Shown here: positions 1 to 64,000 of the stretch, one piece after another
How the letters are laid out: the number at the start of each line of letters is the position of its first letter
Position numbering within the stretch: position 1 is the first letter of the stretch
Assembly (NCBI GenBank): GCA_904063045.1
Contig: CAJFCJ010000003.1
Coordinates: 434,001-498,000 of the forward strand
Direction: 5' to 3'
Length of the DNA stretch: 64,000 bases
DNA from: Dimorphilus gyrociliatus
Lineage: Eukaryota > Animalia > Annelida
Made by a program: the position numbers and the translations under genes
Notes under the pieces: generated by a model
What the model saw: the letters and a program-made list of their open reading frames with translations, nothing else
The model's database searches: none
Told to the model about the DNA's origin: nothing

Positions 1-70
1 CAATTTCACTTTTGATGCTTTTAAAAAAGGAAACCCCCCCTTAAGTGCCTCCTCCTCTTTTACTTATCAG

Positions 71-178
71 CATTATACTCTTGGCTGGTCCTAATTTGGT
101 TATCGTGTGTAGTTATGTTTAGTTTTCTTTATAATTTTTACTTTAAATATTCTTTTAAATTTCTTTATATATATATAA

Positions 179-213
<35 letters not shown>

Positions 214-236
214 GTGTTGGTGCTATTTGTGTATGA
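71..236 (+). CDS. Possible last two exons (71-108, 214-236) of a gene entering from the left, ending in a hydrophobic tail ...IILLAGPNLVIVCVGAICV*
   Basis: AG acceptors at 69-70 and 212-213 and a GT at 109 give an open frame ending at TGA 234-236. No family recognised; other frames are possible. Confidence 0.2.
182..211. repeat. (TA)n microsatellite
   Basis: Direct reading. Similar (TA)n tracts occur at ~5691-5718, ~11208-11231 and ~50776-50804. Confidence 0.9.
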
Positions 237-1539
237 TTACGCTATTTACCTCGCCTCGCTATGCGATTTGGACAAAATTTTTCAGAACATAAACACTATT
301 AAATTCTTGCACAAAATCCAGTTATTTAATACTGATATTGCTTCTTTTGCATGGCTACTCATACTTAAGATTTCTGCAAGCGGTTTGTATTTCCCAATAG
401 ACTGCTTTCGTTTTCTTAGGTTGATGAAAGAATATGGTTTTGCATCATTTTAGCAAAGAATTTAAAAGAGCTCTTAATTAGAGAAAAAGAAAATTTTCAC
501 ACGGTATTTCGAGGTTCTTTCGAAAAGAGGAAAAAAATTTATTTCGTATAACGAGGAGAGGGCGAGTAGGGAGGGAATGTTTTTTTTTTCAATTCGTTTT
601 TATTGTGAATTTGATTATTTATAATCTATGAAAAAAAATCAGTCTTTCGAATTTTTCCAGATAAAATATCTAATATCACCTTTTACATAACATATATTTT
701 TATCTTGATTTCAATTTCTTGTTTTCGTTTTTTTCCTTTTTTTGCATTTAAAAAAAAGGAAAGGAAACAAAAAAAATGTTCTCTTTTATCTTTTTCAAAT
801 TATATTTTTAGGGAAAGAGATCCAGAGAAATAGAGGGAGAAGGCCAATATAGAATTATAAAAAAAAGAGAATGGAATTATCTTCTATTCCTTCTCTAACT
901 TTTATTCCCATATCACTCTCCCAAGCTATCTATCTATCCATCTCTCTCTCTCACATACACACACACTGTCTATCTCTCTCCAGAGAGAGAAATATATATT
1001 TATATAATTTTTAATATTTTGATCTTTGATTCTTTGGTAAAAGAAAAAATAATTGATTATGTTCGTCAATGTCTCCTTATTTTTTCTAGTTACTCCTAGT
1101 CCAAAAGTTTTAATAAATTACATGTTTGTTTGTTTCCTACACTATTCTTTGTATAGGTGATTGGTATTTAAAAAAATATGAAAAAAAAACAACAACAACA
1201 AACAAAATTACTAAACGCAGATTAAATGTTTTTCAAGTCTAATAAAATTTCTATAAATAACATTATAAAAACTTATATTTTATGATAAATCTATACAAAT
1301 GTTTATAAATCCGTATGTAATACAGAAAATACCTGTATTCTAAAGCTATTCCTTTAATAATTGATAATTCAAGTTTACATTAAAGCGAGAAAACTATATA
1401 CAGATTACAATATTATTAACTTAATTAGCAGACGAAATAAATATATATTCCGAGAAGAAATAATAGAAAGGAAAGAAACGTATAACATATACTTAAATAT
1501 AAATACAAAATACAATATATAAATTTGTTTAGACATTTG

Positions 1540-2381
1540 TTAGACGTGGTCCTCTAATTGTTTTTTAACCTTCTCCAATAAAAGTCGATTCAACTTATTC
1601 TCTTTCATATGAACTATGACAAATGATATAATTCCTAAAATGGCAATTGATCCATCAAATAGCCAAAAATGCTTTTCTTCTTCGCTTGGAAGCTTTGGGC
1701 AGCTAGAATGTAGATTTAAAGACAGTTTAGAATTTTCATTATGCCATCATGTTGAATTTTTGTTTGTTTTTTCCGTACTTATTATCGTTTTAAATTAATA
1801 ACAAACCTTAGTCTAATTTGCCTAGTTTGCTTTGTTGCATTCATTGTACATGTTATTTCTTCAAAGTAACCAGTTTTCCCGCATTCTTTTAATGCTTTCT
1901 GTAATATGTAATAGCAATTAGACTTGAAAATGAGTCAAACAGTTGACATTAATTAAACGACAATACCTTGTCAAAATTTGAACACTTTTTACACTTTGCA
2001 ACGACCGTCTTACTCTCGCCATCTTTGCAAACTGTTTCTACACTTTGTTGCTTTAACATAGTCCTATTTTTTGCTTGAGATGAAAGCTCGTTTTCTATGA
2101 CTAATACTATGATGGATAATCTGTAAGCAAACACATTATGACTAATCGCGCAGGTAATTTTTCTAACGGGCATAGAGAAATTTTGCTTTAGAAAGTATAT
2201 AAATAGAGTAAGTATTATTTAAGGTGGAAAATTTTAAATTATAATGCTTTGATGTTAGAAACAATTTAGGACAAAGCTTAAGAAAAGAACGATAAATGAT
2301 AATCAATGATTAATAATAAACTCACACTATGAGTACACATATGGCTATGGCCATTCGTTTCTTTGTGCAAAATTCTATCAT
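1540..2381 (-). CDS. JTB: Jumping translocation breakpoint protein (JTB), 4 exons: 2381-2326, 2120-1967, 1898-1807, 1702-1540; 154 aa
   Basis: Spliced product MIEFCTKKRMAIAICVLIVLSIIVLVIE...C..KCKKCSNFDK|KALKECGKTGYFEEITC...SCPKLPSEEEKHFWLFDGSIAILGIISFVIVHMKENKLNRLLLEKVKKQLEDHV*. N-terminal signal/TM, six-Cys ectodomain, FW-x-F TM segment and LEKVKKQL tail are typical of JTB. All introns GT-AG and frame consistent (465 nt). Confidence 0.88.
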
Positions 2382-2712
2382 ATTTATTGAATTTACATTA
2401 ACGTCATCGTACGAAGAGAGAGAAAAAAAATATATCTTGTTTAGCCAACTTGCCACCGGAAGTTTAAAACAAAGCCCATTTTCTAAGAAAAATAAAAAAT
2501 TTTAAAATTTATCTTAATTATTAGAAATATACTAATTCTGTATCTGTAAACATTTTTAAGAAATATAAAAAAATACGAACATAACGGCGGAAAGTCTGAA
2601 ACGCATGCGCAGTCAGCCAGTCATTATCAAAGAAGAAATTTCTGGTGAAGATTATGAACATTTTTACGTTCAGGAAGGCTTAGTGGAACATTTATGACCG
2701 TAAAATGAGGCA
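2382..2712. promoter_or_regulatory. Bidirectional promoter JTB/UBE2Q
   Basis: 331 bp between divergent ATGs. Contains an ETS-type CCGGAAGT (2456-2463) and an NRF1-type CGCATGCGCA (2602-2611). Confidence 0.65.
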
Positions 2713-5400
2713 ATGGCGTGTCTAGAAAAGTTGAAGAACGACATAAGGCGGTTAGAATGCGCATTCCCGGCAGATCATGCCAGGTTCCGCGTAGTGTCAG
2801 CTTCCGTTGATGAACTTTCTTGCTGTTTAATCGGCAAAAATGACACCATTTATATTATAAATGGAAATATTCCAGTAAGAAAATATTTTTTCTTTATTGC
2901 TTCTTTAACAGAATTTATTTAACCTGCTTCAATATATTTTTCATCTATGAATAATATATTGTCTACAGCTGTTAGGCATCTCACCTTTTGACCCCATTAC
3001 CTTCTAATTATTTATTTATTTTTTTAATTTTTTTACTAATCTGTGGAGACTTGTAATTTTTCAAAGTTATACAAGACAGTTATTAACTTTAAATCAAAAC
3101 TAACGGCTAGAAAACGAAATAAGGAAACACGGAGGAAATTGTAAAGAATTTCAAAAGTTACCCTTCTTTCCCGCTTCTTCTTGACAGTAAAAATCGAAAT
3201 ATCGCATTTCTTAACAATTCAAATGGATATTTTACAAGATTTATACTCCTAATTCGTTTATTTTCGAGCCAAAATGAGATAGATTAATTATAAACGTCTA
3301 ACTACTAGTTGAAGATGCCTAATCATAAGAAAACCGCAATAAGTTGATAAATTTTTCTATTTTAACGGTTTTATCAATACTAATTGTATTAAATTAACAA
3401 AAGAATTAAATACATTTTAATCTTTTCTATTTGCAGGAAGATTATCCTAATTCACCGCCCGTCTGGTATGTCGATACAGAAGATAGCAGTATTGCTGCTG
3501 CTATTAAAGAAATAATGTCAATGGGGGATTCCAAATATTTTCCAGTACGTGTCAAGTTTATTTACAATATATTTTTATCATTCTTATGGAACATTTTTTT
3601 TATCTTATTTACAGCTTCTGCATCAAATTGAATTAATTTTGAAAAAGCTGTGCCACGTACTCAATGTACCTGTTCCTAGGGAGTTGCAAATGGTGGCATC
3701 AAACCATATTAAAGAGGTATGACAAGTTTCCAGATATGTTTTTTTTAAGTACTTGATTAAAGTTACCAAGTTTGAAAAGTACAAATAAATAACTGTACAA
3801 AACTCTCTAGTTTAATAATCTTAAGAGATTTATCAGCGAACTCGTATCTTTTGTTGTGAACTTGAATTGATTATACATTAAATAACCTCACTCTTCTATA
3901 GAAATGTCTCGTTGAGTATATATATAATACTTGTCATTAGGCTGTTTGTTGAAAGAAATATACGACATTTTAATTGTGTCGTAAAATTCATTAATTATTA
4001 GCATTTAGGCTCTTTTAAATGACATAGCAGTATTTTTGAAGAACATTACTCTAATTTAGCAACAATTCACGTTGCTAATAATCATTATATTCTTTTGATG
4101 ACCGTTATTAAGAATATATAACACATTCAAACAGCCTGAAAGCTCAGATTCTGAAATGGAAGTAGATGATGATTATTACGATATGGAGGAGGATATTTCG
4201 TAAGTGTTCCTTGTATATCTATGACATTTTAGTAATGGTTTTTTTTTTCATGTATTTTGCTTGTAGTGAAGGAAAGAGTAAACAGGAATTTGACGGTATA
4301 TCCGCTAGAAATCTCGCAACGTTAGAAAAATTAAAACATAATCAACGACAAGATTACTTAAAAGTATACTATTTTATAAAACATTTTTCCATAAAGTCCG
4401 TATTGAAACTATTAATTACGATCAGGGTTCCGTATCCGGTTCTGTGCAATCTACTGATAGGCTAATGAAAGAACTGCGGGAGATATATAAATCTGAAAGT
4501 TATAAAAAGAGTAAGTACATTCGTTTTTTAGACGTTTCTTAAATTTTCTGTCAGGCGAAACACCAAAGCGAATAGTAGTAGTACAATTTAACATTTGCAT
4601 ATATTTTCATCCTACTAAGTAACTTAATTTGGTTGGATAAAAATGACTTTAAAAAGATATGCATAAAAATAAAATAAAAGAATTTTTTTTGCGGGGGATG
4701 CACACTTAAAGATTAGTTAATTCTCTTGGTGAAATTCTACAAAATGTAATTATATTTGTTTATCACTGTACAGGCATATATGCCGTTGAACTCTTGAACG
4801 ACAGTTTATACGAGTGGCACGTCAAATTATATAAGTAAGTTAAAATCTTTTTCTAATAGTTTCCTTTTAAAACCCCGGAAGAAATGCATGTACTTTTTTT
4901 TTTAATTTTTAAACGTATCCTTATCTCTTCTATAGAGTCGATCCAGATTCGGCACTTTATGGAGACCTTTCCGCCTTCAAGGAAAAAGAGGGCAAAGACC
5001 ATATTCTCTTGTCTTTTACTTTTAAAGATACATTTCCTTTCGATCCACCTTTTGTTCGAGTCATAGCCCCCATTATTAATGGAGGATATGTATTAGGGGG
5101 TGGTGCAATATGTATGGAATTGCTAACAAAACAAGGTTGGAGTTCAGCATATAGTATGGAAAGTGTAATCATGCAAATAGCCGCCACATTGGTCAAAGGA
5201 AAAGCAAGAATCCAGTTTGGAGCTTCGAAAAGTCAATATAGTTTGGCCAGGGCGCAACAGAGCTTTAAAAGTTTGGTACAAATTCACGAAAAGAATGGTA
5301 TGAAGAATAGCTATAGCATTATATTTTATTTTCTAATGGAGGTATAATTGTTTATTTTCTTGTTTTAGGTTGGTTTACCCCCCCAAAAGAAGACGGTTAA
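2713..5400 (+). CDS. UBE2Q: Ubiquitin-conjugating enzyme E2 Q (RWD-like N-terminus + UBC), 9 exons: 2713-2874, 3437-3544, 3615-3716, 4135-4199, 4267-4363, 4426-4510, 4774-4834, 4936-5297, 5369-5400
   Basis: Motifs [49 protein letters not shown] (catalytic Cys present) and C-terminus [15 protein letters not shown]. All GT-AG and in frame. Confidence 0.97.
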
Positions 5401-5686
5401 CCAATGCATTTTTTAGCAAATTTGAAACTCAACTGCTAAAACTCTAAAATTCTACTAAAAAATACTGATGCATGTATATGTTTTTGTATAGTACGTACTT
5501 ATCCTTCGACATGTGGTACGGTGGACCGATTCAAAATGGATAAACTGTTAAATTTCGTCAGTTATTCAGCCATCTTACTGCTCATTTTTTATGTCGTAAA
5601 TGAAAAAAAAAAATACATGTTGGCCTTTTATATTTCCTAAAATCCATACATATATAAGCGGTACCTTATTTACATTTTCTCATATA

Positions 5687-5721
<35 letters not shown>

Positions 5722-8169
5722 AACTTGAAACAAAGCATTCAACGACGATGATGATGATATTTATGTAAAATAGGATATTTTATTATATATGTATGATTAA
5801 AAGTATTCAAGAGAAAAAACCCTTTTTAAGTATATATAAATATTTATATATACATTGTATATCAACAAATGTACAGCAATAAACGAAACGAAAGTCGTAT
5901 TTACATTTTTCTTTCTTATAAATTTATTACTCAAACGTCACTTTTTCCATTAAATAAGTCTAACCTTTACACTTTGTAATCGGTTTATGTAGAATAAATA
6001 TTTTTACATTATATAGATATAATAAGTGGATTAGGCTCATTCAGTCAGAGCATATCTTATTATTCACAATATGACCTTTCTTTCTTTCCGATTCAATTCA
6101 TAAGACTATCTACTCATATATAAATATTAGTATTAATATGTATATATATCATTATGACTAACTTAATTTGATAACGAATTATAGGTTCTCGTTGAAAATT
6201 GGAAAATGTTTAACATCAAACCTGAATCTATTGAATATAGCTCAAAAGATAATAAAACTTTCTATTTAAAAGCAGAAGAGAATTTAAAATTTCATATTTC
6301 TAATAATTCACCAATATCTATGGCTGAAAGTCAACAATTTCTTTTAAAAACTCTATGATGATTACATTGTTTCGCAATGTTATTATTGTCGACTGTTACT
6401 AAGGATATACATTACAGAGGGAGAACGGGGAATAAAAAATAAAGATGGCGGGAGGGGAGGGAGTAAGAGAGAAAGAGAGCGAGAGAATAGAAGAGTAATA
6501 TTTAAAATATACAACAGATGTCGCCTTGATGCAAATGCTAGGATATAAAGTAGCTAAATCGTACCTTTTAAAGCCGATAATAATAAAGAAAAAGAATAAA
6601 TGAATGAATGAAACAGTTAATTAATTAATTACAGCTAAGTTTCAATATCCATAGAAAATATAAAATTGATTGCAATAGATCAGTGAAGTATAAACTAATA
6701 TAAATGGATTAACCATTTAGGAACTAATACAGTAGCTTCTTAAACCTAAAATCACATCAAAGAGAGGCGTGTTTAGTAGGAAATTATATAGAAAATGTTC
6801 GAATAAAGGAGTGTATATAGAATTAGATCGCCGAATGTTGTGCATCATACCATGAAAGCGTTTAAAATTCAACAAATTATAATTATGCAACACCTAGATA
6901 ATGGCTGAAGTTTAATCGTTGACATTTAAAATCTACGAGTTGTTTATAATTTCCAACTGTTTATTAGATATTTAAATATAGAGAGAATCTTTTTTCTAGT
7001 GAAAAAACACAAATCTCACTATTTGAAATGAAAGAAAAATAGAGCAATAAGATAGAGAGATTGGTATGGGGAATAGATTCTATTTTGAAATGGGCTTTCA
7101 AAATCACGAGAAAAACCAAAGTGGAGAAGGGTAAAAGGGCGGTATAAAATGTTAAGAATGTTCTTTCTAACCTATTAATTTCTAAATTGGCAACAACAGG
7201 TGATACCATTTACGCAAAAATGTATTGATATGTCTAAAAAAAAATAAAAGGAACCCTAAGCCAGAAAACACACATTAAAGCTTAATGAGCAACAGTTTAC
7301 AGTGAGATTCATAAAAAACTGCTTTACAAAATACAAGAATAATCTCTTGACGTTTTAATATCATCTGAAAAAGATAGGGAACAATATAAATACTGGTAAA
7401 CAATATGCTAACTGAGACAATCTCACAAAAAAAAACAAACACATGTGTTGAGCAACAAAAACATGTAAAAAAAAAAAAAAAGAAAAAAAAACTACTTTAT
7501 ACAACTAACAGGTAAATGCGGAATGTTACATTGTGTAATGATCATTAATCAAGGAAGGATAAAAAAAAAACAAAAAAAAACGCATGAGCATAAATGATGG
7601 CAAAAAATAAATATATATGTATACATATATACATATATACATACATATATATATATATATATCATAGTCATATGCATACGTATGATTATTAGTTATACAT
7701 GTAAAGATTTGAAGAGAGAGAGATAAGGATGAAAAAACGAACACAGCAAAAAAAGCTTTTAAAGGAGAATTTGAGCTTTCAAAAAGGATGACAAAAATGT
7801 GTTTAGCCAGATTTCAGCATATTGGATGTGAAGTAGGGATTTGGACTTTTTAGGATAATGGCATTATTACGTAATTGGCTTTAAGGATTATAGACGTGTG
7901 TCTTCTCCTAGCAAAACTCTTAGGATTTTTTAACAAACTTGAGAAAACAACCTTGTAAAACACATGGTCGATTAATAAGAATATCGGTACATCCAGTGAG
8001 TGAATACCAACCACGACAAGCTTTGTCTTTTTTTATAAGTGTTTTACGAGAGTTTGCATTATGTGTACATTATGTATGTATGTGTGTATGTGTGCAGAAA
8101 AACAGCTAGAGAGGTAAAAATTGTAGGAATGCAACAACATCGTTAAAGGAAGAATGCGCCCGGAAAAAG

Positions 8170-9457
8170 TCAAACGCACTCCTGATCCGAATCTTCCTGC
8201 GTCGTACTGGGTGCAAGTGTTAGCGGAGATAAGGCCGATCCTTCCATCGGCTGATCGATCGTTTGAGGAGAACCGCCGTCTGTATCTGACTGACGCATAG
8301 CCAGTTCTTTGGCCCGTCTTCTACGAGAGTGTATAGTGTCCTTGACCATTGTCAGAGGCCTTTTTACCTGTTTGAATACAAATCAAGAATAAGCGGTGAA
8401 AGAGAGAACCATATGAAATAGAAAACAGAGAGAATTCGATTTAACTCTATATAACACGGAATATAAAATAATTAAGAAAAAATAGTAAAGCAATTAAAAG
8501 TAAGTATAAGAAAAAAATGCCAACTCTGTGTAGCTTATAGTATAATCCACAAGCATTACAAACGGTTTGTCCATCATCATCTCTTCTCCACAGTGTAGTC
8601 TTACTCGTATTACAGTTCGTGCACCTCATTCCAGGCCTTTGCTCCCCCTTCTTACAAATTTGACCTCCTCCTCCGAAATTTGAACTTTTACTAACGGAAT
8701 TGTAAAGCTTATCCCTAATTGCTGAACTGACTTCTTGGGTATTAGCTTTCGGCATGATCGGCGCCGCCAAAAGATTGGTAATAAATGGGCTTGTTGTCGG
8801 TAGAGGAGGTCTTATCTGATTCATCTGATTCATATTCATTGAGAGAACAATATTTTGTATAGCAGATACTGATGGAGGCAAACTAGGTACTGGTTGAGGG
8901 AATGTTGAAGAAACCGTATCGGGAACTGCTACTTGTGGTACTTTTAATAATGAAGTATTTTCTTCCTCAATACGTTTTTGCATGACATCTTCGGCAAATT
9001 TGTCAATATTTACTTTGTTGTTCCTTCTAGGTTGTTGAGATTTTCTTAGCATACTATGTTTTACTCTTCCAATTTTTGGACTCTTTCTCTCCTCTTCTTC
9101 CTGCCTTCTGAGGTCCATCACTAATTTATCCGACTGATCGGAATCAGATGAGAATTCTTGGTCTTCGTCCCAATTCCTTCGACAGTCTTCCTCATTAAGC
9201 TCTGGCTGAATGACTATAGTTCCATCAGATCTGCATTGATATTTTTCGACATCGGACGAAGACGTTATTCGTTCGTCTGGAGCAGCCTCTATTACATCTT
9301 TTATATCAACTAGTAAAACCTCATTCTTATCTATAGTTATAGCGAGAAGGCCTTGTATGGAGAGTTCACTTGAAAATTCCAAACTGGTTTTACAAAGCAA
9401 GTTTATAGCTTCTTTTAAACCGATTACTGTTCTCTCTTGTTCTCCTTTAACTTTCAT
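8170..9457 (-). CDS. Single-zinc-finger GATA transcription factor with an uncharacterised N-terminal domain; exons 9457(acceptor 9466)-8525 and 8367-8170
   Basis: [33 protein letters not shown]|[20 protein letters not shown] is a GATA C-type finger (CX2CX17CX2C) with its basic tail, joined across a phase-0 intron. The start codon is uncertain because upstream exons are possible. Confidence 0.88.
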
Positions 9458-11803
9458 ATTTTGCGGCTGTGATTTAAAAATATAAATCAATTTTTGTTAT
9501 TCACGAATACAAGAAGAAAAACGCAACTCTTTCATTCAATTATTCATTCGTTCAGACAAGAAACAATATGCTCCTATCAACGTACCAAACAGTAGTAAAA
9601 CTCTTGTTTAAACCAAGTCGTGAGCCAAAAGCTACTCTCTTTACCTTACGTAATATTATGTAAAAATCCGCCTATCAGAGAGTAACTTACCTATAATCTA
9701 TCTGATGAGTTCCTTTGAAAAGAAACTCCCTCCTTCTGCGTATTCACGTAAAACAGCGGCTAAACCTATCTATGCTCAGAATGACGACGAGAAAATAGAC
9801 AGTCTTAGAGTAACAATTGTTAAAAAGTCAATCGGAAACAATCGATAAAAGTGAAGAGCAAAGTCTTCTACCTTGGATATATATATATATGAATATACAA
9901 ATTGCCGCTACGTCAATTGGAAGATGGAAAACACTTATTAACAGCAACTACACGAATATTTCACTTAAATAGGAATTTGTTATGCACATCTAGCATCTTT
10001 GTTAGACACGCCAAAAGTATAATAATGCAGGCACATACCTGTACTGATCTATGTCTACATGCATATCAAGGTAAGCGTATACGTACAGATAGAATATGCA
10101 ATCCTATCCATCTCTTTATTAATATATATTTATAACTAGAATCTACAATACGCTGGCTATGCAAGAAACAAACATTTAGTAAATGAATTTTGCTGCTATT
10201 GAAATTTCTTGATAAAAATAAATAAAAAATGTAAACAATCATTATTAATTGTATATGTATAGCTTAAATATAGATACACATCGCAAGATCTATACATTAC
10301 ATTGTATAAGGCAGTGCAAAGCACATAAAATAGTCTCTTATCTTCTGTCTGCTTTACACTTATTACCCATACACATGGCACCATTACACTACTTGTTAAT
10401 AAATTTTATATCCTTATATACAGTATATATATATGTTTGATATTTAATAATTGCACATTTATTCAAGTGTTTGAACGTGTTCTTCTTTCTCATAAGTTAA
10501 ATTGAATATATACAAAATATCCATTTATATATGCATATATATACAAGTTATGGTATACATTTACACCTATATACGTATCATATACGATTAAATAAATTAG
10601 TCGTCGTTCTATATAGTGTATATACCGAGTACATATCCTTTATTACAGATACTTATATATTGAGCATGCAAGATATATCCAATATATATCTACACATATT
10701 TGTTCACGATATATATCAGTGCATGCGTATCTGCAATATACACAACAGGCAAGATTATAGTTATATAGTCTTATATGCGTACAGATAACGTTTACCTCAT
10801 CTAGAAAACATTTACATATCTTGTCGCTAAATTAATCAAGACTAGTGCACGAAAAAACAACCAGTTTTCGCGGTGCATATGTATACAGATAAGGTAATAT
10901 TGAATAGATTAGATAAATTAAAAGGCTCGCTAAAGAGAGTTGGCTATTGTTCTTACTTTAATTAGCTGGATAACCAATGAAGATACTTAACATTTAGACA
11001 GAATATTAATAACAATATTTATCTACCATTCGTAACACGGATCACATAAAAATACATTCGAACGCACCTGCTTCGGAACGAAATTTATAAAATCAATATT
11101 GTATCGGATGGCACGAAGCCAGTGCCCGGATGGTAAATAACCGGTTTTTCGTTTCTCTTATACGAAAGATTTCTGTATCCGGTAAATGCGAAACAAATAT
11201 TTCTTTCCTATATATATATATATATATATATAAAGGATATACAAGTATTTATATATATATATGTATAAATATATATATTCTTTTTATTTAAAGAATGTAT
11301 GTTTATTTATACACAAATTTACAGTTGAAAACTTTTCTCCTTACTTACAAAGAATGAATATCTCAATTATTAACACTTAATATAGTTAATGCATAATCTT
11401 AAGGGATTACGTATAAAATTCTATTTAAACAACAATTACTAAACAACTTTAAGAAAATGTAATACACATTTTTACAACATAAACCAAGTTGTAGAAATTA
11501 ATGACGCGTTTAAAAATGTGTAAAAGTTTATAGTAAATGAGTTGTTTACTAGAATTGGCAGATTTTATTGACTGCTGGTTTATCGTGAGATGACAGGGTT
11601 AGGTTTAAAAGGTGTCTACATTTCCATTTACATTTAATAAGGTTATTAGAAAGGATTAGCTTAGGAACAGTAATAAGACGAAAAAATTGGAGAAAAGAAG
11701 TTTGTAACAAGGGTAATATCTTTAGGGATTGAAAGGGATTATGTAGATTTTATCTAAGGCTTTTCTGGATGATTCTTGCTGATATTTAATTGACGAACAC
11801 GAA

Positions 11804-11806
<3 letters not shown>

Positions 11807-11835
<29 letters not shown>
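11807..11835. repeat. (CT)n microsatellite
   Basis: Direct reading. Confidence 0.85.
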
Positions 11836-11840
<5 letters not shown>

Positions 11841-12132
11841 CCTATCTTTATCATTATCTTTCTAAGTTTAATGCGCTTAACAATTCCTCCTCTTCTAATA
11901 AAATTAGCTTGGTTCGTTAGATTATTGTACAAACATCATACTGTCAATTAAGGAGATACTCGACTGAGTCGGCTAATAAACATAATGTGTTAGATAATTG
12001 ACTACGATTAGTGGCGGTAAAGACCTTTAATTTACGTACCGAAAGGTTAATTTGCTGATAAGATAGAGAAAACAGGGCACAGCAGCAAACTAAGTTTAAA
12101 AAAAGAGCAGATGATAAGAAGATCCAGCTCAC

Positions 12133-12258
12133 GTTCCTTATCCGAATCTTGGCAACAGCTGCAAATAACGCAGTGAGAAAAAGTTTGTAGAGTAAAAGAG
12201 AGAGTCTATATAAAACAGGGACTCACCTGGATGTTGCACCAAAAGTATGCGCGTGCAC
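12133..12258 (-). other. Two small upstream exons (12258-12227, 32 nt; 12158-12133, 26 nt), probably 5' leader exons of the GATA gene
   Basis: Pyrimidine-rich CAG acceptors and GTGAGT/GTGAGC donors, separated by a typical 68-nt intron. Confidence 0.45.
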
Positions 12259-13380
12259 CTGCGCCAAACGGTGAAAAAGAGAGAGAAGGATAAGACTTAT
12301 TGTAGAAAATCAGTCATGCGAATATATCATATCAGTTAACCGAACAATGGCTTCTATCTGTTCGTGCACCGACACCACCACTACCAACCTTATATCTACT
12401 TTTTCTAATACCTTCTATTTGCATACAGATCATATTCATCTCTTGCCCATTTTCTTATTTCACTCTTTTTTAATCCTCTAGAATTTCCGTAACCTAATTA
12501 ACCTCTTTTTAATTATTCCCTCTGACTTCCTGTATTTTTCTCACTCTCCTTTCCCTCCCCCTTTCCCTTTCTCTTTCTTTTTGTCTATTTCGTAACTAAA
12601 TCAAATATTTCATTGATGTTAAAATGAGAGAAAGAGAGAATAAATAAACCCTTCCCTAACTTTGCCGCCTTTTTTTCCTTTCTAATTTCTCCCTTTTTTT
12701 CTAACCAATCCTCAGTTATTGATTCACTTCTTTTCAATAATAGGAACTAAATATTAACCCGGATTAATCTTAATGAAGTAATCCTTTTGTAGACATATAT
12801 ATATACAGTTTGGGAAAAATAATCAGTCTATTGTCGTATCACAACACTTTTAATTCGCTCCTTACTGTTTAATTCTCTAACTGGTAAAGGGAAAGTTTTC
12901 TTCACACCTACTCTAACCAAATCATTAACCGTTAAGAATTTGACCCTGTACGAATTTCTTTGATGAAATTCTTAACCCCTTCGATTACGCAATCCTATAT
13001 CGGTCAACAGGCTGGTGTGTGTTAAATATAAGTAGGACTAAGTTTTCAAAAAATATTCTCTTATAGACGGTAGATGTCGTCCTCGTACAGAAATTATAAC
13101 CAGTTTATTTTTGTGAAACATTCTCAAATATATTTATCTCAAAAATACAGAGTCTCTACATACCTTATCACTATTATTGAAGCAAATGCGATATTTTTGG
13201 TTAATACTTTGTATTGACATATCCTTGAAGGTAACGAAAAAATTTAATAAACCCTACCCGAATACACAATTTTTTAAATTGTACTGTTATATCCTCTTAT
13301 TATAATATCGCTCTTTATTTAGAAATAAATGTCAAGTTTTTTCGTATTTCTTAACAGCATATAAACACGAATTGCAATTA

Positions 13381-14620
13381 ATGGAACTGGAAGAAATTGT
13401 AAAAATTAAACATATTTGGCCACATATTAACGCGGCAACCGAAATTGTTGAAACAACGAAATTTTCAACTACTCAAGCAAAGGTATTCAAGTACCAATGT
13501 TTTTTCCATTAATGAAATAAGAATTTTGAACAAAATTGTTCCATTTATTAATTCTCTTAACAATTTATAGTAATTTTTCTATATTTGTACGATTAAAGGA
13601 GGAAGATGGTTGTGAATATAAATCAAAAATAATATATCATTGCCCTTTTGAATCTTGTCGATATAATGTGAGAGAAATAGAAAATGGGTTCTTCTACGAA
13701 ACAGATCTTTTAATGGTTTGTTTGTTTAATTAAAAATTATTGATTGATTGATATCATTAATATTTGATGTATAGCATCTCAGGATGATACATTCTAAAGA
13801 GGATAAAAAACCAACAATATCGATTATGCAACAAAAAAGAGCTAGGGATGATACGAAGGAAGATTTACAATCGTGCAAGAAAAATATATCAACTCCGTCG
13901 TCTACTTTAACCGTTGGCTGTACAACTGCAATATTAGCGTCTCCTAATAGAAATATTTCAAAGAAAAAGCGTGGAAGGCCTGCAACGAAATCATCGAAAG
14001 AATTTAAAAGTTATTCTATTTTGCCTAAACCAGCCATTCAACTAGCACCAACAGCAAAGATCGATATGCCCTTGGGTATGAGGAAAAAGAGTACAAAAAG
14101 AAATATTACGATTGAAACAACAACAGCTTGTTCGCCTCTTTCACTTGAGCAGCTATTGGAAGCTTCCACTCAAACAAACGTTCCTTACCAAGCCTCAACG
14201 CAAACAAATACAACATTTCAAGATTCAAAGCAAACTAATACTGTTTGTACATCTATTCTCAATACATCTCAAACAACTCAAACACAATTACAAAAAGATT
14301 TCAATTCGAATTCCACGCAAACAGCCGATTTATTAAACGATCTGGTTAACGAAGATATATTTATCAATTATCTTGATACAGGCAGACGACAATCAAATTG
14401 CTCTGAGAAATACGTTCAAACAAGTACTAATAAAGGAACAATAGTACTAGGAGCACAAGAAACTGACACAAATGATTCGTTTCAATTAGAATTAGAAAGT
14501 TTGGTTTTCGAAGGTGGAAAGGAGGACTCTCTGAGGGAAATTGGAAATGCGAATAATGTGCAAGATATTGCGTTATCACCAATACCTCAGCATTTCTTTG
14601 ATGAATTTTTCACCAACTAA
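13381..14620 (+). CDS. ATMIN: ATMIN/ASCIZ-like protein: one C2H2 finger, AT-hook-like motif and multiple TQT (dynein light chain LC8-binding) motifs; exons 13381-13482, 13599-13715, 13775-14620
   Basis: Spliced finger YHCPFESCRYNVREIENGFFYETDLLM|HLRMIH resembles the second ASCIZ finger. Repeated ASTQTN, TTQTQ, STQTA, VQTS motifs and an acidic C-terminus. A possible upstream exon is indicated by the acceptor at 13357. Confidence 0.72.
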
Positions 14621-15390
14621 ATTTCATTGATATTAAACCAAAAACATTTAAATAAGAGGACAATAAAAGAAAGAGATGAAAGGGAGGGAGAAGATGACGG
14701 AGGAAGTTAATTTATATCTTTTTTGCAGTGTCATTTTTTTTTTGCAGTAAAACAGAATTTCTTTTTCTTTAATAATAAAAGAAAGAAGAGAAAAGATTAT
14801 TTTCTATTTCTCCTTCAATTATTATTTAAATTAAGTAAATTTTGTATCAATAAGTCTCTTATATACATAAAATATTATTAAATATATACATTAAATATTT
14901 GTATATTGACATACGAAGAATTATTCCCCTATATATAAAGTTGGTTATCTTACATGTGTATTTAGATTGGAATAACTGCAAATCGTAATTTTTGCTGCCT
15001 AATTTATTTTGTCTTTATTTCACTTTTTATTTATTGATAAAATTGGGCAATTGAAAAGAACTTTTGAATTGTTAGGTTATTGATATACTATATAATTTTA
15101 TTGTATTAATAGTAAAAGTTAAAAAAATTAACTTTATATGTGAATTTAATGGAATTGTCAATTGGTTGTCGAATGAGAAATTTTTTGAATTCTAGAAGCT
15201 CGAAAATTAAGTAGCCAGATTACGGAGTCCGTAATATATTGAGGGACAACAAAATTGCAATGGGTCAGAAACCATATATTTGCTTAAACAGATATCCTGC
15301 TCCTAAGCAGAATGTCGTACGTGAAACATTAAGAGTGAACTCGGAACTGGAATTGCGGAAGTAACCGGTAAACAACCGGTCGAATTAAAA

Positions 15391-18300
15391 ATGGCGGATT
15401 GCGTACAAGATAGAATCGATCACTATCAAAATGTAGAAAACACTATGGATCCGTCTAATTTAGATATAAACGACGATTTCGATCCGTTTCCGGATAAAAA
15501 TGAAACAACTGAAGATGAAGGTGATGGCTCGATAGCTCCTCCCATGAATTCGTAAGTCTATATTGATTCTTTTGTTTACATTGCGGAGTAATATTCCGAG
15601 TTCTAAGGGTTAGGGCTCAGGAAAACACCGGAAGTTCTTGATTACCTAACATTTTAATGTGTCCTAGTTGGTGAATTTGTTGAAAAGAGTAAAAAGTGTA
15701 AAGCAAAGATATTCTACTTATTTAAGAGTTTTAAAAATGTTAATTAGTTTCTTTGTTTAAATTAATTTATTAATGAAAAAAATTGAAAATTCTAGAGAAC
15801 AAAAAACTTAAAAATTTTAATTAAGTTTTCTTGTTAATTCAATCAATTAATAACGAACAGCTGGTACCATGGACGTCTCGAAAGACGATTGGCAGAAGAG
15901 AGATTAAGAACTGCCGGATGTTACGGCAGCTATCTAGTAAGAGAAAGCGACAGAAAGCCTGGCTCATACGTCCTCTCTTTCTTAGGCCGGACAGGAATTA
16001 ATCATTTCAGAGTGACAGCTTTGTGCGGGGATTACTATATCGGTGGCAGGGAGTTTTACAGTTTGGGTGACCTAATCGGTTATTATACTCATAGATCTGA
16101 TTTATTGAAGCAGGAAAGACTTACAAATCCTGCAGCACCACCAGAGGTAAGTTAAATCTCCATCTATTTTAGACTATAATCAAATATTTGCCAATCCTGT
16201 ACATACATAAGTAAAGAATTTTTTTTTGCGGGTGAATCATACCCTGAGAAGTCCACGCATAGACAATTTTTAATCAAAGTAAAAAGTAAAGAGTACAAAT
16301 ACATAGGAGCTTTGTATGACTATAGTCGTTATATATAAATATGTATTTGTTTTTATTTCCTATCTACAAACTGCACTGAATGGGAATTAATTAACTCTGT
16401 TTTTTTTTTCTCTCTCTCTCTCTCTCCTCTCCTTTCATCGTCGATTTTTAGCCAGTGAACGACCAAGTTAAAGTTGTTGCTATCTTGCCATATAATCAAA
16501 TACCAGAGACTGATGAATTAAGCTTTGAAAAAGGTGAAGTATTTTTGGTACACAACGATTTGGGAGACGGATGGTTGTGGGTAACATCCCAATCTACGGG
16601 CCTTAGCGGTATTGTAAATAAAGGATTAGTTCAGGAGATTGTAAGTGCTTATTTTATTTGTTACAATAGTAAATTGTGTAAATTGTTACAGTTTTTGCTA
16701 ATTTCTATTCAATATATTATCCATTTAGAAAGGACAATCAGATCCTATTGAATCTTTTGACTGGTTTCATCCCAATATATCTAAATCAAAGGCAGCTGAA
16801 AAATTAAAAGAATGTAAGTAATTTTCAATAGAAATCTACTTATTTTATTTAATTAATACCCTAATTAAATAATATATCTTGTATATAAATATATAACCCT
16901 ATTTACATACTTTTAAAAACAAACATTGATAGATAGTGAGAATAATAAGCTTATATCAGATTCCAGTTGGAAAATTAACCAAACAAAGCAAACTAAGCGT
17001 AAAACTTTATCAAATTATATCAGATATTTGTTTTTCTGGTTTGTTTTGCTTGTTATTGACATTTTTAACCTTTCGCCAAACTGGAAATGGATTGTAATCT
17101 TATTTATTATGGTCTTATAATTAAATTGTTAAGCTTCTGAGGAACAAAACAATATTAGTTTTCCACCATATTTCGCGCCATTTACAAAGGAATTAAAGGC
17201 CTGCATAAATAATGAAAATAAAAAATTTACTATTAAACATAATAATAACTAGGTCAATGAATAGTATAATGGTAGTATACACCAATACTATATAATAGTA
17301 CACTAAAAACTTATTCAAAGTAGGCTTAAAAATATAAGCTGGTATTAAGCATGTTAACTCTGAGTAAAGTATTGAGTAAAGTGTGTCAGCGATGTAAATT
17401 AATAATGACTTTAAATAATTAAAAGGTAATTTTTTTGGTTTCAGCTGGTTCTAATAGTTTTCTAGTCAGACCAAGTGAATCAAAAATTGGCCATTATTCT
17501 TTATTTTTCTACTGCAATCATACTGTTCAACGTTTTAGAATTGAAAAAATTAACGGAAAATATTACATGGGTGGACGCTATTTTGAATGGTAAGAGCTCC
17601 TTTAACTATTATTCTCTTCCCTTCCTCTCTTTTCTTAGCTTTCTATTCTTCACTCTCTCTCTCTCTCTCTCTCTTTCTTTTTCTCTTATATATATATACA
17701 TTTACTAACTTTACTTTTTTCTTTTGCTTTATTTTTTGCAAACAGCGTTTCTGATGTTATAGAACGTTATAAAAAAGAACAAATTCTTCTTGGACATTGT
17801 CTAGAGCACGCTGTTTTGCGGGTAAGTTGATAGGTCAAGATCTTTATATTTAAAAGCTTCTAATCCTACCTATTTTTCCCCCTCTCTTTCTCTCTCTCTC
17901 GACGCCTATGATTCCTTCTCTTCTTGTTCTTGCTCCCCTTATTCTCCTCTTCCCCTCTATCTTCGGCGCGAATAGACAAGAGACGAAGAAAGTGATAATC
18001 TATCACGATGTTCTTTTACAAGAAGTTCCGGTTCAAATTTCTTTTTGAATCGAAAGGACCACATTGTCATAAATGGCTACCTGCAGAAGAAGAGCGCTAA
18101 AGACTCGAAAAAATGGAAAACTTATTATTTTGTATTAAACGGAACTGAACGCCATTTGTATTTTTTTGAAAACGATAAGAGATCAAAGCCAAAAGGCCTA
18201 ATAGATGGCAACTACTCTAATTTGTATCCGGTTCACGAGAGCCTGTTTGGTAGACCAAATTGCTTTCAAATTATTCAAAAAAGTTTCAATCATCAGGCTG

Positions 18301-19682
18301 TTTTTTATTTATGCGCCGAAAGCTCGGATATTTGCCAGCAGTGGATCCTTTCCTTGAAGGCCTATTGCCAGAATACAGTAACAAGAATTTTGAAGAATAG
18401 TTCTGTTGTTGTACTTACACAGTTGCGTAGTTTGAATATTTCTATAAAAGACGCAAAGAAACTTGGACCGAAAACGCAGGCTTATTGCGTTCTTAATTTA
18501 AACGACGTTAAAGTTGCAAGAACTTCTGTAAAAGGGGGACCAGATGCTGTTTGGGATGAAGACTTCCTTATAGAAGACTTACCGAAAGATATAGAAAGTT
18601 TAACAATAAACGTCTATTGTAAGGGTAGAATGAAAGATTCTCTAATGTTTAGCGTTCACGAAAATCTATATAATTTAACATCAGTCGCTAAGCATGATTG
18701 GTACGACTCGTGTGATTGCGGTTCCATAAGACTTATTCTCACTTATCTCCAAGAAACTATTATGCCCTCAAAGGAATATAGCGCTATTAAGCAAATTATT
18801 TTGGAGTTTGAAAATGTGAAAATTCTCTCCGAACTAATGCAATCCGATACGGAACGAAAATCTTTTGCCAACGCCATTCTACAAGTTTTTAGGCAGGAGA
18901 AAAAGGAGGAGAAACTCTTAGAATACTTTACGAGCGATGTCATAAAGGCAGAACAGTACGTCACAACACTGTTCAGGGCCGATTCCATGGCAACGACGCT
19001 CATGTGTCAATATATGAAAATGACTGCCATGCAATTTGTAAAATCAGCCTTGACCAATACAATTGAAAAGGCCACTGACGGAAAAACCGACCAAGTCGAA
19101 CTGTTAAAAGAGACTCTTAACTCTATTTTTCAGACGGTTGAAAAGTGTCCTCCTGTTATCAGGTTTATTTGCTATAAAATGAGGCATAAAGCTGGTCAAA
19201 AATGGCCCGAAGACGATCGAGTTCGAACTTGTGTAGTTACAGCTTTTATTTTTTTAAGATTACTATGCCCCGCCCTTCATAATCCGAAGGCGTTCAATCT
19301 GGTCACAGAAGCACCTCATGCAGAAGCTAGGAATACTTTACTAGCCGTAACGAAGAGCCTACAAAAGTTATCTAATCTCAGTCAAAATGTTGATTCTCTA
19401 CCGTTCGGAGCATCGTTCGTAAGAAACAATCAGGAAACTATGAAGCAGTTGGCTGAGGCCATTTGTGTTAAGGAATTAGACAGGGAAAATGACAGAAACG
19501 TGTCAATAGACGTCGCCAGAAATCTAGCCAAAATACATCAATGTTGTTCCGCCAGATATGAACAATTAAAGGAGATGTCAAAAAATTCGGACGAGGTGAA
19601 AAAAATACTGATTGTAGTCGATATGCTGAATAAGCATAAGGATCATTATATAAATGAATGTAATAATTCTTATGCCCGGTGA
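15391..19682 (+). CDS. RASA1: Ras GTPase-activating protein 1 (p120GAP; SH2-SH3-SH2-PH-C2-RasGAP), 7 exons: 15391-15551, 15861-16146, 16452-16640, 16729-16813, 17445-17589, 17746-17821, 17976-19682
   Basis: WYHGRL..YLVRESDRKPGSYVLSF (SH2), LPYNQIPETDELSFEKGE (SH3), WFHPNISK..FLVRPSES (SH2), PH and C2 domains. The GAP domain has the arginine finger LFRADSMATTLM and FLRLLCPA. Confidence 0.96.
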
Positions 19683-20215
19683 ATTTTTGTTTGTTTTTGC
19701 TATGCAGCCGTGTGCCATTCAAAGAACAAAAAGTATTTTTCTGGATTTTTTATTATTCTTTGTCATTGTGATTCTTTTATTTTCTTTTTTTCATGTTTTT
19801 TCCTCTTTATTTGTGAAATTTAATACAGTAAGCATTCTTACTGATGGACTTATTTTCTTTCGTTCATTCCTCTTACCCAGCTCTTTCTGTCTGTCTGTCT
19901 GGCGGCTCTCTACCTCTCGCACAGACAGCACTACAGCTCTTTTATCAATTACATACTGGTACTCAACTATTAGTTAGTAAAGGCAGGCAAATACTCATTT
20001 CCTTCCCTTTACTCTTGCTAAGGTTGAAATGAGAAAAATTGACATTGAATTAGCCATCATCGTCAGTCTTTCAATGAACTGAATGGCTAAAAGATCTTGT
20101 TCGGTCTATATTTTCCCATTCTCAGAACTAAGCAAAGAGTAACTTGATACATGTATGCGTGTATGTACTTATATTACGTGTGTATGTGTGGGTGTGTATT
20201 TAGTTGTTTCGATTA

Positions 20216-20233
20216 TTCGGTAGATGGCGCCAC
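20216..20233 (+). promoter_or_regulatory. CTCF-like site (CGGTAGATGGCGCCAC) between the convergent RASA1 and neurexin 3' ends
   Basis: Matches the AG(A/G)TGGCGC core of the CTCF motif; the boundary position is suggestive only. Confidence 0.4.
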
Positions 20234-21041
20234 AAGTTTTGAAAATAAAAAACCAACTGTATAATGTTATCCGAAAACGTGAGGGAGAAAGGCACTTAAC
20301 AAGACACCCTATTGGGCTTGTTTTTAGGCTAAAAATGGAAATAAAAAATTTTCATATTGATTTAATCTGCAATTTATTCGTGGCCTTCGAATAAACAATA
20401 GTATTGGAGGAAATAGGACGGATAAATTAATCAGCGATCAAATAAAAAGGAAGGCGTTCAATTCTTGTCCGATATTAGAGAATAAAAAGAGATAAAGGGC
20501 AGGAAAATGGGTTAAGGGATGTTATGAAAGAGAGAAAAGAATAAAAGAGGATGTCAGGGAAGGAGGGAGAGAGAAAGAGAGACATATAGATATATGGATA
20601 TATAGAAATGGAAAACGATACAATAAAATGAATAGAATATAAGGAAAAAAAGGAAGCATATATACAGAAGTAATATTTATTACAATGAGATATACATTTG
20701 GACGTTGTATTGTCTATAACATGAAAAGTGTTCAACATATTCAAAAACAAAAAAATTCAGATGCATGAACGATCAGCGCTAATGGAGCTTCTCGTATAAA
20801 TCATTGGAATTTAAGTAAATGGGAAATAGACATAGACAAGCCTAGAGTAAATGTCTTGTTGTACTGTACATAGTATAATAGTATATAACATGTATATATA
20901 TATATATAAATTTATATATACTGTATATGTATAAATTTTATATATACAGTATATACTGTATAATTATTGCAGTTGGCAGTAAAATATTTCGTCCTATATA
21001 TGAGCAGCAGCAACATTAGCACCACACTTATTTGATAGTTT

Positions 21042-24000
21042 TTAGACGAACCATTCTTTAACATCTTTCTTACTTTTTGTGGCTGTTGGTGCGACTACAA
21101 CTTGAGCATTTGGAGCAGTGCTTAGAACTGCTGTCTCTGTCGGCGGAGGTTTTGTGGCCGCTTGTTGGTAGGCTATATAATTTTTACTTTCATCGACTTT
21201 ATATGAACCGTCGTCTCTCGCTCGGTACTTGTAAAGTACATAAGTAACGATGAGCAAAAGAACCAAGACACCGCATGCTACTCCTATAATTAGTCCGAGA
21301 TTTAAAGAAAACTTCCCCGTTGATATCTCATTAGGCGGAGGTTCGGATGCTGGGTTAACAGAAACTGTAGTTTTGCGATTAAAAGGTTCATCATCTGTCG
21401 GTTCAACTGATAATATAGATGGTTCGTCTGAAGTGCGTGAATTTGTTGCCAAGTCAATGCCTTCCTTAGTTGTTGTACTCTTCCTGACCGGTGATACAGT
21501 CTTTGAGGTTGTTCTTGTTCTCTTTGTCGTCGGCACTGTAGAGTATACTTTTCCTATTGTTGTTCTTTTAGATACCGGCATTGAGGTTGAACTAACGGTT
21601 GCTGTCGTTGTGTATTTTGGTCGGTTAGTCGACTTTATAGAGGCGCTGCCCTCGTAATCCTCATCATCCGTTTCAATTGTTTCTGTAAGCGTTTTTGGCG
21701 TCGAAACTGGTCTGCTACTTGGCAAATGAGGAATAATAAAGGAAAAATGTAAAATAAATGCAACGTTGCTTTTATCTATAATGCAATCTTCTCTTTTTCA
21801 TCTTACCTGCTAGGAATGACGACCTTGGTAATCGGTTTAGGGCGGAAGACGGGCGTTATAAGGGCGTCTCTGGGAGTGGGCGTAACATTCGAACAGTCGT
21901 CCTCATCATCGCTTTGACAGCCAGAACCAGCGCCAGCCCCGGATGTAATTAGTTCTTCGGAGGGACTAGAGCCGGACTGCAAAATAATTGCTTATATTAC
22001 GATTGCCATCAGCATTAATATAAACACTGCAATAATATTAACAGCAGCATCAGATATGAATATAATTACACCGAGGACTTATTGCTACGATTATTAGAAA
22101 TTTTTCTCGTCAATTTACTTCTACAATATGTTGTCGATAGACGGAGCAATAGGCAGAGACAAGCGATTGAGGCCTACTCCTTAAAAATAGAAGGAGGAGC
22201 AAAAAGTGAGGCTAACAAATGCGTACAACTGCAAAAATCGATATATTAAGTGCAGGTTATGGAATACGATTGACACTAATTATGTCTTGGAACAAATTCT
22301 CCCGCACGTAATTAGCTTTGCACCGTGTCTCCATTCAACTTATTGATCAAAAGTATCGCACAAGGGAGGAGATAGTACATATACCTGATAAATCAGGATA
22401 GGTTCCATTAAAGGAAACGCTAGAGGGCACCAAAAAGCAACGGCATGCAATTACTGATTAACATGGAGATGAGAAGATAGAGACGATTTTCTAATTGATA
22501 GTAAGCGATTAAAGATTTAACATCCTATATTTCTGTCAACCGTATTGGATTTATGCGGTAGTTCTTTCATTATGCAACTGCAAAATTATATACCCAACCT
22601 TAAGCTTATTGGGCCATAACTCTCGCAACAGAACTACAGAGGGCGCACAGTTATTATACTTAATTCCACCCCCTTTCTCCTCTCTTTCTAAGACGTATTA
22701 AAGAATGACAGATGAGTTACCACACGAGAACCTATACCTATATCGATTACAAAACTGTAAACTGATAGCACATATACATATTAGTATATAATTCTACATA
22801 TAAGCATCTATATCGGCTAAGCTAAAATAGGTGGCGCGCAAATAAACTAACATATTCTCTGTTCAATTCATCAATTAAATTAAGAATATAAGCCCGAACT
22901 GGCTTTTAATTGATTAAGGGGTCGAAAGAGCAAACGAAAACATTCGCTTTACAAACAAGAATAAACAAGACAACCGACATTTCTCCATACAAAAGCAGGA
23001 TCGAAGGAGAATGAGAAAACGATAGAGAGAGAAAACAAGGGTGAGAGGAGGATATTCATGACCAATAGGTGGCACTCGTCTTTAAACGATGCTATGTTAC
23101 TCACGGAAAATAATAAGCAAGGAGATTGTTTCAATAGTAGAATATAGAAAATTATGAGATAGGATGAAAAGATATTCATAATTCGTTCATAATTTTCTCC
23201 TTCCGTAAGGCTACGAGTCAATCTTTTTATCCAAGGAGCGTTACTCGAGTGACGGCAGGCAAAGTGACGCTTTTTTTTCTAAATGCAACGCCACCAAGTG
23301 GTGAAGATTGGTATTGCTTGGCCTAATGCATATGGCTTTTTCGATTTTAGCATTTAATGTCACGAAAGGGTCGGATTTCCAGTTTTTCTAGATTTGTCCT
23401 TGAAAAGCAAAAAAAGGTAGCCAAGGGAAAAAACGTGCATAAAAAAATTGGAGCAACGTTGGCTGACGAAGGAGTAATTCATAGTTCCCAAAAAAAGACG
23501 ATCTGTACGTGGAGAGGGAGTGAAACAATCCATATTCTCGGCGTGAAACGGATTTTCTATTTCACGCCTGGAAAATTCAGTGGCAAACAAATTTCTTTCT
23601 TTGTACTTAAAAAGTGACGCAGCTCTTTTTGGGTCGGGCGTAAAACAAAGTCCAATTATTGAAATCAATAAATAAATAATTGAACATAATTCCATAAGTT
23701 CCCAATGTGTCTTCTAGTTTGTCGAAGAACGTGCGTAAGTGTTTGTAGTTGCTATTACCACTTTGCCCTTTTCATTTCATCTCTAATACTGTTTGTAAAT
23801 AATGAATGAGGATACCTACAACCTATAACATGAAATATTTAAAAAGCCTTCAAGTTTTAAACTCTCAATAGACTGGCTAATAATGCTCGCAATAGTCATT
23901 CAACAGCCACCCCTCCCTGAAAAGTGGAAAATATGATGCAAATTTTCCGCCCATTCAACACGACAAACCGCAAACGTGACAAGCACGGATAAATAGTTCG

Positions 24001-27000
24001 AAAATTGACCGTATCAACGGAATACATACATACGCCTACTGAACTGGGCCAAACTATATTTAAAGTATGAGAAATGAAATAAAGATTTTTTCCAATTCCC
24101 TTTACACAAACATGACAAACGCCAAACGGAAATTAGGATATAAAACATGGCAATAGGTGGCCCTAGTAGCATTGCCTACAGTATAATCGATTGACGAGAA
24201 AATTTTTTTTTCAAAGTAATCAATAAGGATCTACTCACCTTGACTTTGCCGGTGCTTTATACATAATATATATATGAAAAAGAGAGAAAAAAAAAACAAT
24301 TAACTAGAATACTTTAATTATCATTAATACAAAAGGTTCAATTCTTCGAAAGTGTACCTTGTTAAAGGAGATTTGTACTCTGTAACATTGCCGTGTATTT
24401 TAATTTTGTTGCTCCCATCTTTCGCAAGCGAAAATATATGGACTTTGTTAATAACTAGACCTATTTTGGTGAAAAACAATAACTCGTTAATATTAAAACG
24501 TAACGTGGGGTGCATATGACTGCTAACCGGATAAAATCCCCGTAAATAATTGATTTTTGGCCTCCATTGCGCCGGTTCCGATCAGAACTCTTTTGGCCCC
24601 TTTGAAGTGCCTACTGCTGGAATCTGTTGCAAAAAAAATGAATATAATTTAATCATATATCCAAATATACTATCATTTCTGTTATTAGAGTATAGATGGC
24701 GACAGGTGACAATAACGTTCGAAAAAGGTAAAAATTTTGGTGCTGAACGCCATCTATAGGGTATTTGTATCACAATTCGTTTGTCAAAATTGATTTGTTG
24801 ATTAGTTAATTATACGGAGTTATTGACAGGAAAAATTGAAAACAAACAAGTTAAACAAAAAAAAATTCGAAAAAATAGAATATTTCTTTTAAAAAGAAAA
24901 TGAAAGATATGTAAGGAAAAGGTTTTAGTAATTACTTGATTTTGATTGGTTGGCAAACTTTTTGAAATTATTTGGTATGATTTAGTACCAGTGAATTGGT
25001 GTGAAAAGTTAGTTTGGGTTATGCAAATCAGCCCCGCTTAAGCAAATATTATGATTTGAAGAGAATCTTAGTTGTTTGTACAACTAGTACTCTTTTACAA
25101 ACTTTTCTATATGTAATAAATATAGAATACACCGTTAAAATGTTCCAAACAGGTGAGAGTATTTTTTTTGTATCCTTTACCTGAATAATTTTCGATATAA
25201 TCCTCTCCAAGTAATTCTTTTAATAAAGAGGCTGCGTATTTTACAGAAGCATATAATAGAAAAGAAAAAGAAAGGCAAAAAAAACGGAAGAGAGATAAAA
25301 TAAAGAAATAACAAAAAAATGAATAAATTAAAAAGAGACAATTAATTCCGAGAAATCCATAAAAACAGGAAGTAGGCCGGTTATTTTGTATGAAAAAAAG
25401 AAGAACCAATAGGCTTTATATATATTATCATTCAAAAGAGATGAGATCGGTCAGGAAATGAGATATATAATGAGGCTCGTGGTTATATAAAAGGAAGAAA
25501 GGACGTTTGAAGGCTGCCTATTCCTTTTTGCCTTCTATCAGCATTAAAGCCGTATCTCCATAGATATGGACAGTATTATATTTATATATATATACTGTAT
25601 ATATACAGTAAATATATATAAAATACAGTATGTGTATTTATAGTGTATATATAAAATCTATCATCTCTTTTTACGTTGAAAGGGAGGAGAGCAAAAGCAT
25701 AGGCTTAGGTAAAAAGAGAAGAGAAGAGGGAACGTGTGTGGAAATATACCATTAGGTGATGGAAATGTGGGTGGGAGGATTTGTATCAGATATTATATAA
25801 TACATTAATGGCTTAATGTCCAATAATATTTGGTCGGCTATATTTTCATGCTACTTTTAGTAGGATAGGAGTTGTTTACCCTCCCTATGTAACCTAAGTG
25901 GCACCTCATTAATATTCCCCATTTCCTGAAGATATAAATTTAGACCAAACTTCTTTTTCATATCTTTTTTAATGACTTTACCTCTTTTCTTGGTTATCTC
26001 AATATTCTCATTCCTATCTACTTGAAGCCATGCCTTCTGGGCTTCACGCCGAAATCTGACAACATGATATTGACCATCAGAAACGTGCGAAAGAAGATAT
26101 AAACGAGATGCCGGTTTCTCTCCTCCAAGATTAAAAGATGCCAAAATGTTTCCCTGAGTCTGAAAATGAAAGGATATAATTGATATGCATTGAAATATAC
26201 AGGGTATAGTATGTGAAATGGGATACAGATGGCGTTTCTCCATTCCGATAGATAAGTATTATAGTTTTAGTAGGTTGAAAACTTACTAGTTCTATTTTTA
26301 TAAAGAAATTATGATGAGAACTTTGCAATTTTATAATGTCGCCACTTAAATCTGTAGTTTTGATGCCGAACGAAATTGTATCATTTAGGTTTGAGGCTGG
26401 ATGCTCAAGGTCGATATCGTAAACCATAAAGCTAGATTCAGAATCGGCCTTGGTCTCTTCATTGTGAAAGGCATAGGAAATTGCATCTGGATGAAAAAGA
26501 AACGATATCACGTTCACGGTCAAACCCCGTCCGACGGATAGCACTAATTCGGCACTCTCGGGAGGATGGGCAAGTAAGAAACAGAAGACATTATCGATTA
26601 TTACGATTATTTCTTTCTGTTGTTATTGTAAGGCTTGCACCCACCTCACCTCATTTCAGACTAATGAATAATTAAGAATTTAATCCAACAACTTACGTTG
26701 ATCGCATTGATTACCAACGAAAGAAGTCATTTCACAATCGCAACTAACTCTCGTAGGATGGAGTATGCATACACCTTGATTTTTGCACGTAGAATCGCCG
26801 CATTTATTTTCGGGAGCTGAGAAAAGAGTCAAACTAGTAATAAAAGAATATGAAATTTTTTTTTTACTTTTTTTTTCCATCTATTAATAAAGGAGAGTAA
26901 AAGTGAATTGTTAGTGATATTCTATAGGAATTTTCTTCCTTCTACTACTTTGATCCGGCTTAATGATGGAAATTCAAGTCTTACCAGAGCATCCGCTCTC

Positions 27001-30000
27001 AACGTTGCCATGCACATTAACGTCTTTCAGCGTGAGAATATTTGCGTAAGGCTTCAAATTGAAGATTCCGTTGAGATTCGCCAAACAACCCTGATAGCCC
27101 CTTCTCGATTTAACGTTTTTCGATGGTAAATCCCTGAAGACCAAATAACGTCTTGTTCTTTATCAGACAGAATTTAACACCAAGTCTAGAAACTATTCTC
27201 TATTGCATTAAGCATACACCGTAAAATATCTATTACGTATAACATTTCAAGAAGTTAACTAGTATTTTGTATACACAATGTTCTCTTCATTAATTGAATT
27301 CCTTTAAGAGCAACTGCTCGTTATTTTACTAGAAATCTAATTATGACACTTGTACGACGCCTATCTGTTCTATTTATCAGCTTACCGCAAATCCTCCACT
27401 CCGCCGACCCATACTTTACCGCTCGTCTTGAATTTTGTATTCTCGTTCATTCCCTTTATTGCGTACTTTTCGTCCACTCGTAGGATAAGCGATAACTTTA
27501 CACCTTCGGATTTGTATATAGCTATTTGGACACTGTGCCACTTATTATCATCGACTCTCATCGGATTTCTTAAGCTAGAGTGGTTTCCTTCAAAATTATA
27601 GACTAATTCCAGTCTAGAATTATGAATTTCAGCCATTAAATAATTTTTCGAATTGGCTCCGGGCATATACAAAACAACTCCTTCCGATTGAGTTGTTCGA
27701 AGTTTTAATGATATACCAAATGGTCCGTCTACCCTACTACCGTCAATGACGAAGTAATCTTCTCTACTTGGAAAATTAAAGGCGTAATCCTGTCAATCAA
27801 TATCTTAATGTTATCATAGGATTTAATAATTGTCATTATCATCCGTTCAACTGCTTTTACGTACCGTTGAAATTACAGGATCGATATTTGTTCTGTATGA
27901 CAAACCGCTGGCAGTTAAATCCCTATTATTATAATACAACTGTTGCATGCCGCCCTTGAACTTTCCAGCGCCAAAATTCAACGATCGAACATTTAAGATG
28001 TTCGCATTACGTTTAGTTCGACCTGAGAGAATCAAAAAACCATAAATAATGTATAAGAAAAGGGAGAATAAGTAGGAAAAAGTTTAATTAAAACGAGAAA
28101 AATAAATAACAGTAAAAAAATTAAAGGGGGGGAGGGGGAGGAGTAGTTGTTGGGTGGAGGGGGTGGTTCAATAAAGTCATTGATTTACGTGTCAGAGTTC
28201 ACTTAAAATAAATAATAAATTATACATTTTTCTGAACATAGAAAATCATTAATATCTATATTATCAACCTCTTACATCGAAACTACTTGATAATAACAAT
28301 AATGCTATTAACATTAAAATAAAAAATCATGCTAATTTATCCTATTGTTTCAGCAATCATTTCTTTATTTGCGGATCAATTACCCAGTTCATATAAGAAT
28401 AAATAAGAATGGATTATCCACTATTTATAAAAAAAACAATGCTGAAAAAAAAGGCCGAAAAGACCCTGGAAAAGCGTGCGCGCAGTTTTAATTAAAAGAG
28501 AAGTAACGCAGGCATTTTTTTTTCAACGAAAGCATTGATCTGTAAATTGATGAATCGGTAATTATTGTCTTAGCAACTGGTGTTTAATGAGCTGAAAAAA
28601 AATTGCTGTTCAGCGGACCGTCTAATCGGTTTGTCAATTGTTTGGTAAATGGAGGCGTTTGTAGCCAAAATAGGTAAACTTTATAGGTAAGCTGTATGTT
28701 ACATCGCTTATTAATCAATACTTCTACATTGATTTAAAAATGACAAAACTATTTGCATTATCTCAACTCTGTATCTATCGATGTTCGCCTCTACTGCAAC
28801 TTTTTTCAGTTCACTTGATAGATTCGAAAAAAAATATTAACTAAATGCTTGTACGAACTAAATAATAATAAAAATAAAAAAGTTCGACAATCGGCTTACT
28901 CTTTTTGATATTAATATCTAATAAGCCGATTCTGTGATCTCGCAAGCTTCAACAAATAGACAATAGGGTTTAAGGGTCATATTTTATAATCAACAACATC
29001 GAAATCAACAACAGAAAAACCCTACCGGAAGCGGAAGCCAAACCTCCTCCAAAGTCGTGAAAATCATCTGCAAGAGAATTTTTAGGAATTTGAAGCAATG
29101 GAAAAGCAAGAAAGAGGAAGGGGAAAGCTTAGTTTTTCTGGTAGTAATGAAATCGATAAAGAGAGGAATTTTCGCAGCTGTAACCGGCTTACCTCTAACT
29201 GTGTTCCTTTCGTCAACGCTTAAGGTGAGGCGGCGAGACGCCCTTTGCACTTTGGCCGTATGCCAATCGTCGTCATTCAAATTCGATCCGACGTAGAGTG
29301 TCTTAAGTCAAAGAAAAAGGCAAAAAATGAGAAAATTTGTTCTGGAAACTGTATGAGGAGCGTGATCATTAGATTTACGTTGGCGCCTGTTTAATCAATC
29401 GAACGTTTTTGAAGGAAGGTCAAAGCCAACCCCTAGACAATGAGCATATATATGTGAATATATATATATATGGTATATATCTAAATATATATTCGCATAC
29501 TGTCTATTGTAGTCGTGTTAATAAGAGACGCCCCAAAGCGTCGGCGAAACCTTAGAGGGTATAGGCGGTAGTTTATAGACTCTAAGAGTAAGTCGTAATT
29601 GGACGAGGTTTGTTGCTGCTGTTTTTCCACCAATATTCCATAGAGCATTGCAATTTTTTTCTTTAATTCTCTATCTTCTACTCATTACTAGCTCCCTTCC
29701 CACACCCTCTCTAATCCTTTTTGTCTATGCTGAAAGTTAAGAATGACGGATAGAGCTTGTGTAAGATTTACTTAATCTCGAATAGAATTACACGTAGACG
29801 GCTTTTCTTTTCGCGTCCGCCTTTTTCCCTTTGTTGTCCGGAATAGCCGTATACTGGAATGCGGAGATTGCGGTGGATTATAATAGGCAAGCGTCGAGAT
29901 ATATATACTCTTTGATGCCCCTCCTCTACACTTTTTTGCCGCCTTTGATTACATGGATGGCGAAAGACAGCCTCAGTTCTTATCATCCTCCTCGAATACA

Positions 30001-33000
30001 CTTGTGCCTAAAATATTCCGGAAAAAGCGCGTCTCGCTCGTCGATTTCATTGATCTCATTAATATTTATGCTGTCATTACGATCAACAATGACAACATGT
30101 GTATATTTTGTATTCGAAATCACGAGTCAATCGTGCAATGTGCACCTGATTGTTCGATATTGGTCTTCGATTGTTGAGAGGAGTTTCTTCAGTCATGTCG
30201 CATGATGTACGTTCCCTCCCCCTCATCTCTTTTCTACATCTGCTCTTTCTTAATTACACGGATAAGTGAAACGTCGCTACACTACTTTTAATTAATTGCA
30301 CTCGAGTTAATCTAGACCTATAGGCCTAAGGTCTAACGTCCTGTCACGAGCTAATCTCGGAAAAAGTATATATGTAAGTGTTTTCAATCAATGACTAGTT
30401 TTAAAGCCAATTTAAGTACTTAACAGTGTAAATGTGATACCAGCTATTAATTATTATAATATTTGCATATATAAATAGAGTAATAAAAGGGATTATTAAA
30501 CCTTAAGATTTCAATACCAATTTTATGATTCTATTGATATATAATAAATTATTTATATCTTCAAGCTCATTCACTAAGGCGCATATAATATTTGAGTTAC
30601 AAGTTTATTACACACCGAATACACACATCTGTCTACAGACGTATACCTTCTAAATTCTACATTTTTTAATAAGCCTACTTATATCAAACTGGCTTCTCCA
30701 CCGCCGATTGCTTTTTTTTTCAATTACGAAAATCTAGTTTTTTTAGCGGTTTTTCTCTGGACGAGTGTCACAATCATAAATATTCATAAATCACTTTTCC
30801 AAGCCGCGCTCCACCATCGTTTGCGGTTCGCATTGCTTGATTCTTTTATACATATATATGTATATATAGATATATATTTAATATATATCTATATACATAT
30901 ATTTATATCTAGCCTTGATTATATTCCGATTTAATGACAGAATATATCTAAAAAAAAAAGAGAGAGAGAGACTAGGCCTATTGAATGTCAACAATTGCCT
31001 TGTATTATTTCATAGTTTGCTACTGTTTTACTGCTAGAGTTACATTTACTCATATTCTATTCAATATTTTTACAACAAACATATTTCTTTTCATACTTGA
31101 ACACATCAGTCGGGATTTTGAATTACTTCATTTAGCTGGTACCTTATAAGCTTGATGCCTTTCTATTTTACGGTTCTATTTCGTTCTTGGAATATAAATT
31201 TTATGGAGAGAAAGGAACGAAGGGAGAATTACGAGTAATTTGTTTAATTAGATTTAAAAGAAAATTAAAGGCAATAATCAATGAAGAACTCTTCTCGTGA
31301 ATTGAATCTTTTGAGAGGCGGATAAACTATTCAGTTTTTCTTATTTTTTTTTGTTTTTCTCTCCTTCCTCCCTATTTTAGGGGAGAAAAGCAAATATTCT
31401 CTTTCTAGACATTCTTCCCACTTGGAACAATTGCCAAGTACACTCACCTAATATTTCGCGCATAACACAGGTATCATTCACTAGACCATACTTGTCTTTC
31501 GTAAAATTCAAGTCACGTGACCTCTTGCAGAGAGGTCACGCTCCATACGCAAAACTTATTTGCATAAATAGATCAATCTCGGAACAGATAATCAGTTTAT
31601 CTTCCGTTAACAGTATGATTAATGGATTTAACCTAAAACACAACGAATAGCAAAGGAAAAATATTAATGTTACTGATATAAAAAGACATCGTTAGAGAGA
31701 TGAAAAAATTCTGTTTGCACTTATGGAGATTGAACACGAAATTTGAGTAAAAGGTATATCCGTGCTTGAATTATTAGAGAAGTAGAAATATATCACACAT
31801 ATATGTATGACAATATATATATATATATGGAACATGGAAACAAAATGATATCAAAATATAGAAATTGTTTATAAAGCTTGTTCTGTATGCAAACTCTCTT
31901 CGGGGAGAGTGAAAAGAGCCTAAGGAAAACTGGGGAAAGAAATATACCTTGGGATCTGTCTACAATTTAAAAAGCGAATATTCCTACTTATTTTCGCATG
32001 TTTTTGCCTAAGGTATTCTACTATTCTTCTAGAAAGGTGAACGTGTTCGTTATTCCGTTCCTCTTCTCTTTTCACTCCTTTTTACTTCTCCGGACGTTAA
32101 TTAGCTTCAATGACCTAGCATTAGCATTCTACTTTGACGTTTAACTGTAGTCAACTCAACTAACGGCTATTGTTCTTTACTAAATATCAATCGACATTTG
32201 CGTAACAAACATTTATTCGCCGAATCGCCTGTCCGATCAGGCGTCTGGGGCGTCGGCAGCGAAATTCACGATTAAAAAACCGCAATAACTGTTTGAGTAG
32301 TTAATTAAAAAGTTATTAAAATTAACACTCACCTTCTTACCAGCTCCCAAGTTTACGGACAATTTAAGAACTCCTTCTTCAAGTTCTAGCAACATCTTAT
32401 CGGCGCTAGCCGAATCCGTTCGAAAGATTATAGTGTTGCTCTGTTTTGTCTTGAACCTTAAAGATACTTCATCTATTTCTGAATTTTCTACTCCTTCCAC
32501 AATCCAAAATTTGGTACTGCCGTCGAATAAAAGAATCGAAACGGCTAAAAGGGAATATATAAACATGGTCATTTGGTAACGCCCATCGCCAATAATATAA
32601 TGAAAAGTCTGCTAAACTACTGCAAAGGATGGGGAACTCAAACGCCACCTGTCGGATGTTTAAAAAATTCCCCCTATTTTTGAATTGATTCCTAGTTATT
32701 TTTCTCGGTCCGCTACTTCTAAAAAGGACTCACCAACTGCAACGTTTGCTATCCAAACGAAAGCGAGTTGTTTGTCACTTTGTCATAATTCTTTTTCAAA
32801 TCATTTGAAAACAAACGCTTTTTTGGTAGTTTGTCACTGTCAGGTGAAGGCCGGAAGGAGCTTTCTAATGTTTTGATAGTGTAACTAATTGCTTATAGTT
32901 TTTAACGGAAATTGTTTCAGTTATTAGCCTATAATTGTAGTCAAAAAGACTGACGGTGAATAGTAGACGAAATAGGAAAACGACAGAAATTTTTTTTTAT

Positions 33001-36000
33001 TCTAAAATTTGCTGATTGCTGCGACAGCCGCGCCTGAAAAGGTCTCGGGGATGAGTTTTGGGAATTAGATGGGCTGTCCCTAGTGCGGGAATTTCCACCT
33101 TCCGGTAGACGACACACACAGAACGACCGAGTTAAACAAGTTCTAACTTCCCCCGGAAACGGAGATAAACGTCGTCGACAAGCAAAACTAAAGTCTTCGG
33201 GGAGCCCAGGTGCATTCAGTCAGACTAACGTCTTTTCACAATTTCCGCTCTTGTCACCGCCCAAGCAAGAGCGTCGTTCGAACGTTGATAACGTGCTTGG
33301 CATGTTTTTTTCTCCTTCTCTTATTCCTCTTTACCAACTATTTCTTGTCGAGAAAAATGCCACTATAGATAACTTTAATTGGATTGGGGGGTCAAAGAAA
33401 ATCAAAAGAGGAGAAGAGGAATTCAGGCCAGTAAGAACGCCTAGGCTAGACGGTCTTGATTACTAAGGGATTAAACGCAGATCCCTTAGATAATAGAAAA
33501 AGTACAGTTTGCGGGACGCCACAAAAAAATTATTCGATATAGAATTCCATACTTCAGGCCATTGTCTGTCAGATAAGACGTTTCAGGCAGCAACCAGTCA
33601 AACGCGTTTATCATATTAGTGACGCCCAGCAAACGTTAAATGATTGAACAAAGTTAAGTGGCGGCACACTCGTTTTCGTTTTTCCTACAAACTAGTCAGT
33701 TGGTTTGTCAATACTACTTTTATCTTACTTCATTGGCTTACGCTCTAACACCAGATGGCGATTGAGCTGAGAGTACTTACGTTTATCGCAGTTTTTTCCT
33801 TTGAATGACGTGGCCCGACAATCACAGGTGTAACTGTCCCAGCTTCTTTTACAAATACCACCATTCCAGCACGGGGAAGAAGCACACGAACTGGCAGTGA
33901 TACTTTCACAGCCTCTCCTAACATCTATAAAGAGTAAAGTAACGTAATAAGAAGATAAATTTACATAAGAAACTAACCGTAAAGTGTTTGTTTTTTCTGA
34001 CTGTTCCATAAATCAACAACCCTGTCGTTTAACTCAACTCTTCGAATACAACCCTGAAAGCCGAATCCTAATTTTCCGGACCAGAATTCTTTTGGGTAAT
34101 CAGAACTCTGATTTAAAGCACCTAAATACAAACTACCGGAAGCTAAATTTAATTCTGCACTCTTTCGATCTGAAGAATATCTAATAAATTCGTCTTGGTC
34201 CAAGTAAACTTTACCAGTTTCTCCATTATGCTCCAAACGAACGTCATGCCATAATCCATCATTTACCGGTTTCTCGCTGATCTTTGCCTTTATCAATAAT
34301 AATACGCAATTAAGATTCTACTAAGAGAAGGTTGTTAAATATTTATTCTCTATTTACTTTCAACGTGCCCCCTCCGTAATTAATAATTAGATATAATTGG
34401 CTCTCAAAGACCTCGAGACCAAAAAAATCCTTCCTCCCTCGACCCATCACTAATTGACTGCTGTTTTGTACAGTTCGAAACTCCAAGTGTAATTTACTGC
34501 CTGGAATTGCCAGCCAAGGTTCTAGAATAACCGAGCTAGACTGGGAGGCGAAGAAAATGGCTTGTGAACAACCCTTAAAGCTAACTCCTCCTTCAATGTG
34601 AAAAAGCTGGTTCTCTTTTTTAGCCCATCGTAAAATATCTATTTTCATCGAATCTGCCTGATAGCCGACCTTTTTCAAGCACCCAGTAAAATTCTTAATA
34701 CTTTTCCCGCTGCCGTCCCAAATAGCGTCATCTCCAGCGCCTCCTAGATAGAGAAGAGAACTTCGAAGGCTGCTAAAGTTTCCAGTTATTGAGGTAGATG
34801 GCGTAGTGTGTTCTTTATCGACAGTCACTTTTACCTAGGGAAGAAGGCTAATTACTTACAATTGAATCTGTAAGTAGAAGATGCTTTTAAAAGGAAGAGT
34901 GTTTTTTTTTGTATGAGAAAAAATGGGTAAAAAATAACAAGCAAACAATAAAGGAATGGAGCACATGCAAAAAGATTGCCCTGTACGATAATGATGACTC
35001 TTATTCCGCATGCTTAGGAACCTTACCTCACAGATAGCTCGATTTATTAGCTGTAACATAATGGTGGATTTCGTGTTACACAATAAAATTGATATTACGC
35101 AAGATGAATTTTTTAATATAATTATAGATATATATTAAAGTACACTTATACGCATTTATTCAAATTTCACCTTCAAATTTCAAATATTTTCTTTCAGTGA
35201 GTATCACTCGTATACAAACTAACCTGCCTTGTTTTCCGCGCTACAAACACACGATGCCACTTGTTATCGTGGAAGTGGGCGGAAGGGGATGCGCGAATGG
35301 ATTTTCTTGGAGAGGCCACCAATTTGACGTCGACGATAATTTTACCTCGTCGCAAATATATCGTCAAGTGTTCGTTTTCAGCTCCTGTAGAAGAGCGTGT
35401 AAGAAAAAATATAAGATAATTATGTTAGCTGCTACCAATTAGCGAAAGATTTCGTTTCTCTCGTTTTAATTAGTAATATGCTATACGTGGATATTATTTT
35501 ATTAATAACTTTTGATTTTCTTCTCTTTTTTCGGAGCTTTAGTACATTACTCGTATCTTACCGGTGTAAAGTAGAAGGCCGTTTCCGTTTAGAGTCCTAA
35601 AATAGAACGTCACTTGGTCGTTCCAGGAGGAGATGGAGTGCTTCTTGCGTGCAGACAAATCGTAGCTAATAAACTGTCGACCGTCGAAGGTCGCTTCCAG
35701 TTTCTCGTCCAGTTGCTCTACAAAGCCCACAAGTAAGAAAAAGGGTAAAGCTAAATTGGCGAAAGGAAAGTGGATTGGTCAAGATTTTTATCGCCTTGGG
35801 AGCAATTCTACGGTCTTTGTTATGTGAAAAGCGCTTTGCATTGATCACGTGGACAATATGTCCTGAAGGTTTCTTTATAAGATTACACAAATTAGAGCAC
35901 ATTTTTTGCTTTTGTGTTACCTGGCAGAATTTCACTTATGTTTAATTGCGTAAGTACTTTGATATCTCCCCTTACAAATGCTTACATATTTAATGTAATT

Positions 36001-38816
36001 TGAAGAAATTCTAACAAAACAGGTGAAAATTGTCGACTTTATTATATTAGCTACTTAAATTAAGCAATTAAAGACTGATGTGCTTATTATACAAGCTACT
36101 TTGAGAATTTTTAATGGAATTGTTTGCTCAAAGGCAAAGTAATTTTAATGATTTGTTTAATTATTGATCTATCTTTTTATGTCTCTTGACCATTTTACAA
36201 TTTGGTTCCGTGAAATAAAACTCCAAGTGCTTTCAAATCCCGCCTACTACCGACAGCCTTTGTCTTCCCATGCCTCCTTTCTCTTCTGTTTGTTCTATTC
36301 TTATTCGGTGTTCATCTCTATAGGCTGCCATTGTTGATGGAGAAAAGACTTTTTAAATGAAGAAAAGGTAGAGCGAGTGAGAAAGAAATTCTATTTAAAA
36401 ACATACACGGGTGTAGATTGGCTGGTGAAATAATAGAGAAGGAGAAAGAATACAAAAGAAACAAAAACAGCTCTTGGCAGGCATCAATTTTCTACAATTT
36501 TTTCTACCAGATTATGAACAATGATGGATTTTCACCAAATGTCTCCTCACCATCCATAAAGAAAGGCGCAAATTAAACGACAAATGGTAGAAATTCGCAA
36601 AGAAGCTGACGACAAACGAATAACAAACAACCTCGTGTCAAGAATTTGTGTATTTCCAAACCAATCCGATATATATTGGGGTTAGACTATGAAGGAAACT
36701 GTATAGGGCCAATCAATGCCTTTCGGTCGATGTATAGAATCGATTCTGTAATAGTAGGAGCGTTAAAGAGCTCGGGGAAAAGACGGTTTGGTAAAAAAAA
36801 AAAGGGGGGCCGTTCGATTTGGACGCCCAGTTGCGTGTTGGGGGTGGCGTTAATTGGTATAGTGGGACAAGGCGATTCGAGTCACGAATTTGACTGAGAA
36901 GCACCTGCTGGATGTTAAACTGACACTCTGACACTTTTCATCCGAATTATTCGTCATTTTGTATCGATCTAATGAAGCTAAGTACATTGGAAGGAGGGTG
37001 GACTCCCTTTAGATTGTAAATCCTATTATTTATGGTAAGGAAAGATACTTGGGAATATGAAACAGTTGGTTGGACGTACATAAAAATTGATAGATGCCAG
37101 AAAGTGTTTTTTGAGTAGAGGAGGTTGCAAATGCTCTTGATAATTCCCCTAATCCCTTTACAAGTTTGCCTATTAATCGCACAACGTTGCTTTGTTGCGA
37201 AGAGGCTAATACAGTGTATAAATATATTATGTACGTTTAAATTAGCCCTCTTGACACCTCTCGCTTTCTCGCTTAAATAGACAACTCAATTGGATTATCG
37301 CTTCTCACTAAGGCACTTGCAAGACTCTTTCAATTCTGTTTCCTACTCGCGAACCAACGTCTCAATATCACCCTTAGCCCCTCCCCAAAGACGCTTATAA
37401 GATTTTGTCGAACGATCGAGCTACCGGCAATTAAAAAGAGAACTCTTTGACGCTTAGCGATTGCCCTATTATGCGACTCTATTGTTTAGTCTCAATTGGA
37501 AATTTCGAGGGTTCTTCAACCTCAACTAATTGCAACGACTCCTGGCAGAAGATCGAAATTTTGTTGATTTTCGTCTCTCGAAATACAACAAAACTGTACT
37601 AGAATCGTCGTTATCGTCCTTTAGTTTCCTTTTTCAATCGATTCTTCTCTTCGACTTTCCTCACGAGGAGCGGAGAAAGAAAAGCTGGTCGGCGTTATTA
37701 AGTTACGATACTTGGCCTCACGACCCGTTTGCTCTACGTTAACGTTAATCTTATCAACAAAAAGAAATACTTGGACATTTTTCTCACCACAAATACAACC
37801 ACAAAATCTTCTTTTCCCCATTAATCCCCCCGCAATTTTGTAGGCCTACCTATTCCTATTCCTTATACGGAAAGTAATCGTGTTAAGCGTCTAGCGATAT
37901 TATTGGATTTAATGGAGCAGAAAGGAGAGCTGAGAGTTTATATTATCGCCTACCTATTTCGCAAGATTTTCCTGTATATCGAGTTGATTTGCATTCGCAA
38001 AGTGATGAATTATCCATTGAATAGCATCTTCCCCCGTTTTTGCAGGGATTGTGTACAAGACAGAAATCTTTCTCATCTTCTTTCGCTGCGTGTTTTCCAG
38101 TTATCTTCGGAGCTCGTTTCAATCTGAGATTTAATAAAATGGAAATCGATTTTTGATTAATTAATTCTCTGTCTTACCTGCCACACTGGGAAAAGAATAT
38201 ATTCTTAATAGTTCCTTTTAACTTGTCCGCAAAGAAGGAGGCAATGTTGGCTAATTTGTACAATTTTAATTCGAAGCTGCTCGGTAAGCCACCAAAGTAG
38301 ACTCTATTGAATTTGGAAGAAGGATGAACTTCAGATGGCGATTCAACTTTCAGCACCTGAATTGATCTATCATCCACTTTGAAAAGAAGATGATTTCGAG
38401 CGAAGAGAATATTGATCTTATGAAATCGGTTATCGGTTATCGTACGATCATCTTTAACAGTATACGGAAAGCTAAAAGGAGGGAAAAGAAGGGAAAAATT
38501 ATGCTTTTATTTAGGGCAATTGGCCACTGGAGGATAATATTCCAAACCTGGTAAATGATTCTAGAAAAATTTTGAAAACAAGTTTGCCATCTTGTATTGT
38601 TAATTCGATAAAATCTCTTCCAGAAGTCTGGGTGTACATAAGCAGACCTATCTTCTCTGTAGTCTTAAATTCGAATTCCAACGATCCATTTGAGCATGGA
38701 TTCCATGTTTGAAATGCTACATAGGCCCCGGTCACGTCCTCAAGAAACAGTGTTCTGGCCTGTGCGATAGCAATAACAAGCGTGAAATGCAGCAAGGAAA
38801 GAAAATTCAAGGCCAT
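21042..38816 (-). CDS. NRXN: Alpha-neurexin (signal peptide, LNS1-EGF-LNS2-LNS3-EGF-LNS4-LNS5-EGF-LNS6, Cys-loop, Thr-rich stalk, TM, PDZ-binding tail); 1523 aa from 21 core exons: 38816-38548, 38471-38178, 38123-37954, 35717-35562, 35384-35224, 34834-34358, 34287-33978, 33924-33781, 32544-32333, 29301-29193, 28022-27865, 27789-27386, 27133-26985, 26816-26697, 26486-26287, 26159-25982, 24623-24528, 24460-24358, 24254-24239, 21976-21807, 21717-21042
   Basis: Signal peptide MALNFLSLLHFTLVIAIAQA, three EGF repeats, LNS motifs (DNKWH, NDDDWH, DGQYHVVRFRR), Cys-loop SGAGAGSGCQSDDEDDC, TM, YKYRARDDGSYKVDESKNY and C-terminal KDVKEWFV*. Exon lengths sum to 4572 nt with consistent phases. Confidence 0.95.
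23105..23179 (-). CDS. Candidate alternative first coding exon (signal peptide MNIFSSYLIIFYILLLKQSPCLLFS) of a gamma-neurexin-like short isoform
   Basis: ATG at 23179, hydrophobic core, and a perfect GTGAGT donor in phase 0 matching the phase-0 acceptor of the Cys-loop exon at 21976. Confidence 0.6.
25181..25231 (-). CDS. Candidate 51-nt cassette exon in LNS6 (SS4 position), encoding ASLLKELLGEDYIENYS
   Basis: CAG acceptor after a ~150-nt U-rich tract, CAG|GTAAAG donor, phase 1-1, no stop codon. Confidence 0.6.
31948..31959 (-). CDS. Candidate 12-nt micro-exon in LNS4 (TDPK), near the SS3 position
   Basis: TTTTTAAATTGTAG acceptor, AAG|GTATAT donor, phase 0-0. Inclusion gives DPKTLYVG, aligning with vertebrate GPETLFAG. 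Confidence 0.5.
32734..32748 (-). CDS. Candidate 15-nt micro-exon in the EGF2-LNS4 linker
   Basis: TTTCGTTTGGATAG acceptor, perfect GTGAGT donor, phase 1-1, reads PNVAV. Confidence 0.45.
35027..35050 (-). CDS. Candidate 24-nt cassette exon in LNS2 (SS2 position), encoding LINRAICE
   Basis: TTACAG acceptor, GAG|GTAAGG donor, phase 0-0, located between ...RKTRQ and VKVTVD... Confidence 0.62.
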
Positions 38817-39686
38817 AATTTAAATGTTGAGAGAATAATCCCCCTAATCCGTCATATGGAGAGAGAAAATTATAAACGAAAGCGCTTCTTCTTGATTGAA
38901 TTATCCCAATTCTGGACGGGAATGTTCCAAAGTGACATTTATGATTGAATTAGCATTTGATTGCGGTCCTTATCAACTTCTTATCTCGTTTTTATTTAGT
39001 GACCGCTTTGACCTGAAGGAGAAATCAATTGATACAACATTACGTTAATTGTAGATTATAATAATAAACGATATAAAAGTATAGGCTTGTACGTATGTGA
39101 AAGATGAGACGGTGGAAGGAGATTGATGCGTTTATCGGGCGCGTAATTGACGCTTGATGGGATAAATATAATCTGCGTTTCTTCATCTAAATTATGAAAA
39201 AGCTGTCTAATGCCTAGTTATCAATTTATTGCAATAACACACCTTTTACTTATTATTCACCCACTTTACGTAATGAATAAGTAACAGAGTTATTATAAGT
39301 TTATACGTAGATAATTAAGTATTTAATAAATTATTAAGTAATAATTAAATTAACTATAGCGTTCGAACAACGGTAAAGCGTTATTTCCGTTTAAGGTAGT
39401 ATAGATTATGAATACTTCCGATACAACAAGACAAATGTTCGATTTTTTAATCTTGCAACTGACAATTAGTAATTAGGTCTATACAGGGAACATTCGATTT
39501 TCTGCCCTTACCAAAGTTCCCTTTGTAAGAATTGGCGTGTAAAAATTTTATCCGCCTAATAATCTATTGATCCCGACGAAATCCAGTAAATTTCCTTCGA
39601 AAGAACGAGAACCATAAAGATTTCGCTGCCGCGTCTTTTTTTTTATCTCTACTGTATACTTTCTCACACCCCTTCTTCGTTCCCCC

Positions 39687-39734
39687 TTCTCTCTCTCTCT
39701 CTCTCTCTCACTCTCTCACTCTCTCACTCTCTCT
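39687..39734. repeat. (CT)n/(CTCTCA)n tract upstream of neurexin
   Basis: Direct reading. Confidence 0.8.
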
Positions 39735-42700
39735 GTCTGCTCGTCTCTGTCTCTCTTCCATCTCTCATTCCTCTTCCGACTATTGATTGTCTCCATTTAT
39801 CTTATCGCCTTGACTGCATTTAAAATCTATATCCTCCTACTCGTAGCCGTCTCTCTCGTCAGACTCGAGTATCTATAAATATTGCTAGCCCGAGTGTATC
39901 TAAACTAAGAAGCGTCACGTGGCTTTAGTATCACTGAGTAGCCCCCGAATTTTTCGATTATTAAACAGAAAATTGATGTACGACTAATCGATGCAAAATT
40001 AAGGTGGATCATTAACATTTGCTTGCTCACGCTCAACGGATGTCTTGTTATTTACCACACATTTCGCTTCATTACCCTCCAATACTTGAACAAATATCCA
40101 TTACTAATTGCTAACCTTCAATTACCCAGACTTGAATAATTAATATCTCTTTATACTACAACACATCATAAATAACGCTGGAATTCGTATCACAGCAGTG
40201 GATTACTCAAATTCACGCCCAGGTCAAAAGGTTCAGTCTATATTCTCAGTTAGACGATCATCATTTCTCAGAGATCGTCTATGACGTGCTCAAATAATCC
40301 CTTCCCTATCTAATCAAACATTGAAATCCCGATTTTCTCTCGTCTTCATATCCATAATAGTGTCGAGAGAGGACGGTTGCTTTTTGCAGTCTAAAAAGGA
40401 TTAACTGTGACTGTTACTGTTTATCCGCTTTTCTCGGGGACCAATAGGCCCATCAGCTAACCTTTAAGTAAAATTCCCCAAGTGCTATTCTTTTTGTTTG
40501 TTAACCGAAAACTTCAATTGTTATTTCTTTTCCTTCAGTAATACTAATATTTTATTCATCCATTAATTGGGGCCTTCATTAAAGCGTATATTTTTGTTAG
40601 TTAGTTTGCGTTTTTATCTGTTATTTTAACACACCTATTTCGTCTTTTACACGCCTATATTCTATTTTTTAATTCGCACTCGAAAGTTCCTTTATTCTAC
40701 AGTAATTAAATATTAAAAGATTGTGAAAAGAAAAATACACAAATATATCGCTTTTTTGTATTTTGATACTATTAAATAAATGATAACGAAGAAGATCGAC
40801 GTCCAATTTATCTTATCGTCGTCTCTTAGTATTTAATCGAGTACGTATAAATATTACTAGTTTAATACAAACACAAGGCACTCGAAAGAATATTATATCT
40901 AGAGTGATGATTAGCATACACACAAACTACCCAAGGCGACAATATTTTGTACTCACTACAGCGAAAAAAACCGCTATGACTAAATGGAGAGGCGACAATA
41001 TGGCCATTGTTATTGAAAAGAGGAAAAAAAATCCAAAATGGACAGATACCAGCTGTCATTCTTGAGCTTTCGATTTTATACATAAAAAAAGAATGTCTCT
41101 TTTACTAGGCTTATAAATAAATAATAAATAAAATAAATCAAAAACGTTTTACACACATCTAAATTTAATAAACTTATATATTATGTTTATTTAAATATAT
41201 CAAATATTAAAGTTAGAGATAATTGTATATTTGCTAACTATAGTATGCGAATATGCCAATGTCTTTAGTTGTATATACTGTATAACTACGAACTTATACA
41301 TCTTTAAAGATGGCTTAAATACGTACACAAATACATAGAATACAATTATACTTGGATACATACAGTATTTTCTAATAAATATATATTTATGTATATTTAA
41401 ATGAATGTAATTCACCAACTAACATTGTATGCATTTCCTTTTTGTTCTACGGATAGATCTGTAGACTTAGGGTTATAAAAAGGTTTCTACTAATATCTAT
41501 TATTTATAGCTGGTAGAGTTACATTTAAATATGCTGAACATTCAATATTAATGTGAATACTATAGCGAACAGATATTTTTAAACATTGACTATGCACACA
41601 CAGACAGTATAAATTTATATATATATATATAAATTTTTACTTCATATAAAAGAAGATATCACTTATTTATTATATGTATATTACATATTCTTTATTCAAC
41701 AAATTAGATACAGTGGTAAAAAGAGCCCCTTTGCCAAACTATGCTATTATCATCTTTAGACAACTTGATAAATTCAAGAAAGTATAAGAGTGGTCACGTA
41801 TAACTGGAATATCATCCTCATATTCAAATAGTCCTATCTATGTATATATGTATATGAACGCATATTAGATATAAATATATATTTATATACAAGCATATTC
41901 ACTTATATAAACAATATAACATATGCAATTAAAGATATAGAGAATTTTTTCCAGAGGATGAATTAAAAGATTATATATAATGTATATATATATATACTGT
42001 ATATATATCGTTTCTATTTAATTAAAAATATATTCAAATACTCCAGAAATTACATAAAATTCAATTCATATGAATATAATAATATTTATATATTCTGTAT
42101 TCCATATATGATATGTATACTATATAGCTATGAAATAACTCTAGGCCTACGTCGCAGAAGCAATTTATTAAGCAACAGACGTTTTATATAAGGTAGAAAG
42201 ACGAGACTATTATCTTATCAATAATTTATAAGCCTATTACTTTATTTTCAAAAATTTGTTATACATACCTCCACCAGCAGAAATATATTCATAAATATAT
42301 ACAAGACAAATATATAAGTGACAGTATATATTTTGTATAGCCACTTGAAAACCGGAAGTAAGAGTGAGACGTTTCTCCAAGTCTATTAGGCTTGTTTGTC
42401 TCCGCTGTTTGTAAGTATTTGTCTGGTGAGAAGGAAAGTAATTTTCTAGGCGTTTGCGTTCTAGATGGAGCATCTCATTTCGACACTGGCGTCATCTATT
42501 GAGAAGAATATACTTAATAAGCCTCGTTAATCCATATTACGCGAAATATCTTTTTCAGCTTATTTACATGTGGTCATGACAAACGCCATTTGCAGCGTAT
42601 CTTTTTTTTTAGAACATAGATATTTTCTGTCAACTTTTCACGCCTACTGACAATGCCGAATCCCCCAAGTACCCTACATATTTTCTATATAATTTCCAAT

Positions 42701-43593
42701 TATACCTTTTCAATCCTTTTTAAACGAAAATATGCTAACACCTCATTCTTAAAATAGTAATATAAAGCTGTAAAATAAGTGGATGAACTTCAAGTACTAT
42801 TGTTCCTTTCCATTCACTGCACCAAATTAGCTGACGTAAATACTTTTCGTCTTTATTGCCTTGTAATTACGAAGAGGATTCTGTAATCTGGGTTCAACTA
42901 GTAAGACTCGCTTAAGGTTTTGGTATTGCCAAATCACCGGATCTTGTAGAATCTGAACTAAAAAAGTAAGTAATGGAGTTTTTCTTTTCAATTATACATG
43001 CCGGTATTACATTCCCGGACACTGCAATTCTTTATTAGAAATTCTACCAAATATAGACCAATCACTCAAGGTTACTACGTGACAAAAAAAGCGAATTATA
43101 CCCTTGTTATATTTTTATTCGCTGGTGTTTCTGTCTATATCTGACAATTATACCTTTTAAGCTTCCTCTACAATACAAAAACCTCTAAATGCGAGTAAAA
43201 AGAGAAAGAGGTAAAAAAAGAGCGACTTTTTCATTGGGATATTATGTAATTGCTATCTGCTCTCTTATTACTTTTTTTCTTTTTTGTTAAGTCTTTCAAT
43301 TTCACTTTTTCCTCTTAGAAGTTTGCTTTTTTATGTTCCATTCATGGAAAAATTAATAATTTTTCTTTTCAACTATTTCATTACTTAAGGACATTTCCTT
43401 TGCAATGTTCTTTATATGACAAGAACTTCTTCAAAGAACCGTTCGGCTTTGAACAAAACTATGTCCAAATTTATGGACACCGTATTATACCTTACTGTTT
43501 TTTTTTTCGGATTGTCGTTTTCTTATCGTCTATATTTATATAGTTTAAAATTATATTCACAGTTTAATCTATGATTTTATAAATTATTAACAA

Positions 43594-44568
43594 ATGGCCG
43601 ATTATCAGCTACTTAAACGTGGTAAATTAAATTTGAAAAATGATTCGACTTCCAAGTAATATTGATATTTAAATTGAAAAATTCGGTTACATTAATCCTT
43701 TATTACCTATTATCGTTCTAGAAAGAAACATAAGCGTAAAAAGAAGAGAAAGAATGATGATTCTGACAAAGATAATGTATTAACTTCAACCGATACGCTG
43801 AGACACGGAGGATGGTGGATTATAGACGAATTCGAACAGATTGTTGGCAACGTTGCTTTAGAATTTCATGTCAAGAGTATGTCGTACGCCGAAGCACAAG
43901 ATAATGGTTTATTTAAACTGGGATATCAAACTGATTCGGGAGAAGAGCCTAAAGAAGAGGGTATCCTTACAGCAATGAAAATTGGCGAAACGAAAATCGC
44001 ATTAAAATCTGGATTTGGAAAATATTTAGGTTTAGAAAAGTACGTATACGTAGAATTCTATTTCAAGCAATTAAATTGAATGATAGACTATTTACGAAAT
44101 GTTTAAAGACTGGAAAACTAAAAAAATATTAACATTGTGTCTTATTTCAGAACTGGTATAGTTTCCGCTAGAGCCGACGCAATCGGAAGAAACGAGCAAT
44201 GGGAACCTGTATTTCAAGAGGGAAAAACCGCTCTAATTGGACCTAATGGCTGTTTTTTAGGAGTCGATGAAGTAGGTACGCTTCAATGTCTTAGCAGATC
44301 GGCTGGTGAAGATGAATATTTGTCAATAAGAACAAATAACACTCGTGTTAAAAAATCGAAAAAGGACTTACCTATCGAGGAAATGTCTGCCTCTCTCAAA
44401 GACACAGAAGTGAATTATGTGAAAAAGTTTCAAAGTTTTCAAGATCGTAGGCTAAAGATTAACAAGGAAGATACATCAGCTTTAGATCAAGCTAGCGAAA
44501 AAGGAAATCTACACGAAGTCCTATTGGACAGAAGAGAAAAAATGAAATCGGATAAGTTTTGTAAATAA
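43594..44568 (+). CDS. FRG1: FRG1 (fascin-like beta-trefoil, spliceosome-associated); exons 43594-43655, 43722-44039, 44151-44568
   Basis: KKHKRKKKRK NLS, HGGWW, KIALKSGFGKYLG, ADAIGRNEQWEPVFQEG, YVKKFQSFQD and DRREKMKSDKFCK*. Confidence 0.95.
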
Positions 44569-46893
44569 CCATAAAAATTTCGTAATATGTCTGTTTTTAC
44601 TAAAAATAATACAACATATATTAGCTGTATATTTAGGTTTAGTGTAAACTATTATATAACTACTATTTACAATATCGTTAACTAACTTGTCAACATACTA
44701 CATACTATACATGACATCATTTGGACTTTATCTTCTCTTTAGTAATGGATATCTAATAAAGAGTTATAGAGTAAAAATAATATCAAGAATTCCATTTATA
44801 GCAAAACTCTTTTCATATTTTTAATAAGTGGATCAAAATAGAGTATCTAGGCGTTCCTGTTGGACATAATACGTACTTATTAAAGTGCGCGTAACCTTCT
44901 TTTCAGCAGAATAAAAAAGAATTGTCTTTTGATGAATCTTCGTTAGTCATTACAAAAAGAATTTTTTGTTATTATAGAGATAATTCAAATTAACTAAATT
45001 TGCTATAATCTTAAATAGAGATCAAACAGGAATATGATCGATGAAAATCGACTTTTCTTTTTTTAATAGCGAATTACTTTTTGATACTTTAGGGTTGCAA
45101 TTATTCGTACAATTTTTAATAAACACTTGAAACAATTTAAAGAATTATTACGTTTCGTTCTAATTTAACTATTGTTCTTTGTCACGTTAAACGTGATAGT
45201 CTATTGAGCTGCTAGATGCTTATTTTTAGATTGCTGTTCTATTATAAAATATTGTATACATCCTTTTCTCTTCCCGTTTACTCACAAATCTCTTCCTCCC
45301 TTTCTCTTTCGCTCTGGCTCTCTCTTTCTCTCTCTCCCGCTCTCTTTGTATCCGTCAACAAAATTAATAATTTAATATATAATAAAAATTCTCATTTGTT
45401 TTCTCTGAAGCCAACGAAAAGTTCAGGTTCCTGAAAGATCCTTCAATTAAGGGATGACACCTATGAGAACCGTTACATTTCAGTATATTAGATGTCAGTT
45501 TTACGCCGATTAAGAGTATTTAAAGCAGATGGGACTCCTTCATTGGAAATTAAATTGATATTAGAACAAACCTAAAGAGGCCAATCGTTCTCATCACTTA
45601 AGTCACGATTGTATCTATAGAATTTTTACACAAGTAATTACATTTATCTCTTATCTAAGTTTACAATCGAAAAGCTATTGAATAGATTTCAATTAGGTAA
45701 AAAGGTATATTTTGAGGGAGAAAAACAGGCCACATATTTATTACCCTTTCCCTCTGAATTTGTGCAAATATTTATAATATACTGCGCCACCTATATTACA
45801 ATTTGATTGTTAAAGAAATTTGAGAAATTAAGTTAACCGACTACAGATAAGAATAGTTCTTTTGCTTATCTGACTGATAATCGAATAAGGAAATAATGGT
45901 ACATAAACAATTTCAGTAAAAAATATATAAAACTACATATAAAGAGAGAGCAAACAACTCACAAAAGCTTATATAGTATTAGTTCATTTGTTATGCATAA
46001 CGAAGTTAGAAGAAAAATGACAGTCTCGATATTCCTTTATACTTCAATTAATTTAACAAGACTACTTACTGTTGTGGAGACTAAGCATCTATTTCTCATA
46101 TAATCTTTTTCTATAACTATGTAAGATCCTCTCTTCAGTAGATATCTAACAAATAAGAGTCTTTACCTACTCCCCTCCTTCATTTATATACAGTTAATGT
46201 AAGACAGCCTTAATTATCATATATGATAATAAAAGTAGACTCCATAGAGAAACAGTAACAAATGATGTAAGAGGAATGTAATATTCCATCGGTTACTTAC
46301 CAGTGAAGAAAGTAACCTTCTAATCACCATTTCTTAAGTTTTTGTTTAAAAATTTGTATTATACAAAAGAAATTCCATATAAATAGAAGAAAAAGCTACA
46401 TCTCTTCGTCACTTTTTCAATCAATTTTTTCAGTAATGGAATGAAAGTAGAATAAAAAGTTAGTAAAAAAAAAAAAGAAACAAAACAATAGAAAAAATAA
46501 AACAGTTTTGAACAAAAAATTACAAATACGTTATTAACTTTTTGTATAGTTTTTTTACGTTATAATCACAAGATATCCAATTTTTTTCGTTTTTTACAAT
46601 GTTTATTATAATAAATCAATTTTTCATTATTATTTTAGATTTTCTTTCTCCTCTTTTCTTCTCTCTATCTTTATTTTTTGATTTCTTAATTTTTTTCAAT
46701 TAGCAAAATAAGGAAATTAATATTTTAGTTGTTTTCCTGCTCTTTTTTTTAATTAGTGTTACTAAAAAGAAATTATAAATTGTGATCATTCATTCAATCA
46801 TTCCCTCTCTCTCTCTCTCTCCCATTCAGGACACTACCCTATATCCCCCTCCCCTTGCATACCTCTCCCTCTCATTCAAAATTCTTGTCATTA

Positions 46894-49360
46894 TTATGTA
46901 TCTGTTTTAGCATTCTCCTGTATAAGATTTCTAACGAGTGGTTCCAGTTTGTTCCATGCAGAGGCCAACTGAAAATAAATATATACTTTGCTTAACTATG
47001 TATTTGATAATATTCTTTATTTATAATATGAGAATAGTAATTACCTCGCTATATGCTCTTATTTCACATTTAACAAGAGATTTTACAACTGTATAAAGAT
47101 AACTCAAGAAAACGTGAACCAATTGAGTTTCCCTTTTTATACAATGCAAAGCGAAAAAACTTCGATTTTCCAGGTTTGCGATAGCTTCCTCTTGCTCTAA
47201 TATACGACTTTCAAAATTACCACTTCTATCCTCTACTATTCGACCATTCGTTGACCCACTATTCTTTCTCTTCTTATACTGACTTAATTTACTCAGAGCC
47301 CTCTGGTGGTCCTGAATGACGCCCTTCTCGTGACGATCGCATAGGTCTCTGTACCCATAGAGGACATCAAGAAGTAAGGATATATTTTCGAGCACTTCCT
47401 CGTCTTCCTCTTTCGCCTGAAACGAGGGAAATGAAAAACTTTCAGGAAGCTTACAATATAAAGCTTTACTTGACTTCCGGAGACTTGAGCAACCGTACAA
47501 AATTCTGCAGCTATTTTTTGAAATCCAGGCTTCAAGAATTTCCAAATTTTTGATTCACCTGTCGACCAGTTACTGACCGGCGTAGTTATCGTACCGATAG
47601 CTCTGTGCAATTTTCAACAATATGAATAAATAGATAATGGGAAAGAATATTTACGTTAACTCTTTATTCATTTGAAACATATCTCTTGCGTAGGAGGAAG
47701 ACCTGTAAACTTGTCTTTCAGCAATTTCTTTAAGTCGACAGCAGGCAATTTCTAACTGACGAGCAAACTCCCTACTAGACATAAATTGAAGATTAGCATC
47801 TTCAGTGACTAAATTTCTCACTAAAGTCGCATTTTTATCAGTCATAAATTCGTCAGGTAATCCTTTGAAGTGCTCTTTCATTTTGTGACAAGTATCCTGC
47901 GATAAATGTTCAAGTTATATTCATATTTATAGTTTAAATTACATTAATACATCCTGATACAAAATATAAATAATAAATAAGATGGTAAGCAACAATAATC
48001 AACTATCACAAGTCAAATCTTCTATACTAACCGTTCCGGTAAATGTAAGAAAATACTTTATGACATCATCTTGCCCCACAACAGGATGTCGAACACAGAT
48101 AGTTAAAAATCTTGCTAACCATTTACGTCGACATTCAATAAATTCTCTGCTAGCTATTTACAAGAAACAACAATAGTGATTTTAATCAGTTAAATGTTTT
48201 TATTGATTTATTTATGACAGTTGTTCTAATATTATAAAATACATCATACTAACCACCTAAAAGTTTTTTAGGAGGCAATCTTGCTATAATTCTATAAGGA
48301 TATCTCTGCAGTAATAGTTCATGAAGGGCTAGAAAGTCGTTATACCTTCTTTCAACAGCTTTATTATATTTCTGTTTGATATTTTTATTTATTTAACTTT
48401 CGTTAAACTGGCAAAAAAAAAGGAAAATAATTAATTAATACTCACATTGCTATAAACTTCGTACTCAACGTGTTTTAATATAATTCCTTTCTTCTCTGGA
48501 ACTAATTTTACTGTAACCTGATCAATTTGTTCCAACTCTGTTATTGAATAGTTTAAATCACTTGAGAATTTCTCTCGTTTTATTTTGGCTAAGTCTTTTT
48601 GCAGTTCTTTCATATCGCCCATAGATGGAATTGGTAGTTCTATAAGACATAAATAGGCTTTAGTATATATGTATCAGCATACTTTGAACAAGTAGCCTAA
48701 CTCTAAATTAAAGAGAAATAAAAATAGAGAAAAGGATAGGTAAAATTAATTTGGTTTAGTTGATATCATATTGGTTTTAAATGAAATTGATAAAACTCTC
48801 TCGCTTTATTTCGCTTATACCTCCCACCATACCGCCCTCTCTCTCTCTTTCATGCTGGCTTCAAAGTGCCATTGTTTATAACTCTGCTTGAACGCAAAAA
48901 CTTACATACCTTGTCCCTGATAACTCTCAAGAATTTTTTCGTTAAATGATTTACCAGCCTGAGCAAGGGATATATAAGCGAGAGCTTTATATAAACCATT
49001 TCTGGATATCTTTTCATGTTTCGTTTCCAAACTCTCCCAAATCTAGGTTTAAAAGTTATACAGTTATCAAATTATTGTTTTTATACTGTAATATTATAAT
49101 TTTTATCTGACCTGAGTTAAGACCGGTCTAGACAGTCCAGACTTTGCACAAAATTTAACGAATGTCTCATAATCGACGAAATCGTCGTATGTTGACAACA
49201 ATGAATGTATCTCTCGATAATATGCAGGTATCGACCCTAAATTAAAGTTACATGTTTAAAATAACTTTTATAAATAGTCTTTGCATTTTCGTAACGTGAC
49301 AATAACATTTAATGATAAAAAAACTAAAACTTACGTACCAAACTTTAAATCGTTTGCCAT
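46894..49360 (-). CDS. SNX8: Sorting nexin 8/Mvp1-like (EH-like N-terminus, PX, BAR); 10 exons: 49360-49339, 49236-49112, 49042-48910, 48639-48446, 48371-48254, 48153-48032, 47896-47655, 47602-47470, 47416-47045, 46968-46894
   Basis: VKLVPEKKGIILKHVEYEV, PX motif VERRYNDFLALHELLLQRYPYRIIARLPPKK, FIECRRKWLARFL and YRDLCDRHEKGV. Phases consistent. Confidence 0.92.
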
Positions 49361-50734
49361 TTGGGTCAGGGGCGTTTGATCACGTGACACTTGACGACAG
49401 AGAACCCTTAGGCTTTTTATCGTAAAGTTAATTATTTATGATTAATGTTTATAATTAATAAAAGCAATAAAAAATTATTTTTAATTAATATTTTTTAACA
49501 AATACTTCTTTAATTATTTTTTTCTACGATAATATGCGTTTTATTTGAAATCGCTCAATGGAACATTTAGCAGACGAGAAGTAAATAAAAATAACGGAAG
49601 CAACTTTACTTTTAGTTTCTCTACTATCACTTTTACGTCTTGTATTCCTTGGTAAAATATAGATTATACTACATATAAAATATAATCCAAATATTAATAT
49701 CAGTTATTGTTTTATATAAGTTTAAAACTTTTTAAATATCCCCTTTTCAGTTGTAGACGATCCTGACTTAAGGAATAACTACTGTCATAAATAGATATTG
49801 CGCAATATCTGGTAAAAATGTATAATAAAGTCGATTCAGTATTTTTTAGATCTATTTTTTACAAGCTTAATCGTAAAGGAAAACAGCTTTAGCAATATTA
49901 TCGACTGTAGATGGCCCATAAACAATATGATATAGAAAAGACAACTTTCCATAAGACCTATTTATCGACTTTGTTCTTTTTTAGATAAAGCTGTGAAAGC
50001 CTTAAAAGAGTTGTTATATTAAAAAAAAGACTATTGAAATCAATAAATGGAGGGAAGAGAAAAGAGCACACAATAAGCATTAGAGAGGAAAAATATAATT
50101 GTCTCCAAAGGTTAAGAGTAATTAAGGAAGGTATTATAAGGATATCTTTAAGAATTTTCACTATTTTTTTGAAAGAGAAATGATGGGATAATATTCCTAC
50201 TGCGTTATTTTCATTTATTGCAAATTTAAGAAATCTTATAAAATCTTCCCATTAATTTTATTCATATTACCACATACGTCAGTTTGTTAAGAGGTATTGA
50301 TCGCTCATATTGACCACTTTTTAGGCAGTATTTCATACAAATATATATATATATATATTTATAAATTTATATATATGATATTATTATTTATTAATATATT
50401 CAAATATATTAATATAACGCTCTCATTGGCTCATTTTGGAGGTAACAAAGTAGAAATCTATTACCAGTTATCAGCAAAGATAAAGATCTTCATTTCATAT
50501 CTTTCAATAGAAAAGATCATTTTAAGTAACGTTTATTTACTTTCAAAAGAAAACATATATTTAATATTGTGTTTATATAGATTTAACTTGTTGAAATGAA
50601 AATATACAATGAACATTATAGGAAGCCTTTTTCACAAACTATACAAAATATTAATATACGGTTCATAGGAGAAAATAGTCTTCCTAACAAGAACAATTTC
50701 ATCGACCGTTAATTTTCTTTTAGCTCCGTAGAAA

Positions 50735-50772
50735 CTAGCAATCATTGGGTTCATCGGAGAGGCCTATTTTTA

Positions 50773-50808
<36 letters not shown>

Positions 50809-52211
50809 TTATATATAGATTTATAAATAGTAATATAAGCAAATACATAAATTATTAAGTTAAAGAATGATAAATACTTACAATAAGTTGGTGATATAGT
50901 ACCATCTTTATAGGGACTACATGGGGGCGTTTTTCGCCGTCTTTTTATTTCTGCTACACTTGGAGATGAAGATACGAAAGGACTTTTACTAGAATTGTGA
51001 CGAGTCCACTTGTTTTGCTCAGATAAAAAATTTGCCATTGTGTAACCAGGACACTAAAAAGAGCAAAATATTAAATTATTAAATGGCATCCATTATGGAA
51101 TTTAAGCACTAAACATGTATAATTTCCGGTTCTTCTGTCAATTTAATAGTAATAGCGAACTAACCCTAGTTTGAAACAACCTTTTGCCACACTTAAACTT
51201 TCTTCCCTTTCCGATAAGTCTGGCTAAGCAGCTTTTAGCATTTAAAACGTGATCTAAATCCGAATCGGGCGCATTCTGTTCAACGTTTGTTCTTCTGGAC
51301 GAAGTATTTTCCCACCAAGGAATGACGCCACATGTTGTTCCACCTTCGTGAAAAAAGTCCGAATGTTCATCATCAGCCTCACGACCTTCATCGTTGGAAC
51401 AACTAAAAGTAGCGTCACTATCGCCTTCACTGTTTGATATTGAGGTTGAACTTTCTCTAGACATTTGATGGAGGAAGCGACTAAGCCTATTCTCTCCCAT
51501 TTCTTCAACATCTAAAGATTCACTATTATTTTCTCTATAGCCCCTTTTCCTTTTACCCGGTTGAATTGATATATGATTTTCTACGTCCATTTTAGAGTCT
51601 TCTTTTTTAGACGATTTTTTGTTTCTTTTCCCTTTAATATGACTTTGAACAGTAGCTTGATCCCGGGACGGTGATGGATCTACAGCCATTCGTTTATGCC
51701 TATTATTATACGAAATAAATATTAATTAAAAGTAAAAAATACATAATGACACGTGAAAAATAAAAAACTTGTTTAATTTAGAATTTTAACCTTCTTCTTC
51801 GCCTACAGATTCTTATAGGAATGCTTTCTGTTACACTATCACTCTCCACCAAAGATGAAAAAAAGTGTCGACTATGATGCATGCTCTGTTCGGTGTCTGA
51901 GTGTGTCATTGCTGATGATTTGGTGACCGCTTCATCTGGACTACTCTCTGAATGAACGTAACTAGTCGAATGTCTGTGCCGCCTTGCTGATCTACGCTTC
52001 TTTGAAACCCTCTTCGAAACTACGTTTAACAACCTGTAGTCAATTAAACTCTGATAGTAAAAATACAAACCACACCAATCATAACAAACCTTCCACTTCT
52101 CTCCTTTCCTATGCTCTCCTCTAGAGCATTCATTAAAGAATCCATGTTATGAAAGTCTTTGTTTAAAACATGGAGATTCTCAAGCTCACGAATCATATCA
52201 GCGTCTTCCAT
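50735..52211 (-). CDS. GPATCH2: GPATCH2/GPATCH2L-like protein; exons 52211-52090, 52033-51791, 51699-51165, 51053-50882, 50763-50735 (last exon uncertain)
   Basis: MDSLMNALEES, VESDSV, RRRRRHKRMAVD, EADDEHSDFFHEG..GVIPWWE and KRRRKTPP recall conserved blocks of the GPATCH2 family. No G-patch was found. Confidence 0.7.
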
Positions 52212-52742
52212 CCTAGATGATTCTAATACCAAGTATAATAAACAAAAGCCCGCCCCCAGCTGATGTAAACAAATCTTTCCAAAGTAATTTTTTCTTTAAA
52301 TGGTAATCCTGCTTGTTGTTTTGAATAAATATCGTAAAAGATCATTTAAGAAATAGATGCACAAGACAATTACATTCTAATTAAGCAATATCGTTGGGGA
52401 AAATGTTGTTGTAATCCCCGTGCAACACGCTTGTATACGCCATTTTGATATGACGCATTGGTACGACTAAATCAAAGTATGAACAATTCACAAGTATGTC
52501 ATTTAAAAAAAAAACATCTCCAGGTTTTAGCTTTTACAGGTTGTTAAAATGTAATTTTTTTGAAAAGTATGGTTAAGACTGATAAATTATATAATAGATA
52601 AGTTTTAAACTTGAACATTAAAATTGTCATGTATTGAGAGACTATTTCCAAAATTTATCATTTTCAGGTACCAGCAGCGCACAGTTTAGCATTATCCAAA
52701 ATAAGATTCTCTCCGTCAATATCACGTTTTTAAATATAAGAA
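52212..52742. promoter_or_regulatory. Bidirectional promoter GPATCH2-like/SDE2
   Basis: ~530 bp between divergent ATGs; reverse CCAAT (ATTGG) near 52456. Confidence 0.5.
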
Positions 52743-54465
52743 ATGCCTACAATTGCTATTCGTTATGCTTTTGGAAGACCTCAGGTTTTAGAAAAAATAT
52801 GTTTAGATGAACAGGATATGACCATATCGAGGCTTCTCTCAAAAACGTCTATTTGTTCGGTATGTTTAATCATATTGCCCTATTTTCGTGCAGTTCTCAA
52901 ATTTCGTTTCTTTCCAGACTTTTTCATCAAACAACTTTTACGTAACTCATAATGGTAAAAGATTGGAATCTAACACTAGATTAGACGAAAATAATATATA
53001 TACAATTGTTGGAAAGCTAAATGGCGGCAAAGGTGGTTTTGGTTCTTTATTGAGATCCATCGGAGCTCAGATCGAAAAGACGACAAATAAGGAAGCATGT
53101 AGAGATCTAAGTGGTAGACGAATGCGAGATTTAAAAAATGAACAGAGGTTTGTTCCTTTTATGTTTAAAACAACTTTAAAATAAATAACAACTACTAGTA
53201 CTGCTGTAGAATAGTAAATATATATAATTATTTCAGCATTAAAGAATGGATGAGTAAGGCAAAAGAGAGAGATGAGGAAGCCCAACAGAAGAAAGCGGAG
53301 AGAAAGGAACGTTTACGACGCGATTTTAAACATAAATTTGAAGATCCAAAATATTTCGAACAAAAGGATTTGGCAGTTGAAAGAATGGATGAAGCATTAA
53401 AATCTGGTACGATAATTGAATTGCTAGTTAAAATTAGTAGTTTGAATGTCAATTTCATTTAAAGGATTAGAGAAGGTCTCATCAACAACTGAGCCGGGTA
53501 CATCAGGTTTAAAGAGAAAATCGACAGATCAGCAAAAATCTTCTAAAAAGCTATGTGCTATGTAAGATATTTTGTAAAATTCATCTAGCAAAGTAAATTG
53601 CAGACTAACGTTGTGTTTTCTAAACAAAAAGGTTCGACGATTCTGACTTGAGTGAGAGTAATGATGAAATGGATGATGAAAAACCGGAAGAAATATCTGA
53701 AGATTCATCTGGGGCTAGTTCTAGTGATAAACCTCAAGATAATGCAGAAGCCAGTCCTGAGCGTAAAATCGAAGATTGTTCGGATAATTCGAGAGTTAAT
53801 AATGAATGCAAACCCGATAATAGCTCAGAAGTCAGTTCTCAAGATAAAACCGAGAATAATTTCGAGAAACAAAGTGAGAGCATTCCATCATCCAGCCAAA
53901 GTAAATAAGTATAGTTATTTTAAGAAAACGCCATGTAATCATTCAAAATTATCCTTGTAGCGCCTGAAAATGACTGTCATTTGTTGACGAAAGAGGCCAT
54001 CGTTGAGCCTGATTCTTCTACAGAGGCCCAACAAGTTAGTTCTACTAATACTGATGAAAACAAGATTGATGGACAAAACAAAGTTAAAGATAATGAAGAT
54101 AAAGCAGTTGAAAAGAAACTTGAAGACAAGGACACAAGACTATCGTCGTCAGTGGAAATCAATAAAAATGAACCTTCGAAGGAAACAGTTAGTTTTTCTA
54201 AACACTCTATTTCTTTATTTTTTTAGAGCAACTTTAATGTCGTTTTTATTTGTAGATAAAAGATATAGATTTATTATCGTATTCTAACGTAAAGGAACTT
54301 GAAGAACTAGGCTTGGATGTGTTGAAATTTGCTTTACAAAGTAGAGGATTAAAATGCGGTGGAACGCTTCAACAGAGAGCAGAACGACTCTTCTCAGTGA
54401 AAAACTTGAAACCTCATCAAATCGATAAATCTCTATTAGCAAAATCGAAGAATGCTAAGAAATAA
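52743..54465 (+). CDS. SDE2: SDE2 (ubiquitin-like N-terminus, GG|KGG cleavage site, SAP domain); exons 52743-52859, 52918-53147, 53237-53406, 53465-53561, 53632-53900, 53961-54187, 54256-54465
   Basis: KLNGG|KGGFGSLLRSIGAQIEKTTNKEACRDLSGRRMRD and C-terminal LEELGLDVLKFALQSRGLKCGGTLQQRAERLFSVK. Confidence 0.95.
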
Positions 54466-55055
54466 CCCATTTATTTAAAGTTTTTTTTATGTATATATAT
54501 ATATATATATATACTGCATACAGTATATATATATAATTAATTAATCATGTTGAACTATTATATAGATCTTTACTCTATAAACAAATATATTAAAAGATTA
54601 ATACATAAACCTTTTCTTTTCTTATACCCGCCATTATTGAGAATTATTAGAATGAGTGAAGTAGTTATTGTTCATGTATAAAAGTAAATATACTTATTAA
54701 CTTAAATACACTGCTATAACCAGATTAATGCTTCTTCGTTCATATTTCATTACACAATTGTGTCACCTTTAATATATTTTCTCTTTTAAACTCGTTTCAA
54801 ATACTTCACGTGTTCAATACATAAGTACACCACGTGCTTCTCTCTATAGGCCTAATCTCTACATTTGTACGTTTCAGTCCAAAAAGACTATTTCCACATA
54901 TGTAGGTATCATTAGCGAAATTTTTAAGTGTTACCATTCTTTTTTTGCCTCGTTTCAATTAGATCAAATACTTGAATTACATATAATCTAACTCTATTCA
55001 GTTCATTTTCTGCTCGACCTCTAAACAAGGCAAAGAAAAATTCAACCAACTTTCA

Positions 55056-55586
55056 ATGGGTTCTCTCAAGCTCTATTTTGCTGGGAGTATTCGAGGAGGC
55101 AGAAATGATGCCGAACTATATGCAAGATTGATTGAAAAATTGCAAAAATACGGAACTGTACTAACTGAACACGTTGGAAGCGACTCAAAAACGGAAGAAC
55201 TACGAAAAGAATTAGAATACAATGACGAATATATTCATAAAAGAGATATGGAATGGTTAGAAAGTTGCGATGCACTTATTGCCGAAGTTACTCAACCGTC
55301 AATTGGTGTTGGTTACGAAGTTGGTAGGGCGTACGCAATGAAAAAGTTGATTTTATGCCTTTATAGGCCTCACGAAGGAGCAAAAAGTACGTACAATTCT
55401 CAAATATATCTACTATTATTTGTAAATATTATTAAATGTGTCTATATTCAACTGATTGTTATTCATTTTAAAGGAATAAGTGCAATGATTTCTGGAGCTG
55501 TAAACGGTGAGAATTTCTTTGTAAAAAATTATCAAGAATCCGAAATTGACGGTATCTTTGAAGAATTTTTGTCGAAAATCAAGTAG
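55056..55586 (+). CDS. DNPH1: 2'-deoxynucleoside 5'-phosphate N-hydrolase 1 (RCL); exons 55056-55386, 55474-55586
   Basis: LYFAGSIRGGR, GTVLTEHV, IHKRDMEWL, AEVTQPSIGVGYEVGRA and ISAMISGA. Confidence 0.95.
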   Translation: MGSLKLYFAGSIRGGRNDAELYARLIEKLQKYGTVLTEHVGSDSKTEELRKELEYNDEYIHKRDMEWLESCDALIAEVTQPSIGVGYEVGRAYAMKKLILCLYRPHEGAKSTYNSQIYLLLFVNIIKCVYIQLIVIHFKGISAMISGAVNGENFFVKNYQESEIDGIFEEFLSKIK

Positions 55587-55600
55587 AGAGAGAAACTTCA

Positions 55601-56341
55601 TCAGTTAAGGAATCTTATACTCATCTTTTGTTCAACATCTACCTTTTGCATAACCTATATGTTTTAAACATAGAAAATGATGAATAAGTTGAATAAAATT
55701 TGAATAAATTTGATAAAATAGAAATAGAAATATGTAATAACCTTTTCAAAATCATCCCATCCTATTTTATCGTCATGATCAAAGTCCGCTTCAGCTAGTG
55801 TTCTATCAACTATACTGGCTAATTGTTCCTCAGATATATTTGTTCCGACCATCATATGGAGAACCGCCAAAAGTTCTTCACGTGTTATTTCGTTATCATT
55901 ACCGATGTCGTACATGTTAAACGCAAATCTTAATTTTGCCTGTCTATTATTCAGTTCATCAGCAGCGGTTGTCTTTTCTCTAGAGATTGGTCGGAATGTG
56001 GCAAGAACTTTCATAAAATTCTTAAAATTAACTCCTTCGGTATTCTCGGCGAAAAATGACTAAAATAAAGGAAAATATTATATATATGACCATATAAATA
56101 CAATATATAAGGATAGTATATAAAGATGTATACTAACTTGAATTATACGTTCACCCAAGGGATTAATTGCTAATTCTGGAATTCTTAGGAAATCTTCTCT
56201 ACTTAAATATCCCTTACTTCCTTTGTCCAGACAAGTGAATCTGCTATATAATCTGTTAATTTGATTTCCGCTAAATCCTGTTTTGTTTTCTATGTCAATT
56301 AATTCTTCATCTTGAAGAAGAACGGATGCTTTTGAACCCAT
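55601..56341 (-). CDS. CHP1: Calcineurin B homologous protein (EF-hand); exons 56341-56138, 56059-55742, 55654-55601
   Basis: MGSKAS myristoylation start, LYSRFTCLDK, LRIPELAINPLGERI, KLRFAFNMYD, EADFDHDDKI and KVDVEQKMSIRFLN*. Confidence 0.95.
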
Positions 56342-56734
56342 ATGTGGCTATGTTATTTTATGAATACCGTTTTACGTATTTGGTGCAATAGTGTGTGGGT
56401 AAGTCTAAATTCCGTGCGGAAGCTACCCTTATTTTTTATTTATTTGTTTTTGACTTTTTCTTATTGCATCATCGTAAACAGAAGAATTAAAACGAATCTA
56501 TAAGTTTTTTTCAACAAGGAGATTTCTACTTGAAATTTTTTTTATCTATTATCATAAGTCTTAATTTAAGATAGCAATACTCCATTTTTAAGAGCCTTTT
56601 GTTACTAATTCACCTTATCAGCCTACCGGTATCGAGATTACTAATGACGTGGTTAGTGAGATTCTATAGGTCTATCCTGTTTTAAACAGTACCGTTCCGT
56701 TGTAGGACGTTTATGCCATAACCAACGTCTTATA
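56342..56734. promoter_or_regulatory. Bidirectional promoter CHP1/Lunapark
   Basis: ~390 bp between divergent ATGs. Confidence 0.5.
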
Positions 56735-58253
56735 ATGGGTAATTTATTCACTTTTTTCAAAGTAAGCTTTATTGTGATTTTCTTCTACAAAATTTATCTT
56801 TTCCTTTACGATATTTCATGAAATAATTCCACTTTACAATGTATTCCTAATTTCGTGTTCTACCTTTCAGCACAAGTATTCTACTTTGGAAAAATTAGAA
56901 AGTCTCGAAAAGGTAACAAAATAAAACAACCTTTAAAGAAATATAATAATTGACTTTTTAATATTTTCATAAAATTTACCTTTTAGGAAATTCAATATTT
57001 AGAAAAGAACCATGAAAAATATATAAGGAGGGAGAGAGCCATAGTGTTCTACTTAATTGCCTATTCCGTTGTTATATATGTTACAACAGCATCACTATTA
57101 TGTATTTTCTACTTTCCAAAAGAGTGGAAGAAACGTTTAACATACTTGGCTCCATTCGTAATCTTTCCTGTATTGTATGTAAAACTTTAATAGAGTTTCC
57201 TTTAATAATAATAATAATTGTAAATTCGTCTATCTGTAGGATATGGTTTATAAAACGTTTCCTAAACTGGTATTTCATTCGTCGAGTAACGTTTACGGAT
57301 AGATCCCTTAAAAAGCGAAAAGAAGAGAAGCAGAAAATTGTAAGTATCTATTACGTATCTATCACAGCAAAGAAAGAAGTTCATCGATATATTATTTATG
57401 GATTATCTGATAATAAAATAATCAATTTAAAAACAAAATATACCTTTTCTTATATCTCTATTTAGCTAGAAGAAGTTAAAGAAAAGGAAACCTATAAAAG
57501 GGCGAAAGAGATTTTGGAAAAATACGATCCAGACTCTGTTCCATCTATTGAATTACCTGCATCAACTCCAGTTAAGAAATTGATAGATTATGACGGTCAA
57601 GGTAAAGTTTTTTATATTCTCTAACCAAATATGATGAATACATTTGTTTATATATAGAATTAAGAAAGAGGAGTAAAAGCGTTGATCAATCTACACCTTC
57701 AAAACCGTCTCCTAATGAAACACCACAGTTACATTCGAGTGAAGAAAGTGAAGTGGAAAAATCAAATGTCGGCGATGCTCAATCAAAACCTCCTCTGCCT
57801 CCAAACTGTACTACGCCAATTAAAGCCAAACCTATACCTGCTGCATTTTGCCCCCCACCACACCAAGTACCACTTCCAAGACCAATACTTCCAAGAGAAA
57901 GATCAAGTATAGAAAGAGTTATGGAGTGGATAGTTGGTGACGGCCCTCAAAATCGATATGCTTTAATTTGTAAAAAGTGCATTTCTCATAATGGAATGGC
58001 TTTAAAAGAAGAATTTGAATATATATCTTTCAGATGTTGCTACTGTTTTTATATGAATGAAGCAAGAAAAAAGCAAATGCACATTCCTAGGAAACTAGAA
58101 CCTACCGAAGCCAGCGTTCACGGTAAGTGAAGAATAAAGAATATCTTATTTACATATTAAAATATATCTTAATTCTTTTCAGATAAAAACACTAATATAA
58201 AAGAAAAGAAAGAAGATCAAATTGAAAAGAAATCAAGCGCTATAGAAACTTGA
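56735..58253 (+). CDS. LNPK: ER junction protein Lunapark; exons 56735-56761, 56871-56912, 56987-57174, 57240-57339, 57466-57601, 57658-58122, 58183-58253
   Basis: MGNLFTFFK N-terminus, two TM segments, EEVKEKETYKRAKEILEKYDPD, and zinc finger DGPQNRYALICKKCISHNGMALKEEFEYISFRCCYCFYMNEARK. Confidence 0.95.
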
Positions 58254-58478
58254 AATAATATTTTATAGCACTTTTTACTTTGCTTATTTATTAAGTCAAT
58301 ATTATGTGCTGCATGTTAATAATATAATAATCCGATTCGTCTTTCCGTCAATTATATTTTAAAAATTATAAAAAATGAAACAAATTATGAATATTATTAA
58401 CGCAATTTGTGTTTTAATATTAAAAAAGAAGAAAAGAGAGAGAATGAAAATCATTTTTTCTTTTTATTATTATTATTA

Positions 58479-59517
58479 TTACGTTTGCAACTTTAAATCA
58501 ATTAGAATTGTATTCAAGTCTCCACAAATGTTTTTAGATTCTTCATCTTCGCATATTTTCCTTAATCGACATATTTCCATTGTTTTTAGACCAATCGATC
58601 TACAACCTTTTAATTCGATCTTTCTAAGGGTTTTGTTATATTGTAGTAGAGTTCTGTGTTGAAAACAATTAATAAGAAGAAGAATTTGGGTTTGTTTTCT
58701 ATTTTAAAAGAATGAAAATATGACTAATAAACCTTAGAGATTGGTCACTTATCCTAAAACAATTCGTGATATTTAAATACTGTAGATATCTGCATTTTTT
58801 ACCAATTAATTCCAAGTTTGAATCGCTCAGCCAATAAGAATTTGACAAATTTAAATACTTCATTCTAAGTAATGAATTAGAAATGCTTAAATAGGCAAAA
58901 CAATTATTATTTAGCCTTTACCTTTGACAGTTGTTCAAGAAGAATGAAAAGGATTTATCATTTAGATTATTGCAATTTGCTATATCTAGATATTCAAATT
59001 TCCAAGCAACTTTTTGAATTAATTCCAAACTAGTAGAGGATATCCAATCCGAATTATTTATACTTAGTTTCTAATCATTTGAGAATGTTATGATCTATTT
59101 ATAACCTTCTTTTCAAATAAATTGTACATTTACCTTTAATTTTTGACAATTCTTTATCAGGTTTTCAATGCAATTATCAGTCAGCTGATTGCACGAGCTA
59201 ATATCAATACATTGCAATAATTTACATCTTCTTAAAAGGGGTGAAAGTAGATTATCGTTCAACCAACTTGAACAATTCCTCAATATAAGAACAGTCAGAA
59301 CTGAATTATTACTAGTTATCAGATAAAAACTCGATTCTGTTACTTTATTATAAACAATGCTCAAATCCAAACTTTTACTTCTTCTGAAATACTCATCAAT
59401 GCAAGCTCTAAAACTTTTGTTCAAACCTCTTAGATGAATATGATCCCTAATATCCAAATGAGGAAAAATGTGTTGAAATATAACGTCGTTCCATGGTAAA
59501 CGATCAACAAAACTCAT
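58479..59517 (-). CDS. FBXL15: F-box/LRR protein, FBXL15-like; exons 59517-59134, 59070-58922, 58864(or 58885)-58733, 58653-58479
   Basis: F-box DRLPWNDVIFQHIF, LRNCSSWLNDNLLSPLL, and several Cys-containing leucine-rich repeats. Confidence 0.8.
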
Positions 59518-60097
59518 AACCCTCGATTTAGCGAACAAAAAGAATTGTTCAAAAATGAGAGAATTCTCCAAATTATGCTTTCTTACTGGATAATAAAAGG
59601 CTTTTCACAATTGAAAATAGTAAATTACTATTACAAGAAGTTTATTTCATGTGAAATCTATTAAAATTGTTAAAAATTACCAAAAAGACAAAAGTATATT
59701 TAATAAAAAGGTTAATAAAAATTAAGAATAGAAAGATATAAACAATCGATGAAAGAGGATAAGCTTGAATGTTCAAATGCGAAATGCTCGAAAAAAATAT
59801 TATACCAGAAAGCAATAAATATAGTAATAATCAATTATGAAAAGTGAGATTTTCAATCATCAAGTATTATCAAAATAAAGTTTAATTTCAATACTAAAAC
59901 AATACAATGTACAATGTATATTTATACAGTGTATACAGTATATATTAGATAAGAGATGTAGGTGTTTTAACGAGTTTTTCCCTTCTTATTTTTAATTAAA
60001 AAAAAAGGAGGCGGTAAAGAAGAGAGGATATAGTTTATTTAATAAAGATTTAAGAGACCCCTAGTGTTAAACTATCAAAAATTGAAGTGTATTTTAA

Positions 60098-62279
60098 ATG
60101 ATGGCTTCCCAACTTGTAGTACCTCCATCAAAGCATACTCTATTCATTCGAGGTTTTGCCTCAAGTGTTGAAGTGGACGATGTTAGGTAATAAACAATAT
60201 TTTGAAATATATTATAAACTGAAATACTAATAGTTTTGTAAATTTTAGAAAATATTTTGAAAAAGAAACTGGTTTTTTACCAACAGTAGAATTCTTTAGG
60301 GAATCAGAAAATAGAGAATACTTATTCTTAGCTTTACGATTTGAAAGTAAAAGTTTGGCTAAAGAAGTTTTAGAAAGGTAAAAAAAAAGAAAAAGGTGTT
60401 TTTTCATGAAAAAGGAAAGTGTTTCTTAATGTAAACCTATGTAACAAAGATGCAAATTACGAAGATATATATATATATATATATATATTAATACAGTATA
60501 TACTAATATATACATATATATATGTGTGTAGATTTCAGACATACATTGAAAAAGAACAATGTAAAGAAAGGAGAAAGATTATCTCATTCACCCGATTTTA
60601 ATTAATCATGACAAAAGTATCAAATTCTCTAACAAAGAATAATACAAGTCATGAACTGCACGATCTGGAATGAACGTTGATACTTTAGTTGTGACAATTT
60701 TTTAATATAAAATCAAATAACAGCTAAAAATTTATGATAAAAAGACTTTTATTGAATGGTTCAACGTCTATTTTTACTTTAAAAAAACAAGTGTAATATG
60801 GTTAACAAATACTGAGATATTTCTTATTGCTATTATAGACACGAATGTATGAAGATGCATGATATAAATATTAATATTTTTCTGGTTTAGATATGATCAG
60901 GGAGAGATACTCGGCTATAGAGTATCTATCAAGTACTTTCGAGACATGCGAAAAGCCAGACAAAAGGCTAAGGAAATGTTTGAAAAAGGTCTAGGACCAA
61001 ATCCAAAAGAAATGACCAATTTTGATTTAGCTGGAAATGCTAGAGGTAGAACTTGCGGTGGAATTTTCTATAGAGGAAGAGGACGAAGCAATCAAAATGA
61101 AAGTCTGTATATATGTAACTATAACAGTTAATTTATTATGTTATATAGATGCTGGGGAGACAGGTACTTATGGTCGTAATATGGTGACTAATTCGAACTA
61201 TAGACGAAGTCATTATGACTATTCGTCAAGTAGGTCAAAATCATCATCTTATTCTAGTCCTTCCTCCTCTTCCGATTCAGAAAAGTCTAAATCTACAATG
61301 GAGAAAAAGATTAAAAAAAAGTAAATACAGCTTAAACTTAAAAATATAATATAAACAGTATCTAACATAAAAACAATAAACCAAAAGGAAAAGTAAAAGA
61401 AAGCATTCAAGATCGAAATTTTCAGATAAATCATCGGATGGATGCGAAACAAGTAAGAGTATTTCAATTATCCCTTATGTTTTATTCTTTTCAATGAAAT
61501 ACATATAATCATTTAACATTGCAGAAAAAGATAAATCCGACTTTTTTAGCATTGAACAAGGACAAGGCGTTAATAAACATTCAACAGAAAATAACTTTTA
61601 TCGTGGTTACTCTTCAAATGATCATGTAAAACTTTTACATAAAGAAGATAAAGATAAAGTAACATTCTCTAATATTGATCAGTAAGAGATGAATACTATT
61701 GTATATACATATGCATATATCTTTCTATATTGATAATTTTAATTGAAAACTTAGACTTAACCTTCAAAAAACCAATACAATTAGAACAAAGCAAGACGTT
61801 GCAGCAATGGTAAAACAGATATATAATTTATTCATTTCTATATACATATATACATTTATACATATATATGTATATGTGCCTGGAAATATAATTAGAGATT
61901 GATAGGCTTATCAATTTTTATTGAAAAATTACAGGATATTGAACAGACTCTTAATGAAGAAGGTGAAACATTTGGTATGAGTTCGACTAAATTAGCTATG
62001 GTTAAACAGAAGAAAGAAGAAATTGAACAGAGTTACAAACAGGATTGTGAAACATTTGCGGCCGTTGTCAAAATGCTTATAAGGTTTGTACATATCTATA
62101 TATGTATATGTATATAGACATGAGTATACAGATATTTATTGAAATAATAATGCACATATAGTAAAGATCATTCACTAGAAGATAAACTTCAACAATCTTT
62201 AAGAGATAATCTTAAGGATATTGGTCAGAGATGTATTCATGAATTGAAGGAGTATATTGAAAATTTAAAACCAGAATGA
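60098..62279 (+). CDS. PPHLN1: Periphilin-like protein with N-terminal RRM; 9 exons: 60098-60186, 60249-60377, 60891-61102, 61149-61320, 61388-61452, 61525-61681, 61755-61809, 61935-62083, 62162-62279; 381 aa
   Basis: C-terminus EIEQSYKQDCETFAAVVKMLISKDHSLEDKLQQSLRDNLKDIGQRCIHELKEYI matches the periphilin C-terminal domain as I recall it. N-terminus TLFIRGF...LFLALRFESKSLAKEVLERYDQGEILGYRVSIKY has an RRM pattern. 1146 nt, phases consistent. Confidence 0.85.
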
Positions 62280-62847
62280 ATTGCATTTCCATACTCAAAT
62301 AGTAACAATAATAATCACGAAAAAAGAAAAAAGGGATCATGATAAAGATACTGAATTACAAAGATAAATGATCATGTTTTAATTCAAATACCTTCTCTAT
62401 ATATTTGTCTTTTTCTTATTCAAATCACAGTTGTGTGTATGTTCTATATAAATATTAACACTTGGCAATTATAATACTTATTCTCTCTACTAATTATAGC
62501 CTTCTAATTACGTAAATTTATTCAAATTAAATATTCAATATTTCAAGATAAAGAAATAATAAAACAAGCAAAAAATACTTTTTTTCTTTATTTCAAAAAT
62601 TTGGCACAACAAATTATTACAATTGACATCATTTCATCATCATTTTATCCTTGTTTCTTCATTCATTTTCATCCTTCTCTTCCTCTATCTTCTTCTTCTT
62701 TTTCTTTTTCTTCTAGAATAGAATGCTTGCTGATGAAAAAACAAAAAACAAATGTGTTTATATGGCTTTTTTTTGTCTCTTTTGTCTTCCTTTATCTACT
62801 CGTCCGTCTACTCATCCTCCTTCTCCTCCTCCTCTTCTTCTCCTTGT

Positions 62848-63928
62848 CTATAAAGCTAAAGGATTCGAACTTCCAACTGAAGACATGCTATCTATTTCAT
62901 CGGCTGTTATTCGACCCTTTTAATAAACGAATTATTTAAGTTTTTTAAGTAGAAACAAGTATATTTCATTAATTTTACTTGTCGAAGCATGGCAAATACA
63001 TCTGATTCATTTTTCTTTCTCTGAGCCATAATTTTCTTTGGTTTCTTCCACGAATTCCACAATCTCATTGAACAATCCCATGCTACTGTTATATACTGAT
63101 CTCTCTCTGGTACATGTATCACATCGCGAATGTTCATAATATGACCATAATTCGTTTGCATTAGACGATATTTTTCAACTTCGTATACTCTATTTAGGGG
63201 AAAATTATATTGAAATGTTGGATGTTTTAATATCAATATTAACAATGATATTAATAATAATTTACTTCATAACTTCCTCAACTCCTGCAATAATCGCACC
63301 AGTGATTTTATCTATACAGATGGCGTGAACGCTCCCACCTGCGGCCAAAATCACTTCCTGATTCATACCATCATCGGACTAATGGAAAATTTATATCAAA
63401 TATGTAATTGAAAGTAATAATTTAAAGAGAAATCCTTTACCCATATTCGAATGGTTCCATCTTCCGAAGCCGTAACCCATTTTTCTGTTTGGGGGCTCCA
63501 TCTAATACATGTTACATCCAATGTATGACCTTGCAGTGTATTTTCTAATTTCATTTTAGAACCATCAAGACTAAATTGCCTTATATAAACTAGTTTATCA
63601 GTTGAAGAGTATGCGAATAAATTCCTTTAGAAGAGTATTTCAAAAAATAAAACAAAATTAATGAAGACAAAGCTTAATCGTGGCTAATCCTTCTTACTTA
63701 CTTGGATGGGCAATAGTCTAGATCTGTAATCTCTCCATCGCTAGCAATTTCTGCCGAGTCACCTTTCTCTGCGGCAGGATCTCTAAATACTGTTTGTAGT
63801 CTATGGGGTTGATTTTTGCATTGTGTATGTTTTATTGTGATAAGGGAAAAGTGTTATATGTTGATTGGCACTTACTCTCCTTCGTTCAGATCCCAAACGC
63901 AGATTCTCTTATCCCAGCCGGCCGTAAT
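62848..63928 (-). CDS. 3' part of an unassigned WD40-repeat protein; exons 63928-63876, 63800-63702, 63624-63441, 63378-63266, 63189-62979, 62916-62848
   Basis: ITAGWDKRICVWD, LQGHTLDVTCIRWSPQTEKWVTASEDGTIRIW and YITVAWDCSMRLW. The gene continues beyond the window, and the last exon is uncertain. Confidence 0.8.
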
Positions 63929-64000
63929 CTAAAAAAAGAAGTAATGAATGAATAAATGAATGAATGAATGGTTAAAAGAATTGGAAAAGATTTCCTATTG

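What the first reader, a model, noticed from the sequence alone, without database searches (positions are those of the whole stretch)
23105..23300. Hidden signal-peptide exon: a gamma-neurexin-like isoform in an invertebrate
Seen: inside the 2.3-kb intron after LNS6, an ATG (23179) starts 25 codons with a hydrophobic core (YLIIFYILLL) and ends at a perfect GTGAGT donor. Its phase matches the Cys-loop exon, giving a 306-aa protein of signal + Cys-loop + stalk + TM + PDZ tail with no LNS/EGF domains. Established: LNS-less gamma-neurexins from internal promoters are known for mouse Nrxn1 and C. elegans nrx-1. Inference: a spiralian example would suggest the gamma isoform is ancestral to bilaterians or evolves repeatedly.
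Basis: partly seen in the sequence, partly recalled or inferred. Interest (0 to 1): 0.85.

Follow-up and report, generated by a model that had tools for sequence, protein, structure and literature searches.

The report
Candidate short neurexin start exon
Inside a long intron of the neurexin gene of the tiny marine worm Dimorphilus gyrociliatus lies a 25-codon signal-peptide-like exon that a related species keeps intact; it could start a short "gamma" neurexin like those of mice and nematodes, but no RNA evidence could be obtained.

Summary
On the minus strand, ATG 23179 opens 25 codons (hydrophobic core YLIIFYILLL) that end at GTGAGT (23104-23099). They are in phase with the Cys-loop exon (21976-21807) and give a 305/306-aa protein with no LNS or EGF domains. 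The gene is the neurexin of the annelid Dimorphilus gyrociliatus.

The exon is unlikely to be chance. It is the only in-phase ATG-ORF-GTRAG combination in the 2,262-nt intron. Composition-preserving shuffles produce one as signal-like in 0.2-6% of trials.

Genomic contigs of a close relative (77% identity across the intron) keep the ATG, frame, phase and donor. The exon has six substitutions, three of them synonymous, and no indels. Twelve other 25-codon ATG ORFs in the intron are all broken in the relative. The start codon of the official short model (DgyrCDS2039, ATG 22408) reads ATA in the relative.

The caveat is that the exon sits in one of about nine highly conserved non-coding blocks rich in CTCF-like motifs, so conservation alone does not prove coding.

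Verdict: a plausible gamma-type first exon, about 50% likely. It would be a new member of a known kind. Public CAGE-seq and RNA-seq data for this species would settle it.

The parts
23105..23179 (-). Candidate gamma-type first coding exon: ATG plus 24 codons with a signal-peptide-like hydrophobic core
   Evidence: In the relative it has 92% identity, no indel, 3 synonymous and 3 non-synonymous changes, and an intact ORF.
23099..23104 (-). GTGAGT splice-donor consensus. It is one of only two GTRAGT hexamers on the sense strand of the intron; the other is the intron's own donor.
   Evidence: GTGAGTAACATA is identical in the relative.
23176..23190 (-). Out-of-frame 4-codon upstream ORF (ATG AAC GAA TTA TGA) whose stop overlaps the main ATG
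   Evidence: Read. It is kept in the relative with one substitution.
23146..23198 (-). Predicted hairpin (12-bp perfect stem plus an inner 5-bp stem) enclosing the upstream ATG and the main ATG
   Evidence: I13.: -16.9 kcal/mol, z -3.3. Relative: -15.3 kcal/mol, z -2.9. Both arms are unchanged, so there is no covariation to test.
23223..23231 (-). TATA-like GATAAAAAG, about 25-27 nt upstream of YR dinucleotides at 23207-23204 (inferred possible TSS)
   Evidence: Sequence. It lies in a stretch that is 100% conserved over 23276-23227. TATA-type narrow promoters are usual in this species (PMC7854359). Function is inferred only.
23288..23301 (-). CTCF-like motif CCACTTGGTGGCGT, about 110 nt upstream of the ATG
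   Evidence: Identical in the relative. In this species CTCF motifs lie mostly near TSSs (PMC7854359).
23052..23400 (.). Conserved block (about 80-100% identity in 50-nt windows, against 77% across the aligned intron region) containing the candidate promoter, the exon, the donor and a downstream CTCF-like site
23066..23075 (+). CTCF-like core TAGGTGGCAC, 30 nt downstream of the donor. It is one of four same-strand cores in the intron.
   Evidence: Conserved within a 27-nt identical stretch.
21977..24238 (-). 2,262-nt intron between the 16-nt microexon and the Cys-loop exon (the species median intron is 66 bp)
   Evidence: PMC7854359.
24239..24254 (-). 16-nt microexon that restores phase 0 between LNS6 and the Cys-loop exon in the alpha form
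   Evidence: It is 100% conserved together with its splice-site flanks.
21807..21976 (-). Cys-loop exon (SG-rich putative glycosaminoglycan site and C...DDEDDC loop) that the candidate exon would splice to
   Evidence: 89% identical in the relative.
21042..21714 (-). Last exon: Ser/Thr-rich stalk, TM segment, neurexin-type cytoplasmic tail ending KEWFV, and stop codon
   Evidence: Pfam PF01034. The acceptor at 21714 is supported by the annotation and the relative.
22385..22408 (-). First exon of the public model DgyrCDS2039 (MEPILIYQ), the competing start
   Evidence: Its ATG is ATA in the relative. It has no signal peptide.

Best explanation
The 75-nt ORF at 23179-23105 is a real alternative first coding exon of the Dimorphilus gyrociliatus neurexin gene. 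On this reading, transcription starts at an internal promoter in the conserved block just upstream; this step is inferred. Candidate promoter parts are a TATA-like box at 23231-23223, YR initiators near 23206, two CGTCAC motifs and a CTCF-like site at 23301-23288. The exon encodes a signal peptide and would splice from the GTGAGT donor (23104) to the Cys-loop exon (21976). The product would be a 305-aa type I membrane protein with signal peptide, SG-rich/Cys-loop segment, O-glycosylated stalk, TM segment and a tail with a PDZ-binding end, and no LNS or EGF domains. That is a gamma-type neurexin. Shown here: the sequence anatomy, the low chance expectation, and preservation in a related species. 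Inferred, not shown: transcription, splicing, signal-peptide function and any synaptic role.
For: (1) It is the only ATG-ORF-GTRAG first-exon candidate in phase 0 in the intron, and only two GTRAGT hexamers exist there. (2) Local-composition-preserving shuffles give such a candidate with hydrophobic-core score >=2.0, 2.5, 3.0 and 3.3 in 5.8%, 2.7%, 0.8% and 0.24% of trials. The observed score is 3.36; the alpha form's own signal peptide scores 2.39. Dinucleotide shuffles give 0.1-2%. The whole window, both strands and three phases, holds only 3 such candidates. (3) In the relative's genomic contigs (L003/L004, 77% identity over the aligned intron region) the ATG, 25-codon frame, phase and donor are intact. 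There are 6 substitutions (3 synonymous, 4 at third positions, pN/pS about 0.27) and no indel. (4) Of 13 sense-strand ATGs in the intron followed by at least 25 open codons, only this one keeps its ATG, has no indel and has no stop in the relative. The failures include four ORFs in blocks of 87-97% identity. (5) The start codon of the competing annotated exon is lost in the relative. (6) The intron is 34 times the species median length. Large introns in this species tend to carry open chromatin, and CTCF motifs lie mostly near TSSs (PMC7854359). (7) The architecture matches known gamma forms: a short unique hydrophobic N-terminus joined to the stalk with the Cys-loop (PMC7480106; vertebrate-type examples P0135 and P0092).
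Against: No transcript-derived protein with this N-terminus exists in the protein collection in the 123-392 aa range. The published annotation, built with transcript assemblies and CAGE, does not use this exon. The exon is no more conserved than the non-coding sequence next to it (92% against about 95% upstream). The intron holds about nine such blocks, so the ORF could be preserved as a by-product of regulatory constraint; I estimate chance retention in such a block at about 0.27. The synonymous excess is not significant (P=0.15; third-position excess P=0.09). Other weak points are an out-of-frame upstream ATG, a -17 kcal/mol hairpin over the start codon, a non-consensus exon side of the donor, 25% GC with only 3 G, and no basic residue in the n-region. 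SignalP could not be run. Only one relative was available.
Confidence: 0.5

Rival explanations
1. The block 23400-23052 is an intronic regulatory element (an enhancer or CTCF-bound element of the neurexin gene). The ATG, the T-rich open frame and the GTGAGT are a coincidence, carried along by the block's non-coding constraint. No transcript starts or splices here.
For: The intron contains about nine blocks of 87-100% identity, more conserved than the LNS6 exons (75-86%). Some carry homeodomain/POU-like words by eye. Six CTCF-like motifs cluster here: 4 exact cores on one strand, where 0.38 are expected in the whole window. The sense strand is T-rich at this spot, which makes any open frame hydrophobic. 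The exon is not better conserved than its upstream flank. The annotation does not use it.
Against: It requires a 0.2-6% coincidence times roughly 0.27 for retention in the relative. None of the 12 control ORFs survived, including four in blocks of 87-97% identity. The coincidence would also have to fall in exactly the intron and phase used by known gamma-neurexins.
Confidence: 0.3
2. The GTGAGT at 23104 is a used splice donor, but the exon is not a gamma-coding first exon. It could be a non-coding or poison exon included in some alpha transcripts from an upstream acceptor (for example the AAG at about 23392), or the first exon of a non-productive intronic transcript. The signal-like ORF would be incidental.
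For: The donor and its +7 to +12 positions are perfectly conserved. A pyrimidine-rich acceptor-like sequence at about 23413-23392 is conserved, and AAG acceptors appear to be used in this gene (the microexon). The upstream ATG and the hairpin over the start codon would disfavour translation from 23179.
Against: Read from the alpha frame, such an exon hits a stop after 12 codons, and the relative has a 1-nt deletion there, so nothing coding is conserved. It leaves the in-phase ATG and hydrophobic ORF unexplained. There is no RNA evidence for this either.
Confidence: 0.12
3. The public model is right: a short transcript starts near 22430, with first exon ATG 22408 to 22385 (MEPILIYQ) joined to the Cys-loop exon.
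For: This is the deposited gene model DgyrCDS2039. A conserved CTCF-like core lies 13 nt upstream, and the donor region CAGGTATATGTAC is conserved.
Against: The ATG is ATA in the relative. The 8 residues give no signal peptide for a protein with a roughly 200-aa ectodomain. The neighbouring model ends by reading through a donor into an intron, and the gene is split at its long introns, which is typical of ab initio splitting. The donor GTATAT is weak.
Confidence: 0.05

Closest known systems
Mammalian neurexin-1-gamma (Nrxn1 third promoter; Sterky et al. 2017 as cited in PMC7480106)
   Same: It has a short unique N-terminal sequence joined to the stalk with the Cys-loop, TM and PDZ-binding tail, and no LNS or EGF domains. 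Its first exon lies in an intron downstream of the LNS6 exons. Vertebrate-type short proteins in the database show a 14-22-aa hydrophobic unique N-terminus (P0135, P0092).
   Different: The N-terminal exons share no sequence similarity. The mammalian form is proven by cDNA, promoter and protein work, whereas here nothing is shown at the RNA or protein level. The worm form would begin immediately before the SG/Cys-loop segment.
C. elegans NRX-1 gamma/short isoforms (Kurshan et al. 2018, as described in PMC10680821 and PMC10689797)
   Same: It is a protostome single-copy neurexin gene with a distinct internal promoter giving LNS-less isoforms that share the TM segment and intracellular domain.
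   Different: Several splice forms with different short ectodomains are documented in the worm. Their expression and function (synapse stabilisation, behaviour) are shown experimentally. No homology of the first exons can be claimed.
Vertebrate beta-neurexins
   Same: They also use an alternative internal promoter with a unique signal-peptide exon.
   Different: Beta forms splice in before LNS6 and keep one LNS domain; the candidate here keeps none.
Cnidarian delta-neurexins (PMC11294457)
   Same: They are short neurexin-type proteins.
   Different: They are encoded by separate genes, not by an internal promoter of the alpha gene.

Membership tests
gamma-neurexin (LNS-less isoform from an internal promoter) | The host gene is a bona fide alpha-neurexin (6 LNS, 3 EGF, neurexin tail) | tested here: met
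   Pfam finds Laminin_G and EGF on exons from 38.8 kb to 26 kb, and PF01034 on the last exon. The tail is homologous to other neurexins.
gamma-neurexin (LNS-less isoform from an internal promoter) | A unique first exon downstream of all LNS/EGF exons, in frame with the shared stalk exons | tested here: met
   This holds in silico only. The exon 23179-23105 ends in phase 0, as does the start of the exon at 21976, giving a 305/306-aa ORF with one stop at the end.
gamma-neurexin (LNS-less isoform from an internal promoter) | The N-terminus works as a signal peptide | tested here: inconclusive
   By rule of thumb it fits: a 10-residue hydrophobic core scoring 3.36 against 2.39 for the alpha signal peptide, Pro in the c-region, and small residues at -3/-1 after C21 or G27. 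There is no basic n-region. SignalP was not available and no experiment was done.
gamma-neurexin (LNS-less isoform from an internal promoter) | Transcription from an internal promoter (TSS in the intron) | not testable with these tools
   Only motif-level hints exist: a TATA-like box and a CTCF-like site, both conserved. CAGE-seq data exist publicly (PMC7854359) but could not be read here.
gamma-neurexin (LNS-less isoform from an internal promoter) | Spliced mRNA joining the unique exon to the stalk exons | not testable with these tools
No such protein exists in the collection. No metagenome contig holds the exon-2 start.
gamma-neurexin (LNS-less isoform from an internal promoter) | Evolutionary conservation of the unique exon as coding sequence | tested here: inconclusive
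   The exon is intact in one close relative while 12 of 12 control ORFs are broken. However, with only 6 substitutions the synonymous excess is not significant, and the surrounding non-coding block is equally conserved.

The most novel reading that the evidence does not exclude
Dimorphilus, and by extension Spiralia, makes a gamma-type neurexin from a conserved internal promoter and a signal-peptide exon in the same intron position as in mammals and nematodes. LNS-less neurexin would then be present in all three bilaterian superclades and could be an ancestral bilaterian isoform rather than a lineage-specific oddity. The start codon would sit inside a conserved uORF/hairpin unit that may gate its translation.
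Probability: 0.4. Interest if true: 0.65.

Novelty: new member of a known kind. Interest (0 to 1): 0.55.

Why it matters
Gamma-neurexins carry neurexin's intracellular synapse-stabilising function without trans-synaptic binding domains. So far they are documented only in mammals (NRXN1) and C. elegans, and papers disagree on whether Drosophila has one: PMC12665717 says it does, PMC10680821 says it does not. A spiralian example would bear directly on whether the short form is ancestral to bilaterians. It would also correct the fragmented public annotation of this gene. The locus is compact, and CAGE, ATAC and staged RNA-seq data already exist for this species, so the claim can be tested directly.

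Tried and rejected
Nothing from 25575-25627 was sent to any database or search tool afterwards. My local scripts read the whole window file, including those places, for in-session motif scans and a local alignment. No result from those places is used.

(2) A scan of JGI metagenome contigs for the start of the Cys-loop exon gave 0 hits.

(3) The short neurexin-tail proteins found were checked as possible gamma forms in other animals. P0009 (L002) is an intron-retaining transcript. P0028 (L006) is a genomic ORF running into an intron. P0003 (L007) is open at its 5' end. None is informative.

(4) The neighbouring RasGAP ORF was used as an anchor to fetch loci from more distant relatives. Only the same close relative (94% identity) turned up, then a drop to 43%.

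(5) Rfam found nothing across the intron. Pfam found nothing above threshold on the three largest intronic ORFs. The 111-aa intronic ORF at 23695-23363 is broken in the relative.

(6) The supplements of the genome paper held here contain no neurexin entry, no CAGE data and no ATAC peaks. Sterky 2017 and Kurshan 2018 are not held.

(7) I rejected the idea that the exon is an in-frame cassette of the alpha form. From the acceptor-like AG at 23211 it would be 106 nt long (not a multiple of three). From about 23391 it would be 287 nt long and hit a stop in the alpha frame after 12 codons.

Full report
**What is there**

The window comes from Dimorphilus gyrociliatus. The last exon of the gene is 100% identical to DgyrCDS2039 on scaffold CAJFCJ010000003.1. 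The minus strand carries an alpha-neurexin gene running from ATG 38816 to the stop at 21042. Pfam finds Laminin_G and EGF domains in the expected order and the neurexin/syndecan-type tail on the last exon.

After EGF3 (about 26.7-26.9 kb), LNS6 is spread over several exons. The last two are 24626-24527 and 24461-24353, read and matched by eye to the LNS6 end of P0011. A 16-nt microexon (24254-24239) then restores phase 0. A 2,262-nt intron (24238-21977) follows. Next come the Cys-loop exon (21976-21807), an 89-92-nt intron and the last exon.

Every stated fact holds.
- ATG 23179 opens 25 codons, MNIFSSYLIIFYILLLKQSPCLLFS, ending at 23105 before GTGAGT.
- The phase matches the Cys-loop exon.

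**Is it chance?**

I expected an AT-rich intron to offer many such ORFs. It does not.
- The sense strand of the intron holds only two GTRAGT hexamers: its own donor and this one. The candidate is the only ATG-ORF-GTRAG combination ending in phase 0.
- Dinucleotide shuffles of the intron give at least one 15-45-codon candidate with a hydrophobic core in 0.1-2% of trials.
- Shuffles that keep local composition in 30-120-nt blocks, and so keep the T-rich patch, give 5.8%, 2.7%, 0.8% and 0.24% for core scores of at least 2.0, 2.5, 3.0 and 3.3. The observed score is 3.36. The alpha form's own signal peptide scores 2.39.
- In the real 64-kb window, on both strands and in all three phases, only three such combinations exist.

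I therefore treat the effective chance level as a few percent, not a few per thousand.

**Comparative test**

An exhaustive protein search with DgyrCDS2039 found a 112-aa fragment 92% identical to its C-terminus (P0013). That fragment lies on genomic Logan contigs L003 and L004, with the same convergent RasGAP neighbour. These contigs align to window 24793-22008 at 77% identity.

In this relative the ATG, all 25 codons, the phase and GTGAGTAACATA are intact. The peptide reads MNIFSSYLIIFYILLLQQSPCLFYS. The exon has six substitutions and no indel. Three are synonymous and four fall at third codon positions, giving pN/pS of about 0.27. Neither excess is significant (P=0.15 and P=0.09).

As controls I took all 13 sense-strand ATGs in the intron followed by at least 25 open codons. 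Only the candidate keeps its ATG, has no indel and has no stop in the relative. The failures include ORFs in blocks of 87-97% identity and the 111-aa ORF at 23695. The start codon of the public short model (ATG 22408, MEPILIYQ) is ATA in the relative.

**Why this is not yet proof**

The exon sits in a block (23400-23052) that is 80-100% identical, and the 220 nt upstream are conserved as well as or better than the exon itself. The intron contains about nine such blocks. They are more conserved than the LNS6 exons (75-86%) and similar to the Cys-loop exon (89%). From the pooled block rates (7.6% substitutions, 0.0077 indel events per nt) a non-coding 75-nt ORF would keep its ATG, GT and frame and gain no stop about 27% of the time (stop-free fraction). 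So conservation adds only a factor of about 3-4.

The intron is clearly regulatory.
- The 10-nt CTCF-like core YAGRKGGCRC occurs six times in the window, where 0.38 are expected.
- Four of these are on one strand inside this intron, about 200 bp apart (22421, 22637, 22828, 23066).
- Two further near-matches lie at 24154 and 23301.
- Five of the six intron sites persist in the relative. One has changed sequence but moved towards the canonical core.

The genome paper reports a median intron of 66 bp, open chromatin in unusually large introns, and CTCF motifs mostly near TSSs. It also reports narrow TATA-containing promoters with YR initiators (PMC7854359). These facts fit an internal promoter here: the CTCF-like site at 23301-23288, two CGTCAC motifs, GATAAAAAG at 23231-23223 and YR dinucleotides at 23207-23204. 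They fit an intronic enhancer or insulator cluster equally well.

**RNA evidence**

None could be obtained. The run search listed only metatranscriptomes with small shares.

The protein collection holds no product with this N-terminus among proteins of 123-392 aa. It also seems to hold no D. gyrociliatus transcript or Logan data for this locus, so that absence means little.

The public annotation does not use the exon, although it drew on transcript assemblies and CAGE. At this locus it is plainly unreliable. The neurexin gene is cut into several models at its long introns. One model (419 aa) reads through the donor at 25981 to a stop at 25857.

**Weighing**

- Likelihood of the anatomy if the exon is real, against chance: about 10.
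- Conservation: about 3-4.
- Discount for post hoc selection and for the exon's absence from a transcript-aided annotation: about 3-5 fold.
- Prior that an annelid neurexin has a gamma-type start in this intron: 10-20%. The form is known in mammals and C. elegans. Papers disagree about Drosophila (PMC12665717, against PMC10680821).

This puts a real gamma-type first exon at roughly even odds. I give it 0.5. A regulatory block with a coincidental ORF gets 0.3, a spliced but non-gamma exon 0.12, and the annotated start 0.05.

**Comparison with known forms**

Mouse Nrxn1-gamma comes from a third promoter. [quoted passage not shown] C. elegans has alpha/long and gamma/short classes driven by distinct promoters (PMC10680821; PMC10689797). 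The candidate has the same layout, including the Cys-loop. Membership rests on transcription and splicing, which I could not test. I found no report of a gamma form in Spiralia in the held literature. If real, this is a new member of a known kind. Its value lies in phylogenetic placement.

**Other features at the start codon**

A perfect 12-bp inverted repeat (23198-23187 and 23157-23146) plus an inner 5-bp stem folds into a hairpin enclosing the upstream ATG and the main ATG. It has -16.9 kcal/mol and z -3.3, and it is kept in the relative at -15.3 kcal/mol and z -2.9. Both arms are unchanged, so there is no covariation to test. It might gate translation of a short leader, add constraint on codons 8-11, or be a DNA-level element. 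This is unexplained.

Noticed in passing
window 22421-22430, 22637-22646, 22828-22837, 23066-23075 (+); 24154-24163 (+); 23301-23288 (-); also 20221 (+) and 45793 (-): There is a cluster of CTCF-like cores (YAGRKGGCRC). Six exact copies occur in the 64-kb window, where 0.38 are expected. Four lie on one strand about 200 bp apart inside this one intron, and two near-matches lie there too. Five of the six intron sites persist in the relative. The 22828 site changed sequence but moved towards the canonical core. The genome paper says CTCF motifs usually occur singly, so this array is unusual.
   Followed up: partly
window 24160-24035, 23984-23935, 23909-23736, 23610-23511, 22615-22566, 22525-22376, 22350-22104: These conserved non-coding blocks are 87-100% identical to the relative. 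They are better conserved than the LNS6 coding exons, and several carry TAATTA / ATTGCAT-type words by eye. They are probably neuronal enhancers of the neurexin gene.
   Followed up: partly
window 27948-25857 and 22408-21042 (public gene models): The public annotation splits the neurexin gene into several models at its long introns. One model (419 aa) reads through the donor at 25981 to a stop at 25857. DgyrCDS2039 starts at an ATG (22408) that is ATA in the relative.
   Followed up: yes
window 24239-24254 (-): A 16-nt microexon (C ACC GGC AAA GTC AAG) between LNS6 and the Cys-loop exon is needed to keep the alpha frame. It and its splice-site flanks are 100% identical in the relative.
   Followed up: partly
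window 21714-21719 (-): The last exon has a tandem acceptor (ccaag|tag|C). The annotation and the relative's sequence support the downstream site, giving a 305-aa rather than a 306-aa short form.
   Followed up: partly
window 23146-23198 (-): A conserved hairpin (12-bp perfect stem, z about -3) encloses the upstream ATG and the candidate start codon. Its role is unknown.
   Followed up: partly
L005:9010-9846: An ENA metagenome contig holds an intronless 278-aa ORF (P0036). It has a signal-like N-terminus, an acidic ectodomain with SG and Cys motifs, and a neurexin-type TM and tail ending KEWYV. No Laminin_G ORFs lie in the 9 kb upstream. It could be a stand-alone gamma-like gene in an unidentified animal, or a last exon whose ORF extends upstream.
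   Followed up: partly
window 40957-41007 (-): A second signal-like ATG-ORF (17 codons, MAILSPLHLVIAVFFAV) ends at GTGAGT, 2.2 kb upstream of the alpha start codon. It could be chance or an unannotated exon.
   Followed up: no
The stretch was left out of all later database and search-tool calls.
   Followed up: no
literature: Two recent papers contradict each other on whether Drosophila makes a gamma/short neurexin. PMC12665717 says it does; PMC10680821 says it lacks it.
   Followed up: no

What the first reader, a model, noticed from the sequence alone, without database searches (positions are those of the whole stretch)
25181..25420. Cassette exon at the position of vertebrate neurexin splice site 4
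Seen: the LNS6 intron falls after ...EITKKRG, equivalent to vertebrate ...ERYPAG|RQLTIFN, and holds a 51-nt phase 1-1 exon (ASLLKELLGEDYIENYS) preceded by an unusually long U-rich tract. Established: the vertebrate SS4 insert (30 aa) at this point switches binding to neuroligins, LRRTMs and cerebellins and is controlled by STAR/PTB proteins. Inference: SS4-type switching may predate vertebrates or have evolved convergently with a different insert.
Basis: partly seen in the sequence, partly recalled or inferred. Interest (0 to 1): 0.8.

Follow-up and report, generated by a model that had tools for sequence, protein, structure and literature searches.

The report
Annelid neurexin splice-site-4 cassette candidate
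A 51-base stretch in the neurexin gene of the tiny marine worm Dimorphilus looks like an optional exon at the exact spot where vertebrates switch neurexin's synaptic partners; gene models or DNA of octopus, oyster, ribbon worms, two other annelids and lobsters show candidate optional exons there too, but I could not check whether the worm's own exon is used in RNA.

Summary
The window carries the alpha-neurexin gene of Dimorphilus gyrociliatus on the minus strand. A 1,358-nt phase-1 intron splits LNS6 at the vertebrate SS4 position. Inside it lies a 51-nt, stop-free, phase 1-1 segment (25231-25181, ASLLKELLGEDYIENYS). It has a CAG|GTAAAG donor and a 180-nt AG-free U-rich tract before its acceptor.

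Skipping it gives an LNS6 collinear with all homologues, so it would be a pure insertion. It is the best of 26 frame-preserving candidates in the intron, and I expect about 0.014 such sites by chance.

SS4-position inserts are not confined to vertebrates. RefSeq isoforms of Octopus (two combinable cassettes), oyster, Lineus and decapods carry them. I also found unannotated phase 1-1 cassettes in the same intron of Capitella, Owenia and Tubulanus. Reviews say such splicing is exclusive to vertebrates.

The Dimorphilus peptide resembles none of these inserts significantly.

Verdict: probably a real, alternatively used SS4-type cassette (about 0.6), unproven. The scan also logged this same stretch as s1-081139.

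The parts
25982..26159 (-). Constitutive LNS6 exon upstream of the SS4-position intron. It ends ...EITKKR plus 1 base (phase 1).
   Evidence: Pfam Laminin_G_2 E=1.8e-7; 100% match to annotated DgyrCDS2040 residues 320-378
24624..25981 (-). SS4-position intron, 1,358 nt, phase 1, about 20 times the genome's median intron length (66 bp).
   Evidence: median intron from PMC7854359; same position and phase in five other invertebrates
25234..25413 (-). AG-free U/C-rich tract (180 nt) before the cassette acceptor. It holds 15 UCUU/UUCU tetramers (8.1 per 100 nt against 2.7 in the rest of the intron).
25232..25233 (-). Candidate 3' splice site AG. The last 13 nt before it (gtaaaatacgcag) are purine/A-rich, so the pyrimidine tract is set back, which makes the acceptor sub-optimal.
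25181..25231 (-). Candidate cassette exon, 51 nt, phase 1-1. It inserts ASLLKELLGEDYIENYS between R and the split-codon D.
   Evidence: unique in the window
25179..25180 (-). Candidate 5' splice site, CAG|GTAAAG. The intron hexamer is the same as at the constitutive donor at 25981.
25149..25157 (-). CTCACCTGT, complementary to a 5' splice site. The same 9-mer lies just downstream of the Capitella cassette donor.
   Evidence: P about 0.011 by shuffling; predicted pairing with the donor in both species, though fold z-scores are not significant
24528..24623 (-). Constitutive LNS6 exon downstream (D-SSSRHFKGAKRVLIGTGAMEAKNQLFTGILS), phase 1 to 1. It is absent from the public annotation.
   Evidence: collinear with homologues

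Best explanation
The segment 25231-25181 is a real, alternatively included cassette exon of the single alpha-neurexin gene of Dimorphilus gyrociliatus. It lies in the ancient phase-1 intron that corresponds to vertebrate splice site 4. Skipping (25982 joined to 24623) gives the canonical LNS6. Inclusion adds 17 residues in the loop at the rim of LNS6 where the vertebrate SS4 insert sits, which would change which partners LNS6 binds. The set-back pyrimidine tract makes the acceptor weak. The long UCUU-rich tract and a 5'-splice-site-complementary element downstream are plausible handles for regulated use.

Shown: the anatomy, the position and phase homology, and the existence of SS4-position cassettes in other protostome models. 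Inferred: inclusion in RNA, alternative use, regulation and effect on binding.
For: 1. Exon anatomy. It has the best donor and the longest AG-free pyrimidine tract of 26 frame-preserving candidates. The chance expectation is about 0.014.
2. A confirmed exon of the same gene (acceptor at 28022) has the same kind of 177-nt AG-free tract. Such tracts therefore mark real acceptors after long introns in this gene.
3. Without the segment, LNS6 is collinear with over 200 homologue sequences. The segment is therefore an insertion, not constitutive sequence.
4. The intron is 1,358 nt in a genome with a 66-bp median. The neighbouring intron is 67 nt.
5. The same intron and phase occur in Capitella, Owenia, Lingula, Tubulanus and Saccoglossus.
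6. Isoforms with and without inserts at this point exist in Octopus (two cassettes, four combinations), Magallana, Lineus and Homarus.
7. Unannotated phase 1-1 cassettes were found in the same intron of two other annelids and a second nemertean: Capitella P=0.004, Owenia P=0.002, Tubulanus score 51. Annelid ancestors therefore probably had one.
8. Dimorphilus and Capitella share a 9-mer downstream of the donor.
Against: The word search for transcript-derived proteins was blank. Two JGI scans with exon words were blank.

The public annotation has no exon here. The peptide is not significantly similar to any other SS4 insert (shuffle P 0.14-0.75; P=0.74 against the nemertean type).

The cassette appears absent from many lineages: all gastropod isoforms seen, Lingula and Saccoglossus. 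Loss is therefore common. The chance estimate uses thresholds set after seeing the site. The fold of the donor region is not better than shuffles.
Confidence: 0.6

Rival explanations
1. Chance pseudo-exon. An open 51-nt stretch with splice-like ends happens to follow a low-complexity T-rich tract, and the spliceosome never uses it.
For: 26 frame-preserving AG...GT segments exist in this intron alone, and 43% of 17-codon windows there are stop-free. There is no sequence similarity to other SS4 inserts. It is not annotated and no transcript-derived protein was found. The exon is 27% G+C, like the intron.
Against: The combination of a strong donor, a 180-nt AG-free pyrimidine tract, correct frame and no stop is expected about 0.014 times in this intron. 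The tract type marks a real acceptor elsewhere in the gene. Related phyla have cassettes at this very point.
Confidence: 0.2
2. Relic or noise exon. A decaying descendant of the ancestral annelid SS4 cassette, or a new exon, that is spliced in only rarely and has no selected function.
For: The ancestral VFxWLLD-type sequence is not recognisable. The acceptor is sub-optimal. The cassette seems to have been lost repeatedly in other lineages.
Against: Frame, lack of stops, a strong donor and a very long pyrimidine tract are all kept in a genome that has removed most non-functional intron sequence. The host LNS6 itself is only about 36-40% identical to its homologues, so a surface loop would be expected to diverge beyond recognition.
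Confidence: 0.12
3. Constitutive exon. The 17 residues are always present, and Dimorphilus LNS6 simply has a longer loop.
For: The public model breaks at exactly this intron, so the true major form is unknown. The donor is as good as the constitutive one.
Against: Every homologue has a form without an insert here, and where inserts exist they are optional. The acceptor is weaker than the constitutive acceptors of the gene. The flanking constitutive sites are strong and compatible with skipping.
Confidence: 0.08

Closest known systems
Vertebrate neurexin splice site 4 (30-residue cassette in LNS6 of NRXN1-3)
   Same: The host gene is an orthologue. The insertion falls in the same loop at the same split codon, as shown by alignments to solved LNS6 chains with and without the insert and by fish isoform pairs. 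The length is a multiple of three and the flanks are pyrimidine-rich. In vertebrates PTBP2 and SAM68 control the exon.
   Different: The insert is 17 rather than 30 residues, with no significant sequence similarity. Alternative use is not shown. The vertebrate ligands that read SS4, cerebellins and LRRTMs, are reported to be missing outside vertebrates. I did not test the vertebrate intron phase.
Spiralian SS4-position cassette of the V-F-x-W-L-L-D type (Lineus RefSeq isoforms, Octopus cassette A; unannotated in Tubulanus, Owenia, Capitella)
   Same: Same intron, same phase 1-1 and similar size (11-13 residues against 17). The phyla are neighbouring and it occurs in two other annelids. Dimorphilus shares the CTCACCTGT element after the donor with Capitella.
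   Different: The Dimorphilus peptide does not match the motif (P=0.74). Only the Lineus and Octopus versions are backed by RefSeq isoform models. The annelid and Tubulanus versions are my own genomic predictions.
Other protostome SS4-position inserts: Magallana SFLSKLFSVNEFP, Octopus cassette B EEFGPMHVFPS, decapod ENVELSDLKVLKKLRSRIWH
   Same: The insertion point is the same and the protein sequences are consistent with phase 1. Forms with and without the insert exist in Magallana, Octopus and Homarus. The insert sequences are unrelated or barely related across lineages, as in Dimorphilus.
   Different: The sequences and lengths differ. No genomic DNA could be fetched for these genes, because they were too long or not on record.
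Honeybee neurexin I
   Same: [quoted passage not shown]
   Different: No cassette at site 4 was reported in the bee. None of the insect isoforms I saw has a convincing one.

Membership tests
Neurexin SS4 alternative cassette (vertebrate definition) | The host is a classical alpha-neurexin (LNS and EGF repeats, one transmembrane segment, PDZ-binding tail). | tested here: met
   Exons from about 38816 to 21042 match neurexins along their length. Laminin_G, EGF and Syndecan-type tail hits. The C-terminus is ...KKDVKEWFV.
Neurexin SS4 alternative cassette (vertebrate definition) | The insertion point lies in LNS6 at the ...YPA|G|RQL... split codon. | tested here: met
   The 13 residues from the split codon to the conserved IGG are the same count as in Capitella. 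There is one extra residue upstream.
Neurexin SS4 alternative cassette (vertebrate definition) | A symmetric cassette that keeps the reading frame, with canonical splice sites. | tested here: met
   51 nt, phase 1-1, AG and GT present, no stop.
Neurexin SS4 alternative cassette (vertebrate definition) | Both inclusion and skipping forms are present in RNA. | not testable with these tools
The protein word search and two JGI scans were blank.
Neurexin SS4 alternative cassette (vertebrate definition) | The insert is homologous in sequence to the 30-residue vertebrate insert. | tested here: not met
   Best local scores were 12 and 17, with shuffle P of 0.71 and 0.16.
Neurexin SS4 alternative cassette (vertebrate definition) | Controlled by STAR-family (SAM68/SLM) and PTB proteins through AU-rich and pyrimidine-rich elements. 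| tested here: inconclusive
   UCUU/UUCU density is three times higher upstream. UWAA is not enriched downstream. Motif counts are not binding data.
Neurexin SS4 alternative cassette (vertebrate definition) | The insert changes ligand binding of LNS6. | not tested
   This needs binding assays. AlphaFold2 of Lineus LNS6 with its insert gives a confident core and a low-confidence insert loop (pLDDT below 60).
Spiralian V-F-x-W-L-L-D SS4 cassette (defined here) | A phase 1-1 exon inside the SS4-position intron. | tested here: met
Spiralian V-F-x-W-L-L-D SS4 cassette (defined here) | The peptide matches the nemertean cassette. | tested here: not met
   Score 12, P=0.74, against P=0.004 for Capitella and 0.002 for Owenia.

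The most novel reading that the evidence does not exclude
An optional cassette at neurexin splice site 4 is ancestral to spiralians and possibly to all bilaterians, not a vertebrate invention. On this reading the V-F-x-W-L-L-D core of the nemertean, annelid and cephalopod cassettes is homologous to the ...VVD(D/E)WLLDK end of the vertebrate insert. The Dimorphilus exon would be its fast-diverged orthologue, still used as a switch for partners other than cerebellins and LRRTMs.
Probability: 0.3. Interest if true: 0.85.

Novelty: new variant of a known kind. Interest (0 to 1): 0.62.

Why it matters
SS4 is the best-studied molecular switch of synapse specification. Reviews state that extensive neurexin splicing is exclusive to vertebrates (PMC12665717, PMC10084454).

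If invertebrates also toggle an insert at this point, the switch predates its known vertebrate readers, cerebellins and LRRTMs. It must then have first served other partners such as neuroligin. That question could be tested directly in small, tractable nervous systems.

Dimorphilus has an 18-kb neurexin gene and a miniature nervous system, so it would be a convenient place to delete or force the exon. I did not find it in the literature held here.

Tried and rejected
2. **Transcript-derived proteins.** The exhaustive representative search with the upstream exon found only the annotated fragment, and its 90% cluster has one member. The word search with the 128-aa open frame around the exon was blank.
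3. **JGI metagenome scans** with a 25-mer of the upstream exon and a 28-mer of the cassette gave 0 hits.
4. **A better, nemertean-like cassette elsewhere in the Dimorphilus intron.** None was found.
5. **Similarity of the Dimorphilus peptide to the oyster or decapod inserts** (SLLKEL/SFLSKL, LLKEL/VLKKL) looked tempting by eye but is not significant.
6. **Statistics for Capitella and Owenia.** When the best of eight references is taken instead of the nemertean type, P rises to 0.14 and 0.10. I rely on the single-family test together with Tubulanus.
7. **A 5'-splice-site hairpin.** It is present in the predicted folds, but the folds are no more stable than shuffles.
8. **Genomic DNA for the RefSeq-supported cassettes** (Lineus, Octopus, Magallana, Homarus). 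The genes were too long or not on record.
9. **AlphaFold2 of Lineus LNS6 with its insert.** The insert has low confidence, so nothing can be said about its shape.
10. **Repeat or transposon origin of the tract.** It is unique in the window.

Two local scripts listed open segments over the whole intron, including those places. Later scripts used only the pieces beside them.

Full report
**What is there**

The window is from Dimorphilus gyrociliatus (assembly GCA_904063045.1, contig CAJFCJ010000003.1). An exon translated from it is 100% identical to the annotated protein DgyrCDS2040. On the minus strand, from about 38816 to 21042, lies one alpha-neurexin gene. It has a signal peptide, LNS and EGF modules, a transmembrane segment with a Syndecan-type tail, and ends ...KKDVKEWFV. 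The public annotation cuts this gene into at least four models. DgyrCDS2040 ends by reading through the donor at 25981 into the intron, and nothing is annotated between 25857 and about 22408.

**The observation**

The upstream LNS6 exon is 26159-25982 with donor GAG|GTAAAG. The candidate is 25231-25181 with acceptor ...gtaaaatacgcag| and donor CAG|GTAAAG. The downstream exon is 24623-24528. The intron is phase 1.

The 100 nt before the acceptor are 61% T and 77% pyrimidine. No AG occurs for 180 nt.

**Is it more than chance?**

An open AG...GT segment alone is not. The intron holds 26 frame-preserving ones, and 43% of its 17-codon windows are stop-free. This segment, however, has the best donor and the longest AG-free pyrimidine tract of the 26.

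Over both strands of the window there are 23 acceptor-like sites with at least 100 nt free of AG and at least 70% pyrimidine. Nine of them have a strong donor within 150 nt, and several of those are real exons. Scaled to this intron, and multiplied by 1/3 for frame and 0.43 for no stop, the expectation is about 0.014. The thresholds were chosen after the fact, so this is a rough figure.

The confirmed exon starting at 28022 in the same gene follows a 177-nt AG-free pyrimidine tract of the same kind. The intron is 1,358 nt in a genome whose median intron is 66 bp (PMC7854359). The next intron of the gene is 67 nt. The segment is unique in the window.

**Position**

Without the candidate, Dimorphilus LNS6 is collinear with all homologues retrieved. 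Fish neurexin isoforms with and without the 30-residue insert place SS4 at ...FPSG|RQLT. HMMER alignments to solved LNS6 chains with and without the insert confirm this.

On genomic DNA the same split codon carries a phase-1 intron in five other species: Capitella, Owenia, Lingula, Tubulanus and the hemichordate Saccoglossus. The honeybee paper reports the same coincidence (PMC2570956). The intron is therefore ancient, and the Dimorphilus one is its orthologue. Dimorphilus has one extra residue upstream of it.

**SS4-position inserts outside vertebrates**

This was the unexpected result. RefSeq isoform sets show optional inserts at exactly this point:
- Octopus sinensis and O. bimaculoides have two cassettes, VSSWYIGEILDP and EEFGPMHVFPS. 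They occur in all four combinations.
- Lineus longissimus has VFSWLLDDEVQLT.
- Magallana gigas has SFLSKLFSVNEFP. A transcript-derived protein lacks it.
- Decapods have a 20-residue insert. One Homarus isoform lacks it.

In every case the first and last residues fit a phase-1 cassette.

I then searched the SS4 intron of species with single models and found short phase 1-1 exons with canonical sites:
- Tubulanus: VFTWLLDDSVQSS, score 51 against Lineus.
- Owenia: VFDWLADSYMT.
- Capitella: AYHLLVNEVQLT.

Against Markov-shuffled introns, with the nemertean cassette as the single reference, P is 0.002 for Owenia and 0.004 for Capitella. If the best of eight references is allowed, these weaken to 0.10 and 0.14. 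Lingula and Saccoglossus show nothing, and no gastropod isoform has an insert.

The V-F-x-W-L-L-D core resembles the VVD(D/E)WLLDK end of the vertebrate insert (shuffle P 0.01-0.03). This is suggestive only.

I found no paper describing any of this. Reviews say extensive neurexin splicing is exclusive to vertebrates.

**Dimorphilus in that context**

Two other annelids, one of them the early-branching Owenia, appear to carry a cassette here, so the ancestor of Dimorphilus probably did too. The Dimorphilus peptide, however, matches none of the known inserts, and no better candidate exists in the intron.

This is weak evidence against orthology. The Dimorphilus LNS6 exon is only about 36-40% identical to the Haliotis and Capitella neurexins. 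The Capitella and Owenia LNS6 regions are 57% and 49% identical to Lineus, and their cassettes are about half identical to the Lineus cassette. At the Dimorphilus level of divergence a short surface loop would not be recognisable.

One small link exists. The 9-mer CTCACCTGT, complementary to a 5' splice site, lies 6 nt after the Capitella donor and 23 nt after the Dimorphilus donor (P about 0.011). In both predicted folds it pairs with the donor, but the folds are no better than shuffles.

**Mechanism (inferred)**

The insert would sit in the loop where the vertebrate SS4 insert sits. AlphaFold2 of Lineus LNS6 with its insert gives a confident sandwich (most blocks above pLDDT 90) and a low-confidence insert. 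That fits a flexible surface loop.

In vertebrates the insert changes binding to neuroligins, LRRTMs, latrophilin and cerebellins. It is controlled by PTBP2 and SAM68. In Dimorphilus the upstream tract is three times richer in UCUU/UUCU than the rest of the intron, and the acceptor's pyrimidines are set back 13 nt from the AG. That is the look of a repressible exon. Which partners are affected is unknown, because cerebellins and LRRTMs are reported absent outside vertebrates.

**What could not be done**

Searches for transcript-derived proteins and two JGI scans were blank.
- I did not build or submit a joined spliced model, so the Dimorphilus LNS6 was not folded with and without the insert and junction sequences were not searched.

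**Verdict**

The segment is most likely a real, optional SS4-type cassette (0.6). The rivals are a chance pseudo-exon (0.2), a rarely used relic (0.12) and a constitutive exon (0.08). The comparative finding, that SS4-position cassettes are widespread in protostome gene models and genomes, is the stronger and more general result.

Noticed in passing
window 21042-38816 (minus strand): The public annotation splits this single neurexin gene into at least four models. One of them (DgyrCDS2040) ends by read-through of the donor at 25981. The LNS6 C-terminal exons 24623-24528 and 24460-24358 are unannotated.
   Followed up: partly
window 24239-24254 (minus strand): A 16-nt microexon (ag|CACCGGCAAAGTCAAG|gtgagt) is needed to keep the frame between the exon ending at 24358 (phase 2) and the exon starting at about 21970 (phase 0). 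It is unannotated.
   Followed up: partly
window 25675-25703 (minus strand): A second strong acceptor-like site lies in the same intron, with a 106-nt AG-free tract of 85% pyrimidine. It is followed after 29 nt by AAC|GTAAAA. Inclusion would shift the frame, so it may be a poison exon or a decoy. It is unexplained.
   Followed up: no
window 31185 and 36770 (minus strand): Further acceptor-like sites with AG-free pyrimidine tracts over 100 nt lie inside other long neurexin introns. The one at 31185 has strong donors 59 and 142 nt downstream. These may be more hidden exons.
   Followed up: no
window, neurexin introns 37955-35421, 33779-32548, 32330-29304, 29128-28022, 25981-24624, 24238-21971: Six introns of 1.1-3 kb sit in a gene whose other introns are 67-250 nt, in a genome with a 66-bp median. 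Another note of this scan (s1-081140) proposes a 24-nt cassette at the SS2 position in one of them.
   Followed up: no
L002 37584-37619; L003 25363-25395; L005 36190-36228: Unannotated phase 1-1 cassettes lie in the SS4-position intron of Capitella teleta (AYHLLVNEVQLT), Owenia fusiformis (VFDWLADSYMT) and Tubulanus polymorphus (VFTWLLDDSVQSS). They are related to the RefSeq-annotated Lineus cassette.
   Followed up: yes
proteins P0137, P0139, P0027, P0140 (Octopus); P0198, P0199, P0202 (Homarus); P0011, P0004 (Magallana): RefSeq isoform sets show combinatorial use of two SS4-position cassettes in Octopus. They also show optional inserts in lobster and oyster. Reviews state that such neurexin splicing is vertebrate-only.
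   Followed up: partly
L002 37620-37640 and window 25149-25157: The shared element CTCACCTGT, complementary to a 5' splice site, lies just downstream of the cassette donor in Capitella and Dimorphilus. In Capitella it forms a 7-bp hairpin that buries the donor.
   Followed up: partly

What the first reader, a model, noticed from the sequence alone, without database searches (positions are those of the whole stretch)
35027..35050. 24-nt cassette exon at vertebrate splice site 2, with similarity to the SS2 insert
Seen: the LNS2 intron falls at RKTRQ|VKVTVD, equivalent to vertebrate RNLRQ|VTISVD, and contains a phase 0-0 exon LINRAICE with strong splice sites. Established: vertebrate SS2 inserts are 8 or 15 aa (HSGIGHAM+VNKLHCS) and affect LNS2 ligand binding. 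Inference: INRAICE aligns with VNKLHCS (shared N and C), hinting that the SS2 exon is homologous across bilaterians rather than a vertebrate invention.
Basis: partly seen in the sequence, partly recalled or inferred. Interest (0 to 1): 0.8.

Follow-up and report, generated by a model that had tools for sequence, protein, structure and literature searches.

The report
Alternative neurexin SS2 microexon in annelid
A 24-base mini-exon in the neurexin gene of the tiny annelid Dimorphilus is spliced in or out at the same protein position as the vertebrate "splice site 2", and matching mini-exons occur across molluscs, annelids, brachiopods and arthropods, so this synaptic splice switch is not a vertebrate-only feature.

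Summary
Confirmed as a real exon. Window 35050-35027 (minus strand, LINRAICE, phase 0-0) lies in the LNS2 intron of the single alpha-neurexin gene of Dimorphilus gyrociliatus.

- **Usage:** spliced contigs from a same-species run show both inclusion junctions and the skip junction. Two roughly 93%-identical relatives also include the exon.
- **Position:** the upstream exon ends at the residue aligned to Q328 of the 3QCW chain, the Q of ...RNLRQ (Q378 in Wilson's mouse Nrxn1 numbering). That is exactly the vertebrate SS2 point.
- **Protostome counterparts:** 8-10 aa inserts sit at the same column in gastropods, bivalves, a nemertean, chelicerates, insects and a barnacle. Most have a penultimate Cys. 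They are separate phase 0-0 microexons in Candidula and Pollicipes. Plus and minus isoforms are annotated in Haliotis. Magallana's annotated X7 carries the insert and a transcript-derived protein of the same cluster lacks it. Unannotated candidates sit in the same intron in Owenia and Lingula.
- **Link to the vertebrate insert:** unproven. The proposed INRAICE/VNKLHCS match is not above chance. No sampled echinoderm or hemichordate isoform has an insert, nor any Clavelina isoform; the ascidian Phallusia carries 10 unrelated, Cys-less residues at that column. Amphioxus could not be checked.

Alternative splicing at SS2 predates vertebrates, at least in protostomes. Homology of the vertebrate insert stays open. 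Moderately interesting; I found no paper describing it.

The parts
35561..35720 (-). LNS2 exon (N-terminal part of the domain), two exons upstream of the microexon
   Evidence: Contig pieces and joint 35383>35561 (GT..AG on the minus strand) in X5, X2 and X4.
35224..35383 (-). Upstream LNS2 exon ending ...HDNKWHRVFVARKTRQ. Its last codon is the SS2 insertion point.
   Evidence: translation. Pfam Laminin_G_2 positions 16-65. Aligns to Nrxn1-alpha residues 274-328 of 3QCW. Contig pieces 35224-35383.
35051..35223 (-). Intron (173 nt, phase 0) between the upstream exon and the microexon; gttagt...ttacag
   Evidence: sequence. Joint 35050>35224 'skips 173' in X5, X2 and X4. No contig covers its interior: the 35120-35190 bin is empty in all runs, and only the microexon-proximal end has slight depth in the 35049-35119 bin.
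35027..35050 (-). 24-nt cassette microexon CTAATAAATCGAGCTATCTGTGAG = LINRAICE, phase 0-0, at neurexin SS2
   Evidence: Inclusion joints in three runs and the skip joint in X5. Present in public model CAD5112830.1. Orthologous microexons in other protostomes.
34835..35026 (-). Intron (192 nt, phase 0) between the microexon and the downstream exon; gtaagg...ccctag. Retained in one X5 contig, which would read into a stop codon.
   Evidence: Joint 34830>35023 (cut +4). Colinear contig 34807-35052. Read-through translation hits a stop.
34357..34834 (-). Downstream exon starting VKVTVDK: C-terminal half of LNS2 and start of LNS3
   Evidence: Pfam Laminin_G_2 positions 68-123. Nrxn1-alpha LNS2-LNS3 match, E 4.5e-16. 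Contig pieces 34357-34830/34836.

Best explanation
Window 35050-35027 (minus strand) is a genuine, alternatively included 24-nt cassette microexon of the single alpha-neurexin gene of the annelid Dimorphilus gyrociliatus.

Inclusion inserts LINRAICE in frame between ...RKTRQ and VKVTVD... in the second LNS (laminin-G) domain. This is the exact residue position of vertebrate splice site 2 (SS2).

It is the Dimorphilus ortholog of an SS2 microexon found across protostomes:
- usually 27 nt and phase 0-0
- begins with a Leu or Ile codon
- usually ends hydrophobic-Cys-x
- strong GTAAG donor

Inferred mechanism: the C-terminal residues of the insert (..ICE) lengthen the beta-strand that continues as VKVTV, and the N-terminal residues form a longer hairpin loop at the edge of LNS2. 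This mirrors the way the vertebrate SS2A residues HAM extend strand beta9. It reshapes a ligand-binding edge and would switch LNS2 partner binding between isoforms. In vertebrates the insert blocks dystroglycan and enables neurexophilin and Vstm2 binding. Dystroglycan is the candidate partner here, because neurexophilins are absent from invertebrates.

Shown: the exon exists, both isoforms are expressed, the position is equivalent, and protostome counterparts exist. Inferred: the structural effect in Dimorphilus, the ligand switch, and neuron-type regulation.
For: - **Splicing:** inclusion and skip junctions with canonical ends are in same-species spliced contigs. Inclusion is seen in two related organisms. 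The locus is unique in the 77.9-Mb genome, so the spliced forms do not come from a retrocopy.
- **Identity and position:** Pfam LamG. Best solved-structure matches are Nrxn1-alpha LNS2, with the exon end aligned on the Q of RNLRQ. SS2A is residues 379-386, after Q378.
- **Species:** P0001 = CAD5112830.1 of Dimorphilus gyrociliatus, which contains LINRAICE spliced to VKVTVDK.
- **Counterparts at the same alignment column:**
  - gastropods LTRD.GVC[YFSA], including the cloned Aplysia neurexin
  - pectinids LTRQNG.TG; Mercenaria LTYGRTFCD; Magallana X7 LTVGNAKYI
  - nemertean LTRQHGFLD
  - chelicerates IT..T[SG]FCH; insects IS..TSFCR; barnacle LVDSGHSVCY
  - insert-free isoforms or proteins of the same species for Haliotis asinina (X4 versus X3/X5) and Magallana (annotated X7 versus transcript-derived P0002)
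- **Gene structure:** separate phase 0-0 microexons in Candidula (27 nt) and Pollicipes (30 nt). In Drosophila grimshawi the insert is fused to the upstream exon.
- **Unannotated candidates in the orthologous intron:**
  - Owenia LIVDKGIGY and Lingula LARNFAIAD, both with CAG/TAG acceptors and GTAAGT donors
  - the Lingula one is the top profile score of 500 candidates in its locus
- **Structure:**
  - AlphaFold2 model of Haliotis X4 LNS2, pLDDT 88: LTRDK is loop and GVCF is strand continuous with ISVEV
  - best structural matches are Nrxn1-alpha LNS2 entries 2H0B and 6PNQ
- **Function in vertebrates:**
Against: - The skip form rests on one short contig ('between: not known', shorter side 26 letters) in a single run. 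X2 and X4 show only inclusion. Contig depths cannot give isoform ratios.
- LINRAICE resembles the protostome consensus only modestly. It is 8 rather than 9 residues and ranks 17th of 575 on the profile, about p 0.03.
- Orthology therefore rests mainly on position, phase, the Leu start, the I-C-x end and phylogenetic bracketing.
- The structural model is of a mollusc homolog, not of the Dimorphilus protein.
- No ligand data exist for any invertebrate LNS2.
- The Owenia and Lingula microexons are predictions without RNA evidence.
Confidence: 0.8

Rival explanations
1. Independent origins. The protostome SS2 microexon and the vertebrate SS2A/B inserts arose separately in an ancient, conserved phase-0 intron at a surface hairpin that tolerates insertions. 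The shared penultimate Cys reflects a structural preference for a small residue on an extended strand. This rival concerns only the link to vertebrates and is compatible with the best explanation.
For: - The vertebrate inserts score negative on the protostome profile: HSGIGHAM -8.2, MVNKLHCS -3.1.
- Nrxn2 and fish B-inserts lack the Cys.
- No insert in 9 Asterias isoforms, 9 Clavelina isoforms, 2 Ptychodera isoforms, or single proteins of S. purpuratus, Holothuria and Antedon.
- The 806-nt Asterias intron has no matching candidate.
- MAFFT places Ala385 of SS2A in the Cys column.
- Lingula (Ala), Owenia (Gly), pectinids (Thr) and Lineus (Leu) replace the Cys.
- The honeybee intron at SS2 was already known to be conserved.
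Against: - Same intron, same phase, similar size, and alternative use in both clades.
- The penultimate Cys of Nrxn1 SS2B (VNKLHCS) matches the commonest protostome state.
- Loss in Ambulacraria and most tunicates is possible.
- Amphioxus and lamprey were not examined.
Confidence: 0.55
2. The exon is effectively constitutive in Dimorphilus. The skip junction is a rare mis-splice or an assembly artefact, so there is no regulated switch in this species.
For: - X2 and X4 contigs contain only the inclusion form.
- The skip form is one short contig in one run flagged 'between: not known'.
- In Drosophila the homologous insert is fused to the upstream exon and looks constitutive.
Against: - The skip contig has the geometry expected of a direct CAG|GTA junction: 4 ambiguous letters, and flank 26+4 = k-1.
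- Its word depth (84.5) is similar to that of the inclusion junction contigs (65-70).
- Plus and minus forms exist in molluscs.
- Contig assemblies drop minor variants, so absence in X2 and X4 says little.
Confidence: 0.1
3. The segment is a non-functional, recently exonised piece of intron. It would be splicing noise that happens to be in frame, with no orthologs.
For: About 1-2 splice-flanked in-frame ORFs of this size are expected per intron of this length by chance.
Against: - It is included in the main assembled transcript of three organism labels, with no nucleotide change in 28 nt against about 6% divergence in the flanking exons.
- Counterparts exist in the same intron and phase in at least five phyla.
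Confidence: 0.03

Closest known systems
Vertebrate alpha-neurexin splice site 2 (SS2: inserts SS2A HSGIGHAM and SS2AB HSGIGHAMVNKLHCS in Nrxn1 LNS2)
   Same: - Same domain (LNS2) and same residue position: after the Q of R-x-x-R-Q and before V-x-[IV]-x-V-D.
- In-frame short insert of 8 aa, against 8 or 15.
- Isoforms with and without the insert are both expressed.
- The C-terminal residues of the insert are predicted, in a mollusc homolog, to extend the following beta-strand as HAM does in 6PNQ.
- Penultimate Cys as in Nrxn1 SS2B.
   Different: - No significant sequence similarity to either vertebrate insert.
- A single free-standing cassette microexon with its own two introns, rather than a two-step A/AB insert. 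From my own memory of Tabuchi and Sudhof 2002, not verified here, vertebrates make the A/AB insert through alternative donor and acceptor sites.
- The vertebrate partners tuned by SS2, neurexophilins, do not exist in invertebrates.
Protostome neurexin SS2 inserts present in public protein records (Aplysia ApNRX G0WLR9 LPRDAGVCF; Haliotis asinina isoform X4 LTRDKGVCF; Biomphalaria, Lymnaea; insect Nrx-1 IS..TSFCR; horseshoe crabs; Pollicipes)
   Same: - Same intron and same phase 0-0.
- 24-30 nt.
- Leu or Ile first residue.
- Hydrophobic-Cys-x end.
- GTAAG donor.
- Alternative in molluscs.
   Different: - The Dimorphilus exon is one codon shorter, and its middle residues (N-R-A) diverge from the L-T-R-D-x-G core.
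- In Drosophila the insert is fused to the upstream exon.
- I found no paper that names or discusses these inserts.
Neurexin SS4 (LNS6) and agrin y/z sites: other short alternative inserts in laminin-G domains
   Same: Short alternative inserts in a laminin-G domain. Agrin and SS4-containing beta-neurexin structures appear as weaker structural matches. That these inserts lie in rim loops and retune ligand binding is general knowledge of the families, not tested here.
   Different: A different domain and a different loop. The SS4 exon is reported to have arisen de novo in chordates (PMC3933685), whereas the SS2 microexon here is widespread in protostomes.

Membership tests
Alpha-neurexin, LNS2 domain | Laminin-G/LNS fold whose best match is the second LNS domain of neurexin-1-alpha | tested here: met
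   Pfam Laminin_G_2 on both flanking exons. phmmer against PDB: the top hits are Nrxn1-alpha, with the best-scoring stretch on the LNS2 residues.
Alpha-neurexin, LNS2 domain | Gene context of an alpha-neurexin: signal peptide, LNS-EGF-LNS repeats, transmembrane segment and a C-terminal ..KEW[YF]V tail | tested here: met
   The minus-strand ORF list shows a signal-peptide exon (38816-38511), EGF-like exons, several LamG exons and a last exon with a Syndecan-type transmembrane and cytoplasmic domain ending KKDVKEWFV. Not every exon was checked against RNA.
Neurexin splice site 2 (SS2) | Insert placed in LNS2 directly after the Q of ..R-x-x-R-Q and before V-x-[IV]-x-V-D | tested here: met
   Exon end Q59 aligns to Q328 of 3QCW. 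SS2A is residues 379-386, after Q378. It falls in the same alignment column as the vertebrate inserts.
Neurexin splice site 2 (SS2) | Both insert-containing and insert-free mRNAs are produced | tested here: met
   Inclusion joints and the skip joint are all in run X5. The skip form rests on one short contig.
Neurexin splice site 2 (SS2) | Insert sequence homologous to HSGIGHAM and/or VNKLHCS | tested here: not met
   Profile scores of the vertebrate inserts against the protostome inserts are negative. Only the penultimate Cys is shared, and it is absent in Nrxn2 and a fish form.
Neurexin splice site 2 (SS2) | Insert changes LNS2 ligand binding (dystroglycan off; neurexophilin and Vstm2 on) | not testable with these tools
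   Known for vertebrates only. Here there is only a structural analogy from a model of a mollusc homolog.
Protostome SS2 microexon (defined in this report) | Free-standing 24-30 nt exon, phase 0-0, in the intron orthologous to SS2 | tested here: met
   Dimorphilus. Candidula L004 7154-7180 and Pollicipes L002 39100-39129.
Protostome SS2 microexon (defined in this report) | Sequence pattern: Leu or Ile first, hydrophobic-Cys-x last | tested here: met
   LINRAICE has L at position 1 and I-C-E at the end. Overall profile rank is 17 of 575 splice-flanked ORFs in the window, a modest match.

The most novel reading that the evidence does not exclude
The SS2 cassette was already an alternatively spliced microexon in the last common bilaterian ancestor. 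On this reading the vertebrate SS2B segment (VNKLHCS, with its penultimate Cys) is its remnant, and echinoderms, hemichordates and most tunicates lost it. SS2 would then be the oldest neurexin splice switch. Its conserved unpaired Cys would have a function of its own, since no covarying partner Cys exists in LNS2. That function could be a redox-sensitive thiol or a disulfide to a ligand.
Probability: 0.25. Interest if true: 0.75.

Novelty: new member of a known kind. Interest (0 to 1): 0.55.

Why it matters
Reviews still state that extensive neurexin alternative splicing is exclusive to vertebrates (PMC12665717, citing Tabuchi and Sudhof 2002). The SS4 exon is reported as a chordate invention (PMC3933685).

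This report shows that one canonical site, SS2, is alternatively spliced through a conserved microexon in an annelid. The same microexon occurs in molluscs, a nemertean, probably a brachiopod, and arthropods.

If this holds, three things follow:
- At least part of the neurexin splice code would date back to the protostome ancestor or earlier.
- The ancestral role of SS2 could be studied in small, tractable nervous systems such as Dimorphilus, Platynereis and Aplysia.
- Ligands older than neurexophilins, dystroglycan above all, become the likely original targets of the switch.

The data are already in public isoform records but appear not to have been interpreted.

Tried and rejected
- **Word search with the downstream exon alone:** no hits. 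Full-length neurexins fall outside the tool's length window, so this blank means nothing. The exhaustive HMMER search gave the homologs.
- **Owenia candidates:** I first filtered for a penultimate Cys (MYKASFTGCF, VIQTDKCI). I dropped them when profile scoring showed LIVDKGIGY (L001 7622-7648), which matches the mollusc core D-K-G-[IV]-x-Y and has a GTAAGT donor.
- **Disulfide partner for the insert Cys:** I looked for a covarying second Cys in LNS2. Only the canonical pair is present.
- **Genomic loci not obtainable:** Haliotis, Magallana, Nucella, Ptychodera and S. purpuratus are not on record, and the Stegodyphus gene is too long.
- **Vertebrate SS2 gene structure:** Treutlein et al. 2014 is not held in the library. 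My statement that vertebrates use alternative donor and acceptor sites is from memory only.
- **Conservation of the microexon between X5 and X2/X4:** 0 differences in 28 nt. At about 6% divergence this is not significant on its own (P about 0.17).
- **Contig depths:** these were not used to estimate isoform ratios, as the tool advises.
Full report
**What is in the sequence**

The minus strand of the window from about 38816 to 21042 carries a compact alpha-neurexin gene. It has a signal-peptide exon, LamG and EGF exons, and a last exon with a transmembrane segment and the tail ..KKDVKEWFV.

At the reported place the upstream exon ends at 35224 (..HDNKWHRVFVARKTRQ) and is followed by gttagt. The 24 bases 35050-35027 read CTAATAAATCGAGCTATCTGTGAG = LINRAICE. 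They lie between ttatgttacAG and GTaagg. The next exon starts at 34834 (VKVTVDK..) after cttccctAG.

The flanking exons hit Pfam Laminin_G_2 at profile positions 16-65 and 68-123. Their best solved-structure matches are neurexin-1-alpha, with the best-scoring stretch in LNS2. The last residue of the upstream exon aligns to Q328 of 3QCW, the Q of ..VTRNLRQ. Wilson et al. 2019 place the SS2A insert at residues 379-386, directly after Q378 of mouse Nrxn1, and SS2AB at 379-393. Sugita et al. 2001 give the inserts as HSGIGHAM and HSGIGHAMVNKLHCS. The position is therefore exactly that of vertebrate SS2.

**Is it more than chance?**

On sequence alone, no. The window holds 575 splice-flanked in-frame ORFs of 24, 27 or 30 nt. 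That gives about 1-2 expected per intron of this length, and this intron holds five candidates of 9-60 nt. RNA evidence decides the matter.

I had one call each of the look-up of sequencing runs and read laying. Run X5 is 100% identical and lacks the four other introns of the stretch, so its contigs are of cDNA type. It carries:
- joints 35050>35224 and 34830>35023 (cut +4 gives 34834/35027), which are the inclusion junctions
- joint 34832>35222 (cut +2 gives 34834/35224), which is the skip junction

The skip joint has 4 ambiguous letters and a 26-letter shorter flank. This is the geometry expected of a direct CAG|GTA junction in a k=31 graph.

All have GT..AG ends on the minus strand.

A further X5 contig (34807-35052) is colinear with the genome. 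The 192-nt downstream intron is therefore retained in some molecules, and that form would read into a stop codon.

Runs X2 and X4 carry other organism labels and are about 93-94% identical. Both hold multi-exon contigs that include the microexon with no change in 28 nt. The locus is unique in the 77.9-Mb assembly, so the spliced forms do not come from a retrocopy.

Caveat: the skip form is one short contig in one run, and contig depth cannot give ratios.

**Which organism**

The exhaustive protein search gave a single close hit, P0001 = CAD5112830.1, DgyrCDS2041 of Dimorphilus gyrociliatus. This public model is truncated. It starts at an ATG inside the intron (MLQ) and then reads LINRAICE-VKVTVDK.., so the annotation already joins the microexon to the downstream exon. 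All other homologs are at most 40% identical to this exon, which suggests a fast-evolving protein.

**Relatives**

I aligned the LNS2 regions of about 110 neurexins returned by the searches. Many protostomes carry 8-10 extra residues at exactly this column:

| Group | Insert at the SS2 column |
|---|---|
| Gastropods (Haliotis asinina X4, Biomphalaria, Nucella, Candidula, Lymnaea) | LTRD[KRQE]GVC[YFSA] |
| Aplysia (the cloned neurexin) | LPRDAGVCF |
| Pectinids | LTRQNG[YL]TG |
| Mercenaria | LTYGRTFCD |
| Magallana X7 | LTVGNAKYI |
| Nemertean Lineus | LTRQHGFLD |
| Spider and horseshoe crabs | IT..T[SG]FCH |
| Insects | IS..TSFCR |
| Barnacle Pollicipes | LVDSGHSVCY |
| Three unnamed transcript-derived proteins | LAKDRGLCV, LVEDHGICY, ISGTSSFCD |

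Insert-free forms of the same species exist for Haliotis asinina (X3 and X5) and for Magallana (transcript-derived P0002, in the same cluster as annotated X7). Close relatives also differ: Mizuhopecten lacks the insert while Pecten and Argopecten have it, and Ruditapes lacks it while Mercenaria has it. The RefSeq isoforms are computed models, so this is supporting evidence, not proof.

At the genome level:
- The insert is a free-standing phase 0-0 microexon in the snail Candidula (L004 7154-7180, 27 nt) and in Pollicipes (L002 39100-39129, 30 nt).
- In Drosophila grimshawi it is fused to the upstream exon (L003 2770-2796).

I built a lineage-weighted profile of these inserts and scored every splice-flanked ORF in the loci of two species whose models lack the insert.
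- In Lingula the top score of 500 candidates is LARNFAIAD. It lies inside the SS2 intron, with a second copy in a duplicated segment.
- In Owenia, LIVDKGIGY in the SS2 intron ranks 4th of 287 and matches the mollusc core D-K-G-[IV]-x-Y.
- Both candidates have CAG/TAG acceptors, a CTG first codon and GTAAGT donors.

LINRAICE itself ranks 17th of 575 in the window, about p 0.03. That is a modest match: L at the start, I-C-x at the end, one residue shorter. I read it as a diverged ortholog, supported mainly by position, phase and phylogenetic bracketing (annelid Owenia, molluscs, brachiopod).

**The vertebrate link**

The vertebrate inserts score negative on the protostome profile.

The shared penultimate Cys is suggestive but is missing from Nrxn2 (VNKLHYL) and from a fish form (VNKQNLT).

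Among deuterostome invertebrates no insert was seen in:
- 9 Asterias isoforms, 9 Clavelina isoforms and 2 Ptychodera isoforms
- single proteins of S. purpuratus, Holothuria and Antedon

The one exception is the ascidian Phallusia mammillata (P0016). It has 10 extra residues, KGDAVGPSST, at this column. They show no resemblance to either insert family and contain no Cys, and I did not follow them up.

The Asterias SS2 intron is only 806 nt and holds no candidate resembling either insert family. Amphioxus could not be reached.

Independent insertion into an old phase-0 intron is therefore at least as likely as common descent. Conservation of the intron itself in the honeybee was already noted by Biswas et al. 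2008.

**Mechanism**

The operators' rule forbids joining the Dimorphilus exons, so I folded the LNS2 of Haliotis isoform X4 with a 33-sequence alignment (A1). Mean pLDDT is 88. The first five insert residues (LTRDK) are loop. The last four (GVCF) are strand, continuous with ISVEV. The best structural matches are Nrxn1-alpha LNS2 entries 2H0B and 6PNQ.

This parallels the solved vertebrate SS2A+ structure, where HAM extends beta9 and HSGIG is a disordered loop. MAFFT puts Ala385 of SS2A in the Cys column. H384 and M386 of SS2A reach across beta10 to contact Nxph1, so by strand alternation the penultimate residue would point the other way. I computed no burial, so this is an inference.

No second Cys covaries with the insert Cys, so the insert adds an unpaired Cys to LNS2.

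In vertebrates SS2 inserts block dystroglycan binding, strengthen neurexophilin binding and enable Vstm2 binding. Neurexophilins are absent from invertebrates. The most likely role here is an isoform switch for an older LNS2 partner, with dystroglycan the obvious candidate. This step is inferred, not shown.

**Novelty**

Nine full-text searches found no paper describing an SS2 insert or microexon in an invertebrate neurexin.
- A 2025 review repeats that extensive alternative splicing is exclusive to vertebrates.
- The 2011 invertebrate review says vertebrates "acquired" the splice sites.
- The Aplysia, ant and fly sequences are in an alignment figure of Wilson et al. 2019, so the extra residues have been visible but were not discussed.

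I class this as a new member of a known kind: SS2 alternative splicing, extended to protostomes. Interest is moderate.

**Verdict**

Probabilities:

| Claim | Probability |
|---|---|
| Real, used exon | about 0.95 |
| Genuinely alternative | about 0.85 |
| Ortholog of a protostome-wide SS2 microexon | about 0.8 |
| Homologous to the vertebrate insert | about 0.25-0.35 |

Noticed in passing
window 34343-35083 (-), public protein CAD5112830.1 (P0001): The public Dimorphilus gene model DgyrCDS2041 is a 330-aa fragment. It starts at an ATG inside the intron just upstream of the microexon (MLQ+LINRAICE). Its last ~60 residues (from ..QTLYGEAVKV) appear to leave the neurexin reading frame. The neurexin gene appears to be split or truncated in the public annotation.
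   Followed up: partly
window 34807-35052: One X5 contig is colinear with the genome across the 192-nt intron downstream of the microexon. This indicates intron retention or pre-mRNA. The upstream 173-nt intron has no coverage of its interior. Read-through would end in a stop codon.
   Followed up: partly
L001:7622-7648 (Owenia fusiformis) and L005:13066-13092 plus 2086-2112 (Lingula anatina): Unannotated candidate SS2 microexons LIVDKGIGY and LARNFAIAD sit in the orthologous intron, both with GTAAGT donors. The Lingula copy occurs twice, because the N-terminal part of the gene is duplicated or split into two gene models in that assembly.
   Followed up: partly
L003:2734-2796 (Drosophila grimshawi): The homologous insert ISSITSFCR is contiguous with the upstream exon, so the upstream intron has been lost. 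The insert therefore looks constitutive in this fly.
   Followed up: partly
Alignment, columns 181 and 218: The two Cys of the canonical LNS2 disulfide are replaced in the two echinoderm sequences sampled: S. purpuratus has N/T and Asterias has N/E.
   Followed up: no
P0016 (Phallusia mammillata neurexin-3-like), SS2 column of the alignment: This ascidian protein has 10 extra residues, KGDAVGPSST, at the SS2 column (..NRSLSE|KGDAVGPSST|VRVIVDD). They resemble neither the protostome nor the vertebrate inserts and contain no Cys. Whether they come from an alternative exon is unknown.
   Followed up: no
window 21042-21725 (-): The cytoplasmic tail ends KKDVKEWFV, whereas all other neurexins retrieved here end ..KEWYV. 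The PDZ-binding end has a Tyr-to-Phe change.
   Followed up: no
window 25181-25420 and 23105-23300: First-stage notes list a candidate cassette exon at the SS4 position and a gamma-neurexin-like signal-peptide exon in this same gene. These stretches lie outside the region I laid reads on, so they were not checked.
   Followed up: no
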